IMG/VR virus record: IMGVR_UViG_2703718791_000006
Location: 1 to 7,301 of that record
Reading direction: 5' to 3' (one strand)
DNA length: 7,301 bases
Source of the DNA: a virus
Lineage: Duplodnaviria; Heunggongvirae; Uroviricota; Caudoviricetes
In this document: piece by piece, positions 1 through 7,301 of the stretch
Numbering within the stretch: the first letter of the stretch is position 1
How the letters are laid out: each line of letters begins with the position of its first letter
The notes under the pieces: model-generated
Databases searched by the model: none
Seen by the model: the letters and a program-made list of their open reading frames with translations, nothing else
What the model was told of the DNA's origin: nothing
Program-made: the position numbers and the translations under genes

Positions 1-1
1 A

Positions 2-187
2 CACCCGCAAGGGCGGGACTCGCACAACCTGAATAAATACATCTGGCGCTTTATTGCCTTTGGCGCGTCAGAACGTCAAATCATCCACGTAACCGCCTGG
101 ACGGAACGCGAAGCGCGTAACCGTTGCCCGTCCGGTTGTGTTGCTGTATTCGCCGCCCGTATTCGTCAGGAGGTGCACCATGATTAA
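2..187 (+). CDS. 3' end of an upstream gene entering from the left edge (5'-partial); product unknown
   Basis: Frame 2 is the only frame open from the window edge to TAA at 185-187. Its stop overlaps the ATG at 180 of the next ORF (ATGATTAA), the arrangement expected for translational coupling. No start codon in window, no recognisable motif. Confidence 0.35.
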   Translation, partial: HPQGRDSHNLNKYIWRFIAFGASERQIIHVTAWTEREARNRCPSGCVAVFAARIRQEVHHD

Positions 188-392
188 TCTGTCACTTACT
201 GACCTTAACCGCATTCAGTTTCGTGAGAAATTCACAGGGCAGCTACTGGTCAATGTGGATAAAGGTCGCGTGGTGTGTAATTACCACTTACCAGATGAAG
301 CAATTGTCGCCACAAGGGAATCATTACAGGAAATCACAAAACGTGCCGGAATGATTAACACGAATATTCAGGGGATGCTTTATGCACAATAA
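180..392 (+). CDS. hypothetical small protein (70 aa from ATG 180)
   Basis: ATG at 180 lies 6 nt downstream of a perfect AGGAGG Shine-Dalgarno (168-173). The ORF track begins at GTG 138, but the SD favours ATG 180. Stop TAA 390-392 overlaps the next ORF start at 382. No recognisable family. Confidence 0.55.
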   Translation: MINLSLTDLNRIQFREKFTGQLLVNVDKGRVVCNYHLPDEAIVATRESLQEITKRAGMINTNIQGMLYAQ

Positions 393-612
393 AACCACAC
401 CGGACGCAGCAGAAGAAGCAATGCAAATACTGATACGTGCGCTCGTTGATGTTACCCACATGGTGGAGATTATGGAGAGAAAATCACAGTCGGAGCACGA
501 CAAAAGAAAACTTAAAACAATAAAAATAATTGCCAAAAACTCGCTGATAAAAGTTACAGACATCCTTAATGAGGACATTAAAAGAATAAGGGAGAAAATT
601 TGTGATGCATAA
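382..612 (+). CDS. hypothetical small protein, 76 aa, lysine-rich and predicted helical
   Basis: ATG 382 preceded by AGGGGA (369-374). Overlaps the upstream stop and the downstream start. The stretch is visibly AT-rich compared with neighbouring genes. No family recognised. Confidence 0.5.
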   Translation: MHNKTTPDAAEEAMQILIRALVDVTHMVEIMERKSQSEHDKRKLKTIKIIAKNSLIKVTDILNEDIKRIREKICDA

Positions 613-832
613 AATCCCTTTTGAAGTATTAATCCACTCTGAAAACGCATTAATTAAAGCGCGTGAAATGAATGCGTTGTTAATTAAATTAATTGAAGCA
701 ACGGAAGCTGGAGAAGAATCTTCGTCATTAATGCTTGCCGCCGTTCAGACATTACTATCGCCTGTAATTGATGAACTGGATAAGGCGATGGCAATTCACG
801 AAAATAATAACGCGCCCCACACCGGAGAATAA
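605..832 (+). CDS. hypothetical small protein, 75 aa, predicted helical
   Basis: ATG 605 preceded by GGGAGA (590-595); the track's start at 602 is a GTG. Overlaps the upstream stop at 610-612. Same size and helical character as the preceding ORF, so a tandem paralog is possible. Confidence 0.5.
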   Translation: MHKIPFEVLIHSENALIKAREMNALLIKLIEATEAGEESSSLMLAAVQTLLSPVIDELDKAMAIHENNNAPHTGE

Positions 833-837
833 AAATA

Positions 838-1137
838 ATGAAACTTAAATATTCTGGCTTAACTGCCAGTGGCAACACTCACCCTAAATTTACGCGCGGT
901 GATATTTACCGCGACCAGTACGGCGGCACGGTAATGATTAAGGGCGTGGCGGGACGGTGCGTAACTTACCGCCGTGAAGGTTACGAATATGATTGCGTGA
1001 TGCCTGTTTATCAGTTCCGGCGTGATTTTTCTCTGGTACAGACCGCGCCGCATAACGTGCCCACCAGCAACGCCAGGGCACGGGCAAACATCCAGAAGCT
1101 GAAAACCATGATTAACGTATTCAGGGGTAAAAAATGA
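838..1137 (+). CDS. hypothetical protein, 99 aa
   Basis: ATG 838 preceded by GGAG (824-827). Stop TGA 1135-1137 overlaps the helicase ATG at 1134 (ATGA coupling). No family recognised. Confidence 0.55.
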   Translation: MKLKYSGLTASGNTHPKFTRGDIYRDQYGGTVMIKGVAGRCVTYRREGYEYDCVMPVYQFRRDFSLVQTAPHNVPTSNARARANIQKLKTMINVFRGKK

Positions 1138-2882
1138 AACTGGCACCGAACGTAAAAAAACAGCCACGCGGAATAAAACACAAAGACACAGAGGTAATTA
1201 TCTTTGCGGGTAGTGATGCCTGGTCGCACGCGAAACAATGGCAGGAGCAGGATGGCCCCGCATCCGGCGATAATGTGCCGCCTGTGTGGCTTGGGCCAAA
1301 GCAGCTTGCCGAACTTGATGCGCTGAAAATTGTTCCGGATGGGAAAAAGCGCGTAAGGCTGTACCAGGCCGGAGAACTAGATTTAGTGGAGACCAAAAAG
1401 ATTGGTCAGAAGCTGGCGGCGGCAGATATTCAGGACGCAAATTTTTACCACGAAGGAATGCACGTCCAGAAGTGTGAAAACTGGCGGCGCTATCTGAATG
1501 CTGAGCGTGAAAATATTGCCGCAGGGCTTACCATGCCGGAGCAGAAAAATACGCAACTGGCACAAATGGCAGACAGTGAGCGCGCACAGATGCTTGCTGG
1601 TCGATTTGATGGCGTTTGTGTGCATCCGGAAAGTGAAATCGTTCACGTATGGCGCGGCGGGGTATGGTGTCCGGTCAGCACAATGGAACTTAGCCGCGAA
1701 ATGGTGGCGATCTATTCAGAGCACAGGGCCACTTTCAGCAAGCGCGTAATCAATAACGCCGTGGAAGCGTTAAAAGTTATTGCCGAACCAATGGGCGAGC
1801 CGTCCGGCGATTTGCTGCCGTTCGCCAATGGTGCGCTTGACCTGAAAACGGGGGAATTTTCCCCGCACACGCCGGAGAACTGGATCACCACGCACAACGG
1901 CATTGAGTACACGCCACCAGCACCAGGGGAGAATATCCGCGACAACGCGCCAAACTTTCATAAATGGCTTGAGCACGCAGCCGGAAAAGACCCGCGCAAG
2001 ATGATGCGTATATGTGCCGCGCTGTACATGATTATGGCGAACCGGTACGACTGGCAGATGTTTATTGAGGCCACCGGAGACGGCGGGAGCGGTAAAAGTA
2101 CATTCACACACATAGCCAGCCTTCTGGCAGGGAAACAGAACACGGTAAGCGCTGAAATGACATCGCTTGATGATGCTGGTGGACGTGCGCAGGTTGTCGG
2201 GAGTCGTCTTATCGTCCTGGCTGACCAGCCGAAATATACAGGCGAAGGAACGGGCATCAAGAAAATCACGGGCGGCGACCCCGTGGAAATTAACCCGAAA
2301 TATGAGAAGCGTTTTACGGCGGTAATCAGGGCGGTGGTGCTGGCTACCAACAATAACCCGATGATATTCACCGAACGGGCCGGAGGTGTGTCACGTCGTC
2401 GCGTAATTTTCCGTTTCGACAATATCGTCAGTGAGGCCGAAAAAGACAGGGAGCTACCGGAAAAGATTGCGGCTGAAATCCCTGTCATTATCCGCCGATT
2501 GCTGGCGAACTTTACCGACCCTGAGAAGGCACGGGCTTTACTACTGGAACAGCGTGACGGTGATGAAGCTCTGGCAATAAAGCAACAGACGGATCCGGTT
2601 ATTGAGTTTTGCCAGTTCCTGAATTTTCTGGAGGAAGCACGCGGCCTGATGATGGGCGGCGGTGGCGATTCAGTGAAGTACACGACCAGGAACAGCCTTT
2701 ACCGCGTCTATCTGGCGTTTATGGCATACGCAGGCAGGAGCAAACCGCTAAACGTGGCTGAGTTCAGCAAGGCCATGAAGCCAGCGGCGAAAGTTTACGG
2801 GCATGAATATATTACGCGAAAAGTTAAGGGAGTAACGCAGACCAACGCAATTACAACAGACGATTGCGACGCGTTTTTATAA
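1134..2882 (+). CDS. replication protein: P4-alpha / D5-type superfamily-3 helicase (phage/plasmid primase C-terminal-domain family)
   Basis: 582-aa ORF with Walker A GDGGSGKST (about nt 2079-2105) and a Walker B-like hydrophobic run ending in Asp (RLIVLADQ) in a central NTPase region, flanked by N- and C-terminal extensions as in P4-alpha/D5-family proteins. Last gene of a coupled operon and immediately followed by an iteron array. Whether a primase domain is present cannot be settled by eye. Confidence 0.7.
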   Translation: MKLAPNVKKQPRGIKHKDTEVIIFAGSDAWSHAKQWQEQDGPASGDNVPPVWLGPKQLAELDALKIVPDGKKRVRLYQAGELDLVETKKIGQKLAAADIQDANFYHEGMHVQKCENWRRYLNAERENIAAGLTMPEQKNTQLAQMADSERAQMLAGRFDGVCVHPESEIVHVWRGGVWCPVSTMELSREMVAIYSEHRATFSKRVINNAVEALKVIAEPMGEPSGDLLPFANGALDLKTGEFSPHTPENWITTHNGIEYTPPAPGENIRDNAPNFHKWLEHAAGKDPRKMMRICAALYMIMANRYDWQMFIEATGDGGSGKSTFTHIASLLAGKQNTVSAEMTSLDDAGGRAQVVGSRLIVLADQPKYTGEGTGIKKITGGDPVEINPKYEKRFTAVIRAVVLATNNNPMIFTERAGGVSRRRVIFRFDNIVSEAEKDRELPEKIAAEIPVIIRRLLANFTDPEKARALLLEQRDGDEALAIKQQTDPVIEFCQFLNFLEEARGLMMGGGGDSVKYTTRNSLYRVYLAFMAYAGRSKPLNVAEFSKAMKPAAKVYGHEYITRKVKGVTQTNAITTDDCDAFL

Positions 2883-2895
2883 TTTTTTGTAAAAG

Positions 2896-3124
2896 CCCTC
2901 TACCCCATCTACCTGAATGAAATAAACGCATATTATTCAACATGATAAGTGGGTAGAGGGCTAGGTAGAAGGCTAATAAAAGCTCTCTACCTCTTCTACC
3001 TGATTTTATCAGTTTCAGGTAGCAGGGTAGACGGCAGGTAGAGGAGCCCAAAAAGCTATCTACCCGCTGAAAGCCGCGCCATTACTGACATGATGAGCAT
3101 TCGGGTAGATGGGTAGAGGGGGGG
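2896..3124. repeat. iteron array, candidate satellite replication origin
   Basis: Twelve copies of GGTAGA or its complement TCTACC, often inside a longer GGGTAGAGG core. Top strand GGTAGA at 2952, 2964, 3026, 3037, 3104, 3112 and GGTAGC at 3018; TCTACC at 2899, 2908, 2986, 2995, 3059. Copies occur in pairs or triplets 9-12 bp apart, in alternating orientation blocks, with AT-rich stretches at 2915-2950 and 3125-3160. Sits between the helicase and the ssb operon. Confidence 0.6.
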
Positions 3125-3165
3125 AGGCACAACTAAAAACTTTTTAAACGAGGGGGTGAAAATAA

Positions 3166-3480
3166 ATGCGCATACATCAAAATCACTTAACAAACATGCC
3201 AGCCGAAAACATGAATCAGGGGCGACAAATGACCAAAATTCGCAGAGACAGAACAGAGCCAAAATATAAAGCGTTAGACATGACTGAGCATACCTTAAAG
3301 GTGGCAATCAGAACGATAGACCGCCACACGCGGGAAGGATACGCGAAGGAACATCCCGACCTGATAAGCGCATTCATGACCACAGCGGCGGCAAACTTTG
3401 CCACGCTGACAGAACGGGAGATTGCCGAAGCGGAACAGGTAACAACCATCAACGTTAAAACCGGAGAGGTGGAATCATGA
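3166..3480 (+). CDS. hypothetical protein, 104 aa, coupled to ssb
   Basis: ATG 3166 about 8 nt downstream of AGGGGGTG. Stop TGA 3478-3480 overlaps the ssb ATG at 3477. Alternative internal starts exist. No family recognised. Confidence 0.5.
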   Translation: MRIHQNHLTNMPAENMNQGRQMTKIRRDRTEPKYKALDMTEHTLKVAIRTIDRHTREGYAKEHPDLISAFMTTAAANFATLTEREIAEAEQVTTINVKTGEVES

Positions 3481-3887
3481 CAGCACAGATAGCCGCTTAC
3501 GGGCGGCTGGTGGACGACCCGCAGGTAAAACAGACCAGCAAGGGCACACCGATGACGCTGGCGCGTATGGCGGTCCCCCTTCCGTGCAGCCAGGCAGATG
3601 ACGGAACGGCTACGTTATGGCTATCGGTGATGGCATTTGGTAAGCAGGCCGACTTCCTGGCTAAACATCAAAAAGGCGACGTTGCCAGCATATCTGGCGT
3701 GATGCAGATAAGCCAGTGGACCGGACAGAACGGGGAAACGCGGCAGGGTTATCAGGTTATTGCAGACAGCGTAATCAGTGCCCGTGCGGCACGTCCTGGC
3801 GGGAACAGACGCAAAACCACAGGCGCACAGGGTAATCAGCCACCAGCGGGAGACGATGACCCCTACGGTGATGATATTCCGTTCTGA
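3477..3887 (+). CDS. ssb: single-stranded DNA-binding protein (short OB-fold SSB with acidic C-terminal tail)
   Basis: 136 aa. N-terminus GRLVDDPQV resembles E. coli SSB GNLGQDPEV, and an aromatic/Gly-Lys OB-fold block (WLSVMAFGKQA versus WHRVVLFGKLA) follows. A Gly/Pro/Gln-rich linker ends in DDDPYGDDIPF, the canonical SSB tail. Good SD (GGAGAGGTGG) upstream. Confidence 0.85.
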   Translation: MTAQIAAYGRLVDDPQVKQTSKGTPMTLARMAVPLPCSQADDGTATLWLSVMAFGKQADFLAKHQKGDVASISGVMQISQWTGQNGETRQGYQVIADSVISARAARPGGNRRKTTGAQGNQPPAGDDDPYGDDIPF

Positions 3888-3895
3888 ACGCACAG

Positions 3896-3919
3896 GCCGG
3901 AGAAAATCCGGCTTTTTGT
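3896..3919 (+). terminator. rho-independent terminator after ssb
   Basis: GCCGGA-gaaaa-TCCGGC hairpin (6-bp GC-rich stem) followed by TTTTT, 9 nt after the ssb stop. Confidence 0.6.
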
Positions 3920-3923
3920 ACCC

Positions 3924-3970
3924 AAAAAAAGCCCGATAAGTACAGGAGGAAGCTTATCGGGCTTTTGCTT
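3924..3970. terminator. second, possibly bidirectional, terminator hairpin
   Basis: 10-bp stem GCCCGATAAG/CTTATCGGGC with a 12-nt loop, A-run upstream (3924-3930) and TTTTG downstream. Confidence 0.45.
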
Positions 3971-4040
3971 ACGAGGTTAACAGCATGGTGACTACTGTTG
4001 CTGTAAATCATTTCATAATTTGCAACACAACTCAATTTTA

Positions 4041-4091
4041 TTGCGCAAAATGCAATCATGATTATAATCATAACTGGATGAACATCCAGTT
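4041..4091 (+). promoter_or_regulatory. candidate sigma70 promoter with two palindromic operators ahead of the capsid operon
   Basis: -35 TTGCGC (4041-4046), 16-bp spacer, -10 TATAAT (4063-4068). Perfect 14-bp palindrome ATGATTATAATCAT (4058-4071) overlaps the -10. Perfect 9-2-9 inverted repeat AACTGGATG-AA-CATCCAGTT (4072-4091) lies just downstream. Confidence 0.45.
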
Positions 4092-4124
4092 GTGATTTTT
4101 TAAGTCAAAGAGGAATTTCTGACT

Positions 4125-4331
4125 ATGGCAGAAGAGAAAAAAGGCGGTGTTTCGGTGTACATAAGCCCCGAAATCGTGGAGGTGCTCAAGCAGCGCCACA
4201 AAAAAAACTATGAGGCTGGCGTAGCGGCTGGACTGGATCCGCTGATGACGCCGGAGCCGTCGATAGGTTCACTTGTGCGCTCTTATTTACTTGCGGCGCT
4301 TGGGATGCATAAAAATTATGGGGGTGAATAA
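4125..4331 (+). CDS. hypothetical small protein, 68 aa; possible ribbon-helix-helix DNA-binding protein
   Basis: N-terminal GGVSVYISPEIVEVLKQ fits a beta-strand plus helix pattern as in Arc/CopG-type RHH proteins, and a second helix SIGSLVRSYLLAALG follows. Stop TAA 4329-4331 overlaps the capsid ATG (TAATG). The fold assignment is a guess from sequence pattern only. Confidence 0.5.
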   Translation: MAEEKKGGVSVYISPEIVEVLKQRHKKNYEAGVAAGLDPLMTPEPSIGSLVRSYLLAALGMHKNYGGE

Positions 4332-5386
4332 TGGCAGGCAAAGCAACGGCACTTAACACTAACCAGCTTTTTGCGTACCTGAATCGCGGGGATATTGCGG
4401 AATTTAAATTTAGTCCGCTGTTTACCACGCTGTTTTTCCCGAAAGTAGCGACATTCAACACCCAAAACATCATGCTGGATAACCTGGACACCGAAGAAGT
4501 CACTATGTCAGCGTTTTGCTCGCCTATGGTTGGTAGCCAGGTACAGCGCGATAAAGGGTACGAAACCAGCACGATTAAACCTGGCTACATGAAGCCAAAG
4601 CACGAAATCGATCCAACAAAAACCATCATGCGCATGGCTGGAGAAGATCCGGCACAGCTTAACGACCCAACCTATCGCCGTATGCGCCTGATTACTGGCA
4701 ACATGCGCCGCCAGGTAAACGCTATTAAAGCGCGTGTTGAATGGCTGGCGGTAAATGCGGTAACGACCGGAAAAAACATCATTGAGGGCGAAGGCATAGA
4801 GCGCTATGAAATCGACTGGAAGATACCGGAAAAAAACATCATAGAGCAGGCCGACGGGAAAAAATGGTCAGAGCAGGACAAAGAAACCCACGATCCAATC
4901 TATGATATCGAACTATACGCCGATCAGGCTGGTTGCCCCGCAAACGTCATGATTATGGGCGCTGAGGTATGGCGAACGTTACGCAGCTTTAAAAAATTCC
5001 GTGAGCTGTACGATCTTTCCCGTGGTTCAGAGTCCGCCGCAGAGCTGGCCTGTAAAAACCTGGGCGAAGTGGTGAGCTTTAAAGGCTATCTGGGCGATAT
5101 TGCCCTTATCGTCTATTCCGGCAAATACGCCGACAGCGACGGCACCGAAAAACATTTCCTTGAGCCTGATTTGCTGGTCTTGGGCAACACCAACAATAAA
5201 GGGCTGGTTGCTTATGGTGCGATTATGGATCAGGAAGCGGTAAGAACGGGCGCAACGCAAAACATGTACTACCCGAAAAACTGGATTGAGGACGGCGATC
5301 CGGCGATTGAGTACGTGCAGACGCACAGCGCACCGCAGCCGGTGCCGGCAGACATTCGCAAATTTGTTACCGTCAAAATTGGTTAA
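4331..5386 (+). CDS. major capsid protein, lambda gpE family (HK97 fold)
   Basis: 351 aa, colinear over its full length with lambda gpE (341 aa) as recalled. Conserved blocks: FKFSPLF versus FKFDPLF; PGYMKPKHEIDP versus PGYVKPKHEVNP; DPTYRRMRLITGNMR versus DPAYRRRRIIMQNMR; RGSESAAELACKNLGEVVSFKGYLGDIALIVYSGKY versus RGSNSELETAVKDLGKAVSYKGMYGDVAIVVYSGQY; YPKNWIEDGDPAIEY versus YPKNWVTTGDPAREF. SD GGGGTGA upstream. Confidence 0.9.
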   Translation: MAGKATALNTNQLFAYLNRGDIAEFKFSPLFTTLFFPKVATFNTQNIMLDNLDTEEVTMSAFCSPMVGSQVQRDKGYETSTIKPGYMKPKHEIDPTKTIMRMAGEDPAQLNDPTYRRMRLITGNMRRQVNAIKARVEWLAVNAVTTGKNIIEGEGIERYEIDWKIPEKNIIEQADGKKWSEQDKETHDPIYDIELYADQAGCPANVMIMGAEVWRTLRSFKKFRELYDLSRGSESAAELACKNLGEVVSFKGYLGDIALIVYSGKYADSDGTEKHFLEPDLLVLGNTNNKGLVAYGAIMDQEAVRTGATQNMYYPKNWIEDGDPAIEYVQTHSAPQPVPADIRKFVTVKIG

Positions 5387-5397
5387 CGGGGGATTCT

Positions 5398-5733
5398 ATG
5401 AACACTCCATACATTGAGTTATTTGCAGGCAGTCAGCAGGTATCCACGACGCTGGTACATTTTGCCGCTGATGCTGGCGTCATTCAGGAATTTACCCCGC
5501 TGATGCTGGCGGACAATGGCGAGTTTAAGCCGTGGGATGGTCAGGCGTCCGGAAAGGCTGTTTATCTGACTTCGTACCCCGTGGACACGTCAAAGCAGAA
5601 ATCAGCACAGTGCTACAAGACGGGGATCTTTAATATCGCCGCCGTGAACTGGCCCGAGAGCGTCGACACCGATGCGAAAAAATGCGCCGCCTTTGCGGGT
5701 TCTGGCGTATCCGTTCAGCCGCTGGCCCGATAA
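5398..5733 (+). CDS. head decoration protein, lambda gpD family
   Basis: 111 aa versus gpD 110 aa. Shared blocks: TPLMLAD / TPLMLD, WDG, YKTGIFN..WPE / YKSGTF..WPE, KKCAAFAGSG / KKRTAFAGT. SD GGGGGAT upstream. Gene order is capsid then decoration, the reverse of lambda's D then E. Confidence 0.8.
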   Translation: MNTPYIELFAGSQQVSTTLVHFAADAGVIQEFTPLMLADNGEFKPWDGQASGKAVYLTSYPVDTSKQKSAQCYKTGIFNIAAVNWPESVDTDAKKCAAFAGSGVSVQPLAR

Positions 5734-5745
5734 GCAGGGGGAACG

Positions 5746-6159
5746 ATGGCAACGAATGAAAGCATCATGACGCTACCGCTGGCGAGTAAATTTAAAGCCG
5801 AAGCGCGAGCAATGGCTGACAGAGGTTTATCAACCTACGAGGCCGTATATCAACTCAACAAACTGGAAGAGCAGGACAAGCCGCGCGCTGATGCGATTAT
5901 GGCGCTTCATGAGCATAACGACTATCAGCCGCTGTTACGTGCAATGGCAAACGTGCCTTGTATCGATGTTGGTACGGCTAAAAGCATCCTTAGCATGACC
6001 ATAGAGCAGGAACGCCAGAAGGTTGCGCCGGAGCTTACCGCAGCCTTTGAAAACTTTATGGACATGCACAGCCCGCAAGCCGTTTCAGCTGGCATGGCAT
6101 ACGACGGCAGAAACCCGGGCGATGATGGCGACATCGAGCGCATACTGAAAACCATCTGA
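5746..6159 (+). CDS. hypothetical protein, 137 aa, last gene of the capsid operon
   Basis: Strong SD AGGGGGA before ATG 5746 and a terminator directly after the stop. No convincing similarity to lambda FI, FII or Nu3 as recalled. Confidence 0.6.
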   Translation: MATNESIMTLPLASKFKAEARAMADRGLSTYEAVYQLNKLEEQDKPRADAIMALHEHNDYQPLLRAMANVPCIDVGTAKSILSMTIEQERQKVAPELTAAFENFMDMHSPQAVSAGMAYDGRNPGDDGDIERILKTI

Positions 6160-6165
6160 GACAAG

Positions 6166-6188
6166 GCCGGAGAAATCCGGCTTTTTTT
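6166..6188 (+). terminator. rho-independent terminator after the capsid operon, abutting cosQ
   Basis: GCCGGA-gaaa-TCCGGC hairpin followed by TTTTTTT. Near-identical to the terminator at 3896-3919. Confidence 0.6.
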
Positions 6189-6265
6189 ACGGGTCCTTTC
6201 CGGCATATGGACCCGTTACGGGGCGGCGACCTCGCGGTTTTTCGCTATTTATGACGTTTTTCCGT
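6187..6265 (+). other. lambda-type cos site, copy 1 (cosQ, cosN, I2-like proximal cosB)
   Basis: TTTACGGGTCCTTTCCGG (6187-6204) matches the lambda right-end cosQ region. GGGCGGCGACCT (6221-6232) is identical to the lambda 12-nt cohesive end, and the 17-bp spacing between them is kept. The following CGCGGTTTTTCGCTATTTATGA closely matches the lambda left end CGCGGGTTTTCGCTATTTATGA. No ATGTCCGGTT-type repeats before the terS start. Confidence 0.75.
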
Positions 6266-6269
6266 GAAG

Positions 6270-6296
6270 GTGACACCACCACCACTTGATTAATAT
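6270..6296 (+). promoter_or_regulatory. weak candidate promoter for the small terminase gene
   Basis: GTGACA (6270-6275), about 15-bp spacer, TAATAT (6291-6296). The alternative TTGATT (6286-6291) has a poor -10. Low confidence. Confidence 0.25.
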
Positions 6297-6321
6297 TTAA
6301 CCATGTAGTTAAGGTAACATT

Positions 6322-6756
6322 ATGATTGATAAAGCTTGTTTTGTAAGTCAGCAGGAAATAGCTGAACATTTCAAGGTTAACAGAACCACTATTCGCGCAT
6401 GGACCAAACAGGGGATGCCGTATCTTAATGCGGATCGCGGAAAGTCCGGCGGTTATCACATCGGGCATACATTGCTTTGGTCTTCAGGTAAAAGCCATCT
6501 TGAGGCCATTGGATATCACGTAGAAACCAGTGCGCTGGAAAAAATTATGTTTGCCAGGCTGCTTTCATCTGAGCGTGACGAGTACTCCAGTGAAGAAACA
6601 GAACATCGATTTGATGAAGGTTTGCAGATTTACGGATATTCACCGGAAGATGTGAGCAAGGCACGAAATAAAATGGCTGGCTTTCTGGCTGGGTGGCGTC
6701 ATGCCGTAAGCGTTCGCCGTGCCAGCATGGAGCAATCAGCCGATACAGAACAGTAA
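6322..6756 (+). CDS. small terminase-like protein, phage Nu1 family (N-terminal winged-HTH DNA-binding domain)
   Basis: 144 aa. N-terminus SQQEIAEHFKVNRTTIRAWTKQGMPYL parallels lambda Nu1 KKQLADIFGASIRTIQNWQEQGMPVL. It is shorter than Nu1 (181 aa) and diverges after the HTH. It sits about 90 bp downstream of the cos copy 1 cohesive end, where lambda has Nu1. Confidence 0.75.
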   Translation: MIDKACFVSQQEIAEHFKVNRTTIRAWTKQGMPYLNADRGKSGGYHIGHTLLWSSGKSHLEAIGYHVETSALEKIMFARLLSSERDEYSSEETEHRFDEGLQIYGYSPEDVSKARNKMAGFLAGWRHAVSVRRASMEQSADTEQ

Positions 6757-6824
6757 AGCCGATAACTTGTTAATCACTCGCAGCAATGCATGTGATTTGT
6801 GCACACTTTCGGTTAACTGGTTCG

Positions 6825-6921
6825 ATGTCCGGTTTTAGTGTCTGTTTTTTGCGCATGTCCGGTTCATGGAAAGCATGTTTTTATATTTTTCATATGGTTA
6901 ACTTGCAGAGAAACCGGACAT
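6825..6921. repeat. three 10-bp ATGTCCGGTT repeats in a cosB-like R-I-R-R layout (candidate small-terminase binding sites)
   Basis: ATGTCCGGTT at 6825-6834 and 6855-6864 on the top strand and inverted (AACCGGACAT) at 6912-6921, with an AT-rich stretch (about 6876-6896) between the direct pair and the inverted copy. GGTTAACT also recurs at 6810 and 6895. Lies between the terS stop and the inverted cohesive-end sequence. Confidence 0.5.
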
Positions 6922-6924
6922 GGA

Positions 6925-7003
6925 TCCCGAAAAATTTTCATAAATAGTGAAAACGCGCGAGGTCGCCGCCCCGTAACGGGCCATAATTCCAGGAAGGACC
7001 CGA
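6925..7003 (-). other. second lambda-type cos site, inverted (cosQ-like, cosN, I2-like)
   Basis: Bottom strand reads CGGGTCCTTCCTGG..CGTTACG-GGGCGGCGACCT-CGCGCGTTTTCACTATTTATGAAAATTTTT. The cohesive-end 12-mer occupies 6960-6971 on the minus strand. 6956-6980 is a perfect 25-bp inverted repeat of 6212-6236, with imperfect similarity continuing on both sides. The cosQ-like element differs from lambda at a few positions. Confidence 0.65.
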
Positions 7004-7035
7004 CGACACCAGGCTATCAGAACGATGGGGGCACA

Positions 7036-7301
7036 ATGACAGAAGCCGAACTACTGCGATTAATCCGCCGCGTTACCGGAATCAGCCAGCAGCATGACGA
7101 ACAGGGCACGCAACCGGACAGCGTGACCGCTGAAAATTATGCGCGTGTTGTTGCTGAGGTGATGCGCCGTGATGGTATTGAGCTTAACGGCGTGGATATG
7201 CGCAACATACGAACCAGAGTCCTTGAGTTGCTGGCATACCGTCGCCGCGTGGAGATGTATCGGGAGAAGGAGAAAATCACGTACCACTGGAAGAAGCCGG
7301 A
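7036..7301 (+). CDS. 5' part of an ORF running off the right edge; product unknown
   Basis: ATG 7036 preceded by GATGGGGG, open in frame 1 to the window end (MTEAELLRLIRRVTGISQQHDEQ...). Not in the ORF track because it has no stop in window. No match to the lambda gpA N-terminus; resemblance to the lambda FI N-terminus is too weak to call. Confidence 0.45.
   Translation, partial: MTEAELLRLIRRVTGISQQHDEQGTQPDSVTAENYARVVAEVMRRDGIELNGVDMRNIRTRVLELLAYRRRVEMYREKEKITYHWKKP

Follow-up and report, generated by a model that had tools for sequence, protein, structure and literature searches.

A conserved cassette of lambda head-shell homologues in an EcCICFT073-type Rpp/cos PICI of Escherichia coli

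Genes and sites of the locus

The stretch of DNA analysed here (the window) is the whole of one draft-assembly contig, LOGC01000221.1, 7,301 bp in length. Its genes and sites are collected in Table 1.

Table 1. Features of the 7,301-bp window and the evidence on which each call is based.
Feature	Position	Strand	Evidence and remarks
Icd-like cell-division-inhibitor gene, 3′ part	29–187	+	Gene call on contig; contig starts inside early region
Three small overlapping ORFs, no assigned function	180–392, 382–612, 605–832	+	phrog_340, phrog_5146, phrog_2196
DUF4222 protein	838–1137	+	PF13973, 2e-23; overlaps pri-rep start
pri-rep, replication initiator/helicase of P4-alpha/D5 type, 582 aa	1134–2882	+	Pfam, PHROG, TIGR
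Replication origin	2890–3125		11 iterons with a GGTAGA core, in either orientation, surrounding an AT-rich stretch
Small protein, no assigned function	3166–3480	+	phrog_1231, 1.9e-52
SSB (single-stranded DNA-binding protein)	3477–3887	+	PF00436, 3.5e-15
Three strong hairpins, then T runs	3895–3917, 3930–3966, 4066–4097	+	Folding z -3.6, -5.4, -5.4
p68, 68-aa protein, no assigned function	4125–4331	+	phrog_3255, 8.5e-46; stop overlaps capsid start codon (ATGA)
gpE-like major capsid protein, homologue of c1499	4331–5386	+	PF03864 (Phage_cap_E), 2.2e-52
gpD-like head decoration protein, homologue of c1500	5398–5733	+	PF02924 (HDPD), 5.6e-18
p137, 137 aa, homologue of gpC/Nu3 C-terminal domain (~85 residues)	5746–6159	+	PHROG, BLASTP
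Intrinsic terminator closing the capsid cassette	6165–6188	+	GGCCGGAGAAATCCGGC then T7; -17.7 kcal/mol, z -4.1
cos1	6190–6321	+	cosQ-like 6190–6203, cosN 6221–6232, short island-specific cosB up to rpp
rppA, redirecting-phage-packaging protein	6322–6756	+	142/144 residues as in EcCICFT073 c1503 (99%)
cos2, complete phage-type cosQ-cosN-cosB, inverted relative to cos1	6825–7003	-	Exact cosN 6960–6971
93-aa gene, 5′ part, no assigned function	7036–7301	+	phrog_1561, 7.5e-56; last conserved island gene

In the early region, the STEC434 homologue of the truncated first gene is annotated as Icd-like and matches phrog_1743 and phrog_29966, and the order of the three small ORFs that follow is kept in two relatives (L001 and L005). 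Pri-rep has domain matches to D5_N (8e-15), DUF5906 (4.6e-10) and Pox_D5 (3.4e-4), matches phrog_864 at 5e-169 and scores 109.2 bits against TIGR01613, the P4-family primase C-terminal domain, for which the cut-off is 108.7 bits. These matches bear out the P4-alpha/D5-type helicase called in the initial annotation of this DNA, which was made from the sequence without database searches. The iteron origin proposed at the same time is likewise borne out, since all 11 GGTAGA hexamers of the window are clustered within 2899–3117, where 1.6 are expected window-wide and 11 were reached in none of 200 shuffles. The mapped PICI ori likewise lies 3′ of pri-rep (PMC6092414). The small protein in front of SSB has relatives annotated with a later start, and the SSB call itself stands with its PF00436 match. 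The replication module held in common with capsid-forming PICIs ends with the stop codon of SSB.

The capsid cassette

The three hairpins that follow SSB have the appearance of terminators that insulate the capsid cassette; the third, a 14-bp palindrome overlapping TATAAT, could instead be an operator. Hairpin terminators, as predicted by folding, flank the cassette on both sides. A consensus promoter scan gave fewer sites than were found in shuffled sequences, and no promoter is therefore claimed for the cassette.

The first product, p68, has no Pfam match at E<5. The capsid protein is 44% identical to lambda gpE over its full length, 45% identical to the capsid protein of the CFT073 icd prophage and 96% identical to c1499 of EcCICFT073, the island used in the knockouts discussed below. 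Among 50,697 phage records, it is at most 48% identical to any capsid, and the gene is therefore no recent capture. The decoration protein is 36% identical to lambda gpD. Both proteins had been named gpE-like and gpD-like from the outset, and profile searches uphold the two calls (Phage_cap_E, 2e-52; HDPD, 5.6e-18).

The statement that the locus has no scaffold gene has to be revised, since p137 is homologous to the C-terminal part of gpC/Nu3. The protein matches phrog_1999 at 6e-65 and the C-terminus of phrog_53 at 5.5e-8, and residues 117–200 of lambda Nu3 match phrog_1999 at 2.7e-26. BLASTP aligns p137 with residues 416–498 of a 501-aa S49 peptidase of the CFT073 icd prophage (3e-8) and with P0042 (7e-11). 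Word-indexed searches for homologues returned close E. coli relatives only; an exhaustive search gave nine matches, among which P0042 alone was informative. The homology rests on the PHROG profiles and on BLASTP to the longer gpC proteins, the hhalign comparison of a shallow p137 alignment with lambda Nu3 alone being weak (probability 7%, E 0.005) and the AlphaFold model all-helical and of low confidence (pLDDT 52). Because both the S49 protease domain and the N-terminal half of Nu3 are absent from p137, it is a domain homologue rather than a full member of the gpC-Nu3 family. The PGAP name given to its relatives, "phage head-tail connector protein", is explained by no NCBIfam model.

Strong purifying selection acts on the capsid and decoration genes. 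Compared pairwise with three islands, the capsid gene has a dN/dS of 0.07–0.10 (0.10 against c1499), the decoration gene one of 0.035–0.10 and p137 one of 0.14–0.34. Against EcCICFT073, purifying selection on the capsid and decoration genes is at least as strong as that on the replication genes. At a coverage of at least 80%, the cassette occurs in 590 of the 5,426 complete E. coli genomes searched. The architecture, first thought unusual, is in fact the model Gram-negative PICI layout. A capsid gene has been reported in 21 of 29 reference Gram-negative PICIs (PMC10111431).

cos sites and Rpp at the right end

The cosN of cos1 is the exact 12-nt sequence GGGCGGCGACCT. In alignment with lambda, conservation extends over the cosQ-like sequence and the bases immediately right of cosN, whereas cosB1 has diverged. 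The cos1 region differs from the functional cos1 of EcCICFT073 at 3 positions in 166 nt (98% identical) and also matches the cos region of phage 21. The exact cosN and the lambda alignment confirm the lambda-type cos that had been noted, and the island-specific cosB adjoining rpp supports the view that the element has a cosB specificity of its own.

The gene that follows cos1 had been taken for a short Nu1-like small terminase. This assignment does not hold, since the protein is RppA and resembles Nu1 N-terminally only. It matches the RppC structure 6hlk at 4e-32. The likeness to Nu1 is confined to the N-terminal winged-helix region, residues 8–56 (pairwise E 4e-6), the match to phrog_57 spans residues 7–46 only, and there is no Phage_Nu1 Pfam match at E<0.01. 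A Nu1-type small terminase was rejected as a candidate for this gene, the protein not being a full-length TerS with a TerL-binding C-terminal domain. Rpp is an adaptor that binds the TerS of the helper and is not a small terminase (PMC6739421); judged from its sequence, the RppA of the window would be expected to bind the helper's TerS. In two sister islands (L005 and L008), the rpp slot holds a 180-aa Phage_Nu1 protein.

The second exact cosN, on the minus strand, had been missed earlier. Over 179 nt, the cos2 site to which it belongs is 93.3% identical to the cos region that PhiR12-type phages carry directly in front of Nu1, and EcCICFT073 also has two cos sites (PMC6092414). The 93-aa gene at the end of the window is found as well 3′ of the head cassette of a capsid-forming PICI, with 86.8% identity to positions 19673–19938 of that island (L006).

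Identity of the element

These features, together with those of related islands, make it highly probable that the window covers the middle and right-hand portion of a classical EcCICFT073-type Rpp/cos PICI of E. coli. Nucleotide identity is 92% to EcCICFT073 across 88% of the window and 97% to the STEC434 island across 99% of it; one relative (L007) is 98.6% identical, and E. coli islands other than EcCICFT073 stand at 97–99%. Relatives with 92–97% identity carry integrase and alpA upstream, have att direct repeats of 21 and 31 nt that lie ~11.2–11.3 kb apart, show the same gene order as the window and give way to host genes ~1 kb past the 93-aa gene. In L007, this gene stands alone between rpp and host clpS. 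The integration sites vary (tqsA, cspD/clpS or roxA/phoQ). The whole island is probably ~11 kb long, and its integrase and alpA end would lie off this contig. The window is without integrase, alpA and att because the contig ends, and the status of a complete mobile island rests on the relatives.

The ORF list and the Pfam and PHROG scans of the window gave no portal-, protease-, TerL-, tail- or lysis-like ORF, in agreement with the initial annotation as to portal, protease, large terminase and tail genes. The close relatives likewise have no portal, protease, TerL, tail or lysis gene. A satellite of a lambdoid helper, as had been suggested, is borne out by the integrase, alpA, att and host flanks of the relatives and by the phage genes missing from them, and the suggestion that it replicates on its own by pri-rep and the iteron origin in the window. 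The replication, SSB, capsid, decoration and cos features that had been listed are all on the plus strand, as stated.

The lambda-family capsid, decoration and cos sequences could also be read as a rearranged or decayed fragment of a lambdoid prophage. We consider this extremely improbable. Islands of the same architecture are att-bounded and, wherever both flanks were read, embedded between host genes, and they lack other phage structural or lysis genes, host clpS lying downstream in L007; for the relatives, a prophage fragment is already refuted. Moreover, no gene is disrupted and all evolve under purifying selection, satellite hallmarks are present in the P4-type pri-rep, the PICI-type origin and Rpp, and the capsid protein is far from any capsid in the phage collection.

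Packaging and the knockout data from EcCICFT073

The EcCICFT073-type island has served as a model since 2018 (Fillol-Salom et al. 2018 and 2019), and helper-dependent induction, packaging and high-frequency transfer come from experiments in EcCICFT073 only (PMC6092414). In the window's island, the course of events established there would be as follows. A lambdoid helper prophage would induce the island, which would excise and replicate with a pri-rep of its own at the iteron origin directly 3′ of that gene. In complex with RppA, the helper small terminase would no longer recognise the phage cosB and would recognise the island cos1, as in the Rpp-TerS retargeting of packaging (PMC6739421). The helper large terminase would cut at the lambda-type cosN, and island concatemers would go into full-size heads, the portal, protease, terminase and tails not being island-encoded. 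Packaging of a helper of the lambda/phi80 type would be blocked.

The genetic data on the capsid genes come from the same island. The resident helper prophages transferred the island no less when c1499 was replaced or deleted or when c1500 was deleted, and lambda and phi80 moved the c1499::cat island too; neither deletion relieved the interference with lambda, the DNA packaged with lambda as helper was all phage-sized, and the authors reported no phenotype for c1499 (PMC6092414). When post-ori genes were over-expressed singly, c1503 (rpp) alone inhibited lambda and phi80 (PMC6739421). In the library of papers searched, there was no later one giving c1499 or c1500 a function. Since the knockouts brought no loss of transfer, and the lambda-packaged DNA was phage-sized, the earlier claim that the satellite supplies its own shell is not supported. 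The p68/gpE-like/gpD-like/Nu3-C-terminal-like cassette is a conserved accessory "late" module that is dispensable for laboratory transfer. Given its terminator insulation and the purifying selection on it, the cassette is probably expressed late.

Possible roles of the cassette

With the exception of p68, every cassette product has a homologue among the head-shell proteins of lambda (gpE, gpD and, for p137, the C-terminal domain of gpC/Nu3). These products would probably be taken into procapsids nucleated by the helper and serve there as mixed or alternative subunits of the shell, with the Nu3-like domain directed to the procapsid interior and the gpD-like protein stabilising lattice positions made by the island gpE-like protein. 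With lambda, phi80 and the CFT073 helper, this contribution to the shell may be redundant, and it may matter only with certain helpers or under certain conditions. The c1499 and c1500 deletions, which had no transfer or interference phenotype, speak against such a role, as does the lack of lambda inhibition by any singly over-expressed post-ori gene other than c1503. In its definite form, the proposal is that with some natural lambdoid helpers the gpE-like, gpD-like and Nu3-C-terminal-like proteins are built into the transducing particles, giving mixed or island-only shells, possibly of another size, nucleated on the portal and processed by the protease of the helper. To this we give a low but appreciable probability. 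Such incorporation would have escaped the laboratory knockouts, made with lambda, phi80 and the CFT073 helper, because helper shells can substitute. If true, it would amount to a minimal three-gene "shell-only" piracy, between that of classical and that of capsid-forming PICIs.

Decoration proteins of the gpD type, as lambda gpD, are useful only on expanded shells, and the presence of one in the cassette favours a stronger reading in which the satellite's normal vehicle is its own shell of gpE-, gpD- and Nu3-like proteins, maybe of another size, and the helper gives portal, protease, terminase and tails. The co-inheritance of a complete trio of lambda shell homologues under purifying selection points in the same direction. 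There are also precedents, in that SaPIbov5 Ccm leads to small capsids and PmCI172, which carries a capsid homologue, likewise has small ones (PMC6092414); capsid-forming PICIs build their own heads. Nevertheless, an own shell as the normal vehicle is unlikely, since the CFT073 helper transferred the c1499::cat island and the c1499 and c1500 deletion islands at least as well as the comparison island, and the transfer by lambda and phi80, the phage-sized DNA and the lack of a reported c1499 phenotype all speak against it.

Strong conservation without any transfer phenotype would also fit an interference device, in which the gpE-like and Nu3-like proteins poison or divert the head assembly of non-preferred lambdoid phages. 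Satellites often disturb helper morphogenesis, and p137, which consists only of the C-terminal domain shared by gpC and Nu3, could compete with the protease or scaffold of the helper. This role is improbable too: lambda plaquing was not restored by deletion of c1499 or c1500, rpp alone among the cloned post-ori genes was inhibitory, and a decoration protein is poorly explained by a pure poison model. In addition, PADLOC matched no defence model in the window and gave a trivial helix-turn-helix match for Rpp only.

The island type is already known and its packaging mechanism is already solved structurally, so that the window has little importance as a discovery. What the accessory cassette does is a real question, already recognised in the literature as open, in that many Gram-negative PICIs keep a capsid gene without a laboratory phenotype. 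The present data sharpen this puzzle. There are three lambda head-shell homologues, with the Nu3/gpC C-terminal one, and not two; the capsid and decoration genes are under purifying selection; the capsid has diverged deeply from sequenced phage capsids; and the cassette is swappable. Taken together, they give a case that particle proteomics with natural helpers could test.

Comparison with known systems

Satellite P4 resembles the window in its replication protein, which is alpha-type (D5/P4-family), and in a cos of the helper type. However, Pfam and PHROG scans of the window gave no sid, psu or delta, an Rfam scan gave no P4-type immunity RNA at E<0.1, and the cos is lambda-type and not P2-type. 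The helper of P4 is P2-like, whereas that of the window's island is lambdoid, with packaging specificity that comes from Rpp. SaPIbov5 is likewise a cos-packaged satellite with a homologue of the helper major capsid protein (Ccm). Its Ccm redirects the size of the capsid and also interferes with the helper, two effects that the EcCICFT073 capsid homologue did not show, and the two satellites are of Gram-positive and Gram-negative lineage, with unrelated sequences. The helper-embedded 11capE (PMC10111431) is a Gram-negative PICI of 11 kb whose late zone holds a lambda-E-family capsid gene of its own; it sits inside the helper capsid gene, whereas the relatives of the window occupy chromosomal sites.

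Capsid-forming PICIs build small heads of their own; their genes comprise those for an HK97-type capsid, S78 protease, portal, connectors, HNH, TerS and TerL. Instead of this complete head set, the window has only the gpE-, gpD- and Nu3-C-terminal-like genes together with Rpp and cos. At the same time, the pri-rep protein of the capsid-forming PICI L006 (EcCIEDL933 type), whose 17-nt att repeats lie ~14.2 kb apart, is identical to that of the window; nucleotide identity is 99% over window positions 602–3887, where it ends with SSB, and the terminal 93-aa gene is the same. On this identical replication backbone, the cassette behaves as a swappable alternative to the complete head module.

EcCICFT073 differs from the window in a PerC-like gene between SSB and p68, which the window does not have, in the early small ORFs and in the lower identity of pri-rep (only 90%) and p68 (only 68%). 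Otherwise, the two islands have the same gene order from the Icd-like to the 93-aa gene, the same type of iteron origin, the same cos1 and an alignment that is unbroken through the cos2 region, with protein identities of 99% for RppA and 96% each for the capsid protein, the decoration protein and p137.

Identity of the element and its relatives

The window holds a new allele of an element that was already known, so the satellite proposed in the initial annotation, whose observations were largely correct, is not a new one. Among complete E. coli genomes, megablast aligned STEC434 to 99% of the window at 97% identity, and CFT073 (1,380,869-1,388,638) to 88% of it at 92% identity. The CFT073 match falls on EcCICFT073, the model Gram-negative phage-inducible chromosomal island (PICI), which lies between roxA and phoQ. 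The window is identical to a complete contig (LOGC01000221.1, assembly GCA_001606595.1) and, therefore, no extension is possible in its own assembly. In the relatives, a tyrosine integrase and an AlpA-type regulator lie upstream of the same gene string, and downstream come one 93-aa gene, in some of them another small ORF, and after that the host genes. The island site in STEC434 and JNE181771 is tqsA, while host clpS lies downstream of the island in a close relative (98.6% identity). Direct repeats of 21 and 31 nt flank the 11.2-11.3 kb islands of relatives, and these islands carry no portal, protease, large terminase, tail or lysis genes. The flanks of the relatives therefore do not hold a full lambdoid gene set, and the reading of the element as a satellite stands.

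The att direct repeats share a common GGTGTAGT core in islands at three chromosomal sites (4517/15854 in L001, the STEC434 island; 5005/16224 in L002, the CFT073 island; 6917/21085 in L006, a capsid-forming PICI relative).

Replication module and exchange of the late region

According to the ORF listing, all substantial ORFs of the window are on the plus strand. Profile searches bore out the earlier replication, SSB, capsid and decoration assignments (see table). The replication protein (pri-rep) also matches phrog_864 at 5e-169 among the PHROG profiles, and its TIGR01613 score is barely over the cut-off. All 11 GGTAGA copies in the window fall within the origin, compared with an expectation of 1.6 for the whole window; in 200 shuffles, the count always stayed below 11.

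Features of the window
Feature	Position	Strand	Evidence
P4-alpha/D5-type replication protein (pri-rep), 582 aa	1134-2882	+	D5_N 8e-15, DUF5906 4.6e-10, Pox_D5 3.4e-4
Iteron origin, gap after replication gene	2899-3117 (GGTAGA hexamers)	both orientations	
SSB	3477-3887	+	profile search
lambda-E-family major capsid protein	4331-5386	+	Phage_cap_E 2.2e-52; 44% identical to lambda gpE, full length
gpD-family decoration protein	5398-5733	+	HDPD 5.6e-18; 36% identical to gpD
p137, scaffold-related 137-aa ORF	5746-6159	+	phrog_1999 6e-65
cos1 cosN	6221-6232		exact lambda cosN GGGCGGCGACCT
cos2, second exact cosN	cosN 6960-6971; region 6825-7003	minus	exact cosN match

L006 encodes an identical pri-rep protein, with 99% DNA identity over window 602-3887 (L006 9469-12754). 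Past the SSB stop, L006 instead carries a full head set of the capsid-forming PICI type (HK97-type capsid, S78 protease, portal, connectors, HNH, TerS and TerL), and its sequence rejoins the window at the 93-aa gene (L006 19673-19938, window 7036-7301). Since one breakpoint coincides exactly with the SSB stop codon and the other precedes the 93-aa gene, the late region is exchanged as a cassette. Between the SSB gene and the capsid cassette (4125-6159) there are three strong hairpins with T runs (3895-4097). The first (3895-3912) has almost the same sequence as the hairpin at 6165-6181, and this near-copy (6165-6188) ends the cassette. The third, at 4066-4097, forms a 14-bp palindrome that overlaps a perfect TATAAT and, thus, may be an operator.

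RppA and the two cos sites

The 144-aa ORF at 6322-6756, previously described as a short Nu1-like small terminase, is RppA. It is identical at 142 of 144 residues to the CFT073 protein at the same position and matches the RppC crystal structure 6hlk at 4e-32; its likeness to lambda Nu1 is confined to the N-terminal DNA-binding region (residues 8-56). In EcCICFT073, c1503 encodes the 144-residue RppA, and the complex of RppA with the helper small terminase ignores the phage cos site and recognizes that of the island (PMC6739421). The cos1 region of EcCICFT073 has been shown by experiment to work, and the window's version departs from it at 3 of 166 positions. Relative to lambda, the cosQ-like sequence upstream and the stretch just right of cosN are conserved, and the similarity ends beyond. 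In two sister islands (L005 12290-12832; L008 6020-6562), a 180-aa Nu1-family TerS takes the place of the segment with cosB1 and rpp (window about 6260-6927). The C-terminal half of this TerS shares 50% identity with PhiR12 Nu1; its N-terminal 60 residues gave no significant match, and the protein is not significantly similar to Rpp.

The 179-nt cos2 region shares 93% identity with an entire cosQ-cosN-cosB from PhiR12-type lambdoid phages, three CCGGACAT-type repeats included, and the match stops 48 nt short of the phages' Nu1 gene. Thus, cos2 has all the elements of a phage-type cos site, in the opposite orientation to cos1, and could therefore allow Rpp-independent packaging by this phage group. 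Two functional cos sites have been published for EcCICFT073, and the main text makes no mention of their orientation (PMC6092414).

The steps of the packaging pathway were shown for the model island, and near-identity suggests that they apply to the window. Helper-induced excision would be followed by replication from pri-rep and the iteron origin. Rpp would then retarget helper TerS to cos1, helper TerL would cut at cosN, and concatemers would be packaged into full-size heads, with the other parts coming from the helper.

Contribution of the capsid cassette

The initial annotation listed no scaffold. However, p137 is scaffold-related: its family, phrog_1999, is matched by lambda Nu3 residues 117-200 at 2.7e-26, and p137 also matches the head-protease family phrog_53 at that family's C-terminal end. 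BLASTP aligns it to residues 416-498 of a 501-aa S49 peptidase (a gpC homologue) of the CFT073 icd prophage (3e-8). Moreover, it aligns at 7e-11 to P0042, a 195-aa triple-repeat protein that matches Nu3 at 2e-16. With gpE, gpD and the gpC/Nu3 C-terminal domain, three lambda head-shell proteins thus have homologues in the cassette. The PGAP/RefSeq label of p137 relatives, "phage head-tail connector protein", is unsupported in NCBIfam or Pfam, and none of the profile searches backs it.

The capsid and decoration proteins correspond to c1499 and c1500 of EcCICFT073 (96% protein identity each). The cassette is under purifying selection, with dN/dS, in pairwise comparisons against three islands, of 0.07-0.10 (capsid), 0.035-0.10 (decoration) and 0.14-0.34 (p137); pri-rep has 0.20 against EcCICFT073. 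Among the capsids of 50,697 phage records, none exceeds 48% identity to the window's capsid protein, and the capsid of the CFT073 icd prophage reaches 45%. The capsid therefore represents an old lineage that has been maintained, rather than one captured recently. The first gene of the cassette is a 68-aa ORF (p68, 4125-4331) whose overlap with the capsid gene in an ATGA couples the two in translation. Identity to the CFT073 counterpart is only 68% for p68, against 96% for the capsid protein, and phrog_3255 is the one family to which p68 is assigned.

It was proposed earlier that the island supplies its own shell. An obligatory island-made shell is contradicted by published EcCICFT073 experiments: deletion of c1499 or c1500 left transfer by resident prophages unchanged, a c1499::cat island transferred at 1e5 with the natural helper, 1e3 with lambda and 1e6 with phi80, DNA encapsidated with lambda was all phage-sized, and the authors report no phenotype for c1499 (PMC6092414). 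The same knockouts disfavor a role in interference with other phages, as neither deletion relieved interference with lambda (PMC6092414); among genes cloned from the post-origin region, only c1503 inhibited lambda (PMC6739421). With helpers other than those studied, either role may still apply. More probably, the cassette proteins are incorporated into procapsids nucleated by the helper, where they would serve as alternative or mixed shell subunits, and this contribution is probably redundant with the helpers examined to date.

The four-gene cassette is present at ≥80% coverage in 590 of 5,426 complete E. coli genomes. In a published survey, 21 of 29 reference Gram-negative PICIs carry a capsid gene, which is not needed for transfer (PMC10111431). 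The arrangement, first taken to be unusual, is therefore common and already described.

Follow-up and report, generated by a model that had tools for sequence, protein, structure and literature searches.

The GGTAGA iteron array 3′ of pri-rep as a probable replication origin of EcCICFT073-family phage-parasitic islands

The stretch of DNA analysed here (the window; 7,301 bp, positions 1 to 7,301 of IMG/VR record IMGVR_UViG_2703718791_000006) is an EcCICFT073-type phage-parasitic island (PICI) of Escherichia coli. Its gene order is that of EcCICFT073: a DUF4222 gene, the initiator gene pri-rep, an array of short iterons, a small open reading frame (ORF), ssb, a λ E-like capsid gene, a D-like decoration gene and cos (Table 1). 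The nearest full islands are about 11.5 kb long and carry int, an HTH regulator, an Icd-like gene, DUF4222, pri-rep, the array, the small ORF, ssb, and capsid and decoration genes. Through these full islands, and through the λ-type cos sequence of the window itself, the element agrees with the usual description of a PICI (an integrase, an AlpA-type regulator, a one-directional operon, a helper cos and a size of about 10–15 kb). EcCICFT073, the prototype of Gram-negative PICIs, is located in strain CFT073 (L013, 27931–38655), and the decoration protein of a closely related island in strain SMBL has the same RefSeq accession as that of EcCICFT073.

Table 1 Features of the origin region and of the neighbouring genes, in window coordinates. 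Conservation values refer to 28 distinct origin sequences.
Feature	Position	Strand	Remarks
pri-rep, initiator and SF3 helicase, 582 aa	1134–2882	+	Pfam, TIGR01613, 7OLA and 1KA8 matches
Putative origin-binding domain, Pri-Rep codons 486–574	2589–2855	+	phmmer match to 1KA8
Candidate specificity residues A542 and S545 (codons 542–545, A-E-F-S)	2757–2768	+	N542/G545 in EcCICFT073
Iterons 1 and 2	2899–2904, 2908–2913	−	Left of AT-rich spacer; conservation 1.00, 0.99
AT-rich spacer, presumed unwinding site	2914–2951 (38 bp)		26% GC
Iterons 3 and 4	2952–2957, 2964–2969	+	Right of AT-rich spacer; region of inter-allele site turnover
Iterons 5 and 6	2986–2991, 2995–3000	−	Conservation 0.98 each
Iterons 7–9	3018–3023 (GGTAGC), 3026–3031, 3037–3042	+	Conservation 0.76, 1.00, 0.99
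Iteron 10	3059–3064	−	Invariant
Conserved non-iteron block GCTGAAAGCCGCGCCATTACTGA	3066–3088	+	Between iteron 10 and iterons 11 and 12
Iterons 11 and 12	3104–3109, 3112–3117	+	Conservation 0.92, 1.00
104-aa protein, first gene after the origin	3166–3480	+	RBS GAGGGGG 7–8 nt upstream
PICI-encoded ssb, second gene after the array	3477–3887	+	Pfam SSB, E = 3.5e-15; TIGR00621
λ cohesive-end sequence GGGCGGCGACCT, two exact inverted copies	6221–6232, 6960–6971	+, −	

Pri-Rep, named 'DNA primase family protein' in RefSeq, has at the sequence level the make-up of an SF3 helicase that ends in a winged-helix-like domain. It matches the Pfam families D5_N (residues 151–280), DUF5906, a P-loop helicase (residues 314–415), and Pox_D5 (residues 485–573), as well as TIGR01613, the C-terminal domain of P4-family primases. 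Residues 193–430 match the staphylococcal self-loading helicase (PDB 7OLA; E = 6e-15). Following the helicase is the putative origin-binding domain, which aligns with chain residues 2–89 of a C-terminal fragment of the P4 α protein (PDB 1KA8; phmmer E = 8e-6), a fragment that we take to be the origin-binding domain of α. A single-sequence AF2 model of residues 464–582 places helices at 488–504, 519–532 and 541–555; owing to its low confidence (pLDDT 56), it is used for helix positions only.

Pri-Rep of the window is 91% identical to that of EcCICFT073, and 68% identical over the N-terminal 150 residues. This N-terminal part (about 150 aa, window 1134–1583) is the most variable in the protein, with 42–68% identity between islands whose remaining Pri-Rep sequence is 91–99% identical. 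No primase domain is detected in Pri-Rep, the N-terminal 150–160 residues matching no Pfam or NCBIfam family, and the island may therefore rely on a host priming route.

The iteron array takes up all the DNA from the pri-rep stop codon (2882) to where the ribosome-binding site of the ORF starting at 3166 lies, its first iteron lying 17 nt past the stop. Counting both strands, GGTAGA occurs 11 times within 2899–3117 and nowhere else in the window; in 200 dinucleotide-preserving shuffles the mean count was 1.58 and the maximum 5, none reaching 11. A twelfth copy, at 3018, is degenerate (GGTAGC), and the twelve hexamers counted in a first-pass annotation of this DNA are thus eleven exact copies and one variant. 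The alternating orientation blocks that it described within about 230 bp are indeed seen, in the order (− −), AT-rich spacer, (+ +), (− −), (+ + +), (−), conserved block, (+ +), with hexamer start-to-start spacings of 9, 44, 12, 22, 9, 23, 8, 11, 22, 45 and 8 bp. The favoured unit exceeds six bases and reads R-GGTAGA-N-G-G, about 9 bp in length. Superimposed on this pattern is a higher-order repeat of about 87 bp (families D2 and D5), in which iterons 5 and 6 are paired with positions 2890–2916 (family D2).

The first-pass annotation also had AT-rich DNA flanking the array. Such DNA lies mostly inside it, in the spacer between iterons 2 and 3 (26% GC, compared with 50% for the whole window), although the 5′ edge is AT-rich as well (2870–2898, 31% GC). 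Separating iteron 10 from iteron 11 is a GC-richer spacer of 39 bp, which holds the conserved block. As for the placement of the array between the helicase gene and ssb, it does lie directly 3′ of the helicase gene, but the 104-aa ORF intervenes before ssb. Two minus-strand ORFs crossing the region (2851–3051 and 3056–3307) are not conserved in CFT073 and were rejected as coding sequences. An Rfam scan of 2700–3400 returned a single sub-threshold match to a plant miRNA, which is noise.

The 104-aa protein encoded downstream matches no Pfam or NCBIfam family. Its start is most likely at 3166. In RefSeq, the SMBL orthologue begins at an internal ATG 63 nt later, and the CFT073 and Nissle annotations use an upstream start beside the conserved ribosome-binding region. 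At the far end of the window, the pair of GGGCGGCGACCT copies flanks a 144-aa HTH-like ORF (6322–6756). The two cos sites seem to be already known, as EcCICFT073 mutants 'delta-cos.1' and 'delta-cos.2' appear in a supplementary strain list (PMC6092414).

The window as a whole is a mosaic. Its best complete-genome match covers 99% of positions 1–7301, with identity no higher than 97%, and 2,303 of 5,426 complete E. coli genomes match parts of the window. In related islands, the same pri-rep–origin module is joined to differing capsid modules, which comprise a λ E-like capsid with decoration protein, an HK97-like capsid with prohead protease and portal, or a protease–capsid fusion.

Comparison of the repeats across related islands, which had been proposed as a check, reveals close correspondence. 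In the same intergenic region EcCICFT073 has GGTAGA 11 times, at offsets that agree with those of the window; its AT-rich spacer is in the same position, and the conserved block and ribosome-binding region are likewise in place. A set of 28 distinct origin sequences was assembled from E. coli genomes and IMG/VR contigs; in this set 50 of the 72 iteron core columns are invariant (mean conservation 0.91), as are 37 of the 150 non-core columns of the array (mean conservation 0.73). The AT-rich spacer has kept its composition in these relatives while its sequence has diverged. In a more distant island (L010, Pri-Rep 79% identical), the iteron cores are kept though megablast fails to align the spacer DNA. 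This pattern suggests that the iteron repeats are under selection.

The orthologous fragment of EcCICFT073 has been studied experimentally. Fillol-Salom et al. (2018, ISME J) compared pK03-Blue plasmids carrying pri-ori, pri-Δori or Δpri-ori of this island (PMC6092414). Deletion of pri and deletion of ori each significantly cut plasmid maintenance at the restrictive temperature, the ori deletion lowering colony numbers without abolishing them (PMC6092414). Placed on the CFT073 sequence, the primers of that study show that the Δori construct ends 4 nt past the pri-rep stop and that the one with ori runs on to about 20 nt inside the next ORF (the primer as printed has one mismatch). The 'ori' tested in EcCICFT073, equivalent to window positions of about 2887–3187, is therefore exactly this intergenic array. 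Replication of a cloned fragment, suggested earlier as a test of the candidate origin, has in essence already been assayed on the EcCICFT073 orthologue (PMC6092414). Pri-Rep-dependent maintenance through the intergenic fragment is a literature result for that orthologue and a prediction for the window allele.

The design of the array is that of known origins. PICI and SaPI origins have an AT-rich region with oppositely oriented iterons on either side (PMC6092414, PMC9371898), and the iterons that SaPI Reps bind, 6–12 penta- or hexanucleotides situated immediately 3′ of rep, surround a central AT-rich region (PMC9371898). The window array likewise lies immediately 3′ of its initiator gene, its number of short iterons falls within the range of 6–12, and opposed pairs flank the AT-rich spacer (2899− and 2908− on the left, 2952+ and 2964+ on the right), giving at least two iterons on each side. 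The proteins correspond as well: SaPI Rep is an SF3 helicase ending in a winged helix, and its helicase core (7OLA) is homologous to that of Pri-Rep. Distinct from the SaPI case are the Gram-negative host, the iteron sequence, the additional conserved non-iteron block and the off-centre position of the AT-rich region, which has 2 iterons on its left and 10 on its right.

We conclude that the array (2883–3165) is very probably the vegetative replication origin of the EcCICFT073-family PICI. The earlier proposal of a candidate origin is supported by how the array is built and conserved, by its orthology with EcCICFT073, by the domains of Pri-Rep and by the plasmid test of the orthologue. After induction, Pri-Rep would bind the iterons, of about 9 bp (R-GGTAGA-N-GG), through its C-terminal winged-helix-like domain, a role that we infer by analogy with P4 α and the SaPI Reps. 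It would then load itself onto opposed iteron pairs, assembling there into an SF3 helicase hexamer, and open the AT-rich 38-bp spacer 2914–2951, the presumptive site of DNA melting.

This finding is correct but largely ordinary, as this design of E. coli PICI origin has been in the literature since 2018, when the orthologous fragment was also tested; the window holds a new allele of an origin of a known, experimentally supported kind. It is a useful annotation nonetheless. A match to the 401 bp around the array is found in 525 of 5,426 complete E. coli genomes (about 10%), and the origin region is unannotated in RefSeq. Worth following up are the pairing of two protein residues with two iteron positions and the block shared with other origins, both described below.

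The likeness to P4 is partial. In P4 (NC_001609), the element directly 3′ of the α gene is crr (4291–4590), and ori (9086–9809) is about 4.5 kb away, so that the organisation attributed in the first-pass annotation to SaPI, PICI and P4 origins alike holds for the former two and not for P4. Shared with P4 are the homologous helicase and C-terminal origin-binding domain (1KA8) and the use of short iterons in mixed orientation. The α protein, of 777 aa, combines primase, helicase and origin-binding functions, whereas in the 582-aa Pri-Rep a helicase and an origin-binding domain are detected. The iterons of the window are not the annotated P4 type 1 repeat TGTTCACC, the complement of the window repeat reading (C/T)CTCTACC, and P4 lacks the conserved block. 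The motif does differ from the P4 octamer, but only modestly, TGTCTACC of the CFT073 allele matching TGTTCACC at 6 of 8 positions.

P4-type iterons are found instead in more distant relatives of the island. Next to the Pri-Rep homologue of Serratia aquatilis (53% identity; L015, 4268–4581) are 9 copies of TGTTCAC, and next to that of Morganella morganii (52% identity; L016, 3854–4140) are 10 copies of TGTTCAT, both at the same position as the window array and in a similar arrangement, with a similar orientation pattern about an AT-rich spacer. These sequences are the P4 type 1 iteron or near it, and their presence in these relatives appears to be new. Protein and iteron change together, as an initiator and its origin should, in a small non-E. 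coli sample of three loci from a single-protein contig scan.

Other functions of the array were weighed against that of an origin. Filling as it does the whole gap between two co-oriented genes, the array could mainly be an operator, through which Pri-Rep or another regulator controls transcription that continues from pri-rep into the genes beyond it (the small ORF, ssb and capsid genes), and iteron-binding plasmid initiators often autoregulate. A scan of 2700–3300 found no sigma-70-like promoter and no intrinsic terminator, and both the inverted iteron pairs about an AT-rich core and the replication phenotype of the orthologue favour an origin, making a mainly regulatory role unlikely, though the array may regulate transcription on the side. 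Still less likely is that the array is a cis-acting enhancer, equivalent to P4 crr, looping to a separate origin elsewhere in the island. Its position immediately 3′ of the initiator gene is that of the crr iteron cluster, with the P4 ori about 4.5 kb off, and the higher-order repeat of about 87 bp recalls the duplicated 120-bp unit of crr. However, where P4 has two separated iteron clusters, ori and crr, the whole island of about 11.5 kb has a single GGTAGA cluster and one isolated copy inside int, and pri-rep with the intergenic fragment of EcCICFT073 was alone sufficient to sustain a plasmid (PMC6092414). With its single cluster, the PICI therefore resembles a merged ori and falls outside the bipartite design of P4.

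Satellites carry helper packaging sites, and the array might on that general ground be a cos or pac signal, although nothing specific points to it and the λ-type GGGCGGCGACCT sits elsewhere, at 6221 and 6960. Nor is the array a common intergenic repeat unrelated to replication, the outcome that would have spoken against the first-pass annotation: its 555 matches in complete E. coli genomes are all chromosomal, each of the matches listed overlaps a gene annotated as primase family, and in distant relatives the iteron cores co-vary with the adjacent protein. The position of cos, the linkage to primase genes and this co-variation effectively refute a packaging signal or generic repeat, the most improbable of the alternatives. 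An origin remains the preferred reading of the array.

The origin exists in two alleles. In type G, found in the window and in L004–L006, position 8 of the unit is G in nearly all copies (GGTAGA-N-GG); in type A, found in CFT073, Nissle 1917, a Shigella flexneri island and others, it is A (GGTAGA-Y-AG). The alleles also differ by turnover of sites: one iteron is at offset 82 (+) in the window and at 94 (−) in CFT073, and so differs in both position and orientation, and the window has the additional degenerate site at 3018.

Pri-Rep tracks the two alleles at just two positions. When 11 Pri-Rep sequences are aligned, the types are separated by columns 542 (A in type G, N in type A) and 545 (S in type G, G in type A) and by no others, both columns being within the domain that matches 1KA8. 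At the nucleotide level, only positions 2757, 2758 and 2766 in the last 420 nt of pri-rep segregate with the type of array, and the 116 bp from codon 545 to the array contain variable sites of which none, synonymous ones included, segregates. Among the 28 distinct origins, A542/S545 accompanies a type G array in 16 and N542/G545 a type A array in 11. The one exception, an IMG/VR contig (L080), is a natural hybrid, in which A542/S545 is combined with a GGTAGA-Y-AG array. Overall similarity of the protein does not follow this pairing. Pri-Rep of the Shigella island is 98% identical to that of the window, yet has N542/G545 and a type A array, and Pri-Rep of L005 is 96% identical to that of CFT073, yet has A542/S545 and a type G array. 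As far as these sequences go, the rest of Pri-Rep is uncoupled from the type of array.

The low-confidence AF2 model (pLDDT 56) puts residues 542 and 545 at the start of the third helix (541–555), where the recognition helix of a winged-helix domain would be expected. We infer that A542 and S545 set the preference for G-G at iteron positions 8–9, in which case two residues would be the switch of iteron preference between GGTAGA-N-GG and GGTAGA-Y-AG. The evidence that residues 542/545 and the iteron type are co-adapted is suggestive and not proof, owing to the distance of only about 120 bp between these codons and the array and to the phylogenetic non-independence of the sequences; the association could in part reflect physical linkage. 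The pairing of two origin alleles with two residues appears to be new, and it provides a compact entry point for asking how origins are recognised by SF3 initiators and which co-resident PICIs are compatible.

The best-conserved stretch of the array outside the iterons is GCTGAAAGCCGCGCCATTACTG (3066–3087), with a 17-bp core, AAGCCGCGCCATTACTG, at 3071–3087. All E. coli relatives retrieved independently of the block as a query have it with no more than two changes. An exact-pattern scan of IMG/VR for the block identified at least 120 loci, two thirds of them other than this PICI, and at many of these loci the block lies amid unrelated iteron arrays.

Five classes of such arrays lie inside lambdoid O genes (Pfam Phage_rep_O), with iterons CATGTGCGG, AYGCKCGG, ATGCGCGG, GGTTCATCG and GGTTCGACG. 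The lambdoid O-gene origin sits inside coding sequence, and the block there encodes SNGAA on the opposite strand; it is kept at the DNA level though coding only for SNGAA. The block is also found at a locus encoding a Toprim primase and an SF3 helicase (L049), at one encoding an AAA_25 protein (L030) and at several further loci. Those at which it lies by iterons, other satellite-like replicons among them, include L026, L022, L031, L098, L100, L030, L049, L033, L118, L138, L140 and L146. Significantly repeated 7-mers flank the block in 10 of 23 distinct contexts.

Plasmids carry variants of the same sequence. Both the P1-like phage-plasmid SJ46 and an IncHI1B-type plasmid have a one-nucleotide variant 160–200 bp ahead of the initiator gene, repA; in the IncHI1B-type plasmid it lies with a DnaA box and GATC-rich region to one side and five iterons to the other. 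A block variant occurs in more than 1,400 mostly Klebsiella plasmids, the one copy inspected being without nearby iterons. Downstream of rep in ColE2-type plasmids is a partial copy, beside a sequence that presumably resembles the ColE1 primosome-assembly site. Like the window array, the lambdoid O-gene origins and the P1-type oriR are iteron origins, many of them containing AAGCCGCGCCATTACTG or its one-nucleotide variant among or beside the iterons, but their initiators (Phage_rep_O and the RepA/RepB family) and iterons are unrelated to those of the island. Other matches to the block have no flanking repeats: one follows an HNH gene, some lie near P2/186-like cos sites and several are singletons. 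These may be chance matches to a 17-mer, of which a rough estimate predicts about 10–20 in the scanned collection, and they are for that reason left uninterpreted.

The recurrence of the block in unrelated iteron arrays appears to be new. A search of the open-access literature found no description of it, only general mentions of ssi sites beside iterons (pHW126-like plasmids), there is no Rfam family for it, and a paper on the replication region of Stx phages (PMC8044961) does not describe the origins.

A resemblance of the block to the G4 priming site was examined and rejected. The block matches the annotated primer start of G4, GAAAGCCGC...TACTG, at 16 of 20 positions, the G4 primer starting at a CTG that follows stem-loop I. 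In a local alignment to the whole G4 genome, however, its best match falls at another place, and the score of the block is equalled or exceeded by 90 of 300 shuffled queries. The α3 and St-1 controls are unsupportive too, with 168 and 18 of 300 shuffles, respectively, reaching the observed score and best matches outside the G–H intergenic region. No consistent hairpin is formed by the PICI copies of the block, and when plasmids and phages were searched by BLAST with the complementary-strand origin of G4, only G4-like microviruses and weak matches came up. The resemblance is within chance, and with the genome-wide shuffled-query control failed, a G4-type DnaG priming site is kept as speculation only.

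One tentative interpretation, which we consider possible though on balance doubtful, is that the block is a portable, initiator-independent origin module, perhaps a site of entry or priming for a host replication protein, that has been exchanged among unrelated origins. Such a role would fit with the lack of a recognisable primase domain in Pri-Rep. If functional, the shared 17-bp block would indicate a common host-dependent step in the start of replication across phages, satellites and plasmids. In the P4 ori (L143, about 9340–9348), the 8-mer CATTACTG, equal to the 3′ half of the block, lies in the short spacer separating opposed type 1 iterons, a match that may well be due to chance.

Follow-up and report, generated by a model that had tools for sequence, protein, structure and literature searches.

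The window analyzed here, a stretch of DNA of 7,301 nt taken at its full length, is a phage-inducible chromosomal island (PICI) of E. coli of the EcCICFT073 type. It is collinear with positions 1380869-1388638 of the CFT073 genome (88% coverage, 92% identity) and also matches strain STEC434 (99% coverage, 97% identity). In related loci, an integrase gene and small HTH genes are found just left of the matched region, and the window begins to their right. A preliminary description of this DNA recognized a phage satellite and hinted at a P4-like element; the satellite identity stands, whereas the collinearity with EcCICFT073 argues for a PICI rather than a P4-like element. For EcCICFT073 itself, helper-phage-dependent induction, replication, and high-frequency transfer have been demonstrated (PMC6092414).

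The replication module of the island is composed of a P4-family primase gene, an iteron origin, a small open reading frame (ORF), the ssb gene, and two terminator-like hairpins, in that order (Table 1). The initiator product matched the Pfam families D5_N (8e-15), DUF5906 (4.6e-10), and Pox_D5, as well as the PHROG 864 DNA primase family (5e-169), and it scored 109.2 bits against TIGR01613, for which the cutoff is 108.7. All 11 copies of GGTAGA in the window are confined to the predicted origin, against a chance expectation of 1.6, and a count of 11 was reached in none of 200 shuffles; the layout of this region agrees with that described for origins of Gram-negative PICIs (PMC6092414). The placement of ssb beside the origin, as originally proposed, is roughly right, with the iterons located about 360 bp upstream and one small ORF in between. 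This small ORF belongs to PHROG 1231, and neither Pfam, at E-values up to 5, nor the PDB sequences gave a credible match for it; its RefSeq ortholog starts at the ATG at 3229 (83 aa). The start codon of ssb shares bases with the stop codon of the small ORF (ATGA).

Table 1. Predicted genes, protein regions, and sequence signals in the window
Feature	Position	Strand	Details
PICI replication initiator pri-rep, 582 aa	1134..2882	+	P4-family primase C-terminal / D5_N / DUF5906 helicase-type
Iteron-type replication origin, predicted	2899..3117	.	11 GGTAGA in both orientations, two sets around an AT-rich stretch (~2914-2948)
Small ORF (PHROG 1231, function-unknown family)	3166..3480	+	phrog_1231 1.9e-52, residues 22-104
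Shine-Dalgarno-like GGAGAGG	3463..3469	+	7 nt 5' of the ssb ATG; direct sequence reading
ssb coding sequence	3477..3887	+	136 aa + stop; ATG start, TGA stop
OB-fold ssDNA-binding domain, predicted	3477..3788	+	residues 1-104 (AlphaFold2, Foldseek, alignment)
Short disordered linker	3789..3851	+	residues 105-125, ARPGGNRRKTTGAQGNQPPAG, net charge +4; pLDDT 49-58
Acidic C-terminal tip	3852..3884	+	residues 126-136, DDDPYGDDIPF, net charge -5
Terminator-like hairpin 1	3894..3917	+	GC stem then T run; 7 nt past the ssb stop codon
Terminator-like hairpin 2	3927..3966	.	15-bp stem, A run before, T run after
Lambda-type major capsid protein E and head decoration protein D homologs	4331..5733	+	Phage_cap_E 2.2e-52, HDPD 5.6e-18 (Pfam)
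78-nt inverted repeat, lambdoid cos-like	6190-6267 + 6925-7002	.	81% complementary

Downstream of ssb, hairpin 1 has a predicted folding energy of -14.2 kcal/mol (z -2.86) and hairpin 2 of -22.1 kcal/mol (z -4.61), with equally good folds of the latter obtained in 0 of 200 shuffles. Since hairpin 2 is flanked by both an A run and a T run, it may be bidirectional. The consensus terminator scan listed neither hairpin 3' of ssb on the + strand, and their support comes from RNA folding. An Rfam scan of the window yielded no RNA family at gathering score. The region that follows encodes the capsid and decoration protein homologs, as in c1499/c1500 of EcCICFT073 (PMC6092414). Farther on, a segment at 6185-6254 matches cos-region sequences of lambdoid phages, among them phage 21, and recurs in inverted form at 6925-7002. 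Between the arms of this repeat lies a 144-aa ORF (6322-6756) encoding an HTH / small-terminase-like protein (PHROG 57 small terminase, 4.5e-8). In EcCICFT073, which carries cos1 and cos2, RppA is 144 residues long (PMC6739421). The ORF in the window, which has the length and position of RppA, probably encodes an Rpp homolog.

Family, fold, and C-terminal tip of the SSB

The product of the ssb gene is almost certainly a single-stranded DNA-binding protein. It matched the Pfam SSB family PF00436 with 56.4 bits (cutoff 26; E 3.5e-15) over residues 5-99, corresponding to profile positions 4-101 of 104, and PHROG 44 SSB with an E-value of 3.4e-38. The score against the NCBIfam model TIGR00621 'ssb' was 52.8 bits, i.e., 1.2 bits short of the cutoff of 53.95, a shortfall that we attribute to sequence divergence and the short linker; RefSeq names the protein SSB all the same. 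Among proteins of solved structure, 23 PDB SSB sequences matched at E<=1e-3, including the best-scoring SSB of T. maritima (1z9f, 2.8e-10) and that of E. coli (1eqq, 2e-5). Other OB-fold families (PriB, the phage gp2.5 and gp32 types, cold-shock and similar proteins) were looked for as well, a non-SSB OB-fold profile having been named beforehand as an observation that would overturn the assignment; they are ruled out, as the matches comprise SSB profiles and structures only.

An AlphaFold2 model of the monomer has a mean pLDDT of 83, with about 94 over residues 1-100 and 49-58 over the tail (residues 105-136). The order of its strands (3-11, 16-19, 25-36, 44-54, 69-82, and 88-101) and helix (55-62) is as expected for an SSB, and the best 50 matches listed in a Foldseek comparison with the PDB were all bacterial SSBs, with target-normalised TM-scores of 0.66-0.84. 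Residues W48, F54, W81, K56, and K66 align with W54, F60, W88, K62, and K73 of E. coli SSB. Of the four aromatic residues that stack on ssDNA in E. coli SSB (W40, W54, F60, and W88), three are thus kept, and the position of W40 is occupied by C37 within a shortened loop; in an alignment of 45 sequences F54 is invariant and W48 nearly so. The tetramer-interface residue H55 of E. coli SSB is replaced by L49, and on this ground a tetrameric state of the PICI protein is neither proved nor excluded.

Comparison with the chromosomal SSB of E. coli (P0AGE0; 1eqq, 1eyg) revealed a common PF00436 OB fold and a common plan, in which a disordered linker leads to an acidic tip with DDIPF as its last five residues. 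The two proteins share only about 24% identity and differ in length (136 vs 178 aa), and the L23 loop is shortened in the PICI protein. The linkers differ as well, with 21 residues and a net charge of +4 in the PICI SSB against 56 residues, rich in Gly, Gln, and Pro, in E. coli SSB. Unlike its chromosomal counterpart, the PICI SSB is dispensable to the cell and is located on a mobile island. The T. maritima SSB, which gave the best sequence score of all proteins of known structure (residues 5-101), is likewise short; it is encoded on the chromosome of a thermophile and not on a mobile element, and its likeness to the PICI protein is limited to the OB domain. The preliminary description of a minimal SSB with a canonical tail was borne out in each of its testable parts by the ORF of 136 aa ending in DDDPYGDDIPF, the Pfam match above cutoff, and the last five residues, which match E. 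coli SSB exactly. The word minimal is fair with respect to the linker, but the protein is not unique, since a length of 125-150 aa is common in related SSBs.

SSB-interacting proteins bind at the C-terminal tip of SSB (PMC10164576). Among 120 close homologs of the PICI protein, 64 have PYGDDIPF at the C terminus and 27 have PYGDNIPF. The linker is the length-variable region among homologs of 136-153 aa, and other alleles in E. coli PICIs and capsid-forming PICIs (140-153 aa) have longer linkers and the tips DNIPF, DEIPF, or DETPF. The Klebsiella relatives have the C-terminal sequence DDDF without IPF, which indicates that not all members of this SSB lineage copy the host tip exactly.

Distribution of the ssb lineage and relation to other mobile-element SSBs

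In a set of 5,426 complete genomes of E. coli, the ssb gene was matched in 1,782, or about a third; at a coverage of at least 80%, an intact ORF is present in 1,672 genomes. In comparisons with six homologs, dN/dS was 0.10-0.27 where dS is unsaturated, and the gene is under purifying selection. That the ORF is not a chance one follows from this spread and the low dN/dS, together with the Pfam and PHROG matches and the kept tip. In CFT073, the same gene (WP_000126698.1, C_RS06995) encodes a protein of 136 aa with 128 identical residues, which also ends in PYGDDIPF and is also located behind pri-rep, the origin, and the small ORF; directly 3' of it lies perC, whereas the two terminator-like hairpins occupy this place in the window.

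The genomic context was compared in 15 sampled loci, 12 from E. coli and 3 from Klebsiella; a single-protein scan of species-representative genomes gave 5 loci, of which the 3 Klebsiella ones were informative. RefSeq assigns the label SSB at all loci listed or fetched, except for one row without a feature under the match. In all 15 sampled loci, which cover both classical PICI and capsid-forming PICI layouts, the same SSB lineage is found about 0.2-1 kb downstream of an initiator gene. These initiators are diverse, with the annotations DNA primase family, P4-family primase, DUF927, and TOPRIM+DUF927, and untyped upstream ORFs of 920-942 aa in Klebsiella. In strain RM10466, an ssb gene identical at the nucleotide level (WP_000126680.1) adjoins a different initiator with different iterons and origin. 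Homology of this locus to the window restarts at 3226, and the small ORF is co-inherited with ssb there. In PICIs L003, L004, and L005 the small ORF is absent and the same ssb directly follows the origin. The identity of ssb next to a different initiator and iterons in RM10466 points to a function independent of the initiator and, combined with the fixed place of the gene after varied initiators, marks ssb as a generic gene of the replication module.

In a tblastn search of 50,697 phage records, the records tallied or listed did not include any Escherichia phage, and identity did not exceed 33%, a value reached by the best match, to a phage record from human feces. This search rules out a helper-phage origin of ssb. 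It also indicates that the SSB of coliphage HK620 is not closely related to the PICI SSB, given that no Escherichia phage was retrieved at E<=1e-3.

In the preliminary description, an element-encoded SSB beside the origin was regarded as noteworthy. The finding is correct yet ordinary, as the PICI ssb gene was already known: RefSeq labels it as SSB, and in PMC10111431 primase, SSB, and DUF5906 are grouped as replication genes of Gram-negative PICIs that colocalize with mapped origins. In the literature on PICIs, EcCICFT073, and cf-PICIs, we found the link to SSB in PMC10111431 and its preprint only; the searchable experimental PICI papers make no mention of an ssb gene, and no experimental reports on this PICI SSB, be it on its binding to ssDNA or to partners, its oligomer state, or the phenotype of a deletion, were found in the searchable literature. 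SSBs with host-like tips are also well known from other mobile elements. The SSBs encoded in the leading region of F-type plasmids are closely related to E. coli SSB, in contrast to the divergent PICI lineage. Their early expression in the conjugation recipient and their link to psiB and SOS suppression also set them apart from the PICI SSB. Both kinds are mobile-element proteins, and the plasmid SSBs work alongside the host SSB (PMC9849209, PMC8406263). Similarly, the temperate coliphage HK620 encodes an SSB in addition to that of its host, whose host-like tip NDYPPF is needed for partner recruitment and which stimulates the neighboring Sak4 via its last six residues (PMC5928155). The HK620 gene adjoins the recombinase gene sak4, while the PICI ssb adjoins a replication origin.

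Proposed role of the PICI SSB and alternative explanations

We propose, with a probability of roughly 60%, that the protein is the SSB of the PICI replication module, which is made upon helper induction, coats ssDNA at the forks, recruits host partners, and raises the supply of SSB. Induction of the island by a helper phage would lead to synthesis of the SSB together with the replication genes. The protein would form a homo-oligomer, probably a tetramer, and coat ssDNA exposed at PICI forks, where its host-identical tip may recruit SSB-interacting proteins such as the chi subunit of Pol III, primase, PriA, and RecQ. More SSB would thereby be available during the heavy replication of both helper and island, when host SSB may be limiting. 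The rep gene and ori have been reported to drive plasmid replication in DH5alpha, with ssb unmentioned; the reported sufficiency of rep and ori suggests that ssb acts as an enhancer rather than as an essential initiation factor. Across islands with differing initiators and packaging modules, few genes of the replication module are as constant as ssb. What it may add includes copy number under SSB limitation, partner recruitment, and an interplay with helper recombination or with SSB-sensing defenses.

The shared tip also allows a more antagonistic interpretation, which we consider unlikely, namely that a genuine SSB was selected as a competitor of host SSB for the proteins that bind its tip. 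Its targets could be PriA, RecQ, RecJ, ExoI, RecO, and chi of the host, or Red-beta and Orf of a helper lambda, and its effect would be to bias replication and recombination resources toward the island or to contribute to helper interference. Identity of the tip with that of host SSB is consistent with such competition, as is the interaction of lambda Red-beta and Orf with E. coli SSB (PMC6393309, PMC4118853). The short and basic linker lacks the Gly/Gln/Pro-rich stretch, and the behavior of the protein on DNA may therefore differ from that of host SSB; the lack of a close homolog in any sequenced coliphage (best match 33%, in the fecal phage record) fits a satellite-specific tool. However, the known interference by EcCICFT073 acts on packaging through Rpp and the small terminase, and expression of RppA left phage replication unaffected (PMC6739421). 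Moreover, no sequence feature separates a competitor from an ordinary SSB, and a function at the fork is the simpler explanation for the fixed position of the gene in the replication module beside varied initiators. A bolder version is less probable still: the tip, carried on an unusually short basic linker of a satellite-specific SSB, would have been selected to capture chi, PriA, RecQ, or lambda Red-beta/Orf onto island DNA, making the protein a hijacking or helper-interference factor and not just an extra SSB, which could in addition be sensed by, or shield against, SSB-sensing defenses.

An interface with anti-phage defense taken by itself appears quite improbable. The protein would shield the island from host systems that detect foreign SSB or ssDNA covered with SSB, or act as a decoy for them, or it would itself trigger such systems and so help to abort infection by the helper. 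Phage SSBs are the activating signal of Retron-Eco8 (PMC13402713), and ssDNA bound by viral SSB activates DARNA (bioRxiv 10.64898/2026.02.22.705581); at 24% identity to host SSB, the PICI protein could be read as non-self. Nevertheless, this explanation is purely speculative: no PADLOC defense-system model matched the SSB or its small neighbors, no defense genes adjoin ssb in the window, and the position of ssb is tied to rep-ori and not to the accessory or defense hotspots of PICIs. We give slightly less credence again to a role in which the SSB mainly serves an annealing or recombination protein, possibly the translationally coupled small ORF. The HK620 SSB-Sak4 pair provides a precedent (PMC5928155), and the small ORF, joined to ssb by the ATGA overlap, is inherited together with it. 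Yet this ORF (83-104 aa) matches no annealing-protein family or other family of known function, it is missing from the three islands mentioned above that carry the same ssb, and the window lacks genes for Sak4, Erf, Red-beta, and RecT. The least probable explanation is a decaying or non-functional passenger acquired from another element; ssb is reportedly not needed for replication of a rep-ori plasmid, but the ORF remains intact in the many genomes counted above under a dN/dS of 0.1-0.27, the tip and DNA-binding residues are conserved, and the synteny is fixed, so that the selection and conservation data effectively refute it.

SSB-family assignment and domain layout

The plus-strand open reading frame at positions 3477-3887 encodes a protein of 136 aa (MTAQIAAYGRLV...DDDPYGDDIPF), exactly where the preliminary description had placed a minimal SSB with a DDIPF tail. 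Its ATG follows a Shine-Dalgarno-like GGAGAGG ending 7 nt upstream and shares bases, as ATGA, with the termination codon of the ORF before it. The protein matches Pfam PF00436 (SSB) with 56.4 bits (gathering cutoff 26) over profile positions 4-101 of 104, PHROG 44 (single-strand DNA binding protein) at 3.4e-38 and 15 NCBIfam SSB models; the general NCBIfam model TIGR00621 gives 52.8, slightly below its cutoff of 53.95. Phmmer searches against PDB sequences returned 23 chains, all named single-strand(ed) DNA-binding protein; 1z9f of Thermotoga maritima ranks first (2.8e-10), and E. coli SSB 1eqq reaches 2e-5. A 45-sequence alignment and an AlphaFold2 model were built (mean pLDDT 83, about 94 for residues 1-100); the strand-strand-strand-helix-strand-strand order of residues 1-100 is that of an OB fold, and residues 105-136, being modelled with low confidence, are probably disordered. 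Since the best 50 of 199 Foldseek matches in the PDB (E<=0.001) are all bacterial SSBs, the structure search, like the profiles and PDB sequences, leads to the SSB family and to no other OB-fold family. The gene product is almost certainly an SSB, and within the bacterial family it is divergent.

The E. coli SSB sequence, checked against 1eqq, was compared in an alignment that also included the window protein and a diverse set of 51 relatives; the window protein and E. coli SSB share about 24% identity. In the window protein, W48, F54 and W81 occupy the positions of the E. coli aromatics W54, F60 and W88, and K56 and K66 those of lysines K62 and K73; W40 is replaced by C37 within a shortened loop, and H55 by L49. 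Most DNA-contact residues are thus kept in an SSB-family OB fold. The DDIPF end of the tip is identical to that of the host protein. The basic linker of 21 aa, for which the word minimal is fair, differs from the Gly/Gln/Pro-rich linker of 56 aa in E. coli SSB. Overall size is not exceptional, because many of the best among 5,120 relatives (E<=1e-3), found exhaustively among 1.84 billion cluster representatives, have 125-150 aa. Acidic, then hydrophobic tips (D-D/E/A/P-I/L/V-P-F and variants) are common among these relatives, and of the 150 matches listed, 123 have 110-210 aa and 36 of these end in [ILVM]PF.

Features of the window in their order along the island
Feature	Positions	Strand	Remarks
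Small ORFs, then DUF4222 ORF			start of gene order
Initiator (pri-rep), P4-family primase / D5_N / DUF5906	1134-2882		after DUF4222 ORF
Intergenic region, small ORF (PHROG 1231), ssb			in this order 3' of initiator
SSB OB domain, residues 1-104	3477-3788	+	net charge +1
SSB linker, residues 105-125 (21 aa)	3789-3851	+	net charge +4
SSB acidic tip, residues 126-136 (11 aa)	3852-3884	+	net charge -5
Terminator-like hairpin 1, then T run	3894-3917		after ssb stop; -14.2 kcal/mol, z -2.9
Terminator-like hairpin 2, then T run	3927-3966		after hairpin 1; -22.1 kcal/mol, z -4.6
PHROG 3255 ORF, capsid protein E homologue, decoration protein D homologue			in this order 3' of ssb
PHROG 1999 ORF, cos-like sequence, 144-aa HTH / small-terminase-like ORF			after decoration protein D homologue

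Island context and exchange of the ssb module

The window aligns over 99% of its length to a chromosomal island of E. coli STEC434 (97% identity) and over 88% to CFT073 1380869-1388638 (92% identity), which is EcCICFT073, the model Gram-negative phage-inducible chromosomal island (PICI); this collinearity bears out the satellite nature of the element. The EcCICFT073 ssb is the same gene (128 of 136 residues identical). All 11 window copies of GGTAGA, in both orientations, lie within 2899-3117 of the intergenic region (1.6 expected by chance; 11 reached in 0 of 200 shuffles) as two sets flanking an AT-rich stretch, the origin layout of Gram-negative PICIs (PMC6092414). The placement of ssb beside the origin was right to within about 360 bp. 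With two hairpins and T runs directly after its stop, ssb in this variant appears to close the replication transcription unit.

The small ORF 3166-3480 (RefSeq-style start 3229), coupled translationally to ssb through the ATGA overlap, has no match in Pfam or the PDB; it occurs in many PICIs and is absent from others, where ssb directly follows the origin. A perC-family regulator gene lies directly 3' of ssb in CFT073 and in several other islands; window 3888-4124, set against 11091-11339 of the fetched locus L001, lacks perC and carries the two hairpins in its place. One E. coli genome match (H108), in which the first 75 nt of ssb fall under a perC annotation, hints at rearrangements at the ssb-perC junction. 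Some PICIs carry a ProQ/FinO-family gene (RNA chaperone type) immediately 3' of ssb and ahead of perC (L004 7467-7934, L005 7462-7998).

Of 5,426 complete E. coli genomes, 1,782 contain matches to ssb, the highest number of copies in one genome being six; an SSB feature underlies all but one of the listed matches holding most of the gene, the exception being partial. In E. coli RM10466 (6248-9411 of its locus, against window 1134-3887), an ssb 100% identical in nucleotides (WP_000126680.1) adjoins a DUF927-type initiator and entirely different iterons (TGCGGGTTA / TAACCCGCA type); window 1487-3225 has no counterpart there, and the two sequences become homologous again at 3226, where the small ORF starts. 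RM10466 represents a clean module exchange with its breakpoint at that start, so that the small ORF and ssb recombine as a unit separate from the initiator and origin. The initiator gene precedes ssb by about 0.2-1 kb in 12 of 12 E. coli loci fetched, its annotation there being DNA primase family, P4-family primase, DUF927 or TOPRIM+DUF927; in three Klebsiella loci a 920-942-aa ORF precedes ssb at a distance in the same range. Placement is the same with EcCICFT073-like packaging modules (capsid E, decoration D, Rpp or small terminase) and with capsid-forming ones (HK97 capsid, protease, portal); the latter islands (L012, L013, L016) indicate that the replication module, ssb included, is common to PICI classes that differ in packaging.

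The lineage appears satellite-specific: tblastn against 50,697 phage records gave no match above 33% identity, and none of the records tallied or listed was from an Escherichia phage. Relatives with 54-71% identity lie on a few small enterobacterial "plasmids" (10-40 kb records H63-H78, from Klebsiella, Enterobacter, Serratia and Sodalis), which could be excised satellites, phage-plasmids or true plasmids.

Selection and proposed role at island forks

Against six homologous genes, dN/dS (Nei-Gojobori) is 0.10-0.27 wherever dS is unsaturated, and 64 of 120 close homologues end in PYGDDIPF and 27 in PYGDNIPF. By these comparisons ssb is kept by selection, tip included; such selection and conservation effectively exclude a decaying passenger gene.

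We favor, with a probability of about 0.6, a role in which the PICI SSB adds SSB capacity and recruits host proteins at island forks. Made with the replication genes once the helper triggers induction, it would oligomerise and coat single-stranded DNA there, its DDIPF tip would recruit host replisome and restart proteins, and extra capacity would be available while helper and island both amplify. These steps draw on established SSB biology, in which interacting proteins dock on the C-terminal tip, as outlined in PMC10164576, and are consistent with a placement in the replication module that is fixed, independent of initiator type, in the sampled loci. The E. coli linker is described as contributing to cooperativity and condensate formation (PMC11947617), and the short, basic linker suggests that both may be weaker here. 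Rep plus ori reportedly replicates as a plasmid in DH5alpha, so the island SSB would not be required to fire the origin.

It is unlikely that the protein acts chiefly by competing for or hijacking tail-reading proteins, among them lambda Red-beta and Orf, with which host SSB does interact (PMC6393309, PMC4118853). A defence interface is improbable: phage SSB is sensed by Retron-Eco8 and DARNA, but the search with PADLOC gave no match. Slighter still is the chance of a partnership with a recombination mediator, as for HK620 SSB and Sak4, given that the window contains no annealing-protein gene and several PICIs lack the coupled small ORF. The earlier observation of an SSB gene is confirmed and its interpretation supported.

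The suggestion that an element-encoded SSB is unusual fails: temperate phages and conjugative plasmids also encode extra SSBs, to which the PICI protein is comparable. The gene is already known, and RefSeq names it SSB in every fetched locus; the two main experimental EcCICFT073 papers contain 0 occurrences of SSB each, and in the literature searched no other link between PICIs and SSB was found than PMC10111431, which counts SSB with primase and DUF5906 among the Gram-negative PICI replication genes located with mapped origins, and its preprint. Of mild interest are a lineage that appears satellite-specific, its modularity relative to the initiator and its tip variation.

Tip variants in the lineage comprise DDIPF, DNIPF, DEIPF and DETPF, with DDDF in Klebsiella. 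The SSBs of three Klebsiella PICI-like islands (L006, L007 and L008; 9001-9444), 56-68% identical, end in ...YDDDF and not ...DDIPF, yet the chromosomal SSB of K. pneumoniae is closely related to that of E. coli; thus not every member of the lineage mimics the host tip exactly. Elsewhere in the window, a 78-nt inverted repeat (6190-6267 / 6925-7002) with 81% complementarity brackets the 144-aa HTH / small-terminase-like ORF (6322-6756), a layout that looks like cos1/cos2 and rpp of EcCICFT073; the left arm of the repeat matches the cos region of several lambdoid phages, phage 21 among them.

Follow-up and report, generated by a model that had tools for sequence, protein, structure and literature searches.

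Two near-identical hairpins, T1 and T2, flank the capsid genes of a viral DNA stretch of 7301 nucleotides (IMGVR_UViG_2703718791_000006; the whole stretch is called the window below). We regard it as probable that they are copies of one family-specific terminator which closes gene cassettes and most likely supplies the short homology for cassette exchange. In our judgement the hairpin is an ordinary terminator serving as a family-wide boundary sequence, which speaks for modular evolution and not for a new kind of element.

The island and its features

By its sequence, the window is closely related to the EcCICFT073-type island of Escherichia coli. EcCICFT073 is the model phage-inducible chromosomal island (PICI) of Gram-negative bacteria (Fillol-Salom et al., 2018, 2019; PMC6092414, PMC6739421). 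The two have 93.6% DNA identity over positions 3891–7301, and the gene order is the same: primase, ssb, capsid E, decoration D, ORF137, cos1, rppA, inverted cos2 and a last small ORF. Both T2 and the terminator preceding the capsid module match those of EcCICFT073. The window differs in lacking perC, so that its left terminator, a pentaloop allele, directly follows ssb, and in a more diverged replication block (87.6%). Islands of this type, about 10–11 kb long and set in a specific attachment site, comprise an integrase, an AlpA-type regulator, a primase with ori beside it, a cos site and rpp. Primase, iterons, both cos sites and rppA are present in the window itself; a 97%-identical island in locus L001, which interrupts tqsA, adds an integrase and an HTH regulator. 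EcCICFT073 has two cos sites, of which cos1 is essential (PMC6092414, PMC6739421), and its RppA is 144 residues long (PMC6739421). Induction by a helper phage and high-frequency transfer were demonstrated experimentally for EcCICFT073 only (PMC6092414, PMC6739421).

Table 1. Positions of genes, predicted terminators and packaging sites in the window.
Feature	Position	Strand	Evidence and remarks
Primase	1134–2882		Gene of the replication operon
ORF104	3166–3480		Gene of the replication operon
ssb	3477–3887	+	PF00436 (SSB), 3.5e-15; relatives annotated likewise (single-stranded DNA-binding protein); last gene of the replication operon
T1, predicted intrinsic terminator	3892–3919	+	Core GCCGGA-GAAAA-TCCGGC 3896–3912, U-run 3913–3917
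Second predicted terminator, bidirectional	3927–3966	.	15-bp stem, A-run on the left, T-run on the right; −22.1 kcal/mol, z −4.8
AT-rich, presumed control region of the capsid operon	3967–4124	+	Palindromes including 4066–4097 (inverted repeat I25)
68-residue ORF ('RHH')	4125–4331	+	First gene of the capsid module; precedes the capsid gene in relatives too
Homologue of lambda gpE-type major capsid protein (c1499 type of EcCICFT073)	4331–5386	+	PF03864, 2.2e-52; PMC6092414
Homologue of lambda gpD-type head decoration protein (c1500 type)	5398–5733	+	PF02924, 5.6e-18; PMC6092414
ORF137	5746–6159	+	Last gene of the capsid module; ORF list
T2, predicted intrinsic terminator	6161–6190	+	Core GCCGGA-GAAA-TCCGGC 6166–6181, U-run 6182–6188
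cos1, lambda-type	6189–6267	+	GGGTCCT 6191–6197, GGGCGGCGACCT 6221–6232
rppA	6322–6756	+	Product redirects phage packaging; 142/144 identical to the EcCICFT073 protein
cos2, inverted copy of cos1	6925–7002	-	Inverted repeat I1, 78 nt, 81% complementary; PMC6092414, PMC6739421

The initial annotation had named ssb and the genes between the hairpins, and Pfam bears out the labels for SSB, capsid protein E and decoration protein D. The 68-residue ORF has no Pfam match, which leaves the label 'RHH' without Pfam support, and ORF137 has none either. In some genomes ORF137 is labelled 'phage head-tail connector protein'. From lambda motifs we take GGGTCCT to be cosQ and GGGCGGCGACCT to be cosN.

On the left the capsid module begins with the second terminator, which follows the hairpin (flank 'cccaaaaaaagcccg') in all RHH-module junctions that were fetched or aligned. 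The AT-rich region behind it is presumed to hold the promoter and operators of the capsid operon, and promoter-like matches within it were weak and on the minus strand only. The strong second terminator and the separate control region after T1 suggest that the capsid genes have an independent promoter.

Predicted terminators confined to islands in E. coli

T1 is ACAGGCCGGAGAAAATCCGGCTTTTTGT and T2 is ACAAGGCCGGAGAAATCCGGCTTTTTTTAC. The initial annotation had given the second copy exactly and had begun the first, at 3891, one base too early. That the two form a near-identical direct repeat was borne out: an alignment with two 1-nt indels gives matches in about 26 of 29 columns, and a repeat finder pairs 3894–3917 with 6164–6187 (direct repeat D12). 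The 11-mer GGCCGGAGAAA, which both copies contain, occurs twice in the window, where 0.01 occurrences are expected, and none of 200 shuffles reached two. The common pattern is GCCGGAG-AAA(A)-TCCGGC, followed by a T-run.

Each copy folds into a stem-loop followed by a U-run (T1, −14.2 kcal/mol, z −2.9 against shuffles; T2, −17.7 kcal/mol, z −4.1). The core stem has six pairs, five of them G-C, and closes a GAAAA loop in T1 and a GAAA loop in T2. On the coding strand, the stem begins 6 nt past the stop codon of ssb and 3 nt past that of ORF137. The U-runs (T5 in T1, T7 in T2) range from T5 to T8 across the family. With a stable GC-rich stem-loop, a 3' U-run and a position after a stop codon, T1 and T2 are canonical intrinsic terminators by prediction. 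A consensus terminator scan of the window listed neither; we think that these are false negatives caused by greedy stem extension, which consumes the first U residues. Rfam covariance models gave no match in the window at E-values up to 1. Among the family copies the stems are almost invariant and the GNAA loop varies at its second base (A 83, C 65, T 9). Covariation gives no support for the hairpin structure, since the stem changes are rare single mismatches and no compensatory pairs occur.

In the mechanism that we propose, a family terminator (6-bp stem GCCGGA/TCCGGC, GNAA tetraloop, U-run) would close each cassette in the right-hand half of the island. T1 would end the primase–ssb replication operon, after which the bidirectional terminator and the separate control region would open the capsid operon. 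T2 would end that operon ahead of the presumed cosQ, only 2 nt beyond the U-run, and would thus keep transcription out of the packaging site.

The hairpin is a feature of these islands. In 93 related islands we counted 165 copies, all on the plus strand and between ssb and orf93 (428 kb); the remaining 548 kb of these loci had none, nor had the minus strand. The first islands fetched from E. coli genomes carry it in 11 of 11 cases, with one to three copies each. A 37-nt query, T2 with short flanks, matched 787 of 5426 E. coli genomes in one to five places each, and the two matches fetched from host genomes both lie inside islands. One fetched match is labelled 'trigger factor', which is a mis-annotated pseudogene within the island. 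Genomes with several islands are common (median two matching places, up to 12), and tandem islands occur.

According to the initial annotation, wide recurrence of the hairpin as a generic terminator across the host genome would have refuted a modular acquisition of the capsid genes. Such a terminator was rejected on the number of matching genomes, the few places in each and the empty 548 kb of flanking DNA. REP/BIME-type palindromes, which are dispersed in hundreds between the genes of the E. coli chromosome, were dismissed on the same figures.

The second copy runs into cos, as had been noted from the window: homology to lambdoid phages begins at about 6184, inside the T-run of T2. Phage genomes contain no exact copy of the hairpin, and the phage collection yields weak and imperfect matches only. 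A phage origin of the hairpin was dropped, as the phage homology starts past the stem.

At least 120 unrelated genomes contain the exact 21-nt hairpin with its T-run, GCCGGAGMAATCCGGCTTTTT; Bacteroidota, Bacillota and diverse Pseudomonadota are among them. This spread across phyla indicates that the bare hairpin is low in information and can arise by convergence. T1 and T2 might then be independent look-alikes, a repeat without a history, as terminators with a GC-rich stem, a GNRA loop and a U-run fill a small sequence space; in the vicinity there are further GCCGGA/TCCGGC stems with different loops, as in L007 and L010. We already disfavour this explanation and consider it very improbable. 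It leaves unexplained the 11-mer, the confinement of the E. coli hairpin to islands, and an almost invariant stem in 165 copies on one strand of one island half. In addition, L007 and L214 have a different terminator stem before cos2, which shows that function does not force this stem sequence.

The stems of different cassettes are more alike than mere termination would demand, and the islands encode an AlpA-type regulator. Both would fit terminators kept identical for recognition or bypass by an island or helper factor, such as a processive antiterminator acting from an early promoter; before induction the cassettes for replication, accessory functions and the capsid would all be silent, and afterwards they would be read through as one unit. 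The regulator acts as inducer of the island, and its name is frequent in PMC6092414; in Pseudomonas aeruginosa a protein also named AlpA works as a processive antiterminator and overrides intrinsic terminators (PMC7969949, PMC9371919). In the two papers on the latter we found no connection to the AlpA of PICIs. The second strong terminator and the separate control region after T1 also argue against reading through as one unit, and we hold this explanation to be unlikely. Processive antiterminators are generally not known to need a specific terminator sequence, which counts against it as well.

Cassette junctions and the proposed exchange

In the related islands the hairpin stands at every junction between alternative cassettes. 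Upstream of it are ssb, perC or orf225, and downstream are the lambda-E/D capsid module, an HK97 capsid module, orf225 or cos. The architecture is combinatorial: ssb, optionally perC, the hairpin, and optionally orf225 with a further hairpin are followed either by RHH, mcpE, the decoration gene, orf137, hairpin and cos or by the HK97 module. Four main upstream and four downstream partner classes occur in eight main combinations (orf137 to cos, 44; perC to orf225, 33; perC to RHH, 21; orf225 to RHH, 21; perC to HK97, 16; orf225 to HK97, 15; ssb to RHH, 9; ssb to cos, 2). One short sequence is thus found between non-homologous modules in several partner combinations, as in a linker sequence. At all 44 of the ORF137-to-cos junctions the T2 core is identical. 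In relatives with the same replication backbone, the slot after ssb holds a lambda E/D-type module, a full HK97 module or a ClpP-protease/capsid fusion.

Homology upstream of the hairpin and homology downstream of it are independent of each other. We compared gapped 40-nt identities, as ungapped extension is confounded by variation in T-run length. Where the upstream gene is the same and the downstream partner different, identity is 0.75 upstream and 0.50 downstream; where the upstream gene differs and the downstream partner is the same, the values are 0.62 and 0.88. The background for unrelated flanks is about 0.53–0.55. Alignments of the window with L002, L003, L005, L008 and L009 break at 3887; those with L005 and L008 resume at 3891–3896, and L002, L003 and L009 have no homologue of the sequence beyond the break. 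As the hairpin is the sole sequence common to otherwise unrelated cassettes, it coincides with every junction of alternative modules.

The initial annotation had proposed modular acquisition between ssb and cos by recombination at the terminator. The alternative capsid modules at this site, with the hairpin exactly at the junctions, agree with a modular event, be it gain or loss. Relatives with ssb, one terminator and cos but no capsid gene, for which a search had been recommended, were found: L147 has the order ssb, hairpin, cos, orf93, and L213 (E. coli S19-651) and one further complete genome have ssb, perC, hairpin, cos, orf93. These capsid-less islands support modular gain or loss after ssb, although their cos type differs from that of the window. 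In L214 the ssb-linked allele of the window is joined directly to cos-like sequence. A synthetic T1 × T2 deletion product (ssb end, T2 and cos1) was covered to 80% or more at no place in the 5426 genomes.

Direct repeats that bracket a module, with a single hairpin before cos in capsid-less relatives, are also what a single insertion of a mobile capsid element between ssb and cos would leave, T1 and T2 being the duplicated target or attachment sequence. A sister lineage, with direct cos repeats on both sides of another capsid gene, can be read in the same way. Yet the capsid block holds no recombinase or transposase by ORF list and Pfam, no matching empty site with this cos type was found in the 5426 genomes, and T1 and T2 differ by indels and carry alleles specific to the upstream gene. 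Nor is the pair a specific bracket of the capsid module, as had been supposed: the same hairpin follows perC and orf225, its copy number varies from one to three, and in most relatives the left-hand copy beside the capsid module follows perC or orf225 and not ssb. We therefore give the insertion little probability.

Composition, suggested at the outset as a check on acquisition, does not set the capsid block apart from the rest of the island either. The GC content is 0.50–0.545 in the capsid block and 0.53–0.54 in the replication block, GC3 is similar, and the dinucleotide distance δ* between the blocks (0.041) is lower than the values within blocks. These measures give no signal of a foreign origin for the block. 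Nothing indicates a duplication of the module, which had been offered as an alternative to its insertion.

Under our preferred reading, terminator homology for cassette exchange, co-resident or tandem islands would recombine at the hairpin, and cassettes would be gained, lost and re-paired. The window itself looks like a recombinant of this kind, in which an L214-type ssb with its pentaloop hairpin meets, at the U-run, the left end of a capsid module of the CFT073/O157 type. The pentaloop allele linked to ssb is present in nine islands and in L214, the window's ssb–hairpin allele agrees with the one in L214, and beyond the T-run its sequence agrees with the CFT073 and O157 islands. From these matches, and from the many combinations in which 5' flank, loop base and 3' flank assort, we infer that crossovers may lie within the hairpin; loop homoplasy or illegitimate joining may also account for them.

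Several observations weigh against this reading. The loop variant mostly tracks the upstream gene (orf137 always GAAA, orf225 mostly GCAA), which fits cassettes that bring their own terminator, with illegitimate recombination and later selection. The homology at the hairpin is 16–25 nt long, at or below the minimum of about 23–27 bp for efficient RecA recombination. The uncompensated stem changes and the convergence across phyla count against it too.

Nor is recombination confined to the terminator, at which the initial annotation had placed it. Pairwise identities of ssb and mcpE are uncorrelated across the hairpin (rho 0.11), and in the control, genes within the capsid module are nearly uncorrelated as well (rho 0.05–0.34). 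The low linkage is therefore not specific to the hairpin, since allelic recombination pervades the whole island, and a recombination hotspot at the hairpin was dropped as a conclusion from this test.

A stronger version, which we find rather doubtful, would make the hairpin a dedicated, homogenised element of portable homology and the driver of cassette shuffling between co-resident satellites of E. coli, its identity being kept by gene conversion or by factor recognition. If this were true, the factor would be a recombination or antitermination factor of the island or helper, and the shuffling would include switching of islands between packaging hijack through cos and Rpp and a capsid-forming (cf-PICI) lifestyle.

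Known systems and significance

Short conserved boundary sequences at the mosaic junctions of phages are described as established (Susskind and Botstein, 1978; Clark et al., 2001, cited in PMC3029335), and they are absent from most phage junctions (PMC3029335). Like these linkers, the hairpin is a short sequence common to non-homologous modules, exactly at their junctions and with many partner combinations. It differs from them in looking like a functional terminator, in belonging to a satellite island and not to a phage, and in being found at essentially all cassette junctions of one island half.

Morons, accessory genes that entered phages together with a promoter and a terminator of their own, are mentioned in PMC3029335. 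The orf225, perC and capsid cassettes resemble them as optional units ending in a terminator, and the capsid block seems to be under a separate control region. The island cassettes, however, all use the same terminator sequence, and the capsid block is a structural module of four genes and not a single accessory gene.

The cf-PICIs (bioRxiv 10.1101/2022.09.08.507074) have the left island half (primase, ssb, perC) in common with this family and also carry its terminator behind perC or orf225; their HK97 capsid-to-terminase module fills the slot of the E/D module. In the window the module consists of no more than capsid E, decoration D and two small ORFs, accompanied by cos and rppA; protease, portal, connectors and terminase are absent. 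A search for the word 'terminator' in PMC6092414 and PMC6739421 gave no hit, and we found no description of the shared hairpin as a family boundary sequence in the literature searched.

The hairpin points to no new kind of system. The assembly of gene sets in phage satellites, which disseminate genes for virulence and defence, is only partly understood. In this family a terminator of about 22 nt marks all junctions of alternative cassettes, including the point at which classical cos-type and capsid-forming islands diverge. It is a landmark for delimiting cassettes in island annotation, a natural splice point for engineering synthetic islands and a concrete, testable candidate for a recombination site behind the modularity of satellites.

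Two hairpins flanking the capsid genes

The initial annotation had described a near-identical repeat on both sides of the capsid module. This was confirmed, the first copy starting at 3892, one base later than previously given. T1, which follows ssb, and T2, which follows ORF137, each consist of a GC-rich stem, a GAAA(A) loop and a U-run as revealed by folding (−14.2 kcal/mol, z −2.9 for T1 versus −17.7 kcal/mol, z −4.1 for T2). Their common 11-mer GGCCGGAGAAA occurs twice in the window against an expectation of 0.01, and none of 200 shuffles contained two copies. From these sequences we infer that T1 and T2 act as intrinsic terminators. A consensus terminator scan of the window listed neither, we think because stem extension probably consumes the first U residues. 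No Rfam family matched anywhere in the window. A capsid-gene stretch (4619–4653, AAAACCATCATGCGCATGGCTGGAGAAGATCCGGC) shows 74% identity over 27 nt, ungapped, to the ORF137 end with T2 (6148–6181, AAAACCATCTGAGACAAGGCCGGAGAAATCCGGC); as it is coding and also found in the related islands L001 and L005, this likeness is probably due to chance.

Predicted terminators in the window and direct cos copies (cos) around the ClpP-protease/capsid fusion gene of related islands
Feature	Locus	Position	Strand	Basis or remark
T1 (ACAGGCCGGAGAAAATCCGGCTTTTTGT)	window	3892–3919	+	repeat search and fold; stem starts 6 nt past ssb stop codon
T2 (ACAAGGCCGGAGAAATCCGGCTTTTTTTAC)	window	6161–6190	+	repeat search and fold; stem starts 3 nt past ORF137 stop codon
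Second bidirectional terminator	window	3927–3966		3′ of T1, stronger than T1; predicted fold −22.1 kcal/mol
cos	L007	4614–4700, 7157–7229		
cos	L010	8881–8960, 11417–11489		
cos	L214	about 3470–3545, about 6010–6085		

Pfam matches in the window comprise capsid protein E, decoration protein D, SSB and a D5-type primase; the 68-aa ORF termed RHH and ORF137 gave no match. A homologue of ORF137 (5746–6159), which itself adjoins cos1, is labelled ‘phage head-tail connector protein’ in some RefSeq genomes. Immediately 3′ of the primase gene, at 2890–3125, are iteron-like repeats in direct and inverted orientation (TAAAAGCyCTCTACCyCTTCTACCTGA; GGGTAGA/TCTACC motifs), at the reported position of the PICI replication origin. 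The AT-rich region 3967–4124 upstream of the 68-aa ORF contains several palindromes (including 4066–4097), AATCATAACTGGATG/CATCCAGTTGTGATT among them, which are candidate operators or attenuator of the capsid operon. A scan of its plus strand revealed no convincing sigma-70 promoter.

Megablast with the window detected related islands in 2303 of 5426 complete Escherichia coli genomes. The best match (L001, 97%) is an island of ~11 kb with integrase and HTH regulator, inserted in tqsA. Positions 3891–7301 share 93.6% identity with the island in strain CFT073 (L008), and the 144-aa ORF agrees with the CFT073 protein in 142 of 144 residues. The CFT073 island is known as EcCICFT073 and serves as the model phage-inducible chromosomal island (PICI) of Gram-negative bacteria. 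EcCICFT073 carries the capsid homologue c1499, the decoration homologue c1500 and two cos sites, cos1 being the essential one; its RppA (144 residues) binds the small terminase of the helper and directs it to cos1 instead (PMC6092414, PMC6739421). The word ‘terminator’ is absent from both of these papers on EcCICFT073.

Distribution of the hairpin in the island family

Marker genes, hairpins and cos were mapped in 93 islands (L001–L012, L133–L212 and the window); 11 islands had been fetched first from E. coli genomes and 80 more via the ssb gene. All 11 first islands carry GCCGGAG-N-AA(A)-TCCGGC followed by T5–T8, in one to three copies and always just 3′ of a stop codon. The 165 copies in the full set are without exception on the coding strand of the interval from ssb to orf93, the last island gene (428 kb); none was found on the minus strand, nor in the remaining 548 kb of these loci. 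Stems are near-invariant and variation falls mostly on the loop base N of GNAA, which is A 83, C 65 and T 9 times; a pentaloop occurs 9 times. This is what one expects of a tetraloop hairpin under constraint. Compensatory changes are missing from the few altered stems, and covariation therefore lends the structure no support.

The right-hand island half is a string of cassettes: ssb, optional perC, T; optional orf225, T; then either RHH-mcpE-deco-orf137-T-cos-(rppA or terS-like gene)-inverted cos-orf93 or, as in capsid-forming PICIs, the HK97 module running from capsid to terminase. The order ssb-T-cos-(ClpP-protease/capsid fusion)-T′-cos characterises a third lineage. Junctions were orf137 to cos (n = 44), perC to orf225 (33), perC to RHH (21), orf225 to RHH (21), perC to HK97 (16), orf225 to HK97 (15), ssb to RHH as in the window (9) and ssb to cos (2). 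Flanks of 40 nt on each side were compared for 57 distinct junctions. With the same upstream and a different downstream partner, identity was 0.75 upstream and 0.50 downstream; with a different upstream and the same downstream partner it was 0.62 and 0.88, and unrelated flanks gave a background of about 0.55 and about 0.53. Because one hairpin closes every cassette, it is the sole sequence common to these junctions and the only homology between alternative cassettes.

A generic terminator of the host was rejected as an explanation: a 37-nt query spanning T2 matches only 787 of 5426 E. coli genomes, at one to five places each, and both matches fetched lie in islands, one with a ‘trigger factor’ mis-annotation. 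At least 120 unrelated genomes from different phyla contain the exact hairpin, which therefore carries little information and arises convergently; the case for common descent thus rests on context, not on the hairpin alone.

Capsid-less relatives and probable recombination at the hairpin

Insertion or duplication of the capsid module between ssb and cos by recombination at T had been proposed initially. Relatives with ssb, one terminator and cos do exist: L147 (6806–7077) reads ssb-T-cos-190 bp-orf93, and E. coli S19-651 (L213, 8392–8652) and one more complete genome read ssb-perC-T-cos-orf93, all without capsid, rpp or terS gene. This ssb-(perC)-T-cos-orf93 arrangement is present in only two of the 5426 complete genomes. 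In L214, the window's own ssb end and pentaloop T allele are joined straight to cos-like sequence. The cos type of all these relatives differs from that of the window, and none of the 5426 genomes holds the simple T1×T2 deletion product of its island. Capsid and replication blocks are alike in GC, GC3 and dinucleotide signature (δ* = 0.041, below within-block values), giving no sign of foreign composition, nor was there any sign of module duplication. Modular acquisition at the terminator is thus partly supported: the slot after ssb is a real module-exchange site with T at its junctions, and there are capsid-less relatives. However, the T1/T2 pair is no specific mark of capsid-module insertion, and the change may have been a gain or a loss.

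The window aligns with L002, L003, L005, L008 and L009 up to the ssb stop codon (3887). In L005 and L008 the match resumes where T1 starts (3891–3896); L002, L003 and L009 lack a homologue of the sequence that comes next. The left side of the window (ssb and pentaloop T) matches L214, the right side, from the U-run on, the left end of the capsid module in the CFT073 and O157 islands. By this comparison, the window looks like a product of recombination at T between an L214-type left and a CFT073/O157-type right side, and we infer a crossover within T. Alternatively, each cassette may simply bring its own terminator and junctions may form by illegitimate recombination, a reading consistent with the loop allele, which mostly tracks the upstream gene. 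Recombination at T, combined with another exchange in conserved genes (for example ssb, cos or orf93), would allow cassettes to be gained, lost and re-paired. Phage mosaicism has been explained in the same way, by a ‘short conserved boundary sequence’ (PMC3029335).

Pairwise nucleotide identities were compared for seven genes across the 93 islands and are nearly uncorrelated, even for operon neighbours (Spearman −0.21 to 0.34). This applies to ssb versus mcpE (rho 0.11), and genes within one module are barely correlated too (rho 0.05–0.34). This points to very frequent allelic recombination among these satellites, which is pervasive and not special to T. Several islands per genome are common (median two matching places, up to 12), some of them in tandem. 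In L003 (1–20337), a single attachment site holds a tandem of two capsid-forming PICIs, with identical protein accessions for the features common to both; a layout of this kind would make unequal recombination between cassettes more likely.

Probable termination ahead of cos

An inverted 78-nt repeat (81% complementary; 6190–6267 and 6925–7002) flanks rppA in the window and is the published EcCICFT073 cos1/cos2 pair. T2 runs directly into the motif named cosQ after lambda. The gene between the inverted copies varies by island (rppA, a 543-nt ‘terminase small subunit’ gene or no match to the marker set), so the cos pair brackets another exchangeable cassette. Homology of lambdoid phages to the cos region begins only at the U-run of T2, and a phage genome search found no exact hairpin copy in them.

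In a sister lineage, two direct copies of another cos type, ~75 nt each, enclose a ClpP-protease/major-capsid fusion gene, the first after ssb and the family hairpin, the second after a terminator with a different stem. Every lineage examined has a terminator ahead of cos, and in L007 and L214 the one preceding cos2 has a different stem, so that what is selected appears to be termination before cos. T1 would end the replication operon, and the second terminator and the palindrome-rich AT-rich region would begin an independently controlled capsid operon. T2 would end the latter 2 nt ahead of cosQ and so keep transcription off the packaging site.

We regard the T1/T2 element as an ordinary terminator belonging to a known family of islands. 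Its family-wide role as a cassette boundary was not found in the literature searched.

Follow-up and report, generated by a model that had tools for sequence, protein, structure and literature searches.

The stretch analysed here, a 7,301-nt viral sequence that we call the window, is part of an E. coli phage satellite of the EcCICFT073 type, and positions 4041–4091 are supported as the predicted sigma-70 promoter of its late (capsid) operon. Two abutting palindromes lie in this promoter; judged by its sequence, the second is a good LexA operator, and its position is one from which such operators act. The anatomy of the region, its conservation and its score against LexA matrices were determined here, and separate regulation of the operon is seen in published RNA-seq. 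We give about an even chance to the complete interpretation, in which a LexA operator sits on a sigma-70 late promoter, as an analogue of SaPI operon I.

Gene order of the satellite

EcCICFT073, from E. coli CFT073, is the model Gram-negative phage-inducible chromosomal island, and the window is a relative of it (92% identity across 88%). First in the gene order is a DUF4222 protein, 5' of a primase/D5-type replicase (1134–2882), followed by origin iterons (2890–3124), a small ORF and SSB (ssb, 3477–3887), directly after which comes the intergenic region with the palindromes. The capsid operon, on the plus strand, opens with a 68-aa ORF homologous to c1498 (4125–4331), whose stop overlaps the capsid ATG (TAATG), and continues with a lambda gpE-like major capsid protein (c1499 homologue; 4331–5386; Pfam Phage_cap_E, 2e-52), a lambda gpD-like head decoration protein (c1500 homologue; 5398–5733; Pfam HDPD, 6e-18) and a 137-aa scaffold-like protein (c1501 homologue; 5746–6159), which matches phrog_53, a family of head maturation proteases, in its C-terminal, scaffold-like part (5.5e-8). 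A terminator-like hairpin on the same strand (6163–6191; a GGCCGGAGAAATCCGGCC-like stem and then T7, fold -14.6 kcal/mol) probably closes the operon, and a cosN-like site follows it, ahead of an Rpp homologue (6322–6756; the c1503 counterpart). In CFT073 a perC-like gene lies between ssb and the promoter; the window has no such gene. At the roxA-phoQ site of O157 Sakai sits a different, HK97-type satellite (Sp7). The whole window gave no match to Rfam at E<=1.

Between ssb and the promoter lie two terminator-like hairpins. The first, t1 (3894–3919, plus strand), has a GGCCGGAGAAAATCCGGCC-like stem and a T5 run, folds as RNA to -14.2 kcal/mol (z -3.0) and is kept in most relatives. The second, t2 (3927–3970), has perfect 14-nt arms (3927–3940 and 3953–3966), an A-run ahead and a T-run behind, and a fold of -22.1 kcal/mol (z -4.6); it could work in both directions and is seen in nearly all upstream variants, regardless of the preceding gene. 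Together, t1 and t2 would insulate the capsid promoter from the early replication genes.

A conserved, predicted promoter ahead of the capsid operon

To follow the promoter across relatives, we collected 80 IMG/VR loci encoding the 68-aa protein and compared 51 distinct upstream sequences from the main and Salmonella-type clades. The further relatives were of four kinds: Salmonella-type (53–56% protein identity), a divergent E. coli clade represented by strain ETEC1734 (the ETEC1734 clade), the distant locus L207, and the locus L087, which has an HK97-type late module. When viral contigs were scanned with a degenerate 17-mer, most matches were due to chance, but the ETEC-type and L127 variants were among them, and scans of genome contigs with the 68-aa and capsid proteins yielded no confirmed loci.

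The -10 hexamer, TATAAT (4063–4068, plus strand), matches the consensus at 6/6 positions and lies inside the first palindrome. Separated from it by a 16-nt spacer, within the sigma-70 norm of 16–18 nt that was tested, is the -35 hexamer TTGCGC (4041–4046, plus strand), which reads TTGCAC in most relatives. This hexamer agrees with TTGACA at only 3/6 positions (TTG), and a promoter scan left the capsid promoter below threshold and unlisted. The TTGC of the -35 is fixed in 51/51 distinct relatives and TATAAT in all but one of the same set. Transcription is predicted to start at 4075–4077 on the plus strand, 6–8 nt downstream of the -10, and the Shine-Dalgarno sequence AGAGGA of the 68-aa ORF (4109–4114, plus strand) is kept in all relatives.

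Among the 51 sequences, conservation is far higher within a block at about 4008–4101 than on its 5' side. The upstream portion of this block (4008–4040, plus strand), beginning ATCATTTCATAATTTGCAACA, is near-invariant in E. coli and Salmonella-type relatives and retained in L087 as well, while the sequence 5' of it diverges; this portion is a possible UP element or activator site. L087 carries the promoter block up to TATAATCCTGACTGG, just past the -10, joined to an HK97-type module leader like that of Sakai Sp7; palindrome 1 is lost there, and the recombination junction falls just 3' of the predicted start. This fusion is natural evidence for a portable promoter ending near that start.

A third dyad, ATTGCG-N5-TGCAAT (4040–4056), overlaps the -35 and is a perfect ATTGCA/TGCAAT in most relatives. 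It escaped the sequence-only reading, as did the terminator-like hairpin extension described below and the fact that neither palindrome is universal among relatives. The ATTGCA-N5-TGCAAT dyad was not found upstream of alpA in CFT073, and hence there is no sign of a regulator common to this promoter and the island's master switch.

We looked for other signals in the same region. CATAAT (4014–4019) and TTGCAA (4020–4025), considered as an alternative promoter, have no conserved partner hexamer at proper spacing, and no conserved promoter was seen upstream of 4066. Checked by eye, the lambda CII-type TTGC-N6-TTGC, Ogr/Delta TGT-N12-ACA, CRP and extended -10 (TGn) motifs did not fit. The promoter block had no blastn match among 50,697 phage records, which argues against its capture from the late promoter of a helper. 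In the searchable literature, neither this promoter nor control of E. coli islands by LexA is described, and we came across no ChIP, EMSA or SOS transcriptome for a carrier strain.

Separate regulation of the operon is visible in published gene-level RNA-seq of CFT073, an experiment on a temperature shift from 23 to 37 C without SOS induction, in which c1498, c1499, c1500 and c1501 rose by 2.2, 2.1, 1.5 and 1.2 log2 while ssb (c1497; 0.24 log2) and rpp (c1503; 0.33 log2) did not rise (PMC12890032 supplement). Because c1498–c1501 move together and ssb and rpp do not, the four genes behave as a separately regulated unit. In the same shift the upstream perC gene rose by 1.9 log2, which was not significant (PMC12890032 supplement); given this rise, some read-through into c1498–c1501 from upstream may contribute. 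The sequence-only reading had proposed a capsid-operon promoter here, and the conserved -10 and TTGC, the L087 fusion and the CFT073 RNA-seq unit all support that assignment.

The RNA-seq also speaks to what else might act on the promoter. sulA and dinI were unchanged while c1498–c1501 rose at 37 C (PMC12890032 supplement). A temperature response without sulA/dinI induction implies at least one further input on the promoter. For the temperature effect, a plausible guess is that silencing by H-NS is relieved at 37 C.

Two palindromes marked by conservation

Direct reading bears out to the base the earlier description of two perfect palindromes at the capsid promoter, a 14-bp one overlapping the -10 and a 9-2-9 inverted repeat downstream. 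Palindrome 1, ATGATTATAATCAT (4058–4071), is a perfect 14-bp palindrome that holds the -10, and palindrome 2, the LexA (SOS) box-like 20-mer AACTGGATGAACATCCAGTT (4072–4091), abuts it as a perfect 9-2-9 repeat (AACTGGATG-AA-CATCCAGTT). The 7.3-kb window contains no other perfect inverted repeat with arms >=7 and spacer <=4.

Symmetry by itself says rather little. A 14-bp perfect palindrome occurred somewhere in 42% of 500 dinucleotide shuffles of the window, so that palindrome 1 alone is unremarkable window-wide, and a repeat with arms >=9 occurred in 10.6%; for the 237-nt intergenic region alone, the chance frequencies were 2.2% and 0.55%, respectively. Moreover, 8 of the 14 bp of palindrome 1 (ATTATAAT) follow automatically from AT plus TATAAT. 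Conservation is the more informative measure. The core of palindrome 1, TGATTATAATCA, is invariant or nearly so across the 51 distinct upstream regions, and its extra TG..CA pairs are invariant; the outer pair, compared in 29 sequences, is A..T in 11, C..G in 9 and mismatched in 9, with both paired states commoner than in shuffles. In palindrome 2, the sequence CTGGAT..AT(C/A)CAGT is fixed among the 51, including the core CTG (4074–4076), N10, CAG (4087–4089), whereas the flanks of the 20-mer, the centre (GAAC, AAAC, GTTC, GAAA or GTAC) and position 4086 (C or A) vary. In this comparison, it is conservation that raises both palindromes above chance.

The palindromes could nevertheless have no regulatory role, the first arising from TATAAT in AT-rich DNA and the second being a passenger of a young, recombining cassette. 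The 42% shuffle frequency of a 14-bp palindrome agrees with this, as does the high conservation of the whole 95-bp block, which makes conservation of any sub-part weak evidence, and relatives with neither palindrome still hold the operon. Against it, conservation extends to Salmonella-type relatives at a protein identity of only about 55%, and a LexA score like that of palindrome 2 is expected about once per 300 such windows and yet falls exactly on the predicted start. We regard a functionless origin as very improbable.

A Fur box in palindrome 1, making the operon iron-regulated, is scarcely credible. The sequence AATCATGATTATAATCATA (4054–4072) agrees with the classical 19-bp Fur consensus at 14/19 positions, the best score in the window, and overlaps the -10, but AT-rich palindromes easily resemble this consensus. 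In CFT073 at 37 C the operon went up while the Fur-regulon genes fepA, entC and fiu went down (-2.0, -1.0 and -0.9; PMC12890032 supplement), and we rejected the reading because the operon moved opposite to that regulon.

Palindrome 2 as a predicted LexA operator

We scored palindrome 2 by the heterology index (HI) of Lewis et al. with two matrices, one built from 27 E. coli sites and the other from 18 boxes upstream of UV-induced genes (PMC3009722 Table 4). It scored 6.5 with the 27-site matrix and 7.0 with the 18-site matrix, and its natural variants ranged from 5.9 to 8.1. By comparison, the 18 published boxes, scored by leave-one-out, had a median HI of 7.4 and a maximum of 12.8, with ruvA at 8.5 and cho at 7.9. 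The second-best site in the window scored 13.8–14.2, about 7 units worse than palindrome 2, and an equally good LexA site appeared in 1/300 window shuffles.

The sequence-only reading had noted the SOS-like CTG-N10-CAG geometry of palindrome 2 and held against it that the arms read CTGG/CCAG. The geometry stands; the reservation falls away, since ruvA (CGCTGGATATCTATCCAGCA) and cho (CACTGGATAGATAACCAGCA) are genuine boxes that read exactly CTGG/CCAG (PMC3009722 Table 4) and the HI of palindrome 2 lies in the functional range.

Position and pattern of conservation point the same way. The box begins 3 nt past TATAAT and spans the predicted start at 4075–4077. Start-overlapping LexA boxes with an HI of about 6.3 confer tight LexA-dependent control in Salmonella (PMC8072944). 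Within the 20-mer, positions 3–8, 13–14 and 16–19 are fixed, the centre and flanks vary and position 15 toggles between C and A, a conservation profile that mirrors the LexA information profile. The toggling is particularly informative: C4086A variants, which occur in several backgrounds, bring the right arm to the consensus ACAG and at the same time create a mid-stem G:A mismatch in the hairpin discussed below. Of all the observations, C4086A speaks most clearly for a LexA-type protein site rather than an RNA stem.

Several observations count against LexA. First, the box is missing from the ETEC1734 clade and from the distant L207, both of which have the operon. The ETEC1734 clade keeps a promoter with the -10 TAAAAT and the ATGATT/AATCAT arms, the central 20-mer is gone (HI 22.9 at the place of palindrome 2) and the capsid operon is still there; in L207, which likewise keeps the operon, both palindromes are absent and the ATTGCA-N5-TGCAAT dyad occurs twice. 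Second, the outer arms and the T-run around palindrome 2 are conserved in a way that LexA leaves unexplained. Third, induction of the island EcCICFT073 (alpA) is reported to be SOS-independent, and the island also responds to phage infection (PMC6092414). The 3/6 match of the -35, the rise of perC and the temperature response with sulA and dinI unchanged weigh on this side too.

An extended hairpin around palindrome 2

Palindrome 2 is the centre of a longer, terminator-like inverted repeat followed by T6 (4066–4101, plus strand), with 15-nt arms (4066–4080 and 4083–4097) that are complementary throughout except for one T:G; the left arm overlaps both the -10 and the predicted start. The hairpin at 4066–4097 and its U-run could be an intrinsic terminator, serving as a third barrier to read-through from the early operon or as an attenuator of a leader with an upstream start, in which case transcripts of the embedded promoter would start inside the left arm and escape termination. 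We consider this improbable as the main function and rank the hairpin as a secondary or additional role.

A terminator scan flags the hairpin (14 pairs, a loop of 4 and then the T-run, U6), and its RNA fold is stable (-17.7 kcal/mol, z -5.2). Several natural variants also respect the pairing. Salmonella-type relatives absorb a 1-nt indel as an internal loop and keep the AAUCAU/AUGAUU pairing and the U-run, the L127 variant combines C4069T with G4094A and so keeps the long hairpin at the cost of palindrome 1, every right-arm change at 4091/4092 still allows pairing, left-arm A-to-G changes give G:U, and the ETEC1734 clade retains the outer arms and the U-run. In a set of 29 distinct sequences without gaps, 94.5% of the cells of the long helix are paired, and both partners have changed in three of its pairs; this exceeds shuffles, in a control that ignores relatedness.

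The same statistics would be produced by a palindromic protein site, however, and the pairing is not uniform: positions 4071/4092 are mismatched in 16/51 sequences, and four carry the G:A mismatch in the middle of the stem. A stem-loop and U-run are present, but the whole stem would not lie inside a transcript from the predicted start, nor is its base G+C-rich. RNA from the sole conserved promoter would begin within the left arm and be unable to form the stem, retaining a 5' remnant of 4 bp that folds to -3 kcal/mol. With the start inside the left arm, the hairpin could act only on read-through RNA from the early operon, and two strong terminators already lie upstream of it. At the U-run, the stem base is A:U-rich (four A:U and one C:G of five pairs), which is unfavourable for termination, and the hairpin has no Rfam match. 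We also considered an attenuator in which a 4058–4071 hairpin alternates with the 4066–4097 hairpin and rejected it, the first hairpin being far too weak.

The 68-aa protein and other dimeric repressors

Alternatively, the palindromes may be operators of a dimeric repressor other than LexA, encoded by the satellite or a helper, which we judge unlikely. In the simplest version, the 68-aa product of the first operon gene would be an RHH protein that autoregulates through ATGATT/AATCAT half-sites at 4058–4063, 4066–4071 and 4092–4097, and it might also bind the dyad over the -35. The AATCAT/ATGATT half-site does recur, three to four times within 45 bp. In one locus (L088, on the same IMG/VR contig as L002), all three half-sites change jointly to CTGATT/AATCAG/CTGATT, although such covariation could be linkage, the sites being 13 bp apart. 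The A..T and C..G states of the outer pair of palindrome 1, both above shuffle level, also fit a symmetric operator, but roughly one distinct sequence in three has a mismatch there. In the ETEC1734 clade the palindrome 1 arms persist together with the 68-aa gene while palindrome 2 is lost, whereas L207 has the 68-aa gene and no palindrome 1.

The protein itself gives this proposal little encouragement. The sequence-only reading had raised the possibility of an RHH protein, and what we found amounts to sub-threshold hints: 3/11 homologues matched RHH_1 (E 0.15–0.2) and BrnA_antitoxin (E 0.017) below threshold, with the RHH_1 matches spanning the strand and first helix. The window protein matched no Pfam family at any threshold, Foldseek returned no match, and hhalign against CopG and Arc was negative. 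The AlphaFold model (pLDDT 70) has an extended segment at residues 8–13 and helices at 15–34 and 47–59, and the long 12-residue loop between the helices is unlike canonical RHH. The family (phrog_3255) is small: a set of 5.8 billion non-redundant sequences yielded 25 proteins (90%-identity cluster representatives), and a set of 1.8 billion representatives yielded 16. RHH autoregulation by the 68-aa protein is possible and not supported by these searches.

A proposed model of capsid-operon control

Neither another dimeric repressor, nor a terminator, nor an absence of function is mutually exclusive with LexA control. In the LexA model that we favour, a LexA dimer on 4072–4091 would cover the start and the first transcribed bases and block RNA polymerase. 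DNA damage would trigger RecA-stimulated self-cleavage of LexA, the same stimulus that induces lambdoid helper prophages, and the freed promoter would then direct synthesis of the 68-aa protein, capsid, decoration and scaffold-like protein. We infer the start site, LexA binding and SOS inducibility; if they hold, the SOS signal that wakes helper prophages would probably switch on the capsid operon too. Palindrome 1 consists mostly of the -10 plus symmetric ATGATT/AATCAT arms, and these arms may serve a second regulator.

A more elaborate version would make the region a compact, 60-bp multi-input switch that combines the LexA box at the predicted start, a second operator for the RHH-like product, formed by the ATGATT/AATCAT arms and/or the -35 dyad, and the extended dyad as a simultaneous terminator of read-through out of the early operon. 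This is a long shot. If it were true, the capsid operon would be expressed under SOS alone and from no promoter but its own, one embedded in a terminator; no such switch has been described for Gram-negative phage satellites.

A LexA operator at this position would mean that the satellite senses the host SOS response directly, in parallel with its helper, a solution convergent with that of SaPI operon I, and it would explain why c1498–c1501 form a separate unit in the transcriptome. Published work on Gram-negative islands covers AlpA, the replicon, cos sites and Rpp, with control of the late zone left undescribed. These observations are chiefly of interest to researchers of phage satellites and of engineered EcCICFT073, in which c1498–c1501 served as the cargo slot (cas9, melA) (PMC10530653, PMC10460865): knowledge of the native promoter and operators of these genes lets engineers anticipate expression or decide which elements to take out.

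Comparison with known systems

Lambdoid pR'-qut-tR' late control combines a strong promoter with a terminator closely downstream. The capsid promoter also has a terminator-like hairpin close by and belongs to a parasite of lambda and phi80, but here the hairpin overlaps the -10 and start, and we found neither similarity to phage records nor a recognisable Q-binding element. The late promoters of P4 and P2 are activated by Ogr/Delta through TGT-N12-ACA at about -55. They resemble the capsid promoter in serving the morphogenetic genes of a satellite that needs timing with its helper, yet there is no TGT-N12-ACA upstream here and the -10 is a perfect TATAAT, which suggests an intrinsically active, repressed promoter rather than an activator-dependent one.

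Among E. coli chromosomal LexA sites, the boxes of ruvAB and cho are close counterparts of palindrome 2: a 20-mer with CTGG on the left and CCAG on the right, of comparable HI and located at a promoter, here a predicted one, and the arms CTGGAT...ATCCAG are identical to those of ruvA. Unlike those boxes, palindrome 2 has a centre (GAAC) that is not AT-rich, its dyad extends into 15-nt arms and a T-run, and it resides in a mobile satellite.

SOS-controlled promoters of mobile elements are a known class, to which this promoter adds a candidate. The nearest parallel is SaPI operon I, the staphylococcal packaging/capsid operon, described as LexA-controlled (Ubeda et al. 2007, as cited in PMC6092414 and PMC6739421). 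The lambda E/D-like capsid proteins of the E. coli module are dispensable for transfer (PMC6092414). The two systems belong to different phyla with different LexA consensus sequences and have no sequence relation, and control is experimental for SaPI operon I and predicted here. What they would share is the arrangement itself: a satellite promoter for a capsid/packaging module, apart from the island's master switch, that carries an SOS box.

The late promoter block and its neighborhood

A third dyad, ATTGCG-N5-TGCAAT (window 4040-4056), overlaps the -35 hexamer of the late promoter upstream of the capsid operon, and a perfect ATTGCA/TGCAAT version of it was found in most relatives. In the distant relative L207, which carries neither palindrome 1 (4058-4071 in the window, containing the -10 hexamer) nor palindrome 2 (4072-4091, a LexA-box-like 20-mer), this dyad is present in two copies, at 2384-2400 and 2416-2432. 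The -35 dyad may be the most broadly retained operator-like element in this promoter family, and it may resemble inverted CytR octamers (GTTGCATT).

The promoter block also accompanies a different late module. L087, an E. coli island whose late module is of the HK97 type (capsid, protease and portal), shares the block as far as TATAATCCTGACTGG; there, the block is fused to a leader present in the Sakai prophage-like element Sp7 (L087 3000-3110 versus L215, the Sp7 locus, 12500-12620), and the recombination junction falls within the left arm of palindrome 2. On the upstream side, the perC-family regulator gene found in CFT073 between ssb and the late promoter is missing from the window (window 3888-4124 versus L001, the CFT073 locus, 10081-10593). 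This interval differs again in other relatives, with the terminator-like hairpin t2 (3927-3970) and the promoter block unchanged.

The capsid operon and its expression

The 68-aa ORF ends in a stop codon that overlaps the capsid start (TAATG, window 4329-4333), suggesting translational coupling of the two genes. The 137-aa protein (c1501 homologue; window 5746-6159) shows a match to phrog_53, a head maturation protease family, in the C-terminal part of that family, which suggests a Nu3-like scaffold; on that reading, capsid, decoration and scaffold proteins would be products of the operon, with neither a protease nor a portal among them. In CFT073, expression of c1498-c1501 increases 2- to 5-fold from 23 to 37 C, a rise that occurs without SOS induction and in the direction opposite to the Fur regulon (PMC12890032 supplement).

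Outside the window, each of two different islands carries a LexA-like 20-mer in the int-alpA interval, TACTGTTTTTTTATACACTG in CFT073 (L001 4420-4439; heterology index, for which lower values denote better matches, 5.7) and TACTGGTTTTTTATACACTA in Sp7 (L215 6261-6280; 5.0), both with a perfect left half and CAC in place of CAG on the right. Published work reports no SOS induction of alpA (PMC6092414).

Candidate packaging and replication signals

The lambda cosN core GGGCGGCGACC occurs in three exact copies in the window, against a chance expectation of 0.2: within the primase gene (2270-2280, plus strand), upstream of rpp, the c1503 homologue (6221-6231, plus), and downstream of rpp on the opposite strand (6961-6971, minus). 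Two cos sites have been reported for EcCICFT073. Downstream of the primase gene, GGGTAGA.GG-type iterons, which occur in both orientations, lie on either side of an AT-rich stretch (2890-3124), a putative origin region that fits the published description of the replication origin of this island.

What the first reader, a model, noticed from the sequence alone, without database searches (positions are those of the whole stretch)
4331..5733. Full-length lambda gpE-like capsid protein and gpD-like decoration protein, in reversed order and without visible assembly partners
Both proteins are colinear with their lambda counterparts over the whole length but clearly divergent. The order is capsid then decoration, whereas lambda has D then E. 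No protease or scaffold gene sits upstream, only a 68-aa possible RHH protein. A satellite-encoded capsid variant could co-assemble with or replace the helper capsid protein on helper portal and scaffold to build smaller shells sized for a small genome. That would be a different size-redirection route from P4 Sid external scaffolding or SaPI CpmB internal scaffolding.
Basis: partly seen in the sequence, partly recalled or inferred. Interest (0 to 1): 0.85.

Follow-up and report, generated by a model that had tools for sequence, protein, structure and literature searches.

The report
Known satellite capsid operon, with scaffold
The capsid-like and decoration-like genes are real, but they are the already-described c1499/c1500 genes of an EcCICFT073-type phage satellite of E. 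coli; a scaffold-like gene sits right after them, and laboratory work shows the operon is not needed for transfer and that packaged DNA is phage-sized, so its natural role is still open.

Summary
ORF 4331-5386 is a full-length lambda gpE-type capsid protein (44% identity) and ORF 5398-5733 is a gpD-type decoration protein, in E-then-D order. It is not new. The window is an EcCICFT073-family phage-inducible chromosomal island (PICI), about 92% identical in DNA to the CFT073 island. These genes are the published c1499/c1500, and c1499 has a crystal structure (PDB 3BQW).

"No assembly partners" is wrong. The next ORF (5746-6159, c1501) is homologous to the C-terminal part of lambda scaffold Nu3. 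It is followed by a terminator, a lambda-like cos site and rppA.

The size-redirection idea has a precedent (Ccm of SaPIbov5). Published work on EcCICFT073 argues against it: packaged DNA is phage-sized, c1499 and c1500 deletions have no phenotype, and an island with c1498-c1501 replaced by cas9 is still transduced.

Added here:
- Satellite E and D form their own clades (200/200 bootstrap), always in E-then-D order.
- They are under strong purifying selection (dN/dS about 0.1).
- The module is in 590 of 5,426 complete E. coli genomes and in no phage record.
- The operon appears to have a LexA-box promoter.

Best reading: an SOS-controlled auxiliary shell module used with helper portal, protease and terminase. 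Its function in nature is unproven.

The parts
3896..3968 (+). Two terminator-like hairpins after ssb, forming the upstream boundary of the capsid operon
   Evidence: Read directly from the sequence: GGCCGGAGAAAATCCGGCTTTTT and GCCCGATAAG...CTTATCGGGCTTTTG.
4041..4068 (+). Sigma-70-like promoter, TTGCGC-N16-TATAAT
   Evidence: Sequence reading. Conserved in CFT073, STEC434 and a Salmonella island. Inferred, not tested.
4072..4091 (+). LexA-box-like palindrome AACTGGATGAACATCCAGTT immediately after the -10 element
   Evidence: Scores 21.0 bits with a weight matrix built from recalled E. coli SOS boxes, equal to the median of those boxes. The next-best site in the window scores 6.5, and the highest score in 300 shuffles is 20.8. 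The Salmonella island L004 keeps the site at 19.9 bits.
4125..4331 (+). 68-aa ORF (homologue of c1498), translationally coupled to the capsid gene; function unknown, RHH-like topology possible
   Evidence: phrog_3255, 8.5e-46. Homologues occur only in these islands. Model pLDDT is 70 with no significant fold match.
4331..5386 (+). Satellite-lineage lambda gpE-type major capsid protein (homologue of c1499, PDB 3BQW)
   Evidence: Pfam Phage_cap_E 2.2e-52. 44% identical to lambda E. Matches PDB 3BQW at 6e-232. dN/dS 0.08-0.14.
5398..5733 (+). Satellite-lineage gpD-type head decoration protein (homologue of c1500)
   Evidence: Pfam HDPD 5.6e-18. 36% identical to lambda D. dN/dS 0.04-0.15. Its tree is congruent with the E tree.
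5746..6159 (+). Nu3-type scaffold homologue, C-terminal domain only (homologue of c1501)
   Evidence: phrog_1999 6e-65 and phrog_53 (positions 495-567 of 583) 5.5e-8. Lambda Nu3 hits phrog_1999 at 2.7e-26. hhalign 93% probability, E = 2.7e-7. All-helical model with a flexible C-terminal tail.
6165..6188 (+). Intrinsic-terminator-like hairpin plus a run of seven T, marking the end of the capsid operon
   Evidence: Sequence reading. The pattern scan did not list it.
6221..6232 (+). Exact lambda cosN 12-mer (cos1), upstream of rppA
   Evidence: The flank matches lambda for about 35 nt and then diverges, as published for EcCICFT073.
6322..6756 (+). rppA, the redirecting-phage-packaging protein
   Evidence: 99% identical to CFT073 c1503. 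Matches RppC (PDB 6HLK) at 4e-32. Its Nu1-like HTH matches lambda Nu1 at E = 4e-6.
6960..6971 (-). Second exact cosN 12-mer (cos2), in inverted orientation

Best explanation
Identity (shown): the finding is the capsid operon of an EcCICFT073-family Gram-negative PICI. It is one transcription unit, bounded by terminators. Its parts, in order, are a promoter with a LexA-type operator, a 68-aa ORF, a gpE-type capsid protein, a gpD-type decoration protein and a Nu3-type scaffold domain. A lambda-like cos site and rppA follow.

The E and D genes belong to an old lineage found only in satellites. That lineage always has the order E then D, and it is under purifying selection as strong as on the island's own primase.

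Mechanism (inferred): after SOS induction, LexA cleavage turns the operon on. The satellite then makes its own cognate shell set of capsid protein, internal scaffold and decoration protein. These assemble on the helper's portal and are processed by the helper's protease. They form, or contribute subunits to, normal-sized lambda-type heads.

The helper terminase, redirected by RppA to the island's cos site, fills these heads with phage-length concatemers of the roughly 11-kb island. On this reading the module is an auxiliary head supply or a helper-compatibility device. It could help, for example, with helpers whose own E gene is interrupted, defective or limiting. It is not a size-redirection device, and it is redundant with good laboratory helpers.
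For: Identity:
- The window is about 92% identical in DNA to CFT073 and 97% to STEC434, with int and alpA just upstream in those loci.
- c1499, c1500 and c1501 are the 351-, 111- and 137-aa proteins, and 3BQW matches the capsid protein.

Scaffold homology.

Cognate set:
- The satellite/phage split has 200/200 bootstrap for both E and D, and the two trees are congruent.
- Order is E then D in all 13 satellite loci and D then E in all prophage loci.
- The E N-arm and the D N-terminus are the most divergent regions between clades. In lambda these two elements pair in one beta-sheet (PMC5701804).
- 16 of 24 fixed differences fall in two blocks of E, and the scaffold tail motif differs by clade.

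In use in nature: dN/dS is 0.08-0.14 for E against 0.06-0.20 for the primase. The module is annotated intact, in the rows listed, in 590 of 5,426 complete E. coli genomes and is in no phage record.

SOS control.

Normal head size and helper dependence:
- Packaged DNA is phage-sized and helper TerS is required (PMC6092414).
- All known helpers have lambda-type B, C, D and E genes.
- Satellites inserted in the helper's own E gene carry their own E and D (L008, L010, L044; PMC10111431).
Against: - No experiment shows the satellite proteins in particles.
- Deleting c1499 or c1500 changed transfer by the native helper at most about two-fold.
- Replacing c1498-c1501 with cas9 still gave transducing particles with phi80. 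Any contribution is therefore dispensable with lambda, phi80 and CFT073 prophage 4.
- The Nu3-like gene is missing from some satellite lineages (L004; L007-L011 and L044), so a scaffold is not always part of the set.
- The LexA box rests on a weight matrix built from recalled sequences, and it is absent at this position in the 55-63% tiers.
- The helper's own Nu3 may already serve the satellite E protein.
Confidence: 0.45

Rival explanations
1. Size redirection. The satellite capsid protein, together with the Nu3-like protein acting as a competing internal scaffold, builds small heads. This would happen only with certain natural helpers that have not been tested.
For: - Precedents exist: Ccm, a capsid homologue, and CpmB, an alternative scaffold sharing the helper scaffold's C-terminus (PMC6893505; reference list).
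- PmCI172 makes small capsids and encodes a capsid homologue.
- The Nu3-like protein keeps the scaffold C-domain but has its own N-terminal part and its own tail motif.
- The field still lists the Gram-negative small-capsid mechanism as unknown (PMC12409344).
Against: - With lambda, all packaged DNA was phage-sized. With the native CFT073 helper there was no island-monomer band.
- The tetA-marked island used in that work has intact c1499-c1501 ORFs, because the cassette sits immediately after the c1501 stop codon.
- Deleting c1499 or c1500 did not relieve interference.
Confidence: 0.15
2. Complementation or back-up. The module exists mainly to replace capsid functions that are missing. This would apply when the satellite sits inside the helper's E gene, or when the only available helpers are defective lambdoid prophages.
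For: - Helper-embedded satellites inserted in E carry their own E and D (L008, L010, L044). The back-up idea was raised in PMC10111431.
- Rows listed for the module include O157:H7 and O26 strains. These lineages carry many lambdoid prophages (my own knowledge, not tested here).
Against: - Excision restores the helper's E gene.
- The window's lineage inserts in chromosomal sites, not in phage genes.
- Satellite E and D are only 40-45% and 25-41% identical to phage E and D, so compatibility with helper partners is unproven.
Confidence: 0.15
3. Interference. The satellite shell proteins co-assemble with and poison the heads of lambdoid phages, either non-helper phages or the helper itself.
For: - The proteins are of the same family as the helper's head proteins, so mixed assembly is conceivable.
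- Strong RppA-mediated interference could mask a second, weaker effect.
Against: - Individually expressed island genes other than c1503 did not reduce lambda plaquing.
- Deleting c1503 restored lambda plaque titres nearly to those on cells lacking the island.
Confidence: 0.08
4. Functionless cargo or a decaying remnant of captured phage genes.
For: The operon is dispensable in the laboratory and has been used as an 'adaptable module' for cargo.
Against: - dN/dS is about 0.1.
- The module is annotated intact, in the rows listed, in 590 complete genomes.
- The clade is old, satellite-only and spans several genera.
- The promoter and operator are conserved.
Confidence: 0.03
5. Recent recombination with a co-resident prophage.
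For: None found.
Against: - The best phage match is 47.6% identity.
- There is no DNA-level match in 50,697 phage records.
- The gene order is reversed relative to every prophage examined.
Confidence: 0.01

Closest known systems
EcCICFT073 (E. coli CFT073 PICI): genes c1498-c1503, cos1 and cos2
   Same: Same gene order and content. The proteins are 96% (capsid, decoration, Nu3-like) and 99% (RppA) identical. The cos sites, promoter and operator are the same.
   Different: The 68-aa ORF is only 68% identical. The primase is 91% identical. This island lacks the perC-like gene that CFT073 has between ssb and the operon. The closest relative, in STEC434, is inserted in tqsA rather than next to roxA.
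Lambda head genes Nu3, D and E
   Same: Same protein families. E aligns over nearly its full length, apart from the N-terminal ~23 residues. The Nu3-like ORF is colinear with the last ~85 residues of Nu3.
   Different: The order is E-D-scaffold instead of scaffold-D-E. There is no protease, portal, W, FI, FII or terminase. The scaffold is free-standing rather than nested in a protease gene. Identity is 44% for E and 36% for D, and both proteins fall in satellite-only clades.
Ccm of SaPIbov5 (satellite-encoded capsid homologue)
   Same: A satellite of cos phages encodes a divergent homologue of its helper's major capsid protein.
   Different: Ccm drives small-capsid formation and strong interference, whereas c1499 showed neither. 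Ccm is 23% identical to its helper's capsid protein, against 44% here. Ccm has no partner decoration or scaffold gene.
CpmB of SaPI1 (alternative internal scaffold)
   Same: A small helical satellite protein that shares the C-terminal region of the helper's scaffold. This comparison rests on my knowledge of Dearborn et al. 2017, which appears only as a reference.
   Different: CpmB redirects assembly to small capsids and acts on helper capsid protein. Here no size change has been seen, and the satellite brings its own capsid protein.
Capsid-forming PICIs (cf-PICIs, e.g. EcCIEDL933)
   Same: Same int-alpA-rep backbone, and a satellite-lineage capsid gene that is old and distinct from phage genes.
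   Different: cf-PICIs carry capsid, protease, portal, connectors, HNH, TerS and TerL, and take only tails from the helper. This island has only capsid, decoration and scaffold, plus Rpp. It depends on the helper's TerS (shown for EcCICFT073) and, by inference from the genes it lacks, on the helper's TerL, portal and protease.

Membership tests
Lambda gpE-type major capsid protein (Pfam PF03864) | Profile match above the curated cut-off over the full length | tested here: met
   178.6 bits against a cut-off of 22.9, covering residues 26-349. 44% identical to lambda E over 328 residues.
Lambda gpE-type major capsid protein (Pfam PF03864) | HK97 fold | not tested
   A crystal structure of the near-identical CFT073 protein exists (3BQW). 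Its coordinates were not examined here.
Lambda gpE-type major capsid protein (Pfam PF03864) | Assembles into an icosahedral shell | not testable with these tools
   No particle data exist for the satellite protein.
Lambda gpD-type decoration protein (Pfam PF02924) | Profile match above the curated cut-off | tested here: met
   65.6 bits against a cut-off of 29.1. 36% identical to lambda D over 76 residues.
Lambda gpD-type decoration protein (Pfam PF02924) | Binds as a trimer at capsid three-fold sites through its N-terminus | not testable with these tools
   The N-terminal ~26 residues are the most divergent part relative to phage D.
Lambda Nu3-type scaffold | Sequence homology to the Nu3 / gpC C-terminal region | tested here: met
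   Lambda Nu3 hits phrog_1999 at 2.7e-26. hhalign gives 93% probability, E = 2.7e-7. The profile search recovers tandem-repeat Nu3-like proteins.
Lambda Nu3-type scaffold | Nested in frame within the 3' part of the protease gene | tested here: not met
   It is a free-standing 137-aa ORF after the decoration gene. There is no S49 protease in the island.
Lambda Nu3-type scaffold | Required for procapsid assembly and removed on maturation | not testable with these tools
   No experimental data.
Gram-negative PICI (EcCICFT073 type) | Unidirectional int - alpA - primase/replication backbone in an island of about 10-12 kb | tested here: met
   The primase, DUF4222 and ssb genes are in the window. 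int and alpA lie just upstream in the 97%- and 92%-identical loci L002 and L001.
Gram-negative PICI (EcCICFT073 type) | cos site with lambda-like cosN but its own cosB, plus an Rpp protein | tested here: met
   PMC6739421.
Gram-negative PICI (EcCICFT073 type) | Helper-dependent induction and transfer | not testable with these tools
   Shown experimentally for EcCICFT073 only.
Capsid-forming PICI (cf-PICI) | Encodes portal, protease, connectors, HNH, TerS and TerL as well as the capsid protein | tested here: not met
   No such ORFs in the window or in the full islands L001 and L002. Definition taken.
Ccm-type capsid-homologue size redirector | Satellite-encoded homologue of the helper's capsid protein | tested here: met
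Ccm-type capsid-homologue size redirector | Causes small capsids, and its deletion relieves interference | not testable with these tools
   Published experiments on the 96%-identical c1499 did not find this: packaged DNA was phage-sized and the deletion had no effect (PMC6092414).

The most novel reading that the evidence does not exclude
EcCICFT073-type islands may be 'half capsid-forming' satellites. On this reading their SOS-controlled E-D-scaffold operon builds satellite-specific shells on the helper's portal. That would make them an evolutionary and mechanistic intermediate between classical PICIs, whose particle proteins all come from the phage, and cf-PICIs, which take only tails. The Nu3-like protein would be a satellite-specific internal scaffold. 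With some natural helpers it might also change head size, or allow mobilisation by capsid-defective prophages.
Probability: 0.25. Interest if true: 0.6.

Novelty: already known. Interest (0 to 1): 0.3.

Why it matters
The finding itself rediscovers published genes. What remains interesting is a paradox. About one in nine complete E. coli genomes keeps a satellite-only capsid, decoration and scaffold operon under strong purifying selection, yet the operon can be deleted without effect in every laboratory assay reported.

Two points added here make the question more testable:
- c1501 is a Nu3-type scaffold, so the satellite carries a coherent shell-forming set rather than a stray capsid gene.
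- The operon appears to be directly LexA-controlled.

These suggest three experiments: the protein content of particles, rescue of capsid-defective helpers, and SOS-dependent expression. The answer would show whether there is a continuum between satellites that steal whole capsids and satellites that build their own.

Tried and rejected
1. I suspected the published negative results came from islands with a broken module, because the markers were written 'c1501::tetA' and 'c1499::cat'. Mapping the primer arm showed the tetA cassette sits exactly after the c1501 stop codon (L001 12569-12628), so the ORFs are intact. The idea is rejected for the tetA version. Only the cat version lacks c1499.

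2. NCBI names the 137-aa protein 'phage head-tail connector protein'. No Pfam or NCBIfam model supports this, and the profile evidence points to Nu3, so I rejected the name.

3. The fold search with the Nu3-like model against BFVD found nothing significant. That is uninformative for an extended helical protein.

4. The fold search with the 68-aa model against the PDB found nothing significant. The top hit was a TraM ribbon-helix-helix domain at E = 1.3. The RHH idea is left open.

5. BLASTP of the 137-aa ORF against lambda gpC alone was only marginal (E = 0.13). Profile methods were needed.

6. The scan of species-representative genomes returned many contigs identical to lambda in unrelated taxa. 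These are contaminants and were excluded from the phylogeny.

8. I did not find a paper giving lambda gpE domain boundaries, so the clade-specific blocks of E were not mapped onto a structure.
Full report
**What is in the window**

All sizeable ORFs lie on the + strand. Their assignments are:
- 838-1137: DUF4222 protein.
- 1134-2882: D5_N/DUF5906 primase.
- 3166-3480: a phrog_1231 ORF.
- 3477-3887: SSB.
- 4125-4331: a 68-aa ORF.
- 4331-5386: a 351-aa Phage_cap_E protein.
- 5398-5733: a 111-aa HDPD protein.
- 5746-6159: a 137-aa ORF.
- 6322-6756: a 144-aa HTH protein.

The window is 97% identical in DNA to an island in E. coli STEC434. It is about 92% identical to CFT073 positions 1,380,869-1,388,638. 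In both genomes an integrase and an AlpA-type regulator lie just upstream, and the element sits between chromosomal genes. The CFT073 element is EcCICFT073, the model Gram-negative phage-inducible chromosomal island (PICI).

**Checking the observation**

The capsid-like ORF aligns with lambda gpE at 44% identity over 328 residues, E = 2e-95. Only the N-terminal ~23 residues fail to align.

The decoration-like ORF aligns with lambda gpD at 36% over 76 residues, and its N-terminal ~30 residues are unalignable. The Pfam model nevertheless covers residues 8-103. Lambda's order is C/Nu3, D, E. Here the order is E, then D. These parts of the observation are correct.

The claim that there are no assembly partners is not correct.
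- The 137-aa ORF right after D belongs to phrog_1999 (6e-65). It also matches positions 495-567 of 583 in the head-maturation-protease family phrog_53. That region corresponds to the scaffold end of lambda gpC.
- Lambda Nu3 itself hits phrog_1999 at 2.7e-26, through residues 117-200.
- A profile of the satellite family, searched against 1.8 billion proteins, recovered proteins built of tandem Nu3-type repeats. Those proteins align with lambda Nu3 at 2e-16.
- hhalign of the satellite family against the C-termini of ten phage gpC proteins gives 93% probability and E = 2.7e-7 over 79 columns.
- The predicted structure is all-helical and confident over residues 1-95. A low-confidence linker follows, then a terminal helix carrying the invariant (D/E)RILKTI. 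Phage Nu3 proteins end in DDLLNTPV.
- NCBI's name for this protein, 'head-tail connector', has no profile support.

The 144-aa ORF is RppA. It is 99% identical to CFT073 c1503 and matches RppC (PDB 6HLK) at 4e-32.

Exact lambda cosN 12-mers lie at 6221-6232 (+) and 6960-6971 (−). The first is preceded by a terminator hairpin at 6165-6188. It matches lambda for about 35 nt and then diverges, as published for this island's cosB.

**What is already known**

- Fillol-Salom et al. 2018 (PMC6092414) named c1499 a putative capsid protein and c1500 a head decoration protein. They reported that deleting either affected neither interference with lambda nor transfer by the native helper.
- The same paper reported that DNA packaged with lambda was all phage-sized. 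With the native helper, no island-monomer band appeared.
- c1501 is the 137-aa protein and is left unannotated in their supplementary table.
- Only c1503 (RppA) inhibited lambda when the genes were expressed individually (PMC6739421).
- Mageeney et al. 2023 (PMC10111431) noted that a capsid gene is the commonest late gene in Gram-negative PICIs, present in 21 of 29 reference islands. They also described satellites embedded in their helper's E gene.
- Dokland's 2019 review (PMC6893505) compared these capsid homologues with Ccm of SaPIbov5. It noted that EcCICFT073 is packaged in full-sized capsids.
- Ibarra-Chávez et al. 2020 (PMC10530653) replaced c1498-c1501 with cas9 and still obtained transducing particles with phi80.
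- The crystal structure 3BQW, 'putative capsid protein of prophage', matches the window's protein at 6e-232 with only a few substitutions.

The finding is therefore a rediscovery. Its proposed mechanism has both a precedent and experimental evidence against it for the nearest relative.

**A check on that evidence**

I suspected the marked islands had a disrupted module, because they are written 'c1501::tetA' and 'c1499::cat'. Mapping the published primer arm onto CFT073 shows the tetA cassette lies exactly after the c1501 stop codon. The ORFs are intact in that version, and the negative results stand. One caveat is that the cassette enlarges the island and separates the operon from its terminator and from cos1.

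**New analysis**

Context survey. Homologues of the capsid protein form tiers at 96, 86, 68, 63, 60 and 55% identity. Every tier examined lies in a satellite, with int, alpA, DUF4222, a primase or AAA_25 replication gene and (in most) ssb, and always with E before D. Every prophage examined has Nu1-A-W-B-C-D-E-FI-FII.

The third gene of the module varies between lineages:
- Nu3-like in the 63-96% E. coli tiers.
- Absent in the Salmonella island.
- AlpA-like in the 54-56% tier.

That last tier includes the satellites inserted in their helper's E gene.

Phylogeny. Neighbour-joining trees separate satellite from phage sequences with 200/200 bootstraps for both E and D. The internal topology among satellites is the same in the two trees. 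Satellite-phage identity is 40-45% for E and 25-41% for D. The best match in 50,697 phage records is 47.6% at the protein level, and there is no match at the DNA level.

Selection. At unsaturated distances:

| Gene | dN/dS |
|---|---|
| E | 0.08-0.14 |
| D | 0.04-0.15 |
| Nu3-like | 0.14-0.21 (0.55 in one comparison with very few changes) |
| Primase | 0.06-0.20 |

Prevalence. The four-gene module is in 590 of 5,426 complete E. coli genomes and is annotated intact in the rows listed.

Divergence pattern. Two blocks of E are highly conserved within each clade but differ between clades: residues 128-163 and 329-343. They hold 16 of the 24 fixed differences. The E N-arm and the D N-terminus are the least conserved regions between clades. 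In lambda these two elements pair in one beta-sheet that staples capsomers together (PMC5701804). This pattern fits a co-evolved cognate set, but that is an inference.

Regulation. Two terminator-like hairpins follow ssb. Next comes TTGCGC-N16-TATAAT (4041-4068), and immediately after it the palindrome AACTGGATGAACATCCAGTT (4072-4091).
- A weight matrix built from E. coli SOS boxes, recalled from memory, scores the palindrome at 21.0 bits. That equals the median of real boxes.
- The next-best site in the window scores 6.5, and the maximum over 300 shuffles is 20.8.
- The Salmonella island keeps the site at 19.9 bits, although synonymous sites in its neighbouring genes are saturated.
- The papers I read do not mention LexA control of this operon.

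**Interpretation**

Shown: the identity of the element and its genes; the scaffold homology; the satellite-only lineage with reversed order; purifying selection; and prevalence.

Inferred: the operon is SOS-induced. Its products form, or join, normal-sized lambda-type heads on the helper's portal and protease. Helper terminase redirected by RppA then fills those heads. All known helpers (lambda, phi80, CFT073 prophage 4) have lambda-type head genes, so the partners are of the right families.

Because the module is dispensable with these helpers, its benefit must be conditional. It might provide head supply, compatibility with helpers whose capsid genes are interrupted or defective, or something not yet imagined. 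Size redirection with untested helpers stays possible but is disfavoured. A remnant and recent recombination are both effectively excluded.

**Verdict**

The features are real, and one important part was missed (the scaffold homologue). The finding is already known in the literature, and the proposed mechanism is largely contradicted for the nearest relative. The open question of what this conserved operon does in nature is genuine and moderately interesting.

Noticed in passing
window 4041-4091: Promoter-like TTGCGC-N16-TATAAT followed by a LexA-box-like palindrome AACTGGATGAACATCCAGTT (21 bits). It is conserved in E. coli and Salmonella islands, which suggests direct SOS control of the capsid operon. 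The PICI papers I read do not mention it.
   Followed up: partly
L001 4420; L002 3934; L005 3223: Additional LexA-box-like sites (15.5-21 bits) lie between int and alpA in related islands. This hints that alpA is also SOS-controlled.
   Followed up: no
window 6221-6232 (+) and 6960-6971 (-): rppA is bracketed by two exact lambda cosN 12-mers in inverted orientation. These correspond to the published cos1 and cos2. Why there are two is an open question in the literature.
   Followed up: partly
window 5746-6159: RefSeq and NCBI name this protein 'phage head-tail connector protein' in many genomes. Profile evidence says it is a Nu3-type scaffold domain, so this is a likely misannotation.
   Followed up: yes
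window 2270-2281: A one-mismatch copy of cosN (GGGCGGCGACCC) lies inside the primase gene. It is probably a chance match: 3 matches in total were seen against 0.56 expected.
   Followed up: no
window 4331-5386 compared with 1134-2882, relative to L002: Mosaicism. Against the STEC434 island, the capsid gene has dS 0.29 but the primase only 0.08. The replication and capsid modules therefore have different histories, which implies recombination between islands.
   Followed up: no
P0070 (463 aa, Logan contig): A single predicted protein carries both Phage_cap_E and HDPD domains in E-then-D order. It is either a natural fusion or a read-through or frameshift artefact in a 55%-tier satellite.
   Followed up: no
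L007-L011, L044 (about 10402-10746 in L007): In the 54-56% tier, the gene after D is a second AlpA-like HTH protein (114 aa) instead of a Nu3-like one. It is followed by a full-length Nu1-type TerS instead of Rpp.
   Followed up: partly
L008, L010, L044: These are helper-embedded satellites inserted inside the helper prophage's own E gene. Each carries its own satellite-lineage E and D.
   Followed up: partly
L013-L028, L043, L047-L058: Contigs 100% identical to lambda, many of them short or low-coverage, appear in assemblies of unrelated taxa (Bacillus relatives, Pseudomonas, Shewanella, Akkermansia and others). This is almost certainly lambda DNA contamination of public assemblies.
   Followed up: no
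L001 10091-10339: CFT073 has a PerC-family regulator gene between ssb and the capsid operon. It is missing from the window and from STEC434. One homologue of the 68-aa ORF (P0142) is itself annotated as PerC family.
   Followed up: no

Follow-up and report, generated by a model that had tools for sequence, protein, structure and literature searches.

Gene Content and Island Context

The window (the whole 7,301-nt stretch of DNA that was analyzed) carries, in order, an Icd-like gene, small ORFs, a DUF4222 gene, a gene for a 582-amino acid primase, a further small ORF, ssb, and a 68-amino acid ORF. In its right part, homologues of the lambda major capsid protein E (Pfam E = 2e-52) and decoration protein D (Pfam E = 6e-18) are followed by ORFs of 137, 144, and 93 amino acids. 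A lambda-type cos sequence, termed cos1 below, precedes the 144-amino acid ORF, and a second copy, cos2, follows that ORF in inverted orientation (Table 1). The capsid-like genes (4331-5733) are accompanied by no portal, protease, or terminase gene, and neither terL nor portal nor tail genes occur in the window gene content. In CFT073, interference with lambda persisted after deletion of the capsid-like genes c1499 and c1500, and the packaged DNA was of phage size (PMC6092414).

The window matches the Escherichia coli chromosome along its entire length. STEC434 covers 99% of it at 97% identity, and CFT073 (NC_004431) covers 88% at 92% identity, at the EcCICFT073 locus. In both strains the matching block starts after a tyrosine integrase gene and the gene of a small HTH regulator and has chromosomal genes on its flanks; the STEC434 copy sits in tqsA, and the CFT073 copy adjoins roxA. 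The window is an EcCICFT073-type phage-inducible chromosomal island (PICI) with the layout of a Gram-negative cos PICI: it combines DUF4222, a primase gene with adjacent iterons, ssb, and capsid-E and decoration-D homologues, and the integrase and HTH regulator stand to the left of the match in STEC434 and CFT073. The left part of the window is nearer to other islands (97% to STEC434 overall), and the element is therefore a mosaic variant inserted elsewhere than EcCICFT073. Just 3' of the primase gene, at 2897-3119, are eleven GGTAGA(G/T)G-type iterons in both orientations, a cluster that fits the PICI replication origin described for the EcCICFT073 family.

The region from cos1 through the 144-amino acid ORF to cos2 is especially well matched. 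Its 886 nt are ∼99% identical to E. coli CFT073 and 99.0% identical to strain ZH063 (886/886 nt), and when the window, CFT073, and STEC434 are aligned, column identity averages 99% across 892 columns. The module is present in 83 of 5,426 complete E. coli genomes. When the protein encoded by the 144-codon ORF was used to search genome contigs in a collection with one genome per species, zero relatives were confirmed; the representative genomes are evidently without the island. By description, the satellites SaPIbov5 and SaPIbov4 resemble the window island in having a helper-type cos and a capsid-protein homologue, but they are Gram-positive elements with unrelated cos sequences and no Rpp mechanism. 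Two putative cos sites have been reported in SaPIbov4 (PMC6092414).

Table 1. Features of the cos1-rppA-cos2 region, in window coordinates
Feature	Positions	Strand	Remarks
Terminator-like hairpin, GGCCGG-AGAAA-UCCGGC + U7	6165..6188	+	RNA fold; ends the capsid-E / decoration-D / 137-amino acid block
cosQ of cos1, TTTACGGGTCCTTTCCGG	6186..6203	+	17/17 against lambda at equal distance from cosN; matches cosQ of Fig S1A (PMC6739421)
cosQ-cosN spacer	6204..6220	+	17 nt, the lambda length; 9/17 identical to lambda, ungapped
cosN of cos1, GGGCGGCGACCT (12-nt cohesive-end sequence)	6221..6232	+	Exact match; equals bp 1-12 of lambda and phi80
I2-like segment, CGCGGTTTTTCGCTATTTATGA	6233..6254	+	bp 13-34 of the packaged left end; 21/22 against lambda and against phage 21
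Island-specific cosB of cos1	6262..6402	+	CFT073 functional definition; overlaps first 81 nt of rppA
Proposed Rpp-binding site R3-PICI, AGGTGACACCACCACCAC	6268..6285	+	bp 48-65; proposal of Murialdo and Feiss 2022 (PMC9026076)
Conserved TTGATTAA	6288-6295	+	Next block after R3-PICI
rppA, 144 amino acids	6322..6756	+	ATG at bp 102 from first cosN base; 142/144 identical to CFT073 RppA
cos2 cosB	6825..6921	-	Three ATGTCCGGTT-type sites separated by A/T-rich DNA
cos2 cosQ-like block, cosN (6971-6960), and I2-like segment	6938..7003	-	Exact cosN; 61/79 identical to cos1

A Lambda-type cosQ, cosN, and I2 Segment

The sequence-only reading had placed cos1 behind the terminator of a capsid operon, and RNA folding bears this out. 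The hairpin GGCCGGAGAAAUCCGGC and its U-tract have a folding energy of -17.7 kcal/mol (z = -4.1; 0/200 shuffles fold equally well), consistent with a terminator behind the capsid-like genes, and the first bases of cosQ are part of the U-tract. A consensus terminator scan did not list this hairpin and listed a weak stem within cosN instead. A near-identical terminator-like hairpin (GGCCGGAGAAA(A)UCCGGC and then a U-run) follows both ssb (3895-3917) and the capsid-like block.

The relationship of cos1 to known sites was examined by ungapped alignment, anchored on cosN, to lambda (NC_001416, ends joined), phage 21 (M81255), phi80 (JX871397), and HK97 (NC_002167). Lambda and the window are identical at all 17 positions from -34 to -18 (6187-6203, TTACGGGTCCTTTCCGG, the cosQ block) and at all 12 of cosN; with the single mismatch in the I2-like segment, identity over bp 1-34 is 33/34. 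These alignments uphold the earlier claims that the 12-nt end and both flanking blocks match the lambda genome ends, that the cosQ-to-cosN spacing is conserved, and that the cohesive-end sequence is that of lambda. Across 6187-6265, identity is 66/79 to lambda, 62/79 to phage 21, and 64/79 to PhiR12_1, and phi80 agrees at 31/34 over bp 1-34. HK97, tried as a further relative of the cos1 left end, was rejected because its 10/34 over bp 1-34 is the value of an unrelated sequence. The phi80 record labels the bases of bp 1-12 as a 5' single-stranded extension, and the phage 21 record annotates an I2 IHF site within the bp 13-34 stretch. By analogy with lambda, terminase would nick the top strand of cos1 5' of 6221 and the bottom strand after 6232. 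The spacer and cosQ also form an 8-bp inverted repeat (ACGGGTCC...GGACCCGT), whose hairpin is weak (-14.5 kcal/mol, z = -2.1).

Could such a resemblance arise from chance or base composition and be without function? The exact 12-mer occurs twice in the window, at 6221-6232 (+) and 6960-6971 (-), and a one-mismatch copy, GGGCGGCGACCC, at 2270-2281 inside the primase gene demonstrates that chance near-matches can arise. That third copy is kept in STEC434 and CFT073 and has neither cosQ nor I2 around it; it is probably coding sequence that resembles cosN by coincidence. Three matches with at most one mismatch are nonetheless found against the 0.03 expected from dinucleotide-preserving shuffles, and a blastn search with 6160-6320 against 50,697 phage records matched 88 lambdoid phages, the best with an E-value of 6e-25. 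Set beside the ungapped identity to lambda, with its intact blocks, these values refute a chance match, an explanation to which we assign next to no probability. cos1 is confirmed as a real lambda-type cos site. Since it has the lambda cohesive-end sequence, a lambdoid large terminase is expected to cut it.

Similarity ends to the right of I2. Identity over bp 35-110 is at chance level (22/76 to lambda, 20/76 to phi80), and cos1 therefore has no lambda cosB: the R3-I1-R2-R1 arrangement is absent, similarity to lambda or phi80 cosB is lacking, and a repeat scan found no repeated R-like element at cos1. With the lambda-type blocks present and R3-I1-R2-R1 missing, cos1 is therefore a lambda-type cosQ, cosN, and I2 joined to a foreign cosB. 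The cos sites of lambda, 21, and phi80 share with cos1 the cosQ element, its spacing to cosN, the 12-nt end, bp 13-34, and a gene for a winged-helix protein next to the site. In lambda, however, the downstream gene begins at bp 191 and the site is read by TerS alone, whereas the gene beside cos1 begins much closer to cosN and an Rpp-TerS heterodimer would be the reader. A further parallel is the cos of phage N15, which is described as having a single R3-like site ∼50-65 bp from the nick and no I1, R2, or R1, as in cos1, and as having its downstream gene similarly close by; it has a different R3 sequence and a different binding protein (PMC9026076).

The Adjacent Gene and the Island-specific cosB

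The sequence-only reading had taken the gene downstream of cos1 for a Nu1-like small terminase gene, terS. "Nu1-like" is fair for the N-terminal winged-helix fold, but the gene is, to judge from its translation, rppA (redirecting phage packaging protein A) and not terS. Three observations lead to this assignment: the near-identity to CFT073 RppA, from which the window protein differs by H59R and G64R; the match to the crystal structures of RppC (6hlk/6hn7; E = 4e-32), compared with E values of only about 0.1-0.2 to structures of the lambda Nu1 DNA-binding domain; and a sub-threshold score to the Phage_Nu1 Pfam model (14.4 bits where the cut-off is 30, with an alignment limited to residues 8-37). 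Moreover, the first 50 residues of the 6322-6756 product are the RppA residues printed in the PMC6739421 supplement. RppA, at 144 amino acids to the 181 of Nu1, is without the C-terminal part responsible for oligomerization and binding to TerL (gpA). Arg21, Thr22, and Phe121 are all present in the window translation; the first two are needed for cos1 recognition, and the third was the target of the F121R dimer mutant (PMC6739421).

Sister islands can carry a different gene in this slot. TUM1886 (L007 2717-3259) and CNR85I8 (L008 2677-3219) have the same capsid-like genes and, in place of rppA, a full-length 180-amino acid Nu1 homologue. Its similarity to lambda Nu1 extends from end to end (36% identity, E = 7e-34), and a comparison with RppA found no similarity (E = 1.3). 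In both islands, bp 48-59 of cos1 read GGTGGTGGTGGT, the reverse complement of the ACCACCACCACC found at the same place in Rpp islands.

The interval between I2 and rppA had been described as carrying weak promoter-like sequence only. Two 9/12 promoter matches are indeed all that it offers in that respect, but it also holds the island cosB, including R3-PICI. Functional cos1 accordingly reaches further right than the 6265 at which the site had been ended, taking in the island-specific cosB at ∼6262-6402. The bounds of this cosB come from the 3' parts of primers phi80quimera-cosB-3m (6262-6283) and -4c (6381-6402) in supplement file 2 of PMC6739421. Within it lies the one R3-like site that Murialdo and Feiss (2022) suggested for Rpp, which spans bp 48-65 and contains an invariant core at bp 55-63 (PMC9026076). 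The motif of the proposed site, ACACCACCACCAC, falls at about 6272-6285, just past position 6265; the core reads ACCACCACC in the window, and the CACCACCACCAC motif is present there as a single copy.

Conservation among Rpp Islands

The comparison covered 24 IMG/VR loci with a gene for an Rpp relative (70-99% identity). cosN lies upstream of rpp in 21 of them, and rpp starts with its ATG at bp 102 in 20 of the 24 (at bp 104 in the most divergent). Alignment of the 21 distinct upstream sequences reveals as conserved blocks the cosQ core GGGTCCTT, the I2 block CGCTAtTTATGA, the pair ACACCACCACCAC..TTGATTAA, and the ribosome-binding site. The ACACCACCACCAC..TTGATTAA motif and its spacing are kept in all 21, including the relatives with 70% and 83-85% identity.

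Three islands of RppB type (L097, L098, L099; ∼1870-1960) encode an Rpp that is 83-85% identical and keep cosQ, the I2 block, and ACACCACCACCAC..TTGATTAA, while GGGCGGCGACCT is replaced by the mutually different sequences GGGGCGGGAGCGGCGC, GGGGTACGTGTACGCGC, and GGGGTCTGTGGATGCGC. A search of the phage collection with the divergent RppB-type cosN region returned only a satellite-like SerU-LTIIb record and one weak match, and no matching phage cos. Another variation concerns the spacer. STEC434 (L001 13120-13152, compared with window 6196-6220) and the loci L079, L080, L084, L087, and L095 have a cosQ-cosN spacer of the cos2 type (CCTTCCTGGAATTATGGCCCGT) in cos1, a pattern in the sequences that suggests gene conversion between the inverted cos copies. 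An exact scan of genome contigs for the pattern cosN + N41-43 + ACCACCACC was discarded as a source of further islands: its 68 loci all come from unrelated taxa, most of them GC-rich (Arthrobacter, Streptomyces, and Planctomycetota among them), and include zero enterobacteria. They are treated as chance matches of a GC-rich pattern in 596 Gb and as uninformative.

Correspondence to EcCICFT073 cos1

The feature is already known in detail as cos1 through genetics, structures, and a dedicated review, from an element that is 97-99% identical across the region. In Fig S1A of PMC6739421, the sequence labeled "EcCICFT073 cos1" consists of the copy followed by ...GAAGGTGACACCACCACCACTTGATTAATATTTAACCATGCAGTTAAGGTAACATTATGATTGATAAAGC and matches the window cos1, whereas "EcCICFT073 cos2" is the inverted copy with ATGTCCGGTT sites. 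The two cos1 sequences share their position, after the terminator of the capsid-E and decoration-D-like genes and 101 nt before rppA, and agree at 77 of 79 positions over 6187-6265. The two differences are in cosQ (TTTACGGG in the window, TTTATGGG in CFT073) and in I2 (CGCGGT in the window, CGCGGG in CFT073); both changes make the window cos1 more lambda- or phage 21-like.

The CFT073 site has been studied functionally. Fillol-Salom et al. (2018, ISME J) found that either cloned CFT073 cos makes pET28a transferable by lambda and phi80. Transfer of the island itself is lowered by deletion of cos1, raised by deletion of cos2, and abolished by the double deletion or by deletion of the helper terS (PMC6092414). 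CFT073 RppA increases transfer of a cos1 plasmid and decreases transfer of plasmids with a phage cos, and among chimeric sites only those with the cos1 cosB respond to RppA (PMC6739421). Furthermore, a phi80 that has been given the cos1 cosB requires RppA (Fillol-Salom et al. 2019, Mol Cell; PMC6739421). In the heterodimer of RppA and helper TerS, affinity for the phage cosB is lost and specificity shifts to the cosB of cos1 (PMC6739421, PMC9026076).

The Inverted Copy cos2

cos1 and cos2 form a 78-nt inverted repeat, 81% complementary, at 6190-6267 and 6925-7002, on either side of rppA. The ATGTCCGGTT-type sites lie beside the inverted copy, at 6921-6912 (minus), 6855-6864 (plus), and 6825-6834 (plus), and are absent from cos1, just as the sequence-only reading had noted. 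They are placed like R3, R2, and R1 in lambda, and the DNA that separates the first two is A/T-rich. As a whole, cos2 (7003-6825, minus; L003 3001-3179) shares 93.3% of its 179 nt with the cos sites in the complete genomes of the lambdoid phages PhiR12_1 (PV340549), PhiR12_2, PhiR12_2_star, PhiR12_4, and PhiR12_5. The PhiR12_1 counterpart lies between Rz and Nu1/A, and the match spans all three ATGTCCGGTT-type sites; cos2 is therefore a complete phage-type cosQ-cosN-cosB and not an island-specific one. The TerS of PhiR12 resembles lambda Nu1 only in its C-terminal half. Because the likeness is confined to that half, the PhiR12 sequences fit a TerS with an R-site specificity unlike that of lambda.

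The cos2-type cosB segment is widespread: 1,185 of the 5,426 complete E. coli genomes contain it. The O157:H7 copy was rejected as an example of the Rz-cos-Nu1 order, being part of a prophage remnant disrupted by an IS element; the PhiR12_1 context is clean. Sister islands have other cosB types in cos2: a phage-21-like one (ATGTCGGTACTTCTCGAA...) in TUM1886 (L007 about 3300-3450, minus) and, in the nine IMG/VR loci L088-L096, a third (GGAGGTTGTTG...ACAACAACCTG). cosQ, cosN, and I2 are unchanged across these types, and some Rpp loci are missing cos2 altogether. Given this variation, cos2 appears to be a copy of a genuine helper cos that can be exchanged; the cosB of cos1, from the comparison of sister islands, looks like a companion of the adjacent Rpp or TerS gene.

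The completeness of cos2 raises the question of which copy is the working site. One could argue that cos1 is a decayed duplicate without a functional cosB, and that the island is packaged leftwards from cos2. cos1 does lack repeated R elements, cos2 has the genuine PhiR12-type architecture and a cosB that is common in E. coli prophages, and both CFT073 sites were functional when cloned (PMC6092414). The opposite effects of the two deletions on CFT073 island transfer contradict this proposal (PMC6092414), as does the restriction of the RppA response to the cos1 cosB in CFT073 (PMC6739421). Moreover, the cosB motif of cos1 and its spacing to rpp are strictly kept across Rpp loci, but the cosB of cos2 is swapped among at least three types and cos2 is sometimes absent. 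A decayed cos1 is therefore improbable.

A second proposal is that the inverted pair acts mainly as a recombination substrate that inverts or homogenizes the rpp cassette, and that packaging is not its role. The inverted repeat around rppA is the obvious argument in its favor, and the cos2-type spacers in cos1 of STEC434 and several IMG/VR loci point to gene conversion. On the other hand, no invertase gene lies near the cos pair, and none of the 24 IMG/VR loci or 5 genomic loci has a flipped rpp segment, so a function as an invertible segment was rejected. In addition, the conserved bases are exactly those needed by lambda terminase, and a packaging role has been demonstrated in CFT073. This proposal is less probable still than decay of cos1 and deserves very little weight.

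Proposed Packaging Mechanism

Taken together, these comparisons favor the reading that 6186-6254 with the cosB at ∼6262-6402 would constitute the main packaging site (cos1) of an EcCICFT073-family PICI, packaged by helper machinery via RppA, to which we give a probability of about 0.9. For the window, the comparisons establish sequence identity, anatomy, and conservation, and the mechanism is carried over by homology from the published genetics and structures of an element 97-99% identical across the region.

Induction of a lambdoid helper would lead to excision and replication of the island. RppA, encoded directly downstream of cos1, would then heterodimerize with the helper TerS, and the hybrid RppA-TerS DNA-binding domain would no longer recognize the helper cosB and would bind the island cosB instead, most likely through the single ACACCACCACCAC site at bp 48-65. 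TerS is expected to bring the helper large terminase (TerL) to the lambda-identical cosN (6221-6232), where nicking would generate lambda-type 12-nt 5' cohesive ends. Packaging would proceed rightwards via rppA and round the island concatemer, and the lambda-identical cosQ (6186-6203) may support the terminal cut at a later cos1.

The place of cos2 in this scheme is a more tentative matter. Its sequence raises the possibility, somewhat less than evenly supported, that the island has two packaging addresses: an Rpp-dependent cos1, which would hijack TerS of the lambda, phi80, or 21 type, and a swappable cos2, which the TerS of a second and very common family of prophages would read directly. 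From its sequence, the window cos2 is of the PhiR12 or O157-prophage type, and helpers other than lambda and phi80 could prefer it to cos1. The description of cos2 as a copy of a PhiR12-type cos was not found in PMC6092414, PMC6739421, or PMC9026076.

Significance for PICIs and Their Helpers

The window is a natural variant of the cos1/Rpp system, with two cos1 bases and two RppA residues changed, and introduces no new principle. The system explains how Gram-negative PICIs take over helper packaging and block the helper, and such PICIs can carry virulence genes. It is also employed for synthetic PICIs and cosmid-like delivery particles. That cos2 reproduces the complete cos of a widespread family of prophages and is exchanged between islands could be of use in predicting which prophage can mobilize which island.

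Follow-up and report, generated by a model that had tools for sequence, protein, structure and literature searches.

Two convergent cos sites around rppA in an EcCICFT073-family chromosomal island, one of them closely resembling the cos of PhiR12-type phages

The stretch of DNA analysed here (the window; 7,301 nucleotides, positions 1 to 7,301 of the IMG/VR record IMGVR_UViG_2703718791_000006) belongs to a cos-type phage-inducible chromosomal island (PICI) of the EcCICFT073 family, and the region described below is its packaging module, organized as cos1 -> rppA <- cos2. Nucleotide identity of the window is 92% with CFT073 and 97% with STEC434. The context genes of the island encode an integrase, an AlpA-like HTH regulator, a primase, capsid, and decoration proteins. 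The primase gene lies in the window, which ends short of the integrase gene; the latter was read from the 97%-identical STEC434 locus and from CFT073, where a small HTH regulator and chromosomal flanks are found as well. Family, gene order, and both cos sequences are shared with EcCICFT073 (cos1, rppA (c1503), cos2), whereas the window stems from another strain and represents another island allele. Helper-dependent induction, packaging, and transfer were demonstrated with EcCICFT073, i.e. with an allele other than that of the window (PMC6092414, PMC6739421), and the published functional data should transfer to the window. cos1, cos2, and RppA are already published for this island family, and the presence of two cos sites is not a new finding; both sites were tested by deletion, cloning, and cosB swaps (Fillol-Salom 2018, ISME J, PMC6092414; Fillol-Salom 2019, Mol Cell, PMC6739421). 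The published cos1 sequence maps to the left copy (+ strand) and that of cos2 to the right copy as reverse complement (Fig. S1A, PMC6739421). The words 'orientation', 'opposite', and 'inverted' are absent from the main texts of both papers. The module and its surroundings comprise the following features:

1134-2882, within the window: primase gene
6164-6189, + strand: hairpin with T-run resembling an intrinsic terminator, which ends the capsid/decoration/g137 operon just upstream of cos1
6190-6267, + strand: imperfect repeat, left arm, comprising the cosQ-cosN-I2-like portion of cos1
6190-6198, + strand: cosQ core of cos1, CGGGTCCTT, the same as the cosQ/R4 box of lambda and phage 21
6212-6236, + strand: left copy of the perfect 25-bp repeat, reverse complement of 6956-6980
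6221-6232, + strand: cosN 12-mer of cos1, GGGCGGCGACCT; packaging from there would run rightward
6262-6402, + strand: cosB of cos1, bounded by the published phi80-chimera primers (PMC6739421 supplement) as located in the window
6268-6285, + strand: proposed Rpp-binding box 'R3-PICI', AGGTGACACCACCACCAC, at bp 48-65 from cosN
6322-6756, + strand: rppA, redirecting-phage-packaging protein, 144 aa
6825-7003, - strand: cos2, a full phage-type cos (cosQ, cosN, I2-like region, three R boxes); packaging would run leftward
6825-6834, + strand: third R box of cos2, bp 138-147; half of the phage's palindromic pair, the other half being absent
6855-6864, + strand: second R box of cos2, bp 108-117, in the opposite orientation to the R3-equivalent box
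6911-6922, - strand: R3-equivalent box of cos2, CATGTCCGGTTT, at bp 50-61 from its cosN
6956-6980, - strand: right copy of the perfect 25-bp repeat
6960-6971, - strand: cosN 12-mer of cos2, GGGCGGCGACCT
6994-7002, - strand: cosQ core of cos2, CGGGTCCTT
7036-7301, + strand: conserved 93-aa ORF (phrog_1561) of unknown function, cut by the window end

The terminator-like hairpin on the left flank has the sequence AGGCCGGAGAAATCCGGCTTTTTTTA and folds with a dG of -19.1 kcal/mol (z -3.65). A terminator scan missed it and returned only weak matches inside cosN and the R3-equivalent box; folding confirmed the hairpin. The right flank is marked by the 93-aa ORF.

A sequence-only reading of this DNA had described two opposed cos sites sharing a perfect 25-bp inverted repeat, which is borne out. 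Positions 6212-6236 (+) are the exact reverse complement of 6956-6980 (25/25), and no inverted repeat of the window is longer; the maximum in 200 shuffles was mostly 12-14 nt and did not exceed 20 in any of them. The imperfect similarity said to extend into the flanks covers 78 nt (6190-6267/6925-7002) with 81% complementarity. Each repeat copy contains the cohesive-end 12-mer of lambda at 6221-6232 (+) and 6960-6971 (-), respectively, and in both sites cosQ and cosN are set at lambda spacing, as in the lambda family (lambda, phi80, phage 21). These are two genuine, convergent lambda-type cos sites with cosN starts 739 bp apart. Through bp 45 they match lambda in 40/45 and 42/45 positions; beyond, the match drops to ~25%. 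The same reading had confined an R-box array to the right copy, and ATGTCCGGTT indeed occurs three times on its cosB side, whereas copy 1 lacks a repeated box. From the proposed 'R-I-R-R' pattern, the three R boxes can be retained; the 'I' is an A/T-rich spacer with no detectable IHF-consensus site.

The enclosed gene had been taken for terS. ORF 6322-6756 is instead rppA, encoding a TerS-mimicking specificity factor that lacks the C-terminal TerL-binding part of Nu1. The protein matches RppC (PDB 6hlk; E=4e-32), differs from RppA of CFT073 in 2 of 144 residues, is identical at its N-terminus to the RppA printed in Fig. S1 (PMC6739421), and keeps R21, T22, R25, W27, and K29. It shows the N-terminal wHTH and the size class (~140-155 aa) of Rpp proteins, without a TerL-binding C-terminus. 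No Phage_Nu1 domain was matched in Pfam, where only sub-threshold HTH-level matches were obtained. Similarity to the terS PHROG is confined to residues 7-46, and BLASTP aligns only residues 8-56 with lambda Nu1 (E=4e-6); PhiR12 TerS, at E=0.048, is not matched. With PDB and Pfam, the identification of RppA is unambiguous. A survey with an Rpp alignment over one genome per species returned a single distant match, a Dokdonella MAG, and was uninformative; the scan of viral contigs with this alignment added only one RppC-class locus. In the IHE3034/O157 islands, the position of rppA is occupied by a 180-aa protein that is a full Nu1 homologue.

In cos1, a helper-like cosQ and cosN are joined to a non-phage cosB located immediately upstream of rppA. 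This cosB extends into the 5' end of the gene and includes promoter-like matches at 6270-6297 and 6297-6326. The resemblance of cos1 to lambda-like phages spans only ~80 nt, and no phage counterpart of its cosB was found. The ACACCACCACCAC box (bp 48-65) is conserved in the left arms of RppA, RppB-like, and RppC-like loci; the position of R3-PICI follows the proposal of Murialdo and Feiss 2022 (PMC9026076), who put forward the N15-type cosB with its single R3 as a model for cos-PICIs. cos1 agrees with this model in having one conserved box (6268-6285) and neither R2 nor R1. That study treats one cos per island, with cos2 unmentioned. In contrast to the cosB of the lambda family, that of cos1 lacks repeated R boxes and is recognized by Rpp-TerS. 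Cloned cos1 and cloned cos2 each allow transfer by lambda and phi80, in the case of cos2 as transfer of a plasmid; for EcCICFT073, deletion of cos1 lowers transfer of the island, deletion of cos2 raises it, and the double deletion abolishes it, and the boost by RppA is limited to the cosB of cos1 (PMC6092414, PMC6739421).

cos2 possesses the cosN 12-mer, cosQ ~30 bp upstream of it, and a cosB built from R boxes with an R3-equivalent near bp 48-65. It is identical to the complete cos of PhiR12_1 in 167 of 179 positions (93%), and its cosB differs from those of PhiR12_1/2/4/5 by about one mismatch in 105 nt. R boxes and their spacing are the same as in the PhiR12-type lambdoid prophage module (PV340549-PV340554). 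In the phage, the cos lies between Rz and nu1 and is followed by the cognate terS and terL, whereas in the island cos2 leads into the antisense 3' end of rppA, and of the last palindromic R pair of the phage it lacks the distal half. ATGTCCGGTT was found three times in the window versus 0.03 expected (6825-6834 +, 6855-6864 +, 6912-6921 -). As with R3 of lambda and phage 21, the R3-equivalent box occupies the same position and is followed by two further boxes. Unlike the lambda family, cos2 uses the R word CATGTCCGGTT (CGTTTCC in lambda, CATGTCGG in phage 21), its boxes are oriented -> <- <- rather than -> <- ->, and no IHF consensus site was found in its spacer; with respect to the latter, a consensus scan of 6835-6911 for I1 gave no WATCAANNNNTTR match at ≤1 mismatch, which does not prove absence.

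The PhiR12 cosB-terS module is present in 1149 of 5426 complete E. coli genomes (21%). The match of PhiR12 TerS to lambda Nu1 is restricted to residues 73-164 (46% identity); the half of PhiR12 TerS that binds DNA has no relation to the lambda-type domain mimicked by Rpp. In one island, GB089 (L007), the PhiR12 cosB and nine terS codons are joined to the 3' half of rppA at an TTGCCAGGC microhomology, which shows that island and phage physically exchange DNA. GB089 had also been considered as an inverted cassette; base-level analysis identified it as a phage-derived replacement. Islands and PhiR12-type prophages occur together in at least three strains among the matches listed, which is anecdotal. 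A literature search for the source paper of the PhiR12/ECOR phages and for a later explanation of cos2 retrieved nothing relevant. Neither the likeness of cos2 to the PhiR12 cos, nor the conserved layout with its cosB variation, nor the cassette in both directions was found in the literature searched.

All E. coli islands examined have two convergent cos sites, as do 23 of 25 IMG/VR loci, among them lineages whose cohesive ends are of other types; at an RppC-type locus, the two sites have different cohesive ends. The full cassette was found at ≥80% coverage in 53 complete genomes, and 64 have the normal junction. Island lineages share the convergent layout but differ in the cosB of the second site. 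No phage counterparts were found for the left cosB of IHE3034 or for the GGTTGTTGT type; the right cosB of IHE3034 gave only a partial phage 21-like match and that of O157 a weak SerU-LTIIb match. Since these other types have no clear phage counterpart, the description of the second site as a copy of a living phage's cos is solid only for the PhiR12-type cos2 of the window. Two IMG/VR islands (L012, L014) carry a point change in the cosN of cos2 only. Satellites with helper-type cos sites are also known among the cos-type SaPIs SaPIbov4 and SaPIbov5, the former being reported with two putative cos sites; these differ in being Gram-positive, unrelated in sequence, and devoid of Rpp.

In two independent cases, islands that are otherwise identical carry the segment between the sites in opposite orientations; the crossover falls within the cosN core common to both sites. 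At the phoQ site, 15 genomes carry the inverted and 10 identical ones the normal form, and the reverse-complemented interior shows 0 mismatches in 751 nt; at the yejO site, L034 and L066 differ by 2 mismatches in 536 nt. Three inverted phoQ-site genomes that were checked are mutually identical and all 15 give the same 97.1% match; they may all derive from a single fixed event. The 93-aa ORF stays in place when the cassette inverts. All 24 RppA-type IMG/VR loci have the normal orientation. No recombinase domain was found in rppA, g137, or ORF93, the only ORFs in or adjoining the cassette. Because the two sites are inverted repeats with a common cosN core, the 739-bp interior occasionally inverts, which is best read as a by-product of the repeat. 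In view of the symmetric layout and of a likely rppA promoter within the cassette, inversion is probably neutral in function and not a switch. The situation recalls invertible segments (Hin/Gin/Cin invertons, the fim switch, shufflons) in that natural isolates carry a short segment bracketed by inverted repeats either way round; it differs in the lack of a dedicated recombinase, in repeats that are functional cleavage sites of terminase, and in showing no evident output that depends on orientation.

The best explanation, to which we assign a probability of roughly 0.6, combines an Rpp-served cos1, a pirated PhiR12-type cos2 for direct packaging, and occasional, probably neutral inversion. According to this model, a heterodimer of RppA and the TerS of a helper (lambda, phi80, 21-type) recognizes cos1 (6190-6402, +) and brings in the helper TerL, which cuts cosN of cos1 and packages rightward. 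The RppA-redirected step at cos1 was shown experimentally for the CFT073 orthologue (PMC6092414, PMC6739421). cos2 (7003-6825, -) is a pirated copy of the complete cos of PhiR12-type lambdoid prophages, very common phages whose terminase would act on the island directly, with no need of Rpp, and package it in the reverse direction. Judging by sequence, cos2 probably serves PhiR12-type helpers directly. Rpp-free packaging is proposed because the DNA-binding domain of PhiR12 TerS is unrelated to the one imitated by Rpp; RppA would be unable to bind PhiR12 TerS, as judged from missing similarity alone. A cassette of dual specificity (cos1 via Rpp, cos2 directly for a second common helper class) that also flips recurrently is plausible at somewhat below even odds. 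One possible route of flipping would start with terminase cutting both cosN sites, leaving the interior with two identical 5'-GGGCGGCGACCT overhangs; such a fragment could be re-ligated either way round.

The assignment of cos2 to a second helper has points against it: its deletion raises transfer by lambda and phi80, and the last R half-site and the IHF consensus are missing. The first two of these would also suit a non-adaptive relic, i.e. a piece of a PhiR12-like cos captured via the shared cosQ-cosN and nearly neutral ever since, as would the frequent illegitimate rearrangements in the interval (GB089, L034-type islands) and the mutated cosN of cos2 in L012 and L014, changes that would fit decay. 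Nevertheless, a relic is an unlikely account of a second convergent cos that is kept in all E. coli islands examined and in 23/25 IMG/VR loci, even in lineages whose cosN types and cosB words are different. Moreover, the cosB of cos2 is almost identical to that of a living phage, the cloned site is packaging-competent, and a site that lowers transfer without a benefit should be lost. Even less probable is an interference decoy, on which the terminase of Rpp-resistant phages would be captured for unproductive cuts, reducing phage yield instead of, or besides, spreading the island. PICIs are known to interfere with helper packaging, cos2 shares the sequence of the phage's own cos, and cuts at both convergent sites of one concatemer would leave 739-bp dead ends; yet a site present once per island competes only weakly unless the island over-replicates, and initiation at cos2 would package the island too, so that the decoy overlaps with the best explanation.

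The natural variants also invite the idea of a programmed invertible switch for helper specificity, packaging direction, or rppA expression, given that both orientations exist in otherwise identical islands with two independent cassette types. This is improbable, and slightly more so than the decoy: there is no invertase or recombinase gene in or beside the cassette, each cosB has a cosQ-cosN partner in either state of the symmetric architecture, the putative rppA promoter co-inverts, the 24 RppA-type IMG/VR loci are uniformly in normal orientation, and the 15 inverted genomes may descend from one event. Finally, an assembly artefact in the form of a collapsed or chimeric repeat is already refuted, and no point in its support was found: the cassette and its junction recur in the 53 and 64 complete genomes and in independent IMG/VR contigs, and both sites were cloned and deleted experimentally in CFT073 (PMC6092414, PMC6739421). 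Of the three meanings offered by the sequence-only reading, dual-helper packaging thus gains from homology and invertibility from natural variants; a rearrangement scar or artefact is not supported, given that dozens of independent assemblies and different island lineages share the layout.

If true, dual specificity with an Rpp-served cos1 and a directly used cos2 would answer the question why these islands keep two cos sites, and virulence-associated islands would have a wider helper range and transfer potential than the Rpp mechanism alone predicts. With the PhiR12-type phages, isolated and sequenced and with their module in about one fifth of E. coli genomes, a candidate for the second helper class can be named. 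The swapping of the second-site cosB between lineages would suggest modular tuning of helper range. The inverted cassettes show functional cos sites as substrates of recombination, which bears on annotation, on the stability of engineered PICIs, and possibly on a new terminase-mediated route of rearrangement.

The longest inverted repeat of the window is formed by 6212-6236 and 6956-6980, which are reverse complements at 25 of 25 positions; in 200 shuffles of the window, the longest repeat mostly measured 12-14 nt (maximum 20). An imperfect extension enlarges the arms to 78 nt (6190-6267/6925-7002; 81% complementary). Each arm, cos1 on the left and cos2 on the right, harbors one lambda cohesive-end 12-mer (cosN) and, approximately 30 bp outside it, a cosQ core:

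6190-6198, + strand: cosQ core CGGGTCCTT, cos1
6221-6232, + strand: cosN 12-mer GGGCGGCGACCT, cos1
6960-6971, - strand: cosN 12-mer GGGCGGCGACCT, cos2
6994-7002, - strand: cosQ core CGGGTCCTT, cos2

The two sites are convergent, with 739 bp between them. The sequence-only reading, which had described a perfect 25-bp repeat with imperfectly similar flanks and opposed cosN sites about 740 bp apart, rested on a real observation, and its interpretation as two opposed cos sites is correct. Up to bp 45 from the cut, both sites resemble lambda cos (40/45 and 42/45 positions shared); beyond this point they are unrelated to it (19-20/75). On its cosB side, cos2 has three copies of the 10-mer ATGTCCGGTT (6825-6834 +, 6855-6864 +, 6912-6921 -; expected 0.03), and its first R box, counted from cosN, lies at bp 50-61, the R3 position; copy 1 has no repeated box. 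The R-I-R-R array postulated for copy 2 thus holds for the boxes, which only this copy possesses, but a scan of the cos2 spacer with the IHF consensus gave no site. A one-mismatch copy of the 12-mer is located within the primase gene (2270-2281); since it lacks cosQ or cosB context and is kept at the same position in related islands, it is most probably a chance feature of the coding sequence.

Across 88% of its length, the window aligns with E. coli CFT073 (1380869-1388638) at 92% identity; its identity to strain STEC434 is 97%. In both strains, the segment is part of a small island between chromosomal genes, with genes for an integrase, a small HTH regulator, a primase, an SSB, a lambda E-like capsid protein, a D-like decoration protein, and proteins of 137, 144, and 93 aa. 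The element is EcCICFT073, the prototype Gram-negative cos-type phage-inducible chromosomal island (PICI). EcCICFT073 was said to be devoid of capsid morphogenesis genes (2018; PMC6092414), whereas the island in the window encodes capsid and decoration proteins:

4331-5386: lambda E-like major capsid protein (Pfam E=2e-52)
5398-5733: D-like decoration protein (Pfam E=6e-18)
5746-6159: 137-aa protein, weakly similar to head-maturation protease/scaffold families in their C-terminal part (phrog_53, E=5.5e-8)
6322-6756: rppA, 144-aa ORF (match to RppC, PDB 6hlk, E=4e-32)

The last of these, enclosed by the cos sites, had been taken for terS. Its product is RppA, a redirecting-phage-packaging (Rpp) protein, and not a small terminase: apart from the RppC match, two of its residues differ from those of CFT073 RppA (c1503), and it lacks a Phage_Nu1 domain and resembles lambda Nu1 only in residues 8-56. 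The sole TerS-like portion of RppA is a lambda-type wHTH (E=4e-6 against Nu1, E=0.048 against TerS of the lambdoid PhiR12-type phages). A terminator lies between the upstream operon and rppA, and promoter-like sites are found at 6270-6326, within the inter-cos cassette.

The presence of two cosN sequences in EcCICFT073 has been reported, and cloned cos1 or cos2 each confers plasmid transfer by lambda and phi80 (Fillol-Salom et al., 2018; PMC6092414). Island transfer is lowered by deletion of cos1, raised by deletion of cos2, and abolished by the double deletion (PMC6092414). Experiments with cosB swaps and a chimeric phi80 showed that RppA binds helper TerS, prevents packaging of the phage, and diverts the terminase to the cosB of cos1 alone (Fillol-Salom et al., 2019; PMC6739421). 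Placed on the window, the sequences of Fig. S1A of that study correspond to copy 1 (+) for cos1 and to copy 2, printed reverse-complemented, for cos2; by the chimera primers, the functional cosB of cos1 spans 6262-6402 and extends into rppA. A single N15-like 'R3-PICI' proposed at bp 48-65 (Murialdo and Feiss, 2022; PMC9026076) falls on 6268-6285 (AGGTGACACCACCACCAC). The two sites are hence already known and functionally dissected; text searches of PMC6092414, PMC6739421, and PMC9026076 revealed no mention of orientation, inversion, or the source of cos2.

A BLAST search of 50,697 phage records aligned cos2 over 179 nt (93% identity) with Escherichia phages PhiR12_1, _2, _2_star, _4, and _5, including cosQ, cosN, and all three R boxes. 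Without gaps, 167/179 positions are identical, with approximately one mismatch within the 105-nt cosB. In PhiR12_1, the matching sequence lies between Rz and nu1/terS-terL, the normal lambdoid cos position. Phage matches of cos1 are limited to the cosQ-cosN-I2 part of about 80 nt, and none was found for its cosB. On sequence grounds, cos2 is a copy of the cos of a living phage, whose cosB and terS module is present in 1149 of 5426 complete E. coli genomes (at least 80% coverage). PhiR12 TerS is lambda-like in its C-terminal half only (46% identity, residues 73-164), its N-terminal ~70 residues being unrelated to Nu1. We infer that Rpp would be unable to redirect the PhiR12 terminase and that the island carries this phage's own site instead. 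Physical contact between island and phage is supported by a natural recombinant in GB089 (L007, NZ_CP013663.1, 2500-3200; counterpart of window 6190-7002). There, the capsid-side cos leads into a full PhiR12 cosB and the nine initial codons of PhiR12 terS, which continue in-frame into the rppA 3' half through a 9-nt microhomology (TTGCCAGGC), yielding a truncated Rpp without DNA-binding domain; the other cos has a cosB of GGTTGTTGT type.

Comparison with relatives showed the double-cos layout to be kept. Two convergent sites were present in every E. coli island examined (CFT073, STEC434, IHE3034, O157 TX265-1, GB089, WP4, HM670, CU568-3, S1-CAM-02-A, LH50-c, STEC2018-607) and in 23 of 25 distinct IMG/VR Rpp loci; of the remaining two, one has a single cos and the other is cut by a contig end. 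The layout also persists in loci with another cohesive-end type (L028-L030). At an IMG/VR RppC-class locus (L065, 1869-2632), the convergent sites have unlike cohesive ends (GGGGCGGCAGACGCGC... and GGGGTAGCCATACGCGC...) and would therefore need different TerL specificities for cutting. Unless the terminases served by the two sites differ, such persistence across cohesive-end types would be difficult to account for. Between lineages, the capsid-distal cosB varies, each type with its own R word:

PhiR12 type (window): CATGTCCGGTT, boxes -> <- <-
21-like type (IHE3034): CATGTCG(G/T)T, boxes -> <- ->
O157 TX265-1 type: CAGATCC, boxes -> <- ->
GB089 and others: GGTTGTTGTATTG, boxes -> <- ->

In islands of the IHE3034/O157 type, a full-length Nu1-type TerS of 180 aa replaces rppA (IHE3034, L005, 2718-3260; O157:H7 TX 265-1, L006, 2716-3258; Pfam Phage_Nu1 E=2e-23; 35% identity with lambda Nu1). 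Ahead of it lies a cosB of its own, whose boxes are of the GGTTGGTGTATT type. This word is similar to the GGTTGTTGT-type cosB that many RppA islands have at their second cos, so that co-resident islands could possibly cross-package one another. In two IMG/VR islands (L012, L014), cos2 only carries the cosN variant GGGCGACGACCT, which may represent decay or altered specificity.

The 5426 genomes were also searched with the junction predicted from exchange between the two cosN cores. The inverted junction was found, contiguous and at 100% coverage, in 15 genomes; the normal junction occurs in 64. RppA-type IMG/VR loci were all in normal orientation (24/24). In WP4-S17-ESBL-08, the island occupies the CFT073 site (phoQ side); its RppA and ORF93 proteins are the same as in CFT073, with the rppA strand reversed, and the un-inverted form of its allele occurs in ten other genomes (100% identity, 660 nt). 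Between WP4 and HM670 or CU568-3, neither the left flank (1850 nt) nor the reverse-complemented interior (751 nt) shows a mismatch, and the right flank (1000 nt) shows 1-2. Inverted phoQ-site islands retain the outer flank of each arm and take the cosB side from the other; the perfect repeat of this allele (WP4/HM670) is 47 bp. Since the three inverted genomes compared (Japan, Thailand, China) are identical, all 15 may stem from one event that then spread. An independent inversion is seen at the yejO site, where an rpp-less cassette (R-box cosB plus GGTTGTTGT cosB) is oppositely oriented in S1-CAM-02-A and STEC2018-607, with 2/536 nt differing in the reverse-complemented interior, collinear flanks, and exchange within the 25-bp perfect core only. 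The proposed invertibility of the cassette is supported by these natural variants in both orientations; each cosB keeps a cosQ-cosN either way. In the rpp-less islands (L034, S1-CAM-02-A; L035, LH50-c; L066, STEC2018-607), the inter-cos interval consists of facing cosB arrays of PhiR12 and GGTTGTTGT type that meet at opposed remnants of the rpp 3' end. Three strains with this island type (S1-CAM-02-A, NCTC9112, SCU-172) contain a PhiR12-type prophage module, too.

Gene conversion or repeated arm-to-arm exchange is evidenced by the right-arm-type cosQ-cosN spacer TTCCTGGAATTATGGCC in the left arms of STEC434 (L001, 14122-14164), O157 TX265-1 (L006), and HM670/WP4 (L039/L033), which lengthens the perfect repeat from 25 to 47 bp. 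Likewise, concerted change is indicated by L027 and L035, each of which has the cosN variant GGGCGTCGACCT in its left and right arms alike.

For the CFT073 orthologue, experiments demonstrated that an RppA-TerS heterocomplex recognises the cos1 cosB, that helper TerL cuts cosN, and that lambda/phi80 transfer needs cos1 (PMC6739421, PMC6092414). Sequence comparison adds that cos2 is a PhiR12-type cos, that the layout is conserved, and that the cassette exists in two orientations. A PhiR12-type terminase probably uses cos2 directly. Lambda packaging runs from cosN toward cosB. By this polarity, a start at cos1 would proceed rightward through rppA and a start at cos2 leftward, each run presumably stopping at the next copy of its starting site, met from the cosQ side. 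With both sites cut on one concatemer, packaging from either would reach a broken end 739 bp on; such dead ends would explain the gain in lambda/phi80 transfer upon cos2 deletion. Inversion of the cassette appears neutral, because each cosB still adjoins a cosQ-cosN, the terminator isolates rppA, and the promoter-like sites lie inside the cassette. It could arise by RecA-mediated exchange within the 25-47-bp repeat, 25 bp being near the minimum length for RecA-dependent recombination. Alternatively, by analogy to lambda cosN chemistry, a terminase 'cut-and-flip' is conceivable: cleavage at both convergent cosN sites would release an interior fragment with identical 5'-GGGCGGCGACCT overhangs, able to re-anneal in either orientation.

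Three points were not found in the searchable literature: the identity of cos2 as a phage cos, the modularity of the second cosB, and the repeated inversion of the cassette in nature. The first of these offers a dual-helper explanation, open to testing, for a question that has been posed openly.

Follow-up and report, generated by a model that had tools for sequence, protein, structure and literature searches.

The 144-codon open reading frame at positions 6322-6756 of the window (the whole 7,301-nt stretch of DNA analysed here) is almost certainly an rppA allele of an EcCICFT073-type, cos-packaged PICI, whose product redirects helper packaging by the published Rpp mechanism. This role is already known, it was published for RppA in 2019 (Fillol-Salom et al.), and little about the gene is new: it is one more natural RppA allele, found on a different island backbone, and the published mechanism could be recovered from the sequence alone. 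The only element that may be new is the link of the second cos site of the island (cos2) and its repeats to the cos found in one particular type of lambdoid phage.

The reading frame lies on the plus strand, starts with an ATG and is preceded by an AAGG located 8-11 nt 5' of the start codon. The identity of the gene could be established directly. Its product is identical to RppA of CFT073 (WP_000565609, c1503) at 142 of the 144 residues (99%), the two substitutions being H59 for R and G64 for R, and its N-terminus is the RppA N-terminus (MIDKACFVSQQEIAEHFKVN...) printed in Figure S1 of Fillol-Salom et al. 2019. In a phmmer search residues 2-125 matched RppC (PDB 6HLK, 6HN7) with E=4e-32. The identity to RppC is 44% overall, 51% in the DNA-binding domain and 38% in the C-terminal part (61 aligned residues); because the overall value agrees with the published RppA-RppC identity of 43.65% (PMC6739421), it was counted in favour of the RppA assignment. 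The residues whose roles had been defined by mutation of RppA (PMC6739421) are all present: R21 and T22 (cos1-specific packaging), L51 (TerS heterodimer patch) and F121 (alpha6, the homodimer helix). The other hallmarks of an Rpp protein were also found, namely homology over both domains including the winged HTH that carries R21/T22, a helical C-terminal dimerisation domain lacking a TerL-binding tail, a cos1 upstream of the gene and location in a PICI without terL. We found nothing in the sequence that would argue against the rppA reading. The protein shares with RppC of EcCIEC2733.1 (6HLK; 6HN7 in complex with lambda TerS 1-98) the two-domain architecture and the residues R21, T22, R25, W27, K29, K41 and L51, and is shorter than RppC (144 versus 153 aa). 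The single-sequence AlphaFold2 model of the 144-aa protein had a mean pLDDT of 45 and a pTM of 0.42, hence the fold was assigned by homology to RppC, whose structure is solved; a curated Rpp model is absent from the Pfam and NCBIfam libraries. The conservation of the gene in at least 83 complete E. coli genomes and the match to a solved homologue confirm that the reading frame is a real gene and did not arise by chance.

Table 1. Coordinates of the features in the window and of the TerS cassettes in two sister islands
Feature	Position	Strand	Remarks
D5_N/DUF5906 primase	1134-2882		
SSB	3477-3887		
lambda gpE-like major capsid protein	4331-5386	+	
gpD-like decoration protein	5398-5733	+	
137-aa protein, phrog_1999	5746-6159	+	directly upstream of cos1
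hairpin GCCGGA-GAAA-TCCGGC followed by T7	6166-6188	+	between the upstream 137-aa gene and cosQ of cos1; read directly
cos1, lambda-like part	6189-6267	+	cosQ ACGGGTCCTTTCC 6189-6201; cosN cohesive end; I2-like stretch to ~6262
cosN cohesive end of cos1, 12 nt, GGGCGGCGACCT	6221-6232	+	exact match, 0 expected by chance
cosB of cos1, PICI-specific	6268-6300	+	cos bp 48-80; contains ACACCACCACCACTTGATTAATATTTAA; without R repeats
rppA allele, 144 aa	6322-6756	+	winged HTH (~residues 1-64) and C-terminal helical dimerisation domain; ATG at cos bp 102
cosB of cos2	6825-6921	-	three exact copies of ATGTCCGGTT: R3 6921->6912, AT-rich spacer, R2 6855-6864, R1 6825-6834
cos2, lambda-like part	6925-7003	-	I2-like stretch; cosN cohesive end 6971->6960; cosQ ~7002->6992
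gene after rpp (93 aa in STEC434)	7036-7301	+	runs past the window end; phrog_1561, E 7.5e-56; no Pfam match
TerS cassette, sister island of O145 RM12367-C1	L006 6030-7000		
TerS cassette, sister island of JNE181771	L012 7590-8590		

An earlier note on this DNA had described the protein as a short small terminase with a Nu1-like N-terminal winged HTH and with a C-terminal part unlike that of Nu1, and this description was borne out. Residues 8-56 align with residues 3-44 of lambda Nu1 at 33% identity (BLASTP, pairwise E 4e-6), no alignment to Nu1 extends past residue 56, and the protein is 37 residues shorter (144 versus 181 aa). The match to the PHROG terminase small subunit family phrog_57 is confined to residues 7-46 (E 4.5e-8), whereas the TerS proteins of PhiR12 phages and of sister islands (see below) match this family end to end. 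The solved DNA-binding domains of lambda Nu1 (1J9I, 7LW0, 6HN7_B) gave weak matches (E 0.13-0.2). The gene resembles members of the lambda gpNu1 family in its location just 3' of a cosQ-cosN unit; it differs from them in that the oligomerisation and gpA-binding C-terminal parts of Nu1 are absent and no terL stands next to it. The note was also correct in stating that the next gene is not terL: the reading frame from 7036 onward belongs to phrog_1561 and not to a terL family. When a terL was sought directly downstream in the near-identical islands of STEC434 and CFT073, none was found annotated there or anywhere else in the two full islands, where host genes resume at most about 1 kb past this reading frame. 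We therefore rejected the possibility that the gene is a true terS: its likeness to Nu1 is confined to residues 7-56, there is no full-length match to the family and a cognate terL does not follow.

The Nu1-like winged HTH at the N-terminus, and the full-length 180-aa Nu1-family TerS that sister islands encode at the same position, might also be taken to mean that the gene is a decayed terS of a defective prophage, which lost its terL and has no function of its own. The location of the 180-aa TerS does make descent of rpp from terS plausible. That the present gene is a mere remnant is, however, an explanation to which we assign almost no probability. Its C-terminal half is not a truncated Nu1 sequence but a distinct conserved domain homologous to the dimerisation helices of RppC, the rpp reading frame is uninterrupted, with 98-99% conservation between islands that differ by 3-8% in their backbones, and deletion of rppA abolishes interference, while point mutations in rppA reduce island transfer (PMC6739421).

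In Pfam and NCBIfam searches the protein gave only sub-threshold HTH matches, in Pfam to HTH_28, HTH_36, HTH_11 and HTH_17, and there was a weak BldC-type match. Such matches could be expected if the gene coded for an ordinary HTH transcription regulator or an excisionase-like island protein unrelated to packaging, but all of them fall below the curated cut-offs and extend over no more than about 22 residues. It was RppC, RppA and terS families that gave the strong matches, and the published phenotype maps to TerS (PMC6739421), hence a role as regulator or excisionase is extremely improbable.

The way in which RppA redirects packaging was worked out in published experiments (PMC6739421). When RppA is expressed, lambda and phi80 are blocked and HK97 is not; the escape mutations map to terS, where E65K, D68G, L69R and R70P fall in the alpha3 region of TerS. 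RppA homodimerises and also forms heterodimers with TerS. In the presence of RppA the transfer of plasmids with a phage cos falls and that of plasmids with the island cos1 rises. Swaps of cosB segments identified the cosB of cos1 as the determinant, only constructs containing this cosB being transferred when RppA was present, and phi80 carrying the cosB of cos1 turned RppA-dependent. The R21A/T22A mutant of RppA behaved as the model predicts. It must be noted that DNA binding by Rpp-TerS was shown genetically only, not biochemically (PMC6739421). Work on EcCICFT073 also showed that the helper terS stays essential. There is no known contact between Rpp and TerL, the still required helper TerS was proposed to bring TerL (PMC6739421; PMC9026076), and Murialdo and Feiss (2022) inferred that the TerS partner supplies the TerL-binding domain (PMC9026076).

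TerS binding, interference and cos1 specificity have thus been shown experimentally in the literature, with a protein that differs from the one encoded in the window at two of 144 residues. The same experiments support the proposal of the earlier note that a satellite protein, which keeps the DNA-recognition half of a small terminase, redirects helper packaging, since this is the established function of RppA. The note had suggested that the protein could steer the helper large terminase; this stands as regards redirection to the satellite, but TerL would be recruited not by Rpp itself but by the helper TerS in the heterodimer.

For the island in the window the mechanism would operate as follows. 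When a lambda-like helper replicates, Rpp dimers would bind helper TerS through two surfaces, of which the N-terminal one would mimic the dimer interface of the TerS DNA-binding domain, and the other would be the C-terminal coiled coil. The Rpp-TerS heterodimer would no longer read phage cosB, and phage packaging would be blocked for this reason. The heterodimer is predicted to recognise the island cosB of cos1, which has a lambda-like spacing from cosN, and the TerS partner would bring helper TerL, which would nick cosN of cos1, leading to rightward packaging of island concatemers into helper capsids. What we infer in this scheme is which bases are contacted and that TerL comes in through TerS; the alpha2 helix of Rpp may read the bases around cos bp 55-63. 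It is interesting to compare this strategy with the packaging hijack of SaPIs (SaPI TerS plus Ppi; SaPIbov5 with the helper cos). The logic is shared, in both systems helper packaging is redirected by the satellite, which also interferes with the phage (PMC6739421). SaPIs, however, use two proteins or a copied helper cos, whereas Rpp alone does both jobs, pairing with helper TerS in a hybrid dimer that binds DNA.

The anatomy of cos1 can be read directly in the window. The site, which is one arm of a 78-nt inverted repeat, aligns to the cos of phage 21 and of PhiR12 and to the published cos1 of EcCICFT073 (Fig S1A), and its distance from the rpp start codon is that of the published layout of such islands. 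Packaging from cos1 would run rightward into rpp. The cosB segment between the lambda-like part of cos1 and rpp (ACACCACCACCAC...) differs from a lambda-type cosB, it has no R repeats and its sequence is unrelated. This segment is identical in CFT073 and STEC434, and its ACACCACCACCACTTGATTAATATTTAA motif is kept even in the island of ETEC1734, where rpp is about 86% identical in DNA (82-86%) and cosN is different. Conservation of the motif next to a diverged rpp and a different cosN is a pattern that fits a binding site of an Rpp-containing complex, and 6268-6300 is the probable Rpp-TerS recognition region. The published cosB swap and phi80 chimera experiments were done with this segment (PMC6739421), and Murialdo and Feiss placed R3-PICI at bp 48-65 (PMC9026076).

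The hairpin followed by T7 between the 137-aa gene and cos1 looks like an intrinsic terminator, but this is a weak call, a consensus terminator scan of 5700-7301 did not list it. Its location suggests that the head-gene operon ends there and that rpp needs its own promoter. A promoter scan of the same region returned four promoter-like sites, against 1.8 ± 1.2 expected, i.e. nothing beyond chance, and an Rfam scan of the window gave no matches.

A second copy of the cohesive-end sequence (6960-6971, minus strand) centres the other arm of the 78-nt inverted repeat. This site matches the published cos2 of EcCICFT073, and packaging from it would run leftward into rpp. Cos2 has a complete lambda-type architecture with cosQ, a 12-nt cosN, three R boxes and an AT-rich spacer; R3 is at cos2 bp 51-60, which is the position of R3 in lambda, and R2 and R1 are oriented opposite to R3. 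The earlier note had regarded the ATGTCCGGTT repeats as the satellite cosB and as the target of the protein, and three exact copies within 100 bp beside a cosN, in an order resembling the R3-I1-R2-R1 of lambda, would agree with a model in which Rpp reads these repeats and steers terminase there. This part of the note did not hold up, and we consider the model very unlikely. The repeats are in cos2, not in cos1; the cosB swaps showed that RppA acts via the cosB of cos1, the cosB of cos2 does not respond to RppA (PMC6739421), and it is cos1, not cos2, that is needed for island transfer (published EcCICFT073 work). The ATGTCCGGTT boxes also precede a different, full-length TerS of 169 aa in PhiR12-type phages and prophages, which have no rpp, and in islands with a related Rpp the cos1 motif is retained, the repeats of their cos2 being unrelated. 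The DNA element relevant to Rpp binding is the cosB of cos1, not the ATGTCCGGTT boxes. A fourth copy of the repeat with one mismatch, CTGTCCGGTT, is present at 7112-7121 (minus strand) inside the downstream reading frame, about 140 bp away on the cosQ side of cos2; this copy is probably there by chance.

Over the 179 bp that reach from cosQ (7003) to the last base of R1 (6825), cos2 shares 93% identity with the cos of PhiR12_1-PhiR12_5 (BLAST, phage collection), where the matching cos stands between Rz and the Nu1-A terminase operon; the homology between island and phage ends directly after R1. Cos2 could be aligned column for column with the cos of PhiR12_1 and with four prophage cos sites from unrelated strains. 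All five phage and prophage sites are located upstream of a 169-aa terS and terL. In this alignment R3 is invariant, R2 and R1 vary at one position each, and the spacers vary. The PhiR12-type TerS is 32-34% identical to the TerS of lambda and phage 21, and diverges from them in alpha3, the region to which the RppA-escape mutations map. Since the boxes precede this TerS in phages and prophages without rpp, we infer that the 169-aa protein, most simply the natural reader of the boxes, would recognise them as R sites. In the published work no phage cosB was identifiable in either cos site (PMC6739421). The comparison was made with lambda, phi80 and CFT073 phage 4 (phi4), the last of which has a phage-21-type cos, and this choice of phages explains why cos2 was not recognised as a phage cos.

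Judged from these alignments it is possible, although we would put it somewhat below an even chance, that by capturing a PhiR12-type cos2 the island acquired two opposite routes: cos1 together with Rpp would serve with helpers that have a TerS open to hijacking, such as lambda, phi80 and 21-type phages, and cos2 would act independently of Rpp, or as a decoy titrating terminase. If this is true, PhiR12-type helpers would use cos2 directly with their unmodified terminase. Cos2 has lacked an explanation since 2018, and a cognate phage-type cos would bear on how cos-type PICIs broaden their helper range. With lambda and phi80, which would be non-cognate helpers, cos2 gives low-level transfer; it is dispensable for transfer by these phages, and its deletion even raised transfer (published EcCICFT073 work). 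Against the PhiR12 route speaks this dispensability with the helpers tried so far, and also the genome of CFT073, in which no further PhiR12-type cos is present.

The cos-terS module of PhiR12 type was detected, at a coverage of at least 80%, in 1,141 of 5,426 complete E. coli genomes, and a close match to the PhiR12-type cosB in 226 of the 5,426, 63 of which carry the island-type copy and about 160 do not. An additional place matching the PhiR12 type was found in 16 of 60 listed island genomes and in 163 of 5,363 others, a comparison which ignores the kinship of the strains and in which only two genomes had their extra places confirmed to be prophage cos sites. These counts are weak evidence that the island and PhiR12-type prophages occur together. 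No paper on the PhiR12 phages (PV340549 etc.) was returned by a literature search, and EcCICFT073 cos2 was mentioned in only two papers.

Sister PICIs provide a further comparison. In the islands of O145 RM12367-C1 and JNE181771, the latter being 97% identical to the window outside the cassette, the slot of rpp between cos1 and the inverted cos2 is occupied by a full-length TerS of 180 aa, which matches phrog_57 over its full length (E 8e-53), shares 39% identity with lambda Nu1, the C-terminal region included, and is only 20% identical to the protein of the window. TerS-encoding E. coli PICIs were noted previously (ISME J 2018). Because cos1 and an inverted cos2 enclose rpp and terS alike, the entire unit, cos1-(rpp or terS)-cos2, acts like a cassette that can be exchanged. 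In the TerS-type islands cos2 has a triple repeat of its own, of GGATCTGA type. The ETEC1734 island (L007 5945-6010, 6690-6760) encodes an RppB-like protein, its cos2 carries a triple repeat of ACAACAACC type, and both its cos1 and its cos2 have a non-lambda cosN. That cosN changed together in the two sites argues for cos2 being kept by selection rather than being a relic. We rejected a generalisation to sister islands, in which each cos2 would have been copied from a known phage cos. The cos2 of the TerS-type island is only 72-79% identical to phages, and the ETEC1734 cos has a match in a single phage record (SerU-LTIIb), only around cosN. Given these weak phage matches, a captured phage cos can be claimed only for the RppA-type cassette. 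As a separate observation, the cosB of cos1 in the TerS-type island of O145 RM12367-C1 (L006 6110-6130) contains GGTGGTGGTGGTGG about where the window has CACCACCACCAC (6273-6285), and the two are one triplet repeat on opposite strands.

The window contains only part of the EcCICFT073-type PICI of Escherichia coli, and its D5-type primase, SSB, gpE-like and gpD-like genes are gene content of a PICI. In a megablast search against complete E. coli genomes the whole window was 97% identical to STEC434, and 88% of it could be aligned to CFT073 at 92% identity; its nearer counterparts (97%) are islands that STEC strains carry in tqsA, rather than that of CFT073. With EcCICFT073 (Fillol-Salom et al. 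2018 ISME J; 2019 Mol Cell) the window shares the gene order and the cos1-rpp-cos2 cassette. The cassette (6150-7040) is about 99% identical to CFT073, and over 6757-7010, which includes cos2 and its repeats, the identity is 100%, whereas it is about 92% in the rest of the window. The cassette thus appears to be more conserved than the island backbone, or to be exchanged independently of it.

The island has its own capsid genes, in E-then-D order (4331-5733). In the 2018 paper deletion of the gpE-like and gpD-like genes left interference intact, and the island was packaged in phage-sized heads. The 137-aa protein encoded next to them is called head-tail connector in some RefSeq records. It also matches the head maturation protease family phrog_53 at profile positions 495-567 of 583 (E 5.5e-8), which suggests a Nu3-like scaffolding domain beside the gpE-like and gpD-like genes.

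Follow-up and report, generated by a model that had tools for sequence, protein, structure and literature searches.

Why do some phage-inducible chromosomal islands (PICIs) carry two different cos sites? The question was put in the original papers on these elements, including Fillol-Salom et al. 2019 (PMC6739421), in which no phage cosB was recognisable in the island. The locus examined here raises it again in a concrete form: a short array of repeats lies beside one of the two cos sites, and the identity of the protein that this array would serve bears on why the second site is there at all.

The stretch of DNA that was analysed (7301 bp, hereafter the window) is EcCICFT073, the model Gram-negative PICI. 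The 891 bases around the array are 99% identical to positions 1,387,487-1,388,377 of E. coli CFT073, in which the annotated gene order is integrase, AlpA-type regulator, primase, SSB, gpE-like capsid protein, gpD-like decoration protein and phoQ. The ORF that ends next to the array encodes RppA: the N-terminus of its 144-aa product is identical to that of the published protein, including R21 and T22, and the protein is a homologue of RppC (PDB 6HLK, E=4e-32). The rppA gene is flanked by two lambda-like cos copies in inverted orientation, cos1 and cos2, such that the cosQ-cosN-I2 block at 6925-7002 is an inverted repeat of 6190-6267 (78 nt, 81%); the cosN of cos2 reads GGGCGGCGACCT on the minus strand. 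The cos2 of EcCICFT073 was printed in Fig S1A of Fillol-Salom et al. 2019 (PMC6739421) and corresponds to the reverse complement of ~6800-7020, so that the repeat array is the cosB side of the published cos2. The site itself and its basic cos activity are already known. The features discussed below are collected in Table 1.

Table 1. The two cos sites of the island, the repeat array within cos2, the adjoining genes and the cos region of a resident prophage. Positions are those of the window unless another source is named.
Feature	Position	Strand	Remarks
cos1	6190-6285	+	cosQ 6191-6197; cosN 6221-6232; Rpp-type recognition motif GACACCACCACCAC 6272-6285
rppA (c1503), 144 aa	6322-6756	+	Nu1-like protein of the sequence-only reading; convergent with cos2
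PICI-specific rest of the cos2 cassette	6757-6824	-	between the last repeat and the stop codon of rppA
cos2 module	6825-7003	-	cosQ 6995-7001; cosN 6960-6971; I2-like 6930-6942; cosB 6825-6921
R1-position copy, R2 orientation	6825-6834	+	bp 138-147; PICI/phage homology stops right after it
R2-equivalent, inverted relative to R3	6855-6864	+	bp 108-117; AACCGGACAT in cos2 orientation
AT-rich spacer with I1-like IHF site	6865-6911	-	core TAACCATATGAAA at 6888-6900, that is, bp 72-84; adjoining A/T tract
R3-equivalent ATGTCCGGTT (extended CCATGTCCGGTTTCTCT)	6912-6921	-	bp 51-60 from the cos2 cohesive end
Conserved 93-aa ORF (C_RS07030 in CFT073)	7036-7301	+	adjoins cosQ of cos2; runs past the window end
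CFT073 prophage 2, cos and TerS	L112:20040-20190 and 20229-20738		NC_004431.1 ~1,348,540-1,349,237

The array is built from the 10-mer ATGTCCGGTT, which is present in three exact copies, with 0 mismatches, these being its only occurrences in the window. The starts of the direct pair are separated by 30 bp, and the inverted copy is parted from this pair by a 47-bp spacer with an A+T content of 70%, compared to 50% for the window. Exact search and the A+T count therefore confirm the triplet, its single inverted copy, the AT-rich spacer and the 30-bp interval that had been noticed by the sequence-only reading. The order given there relative to cos2 (cosN, I2-like, R, AT-rich, R, R) is likewise correct when measured from the cos2 nick, along which the elements follow as cosN, I2, R3, the AT-rich I1-like block, R2 and R1. 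The repeats extend beyond the 10-mer, with 17-nt arms (6819-6835 and 6911-6927) that are 88% complementary. When the window was simulated 500 times under a first-order Markov model, no 10-mer of any sequence appeared three times, on either strand, within 130 bp.

This arrangement resembles that of the lambda cosB, which is bound by gpNu1 (TerS) and IHF and in which the repeats likewise lie to the right of cosN and I2. The R3-equivalent occupies bp 51-60, compared to bp 49-64 in lambda and bp 48-60 in N15, and the R3-R2 spacing is ~57 bp (~61 bp in lambda), with an AT-rich, putatively IHF-type block in between, R2 inverted and a third copy after it. The candidate I1 core TAACCATATGAAA is a weak match to the IHF consensus WATCAANNNNTTR (2 mismatches) and, by our own reading of the alignment, would fall within ~1 bp of the register of the lambda I1 (TAACTTAATG, bp 73-82). 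There are also differences from lambda. The core is ATGTCCGGTT as opposed to CGTTTCC; the third copy has the R2 orientation, 30 bp from R2, whereas the lambda R1 has the R3 orientation; and the phage homologues of the array possess a fourth, overlapping direct copy. These homologues resemble lambda also in having terS directly downstream, a position that in the island is taken by the convergent rppA. Judged by the R3-I1-R2-R1 order in the right register from cosN and by the homology with real phage cos sites described below, the triplet is probably the lambda-type terminase-binding site (cosB) of cos2, as its lambda-like layout had initially been taken to indicate. The same homology supports the view that the core, being different from that of lambda, reflects a distinct recognition specificity.

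The array has counterparts in numerous phages and prophages. Positions 6825-7003 of the window are 93.3% identical to the cos of phages PhiR12_1, PhiR12_2, PhiR12_2_star, PhiR12_4 and PhiR12_5, and the cosB part (6825-6929) shows ~89% identity to O157:H7 prophages and to the prophages of many other strains, a match being present in 1185 of 5426 complete genomes of E. coli. Both in PhiR12_1 and in EDL933, the lysis genes are followed by cosQ, cosN, I2, the array, a gene for a 169-aa "terminase subunit Nu1" and TerL. We refer to this type of TerS, and to the cosB upstream of it, as class A. Among the 80 IMG/VR loci retrieved via the class-A TerS, 77 have cosN followed by the same array. A motif search near cos in related genomes had been suggested as a check on the array, and it was successful, locating the repeats beside cosN in PhiR12, O157 and IMG/VR phages. 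The homology between the island and the phages extends from cosQ to just past the third repeat, and within these limits the island holds almost exactly a minimal cos. In the phages, the third repeat is overlapped by a fourth copy in direct orientation (AACCGGACATGACCGGTT; ATGACCGGTT), of which the island has a degenerate version only; the island copy thus comes without the fourth repeat and without the terS-proximal part of the phage cos.

Conservation within the phage cos sites is concentrated in the repeats. Across 19 distinct phage cos sequences, none of the 10 columns of R3 is variable, R2 varies in 2 of 10 (rare single substitutions) and the R1 core CCGGACAT is invariant; in the spacer between R2 and R1, 18 of 20 columns vary. 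The block CAAGTTAAC(C/T)ATATGAAAAATA(T/A)AAAAA is conserved among the phages as well, and the neighbouring spacer varies. Conserved repeats combined with variable spacers make up the pattern that would be expected of protein-binding sites. In one class-A phage locus from IMG/VR (L081), the R2-R1 interval was lost by crossover between the direct repeats, an event of the type by which, according to Feiss, the simple cosB of N15 may have arisen.

The candidate partner of the array is the TerS that is encoded directly downstream of it in the phages (WP_000235436.1, 169 aa, beginning VATQTEVARHLSLTDRQLRRLQKLPGAPISNKRGQ). This protein matches the Pfam family Phage_Nu1 over residues 49-150 only, and a PDB search with it returned no sequence relative. 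Its N-terminus can be aligned to the helix-turn-helix-wing found in lambda Nu1, phage 21 gp1, N15 gp1 and RppA, and its recognition helix, LTDRQLRRLQ, differs from those of all these proteins. A prophage of STEC O121 and, likewise, E. albertii and an Escherichia sp. encode TerS proteins in which the C-terminal half is almost identical to that of class A and the N-terminus is of the N15/Monarch type (ISVQAFDKW), with a tripartite cosB of the GGTTGTTGT type upstream. This apparent modular swap, which travels with the cosB class, supports a pairing between the DNA-binding domain and the cosB. In the phage homologues generally, the array is located upstream of terS and co-varies with its DNA-binding domain; in the island, no terS is present downstream. 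A search of genome contigs with the class-A TerS recovered only 4 loci, two of them cut by IS. Additionally, a class-A and a Monarch-type TerS (L002:2443-2952 and L110:1710-2189) differ only in the N-terminal DNA-binding domain.

The cosB of cos2 is exchanged as a unit among sister islands. A census of IMG/VR and metagenomes identified 34 Rpp loci with an inverted cos2, of which 18 have a class-A cosB at this site, ~14 a Monarch/N15-type tripartite cosB and one a third type; a lambda- or 21-type cosB was found at cos2 in none of the 34. At least three classes of cosB are therefore represented under a nearly constant RppA. When variant-A and variant-B PICIs are aligned, the exchanged segment is seen to comprise everything from I2 as far as the stop codon of rppA, and the flank with the 93-aa ORF is identical in the two variants despite the different cosB. 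A search of the phage collection with the variant-B cosB gave no close match beyond cosN.

Several further observations concern these sister islands. The third cosB type (L129, cos2 near 2153 on the minus strand) combines ACTTCCGGTT, placed in the R3 register, with a single inverted copy and a perfect IHF core, TAACAAATTGATT; the core of its repeat is 2 bases off that of class A. The more divergent Rpp islands (L105-L107 and L128-L130) possess cohesive ends unlike those of lambda, and their cos1 and cos2 differ in cosN (e.g., GGGGTACGTGTAC vs GGGGTAGCCATAC), so that the two sites would serve different terminases. In two independent metagenome contigs (L117:1369-2181 and L124:1-668), the segment from cos1 through rppA to cos2 has the opposite orientation with respect to the capsid genes and the 93-aa ORF, which points to inversion via the 78-nt inverted cosQ-cosN-I2 repeats (window 6190-7002).

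The helpers that have been used with the island in the searchable published work are lambda, phi80 and phi4 only, none of which has a class-A cosB: the cosB of phi4 (CFT073 prophage 4) is that of phage 21, and those of lambda and phi80 are of the lambda type. A match of the array to the known helpers of the island was rejected on these grounds. In the published experiments, cloned cos2 supports plasmid transfer and works with lambda and phi80, at reduced efficiency. Deletion of both cos sites abolishes island transfer and deletion of cos1 lowers it; deletion of cos2 increases transfer by lambda and, slightly, by phi80, cos2 thus being costly when the helper is non-cognate. The papers show that cos2 is a working cos site and that RppA does not act through the cos2 cosB.

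CFT073 itself contains a class-A prophage. Prophage 2 (1,328,014-1,372,820) is a complete lambdoid prophage, the right end of which is located ~5 kb from the island integrase gene, and it encodes the identical class-A TerS, WP_000235436.1, behind a more diverged class-A cosB. In published work on CFT073, deletion of prophage 4 abolished induction, and deletion of any of the other prophages left transfer unchanged. Given that the deletion of prophage 2 was without effect, this resident prophage is not a sufficient helper under mitomycin C. Among the matches listed, 60 genomes bear the PICI, and in 44 of these a second locus with a class-A cosB is present, compared to 21% of the other genomes, a contrast that is inflated by clonal relatedness and in which the second locus is confirmed as a prophage in CFT073 only.

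The reading that we favour, with a probability of roughly 60%, is that cos2 is a swappable cassette that mimics the cosB of a helper and, being a functional cognate cosB, allows Rpp-independent packaging by class-A phages. The array would have been copied from the cosB of one class of lambda-like E. coli phages and prophages, namely, PhiR12, many O157:H7 prophages and CFT073 prophage 2. During lytic growth of a class-A helper, a TerS dimer would bind the inverted pair formed by R3 and R2, which an IHF-type bend in the AT-rich block would bring opposite each other, and the bound TerS would anchor TerL at the cosN. Packaging would then run leftwards through rppA and round the concatemer, ending at the next cos2, which would be met in the cosQ-then-cosN order. 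Lambda-type termination needs this order. Packaging initiated at cos1 would proceed in the opposite direction and would meet cos2 inverted. The cos2 route is expected to need no RppA, with cos1 and RppA serving lambda, phi80 and 21-type helpers, and cos2 serving helper classes with other DNA-binding domains, which would widen the helper range of the island. A more general scheme, which we put forward tentatively, at somewhat less than even odds, is that Rpp-type PICIs employ two packaging modes: the cos1/RppA mode would capture TerS of the lambda, 21 and phi80 types, and the cos2 slot would swap in cosB of class A, of the Monarch/N15 type or of the ACTTCCGGTT type, by recombination in cosN-I2, for Rpp-independent packaging in the opposite direction. 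The combination of ATGTCCGGTT with the 169-aa TerS would then represent a further lambda-like specificity.

The array could also reflect a historical accident, in which case cos2 would be left over from recombination between the island and a class-A prophage and would be kept by chance or by repeated gene conversion, with no benefit. Such an origin would fit the finding that deletion of cos2 raises, rather than lowers, transfer by lambda and phi80, as well as the lack of effect of the prophage 2 deletion in CFT073, the end of the PICI copy after the third repeat and the mosaic appearance of PICI and phage alleles (e.g., L086). We nevertheless regard it as unlikely. Nearly all of the 18 class-A PICI loci retain the three 10-mers intact, and the inverted cos2 layout persists in the more divergent Rpp lineages, in which the cosN is different. 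Furthermore, the captured piece, from cosQ to R1, is almost exactly a minimal functional cos, and the presence of at least three complete cosB types in exactly the same slot looks like repeated replacement by working cassettes, not decay.

A second possibility is that the cognate cosB, present on the amplified island, acts against the phage by titrating or misdirecting the class-A terminase, with transfer of the island secondary or absent. PICIs are known to interfere with helper packaging (PMC6739421), a cognate cos at high copy would compete with the phage cos, and the co-occurrence of PICIs with class-A cosB loci is compatible with such a decoy. However, if such a complete cosQ-cosN-cosB bound terminase, it would be cut and packaged as well, which makes this explanation hard to tell from packaging through the mimicked cosB, and we assign it a low likelihood.

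The sequence-only reading had proposed that the specificity of the repeats is matched to the Nu1-like protein of the satellite, that is, RppA; on this account, the repeats would bind RppA, alone or as RppA-TerS, and cos2 would be an island-specific packaging site. RppA does possess a TerS-like winged helix-turn-helix, and the repeats adjoin rppA and differ from the lambda R sites. The published experiments, however, contradict this assignment: in Fillol-Salom et al. 2019 (PMC6739421), the RppA-TerS target is cos1, RppA raises the transfer of cos1 plasmids only, and in the cos1/cos2 cosB swaps (Fig 6A, 6B), a response to RppA is seen with the cosB of cos1 alone. The cos1 motif GACACCACCACCAC, conserved in all PICIs examined and present in every Rpp locus of the census (IMG/VR and metagenomes) that has upstream DNA, occurs in the window only at 6272-6285 and is absent from the cos2 region; neither is the conserved ACCACCACC motif at bp 55-63, typical of the Rpp-dependent cosB, found in cos2. 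Murialdo and Feiss 2022 proposed an R3-PICI at bp 55-63 in cos1 and did not discuss cos2. Absence of the repeats from homologous elements had been named in advance as an observation that would count against the proposal, and this is what we find, in that PICIs with a ~97% identical RppA carry an unrelated tripartite cosB at the position of the array. Conversely, the same array is present in many phages without an rpp gene, which encode a distinct TerS of their own. In view of the swap data, the missing cos1 motif and the replacement of the cassette under a near-constant RppA, RppA was rejected as the partner of the array; the account is largely refuted by the published swap, and we consider it very improbable.

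Least credible of all is a transcriptional element, in which the repeats would act on rppA or the 93-aa ORF as operators, as part of a promoter region or as a terminator. The array does lie between genes, with the rppA stop at 6756 and the start of the ORF at 7036, and its inverted copies can form a weak hairpin (z = -1.7). Positions 6757-7035, however, contain no promoter-like site and a single terminator-like match, with a poor 5-bp stem; the variant-B PICIs share the flanking genes with an unrelated intergenic cassette in between, and the same array in phages sits in the cos region. A small ORF at 6786-6947 that overlaps the array was set aside as well, being absent from the variant-B islands and showing variation that is repeat/spacer-like, not codon-like.

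Beyond lambda, the cos2 array, read as a mimic of a helper cosB, can be compared to several known packaging systems. Phage 21, the cosB type of which is also that of the CFT073 helper prophage 4, has the same architecture, and its R core CATGTCGG resembles CATGTCCGG; it has one extra base in the core, however, the core is ~4 bp nearer cosN, and the flanks and the TerS N-termini differ. The Monarch/N15 specificity (Feiss et al. 2015, PMC4669245) is a non-lambda, non-21 class with a tripartite cosB in prophages. This type occupies the same cos2 slot in sister PICIs and has a TerS whose C-terminal half is shared with class A, but has a different R core, GGTTGTTGT, and a different recognition helix, ISVQAFDKW vs LTDRQLRRLQ; assignment of the array to the N15/Monarch class was rejected because of these differences. 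The cos1/Rpp system resides in the same island, with the same cosQ, cosN and I2, and both sites are packaging initiation sites used with a helper terminase. At cos1, the motif ACCACCACC (bp 55-63) stands alone, without repetition, and RppA is required; cos2 is built with a repeat array of the phage type and shows no response to RppA. A further parallel to cos2 is found in the SaPIbov5-type islands, satellites that are packaged via a copy of the helper cos without a specificity factor of their own. These are Gram-positive elements with an unrelated cos, and in EcCICFT073, the mimic coexists with a factor-dependent cos.

We found no description of the repeat array, of its identity with the cosB of a prophage class or of the cassette exchange at cos2 in the searchable literature, subscription-only publications being outside the scope of the search. 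A full-text search for the 10-mer returned unrelated papers only, and no paper on the PhiR12 phages was found. On the evidence of its sequence, then, the array appears to be a lambda-type cosB of a further specificity that is carried by a satellite, and its match to the cosB of a helper class suggests why the island carries a second packaging site. The cos2 of the island contains the cosB of one very common E. coli prophage class, found in ~1/5 of complete genomes, CFT073 included, as a copy that is intact and conserved. Considering that sister islands have other phage cosB types in the same slot, the question of the two cos sites becomes testable with an available phage, PhiR12. If the favoured reading is true, the host and helper range of these virulence-associated islands would be wider than lambda-type assays indicate, and the helper range could be predictable from the cosB cassette. 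For the general set of terminase-DNA recognition systems, ATGTCCGGTT together with the new TerS DNA-binding domain is a candidate for a further packaging specificity beside those of lambda, 21 and N15.

Three minor features of the window lie outside the cos region. Within the primase gene, positions 2270-2281 (GGGCGGCGACCC) match cosN with 1 mismatch, without a cosQ or I2 context, and this resemblance is probably due to chance. Pfam matches identify the product of the ORF at 4331-5386 as a gpE-like major capsid protein (E=2e-52) and that of the ORF at 5398-5733 as a gpD-like decoration protein (E=6e-18). In the 2018 paper, the island was packaged in full-size helper capsids, and deletion of c1499 or c1500 (locus tags as used in that paper) had no transfer phenotype. 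Finally, iteron-like repeats are located at 2890-3113, just 3' of the primase gene (1134-2882); they include two 27-nt direct copies 87 bp apart and inverted repeats at 2904-2919/3098-3113 and 2894-2905/2951-2962, and are probably the replication origin of the island.
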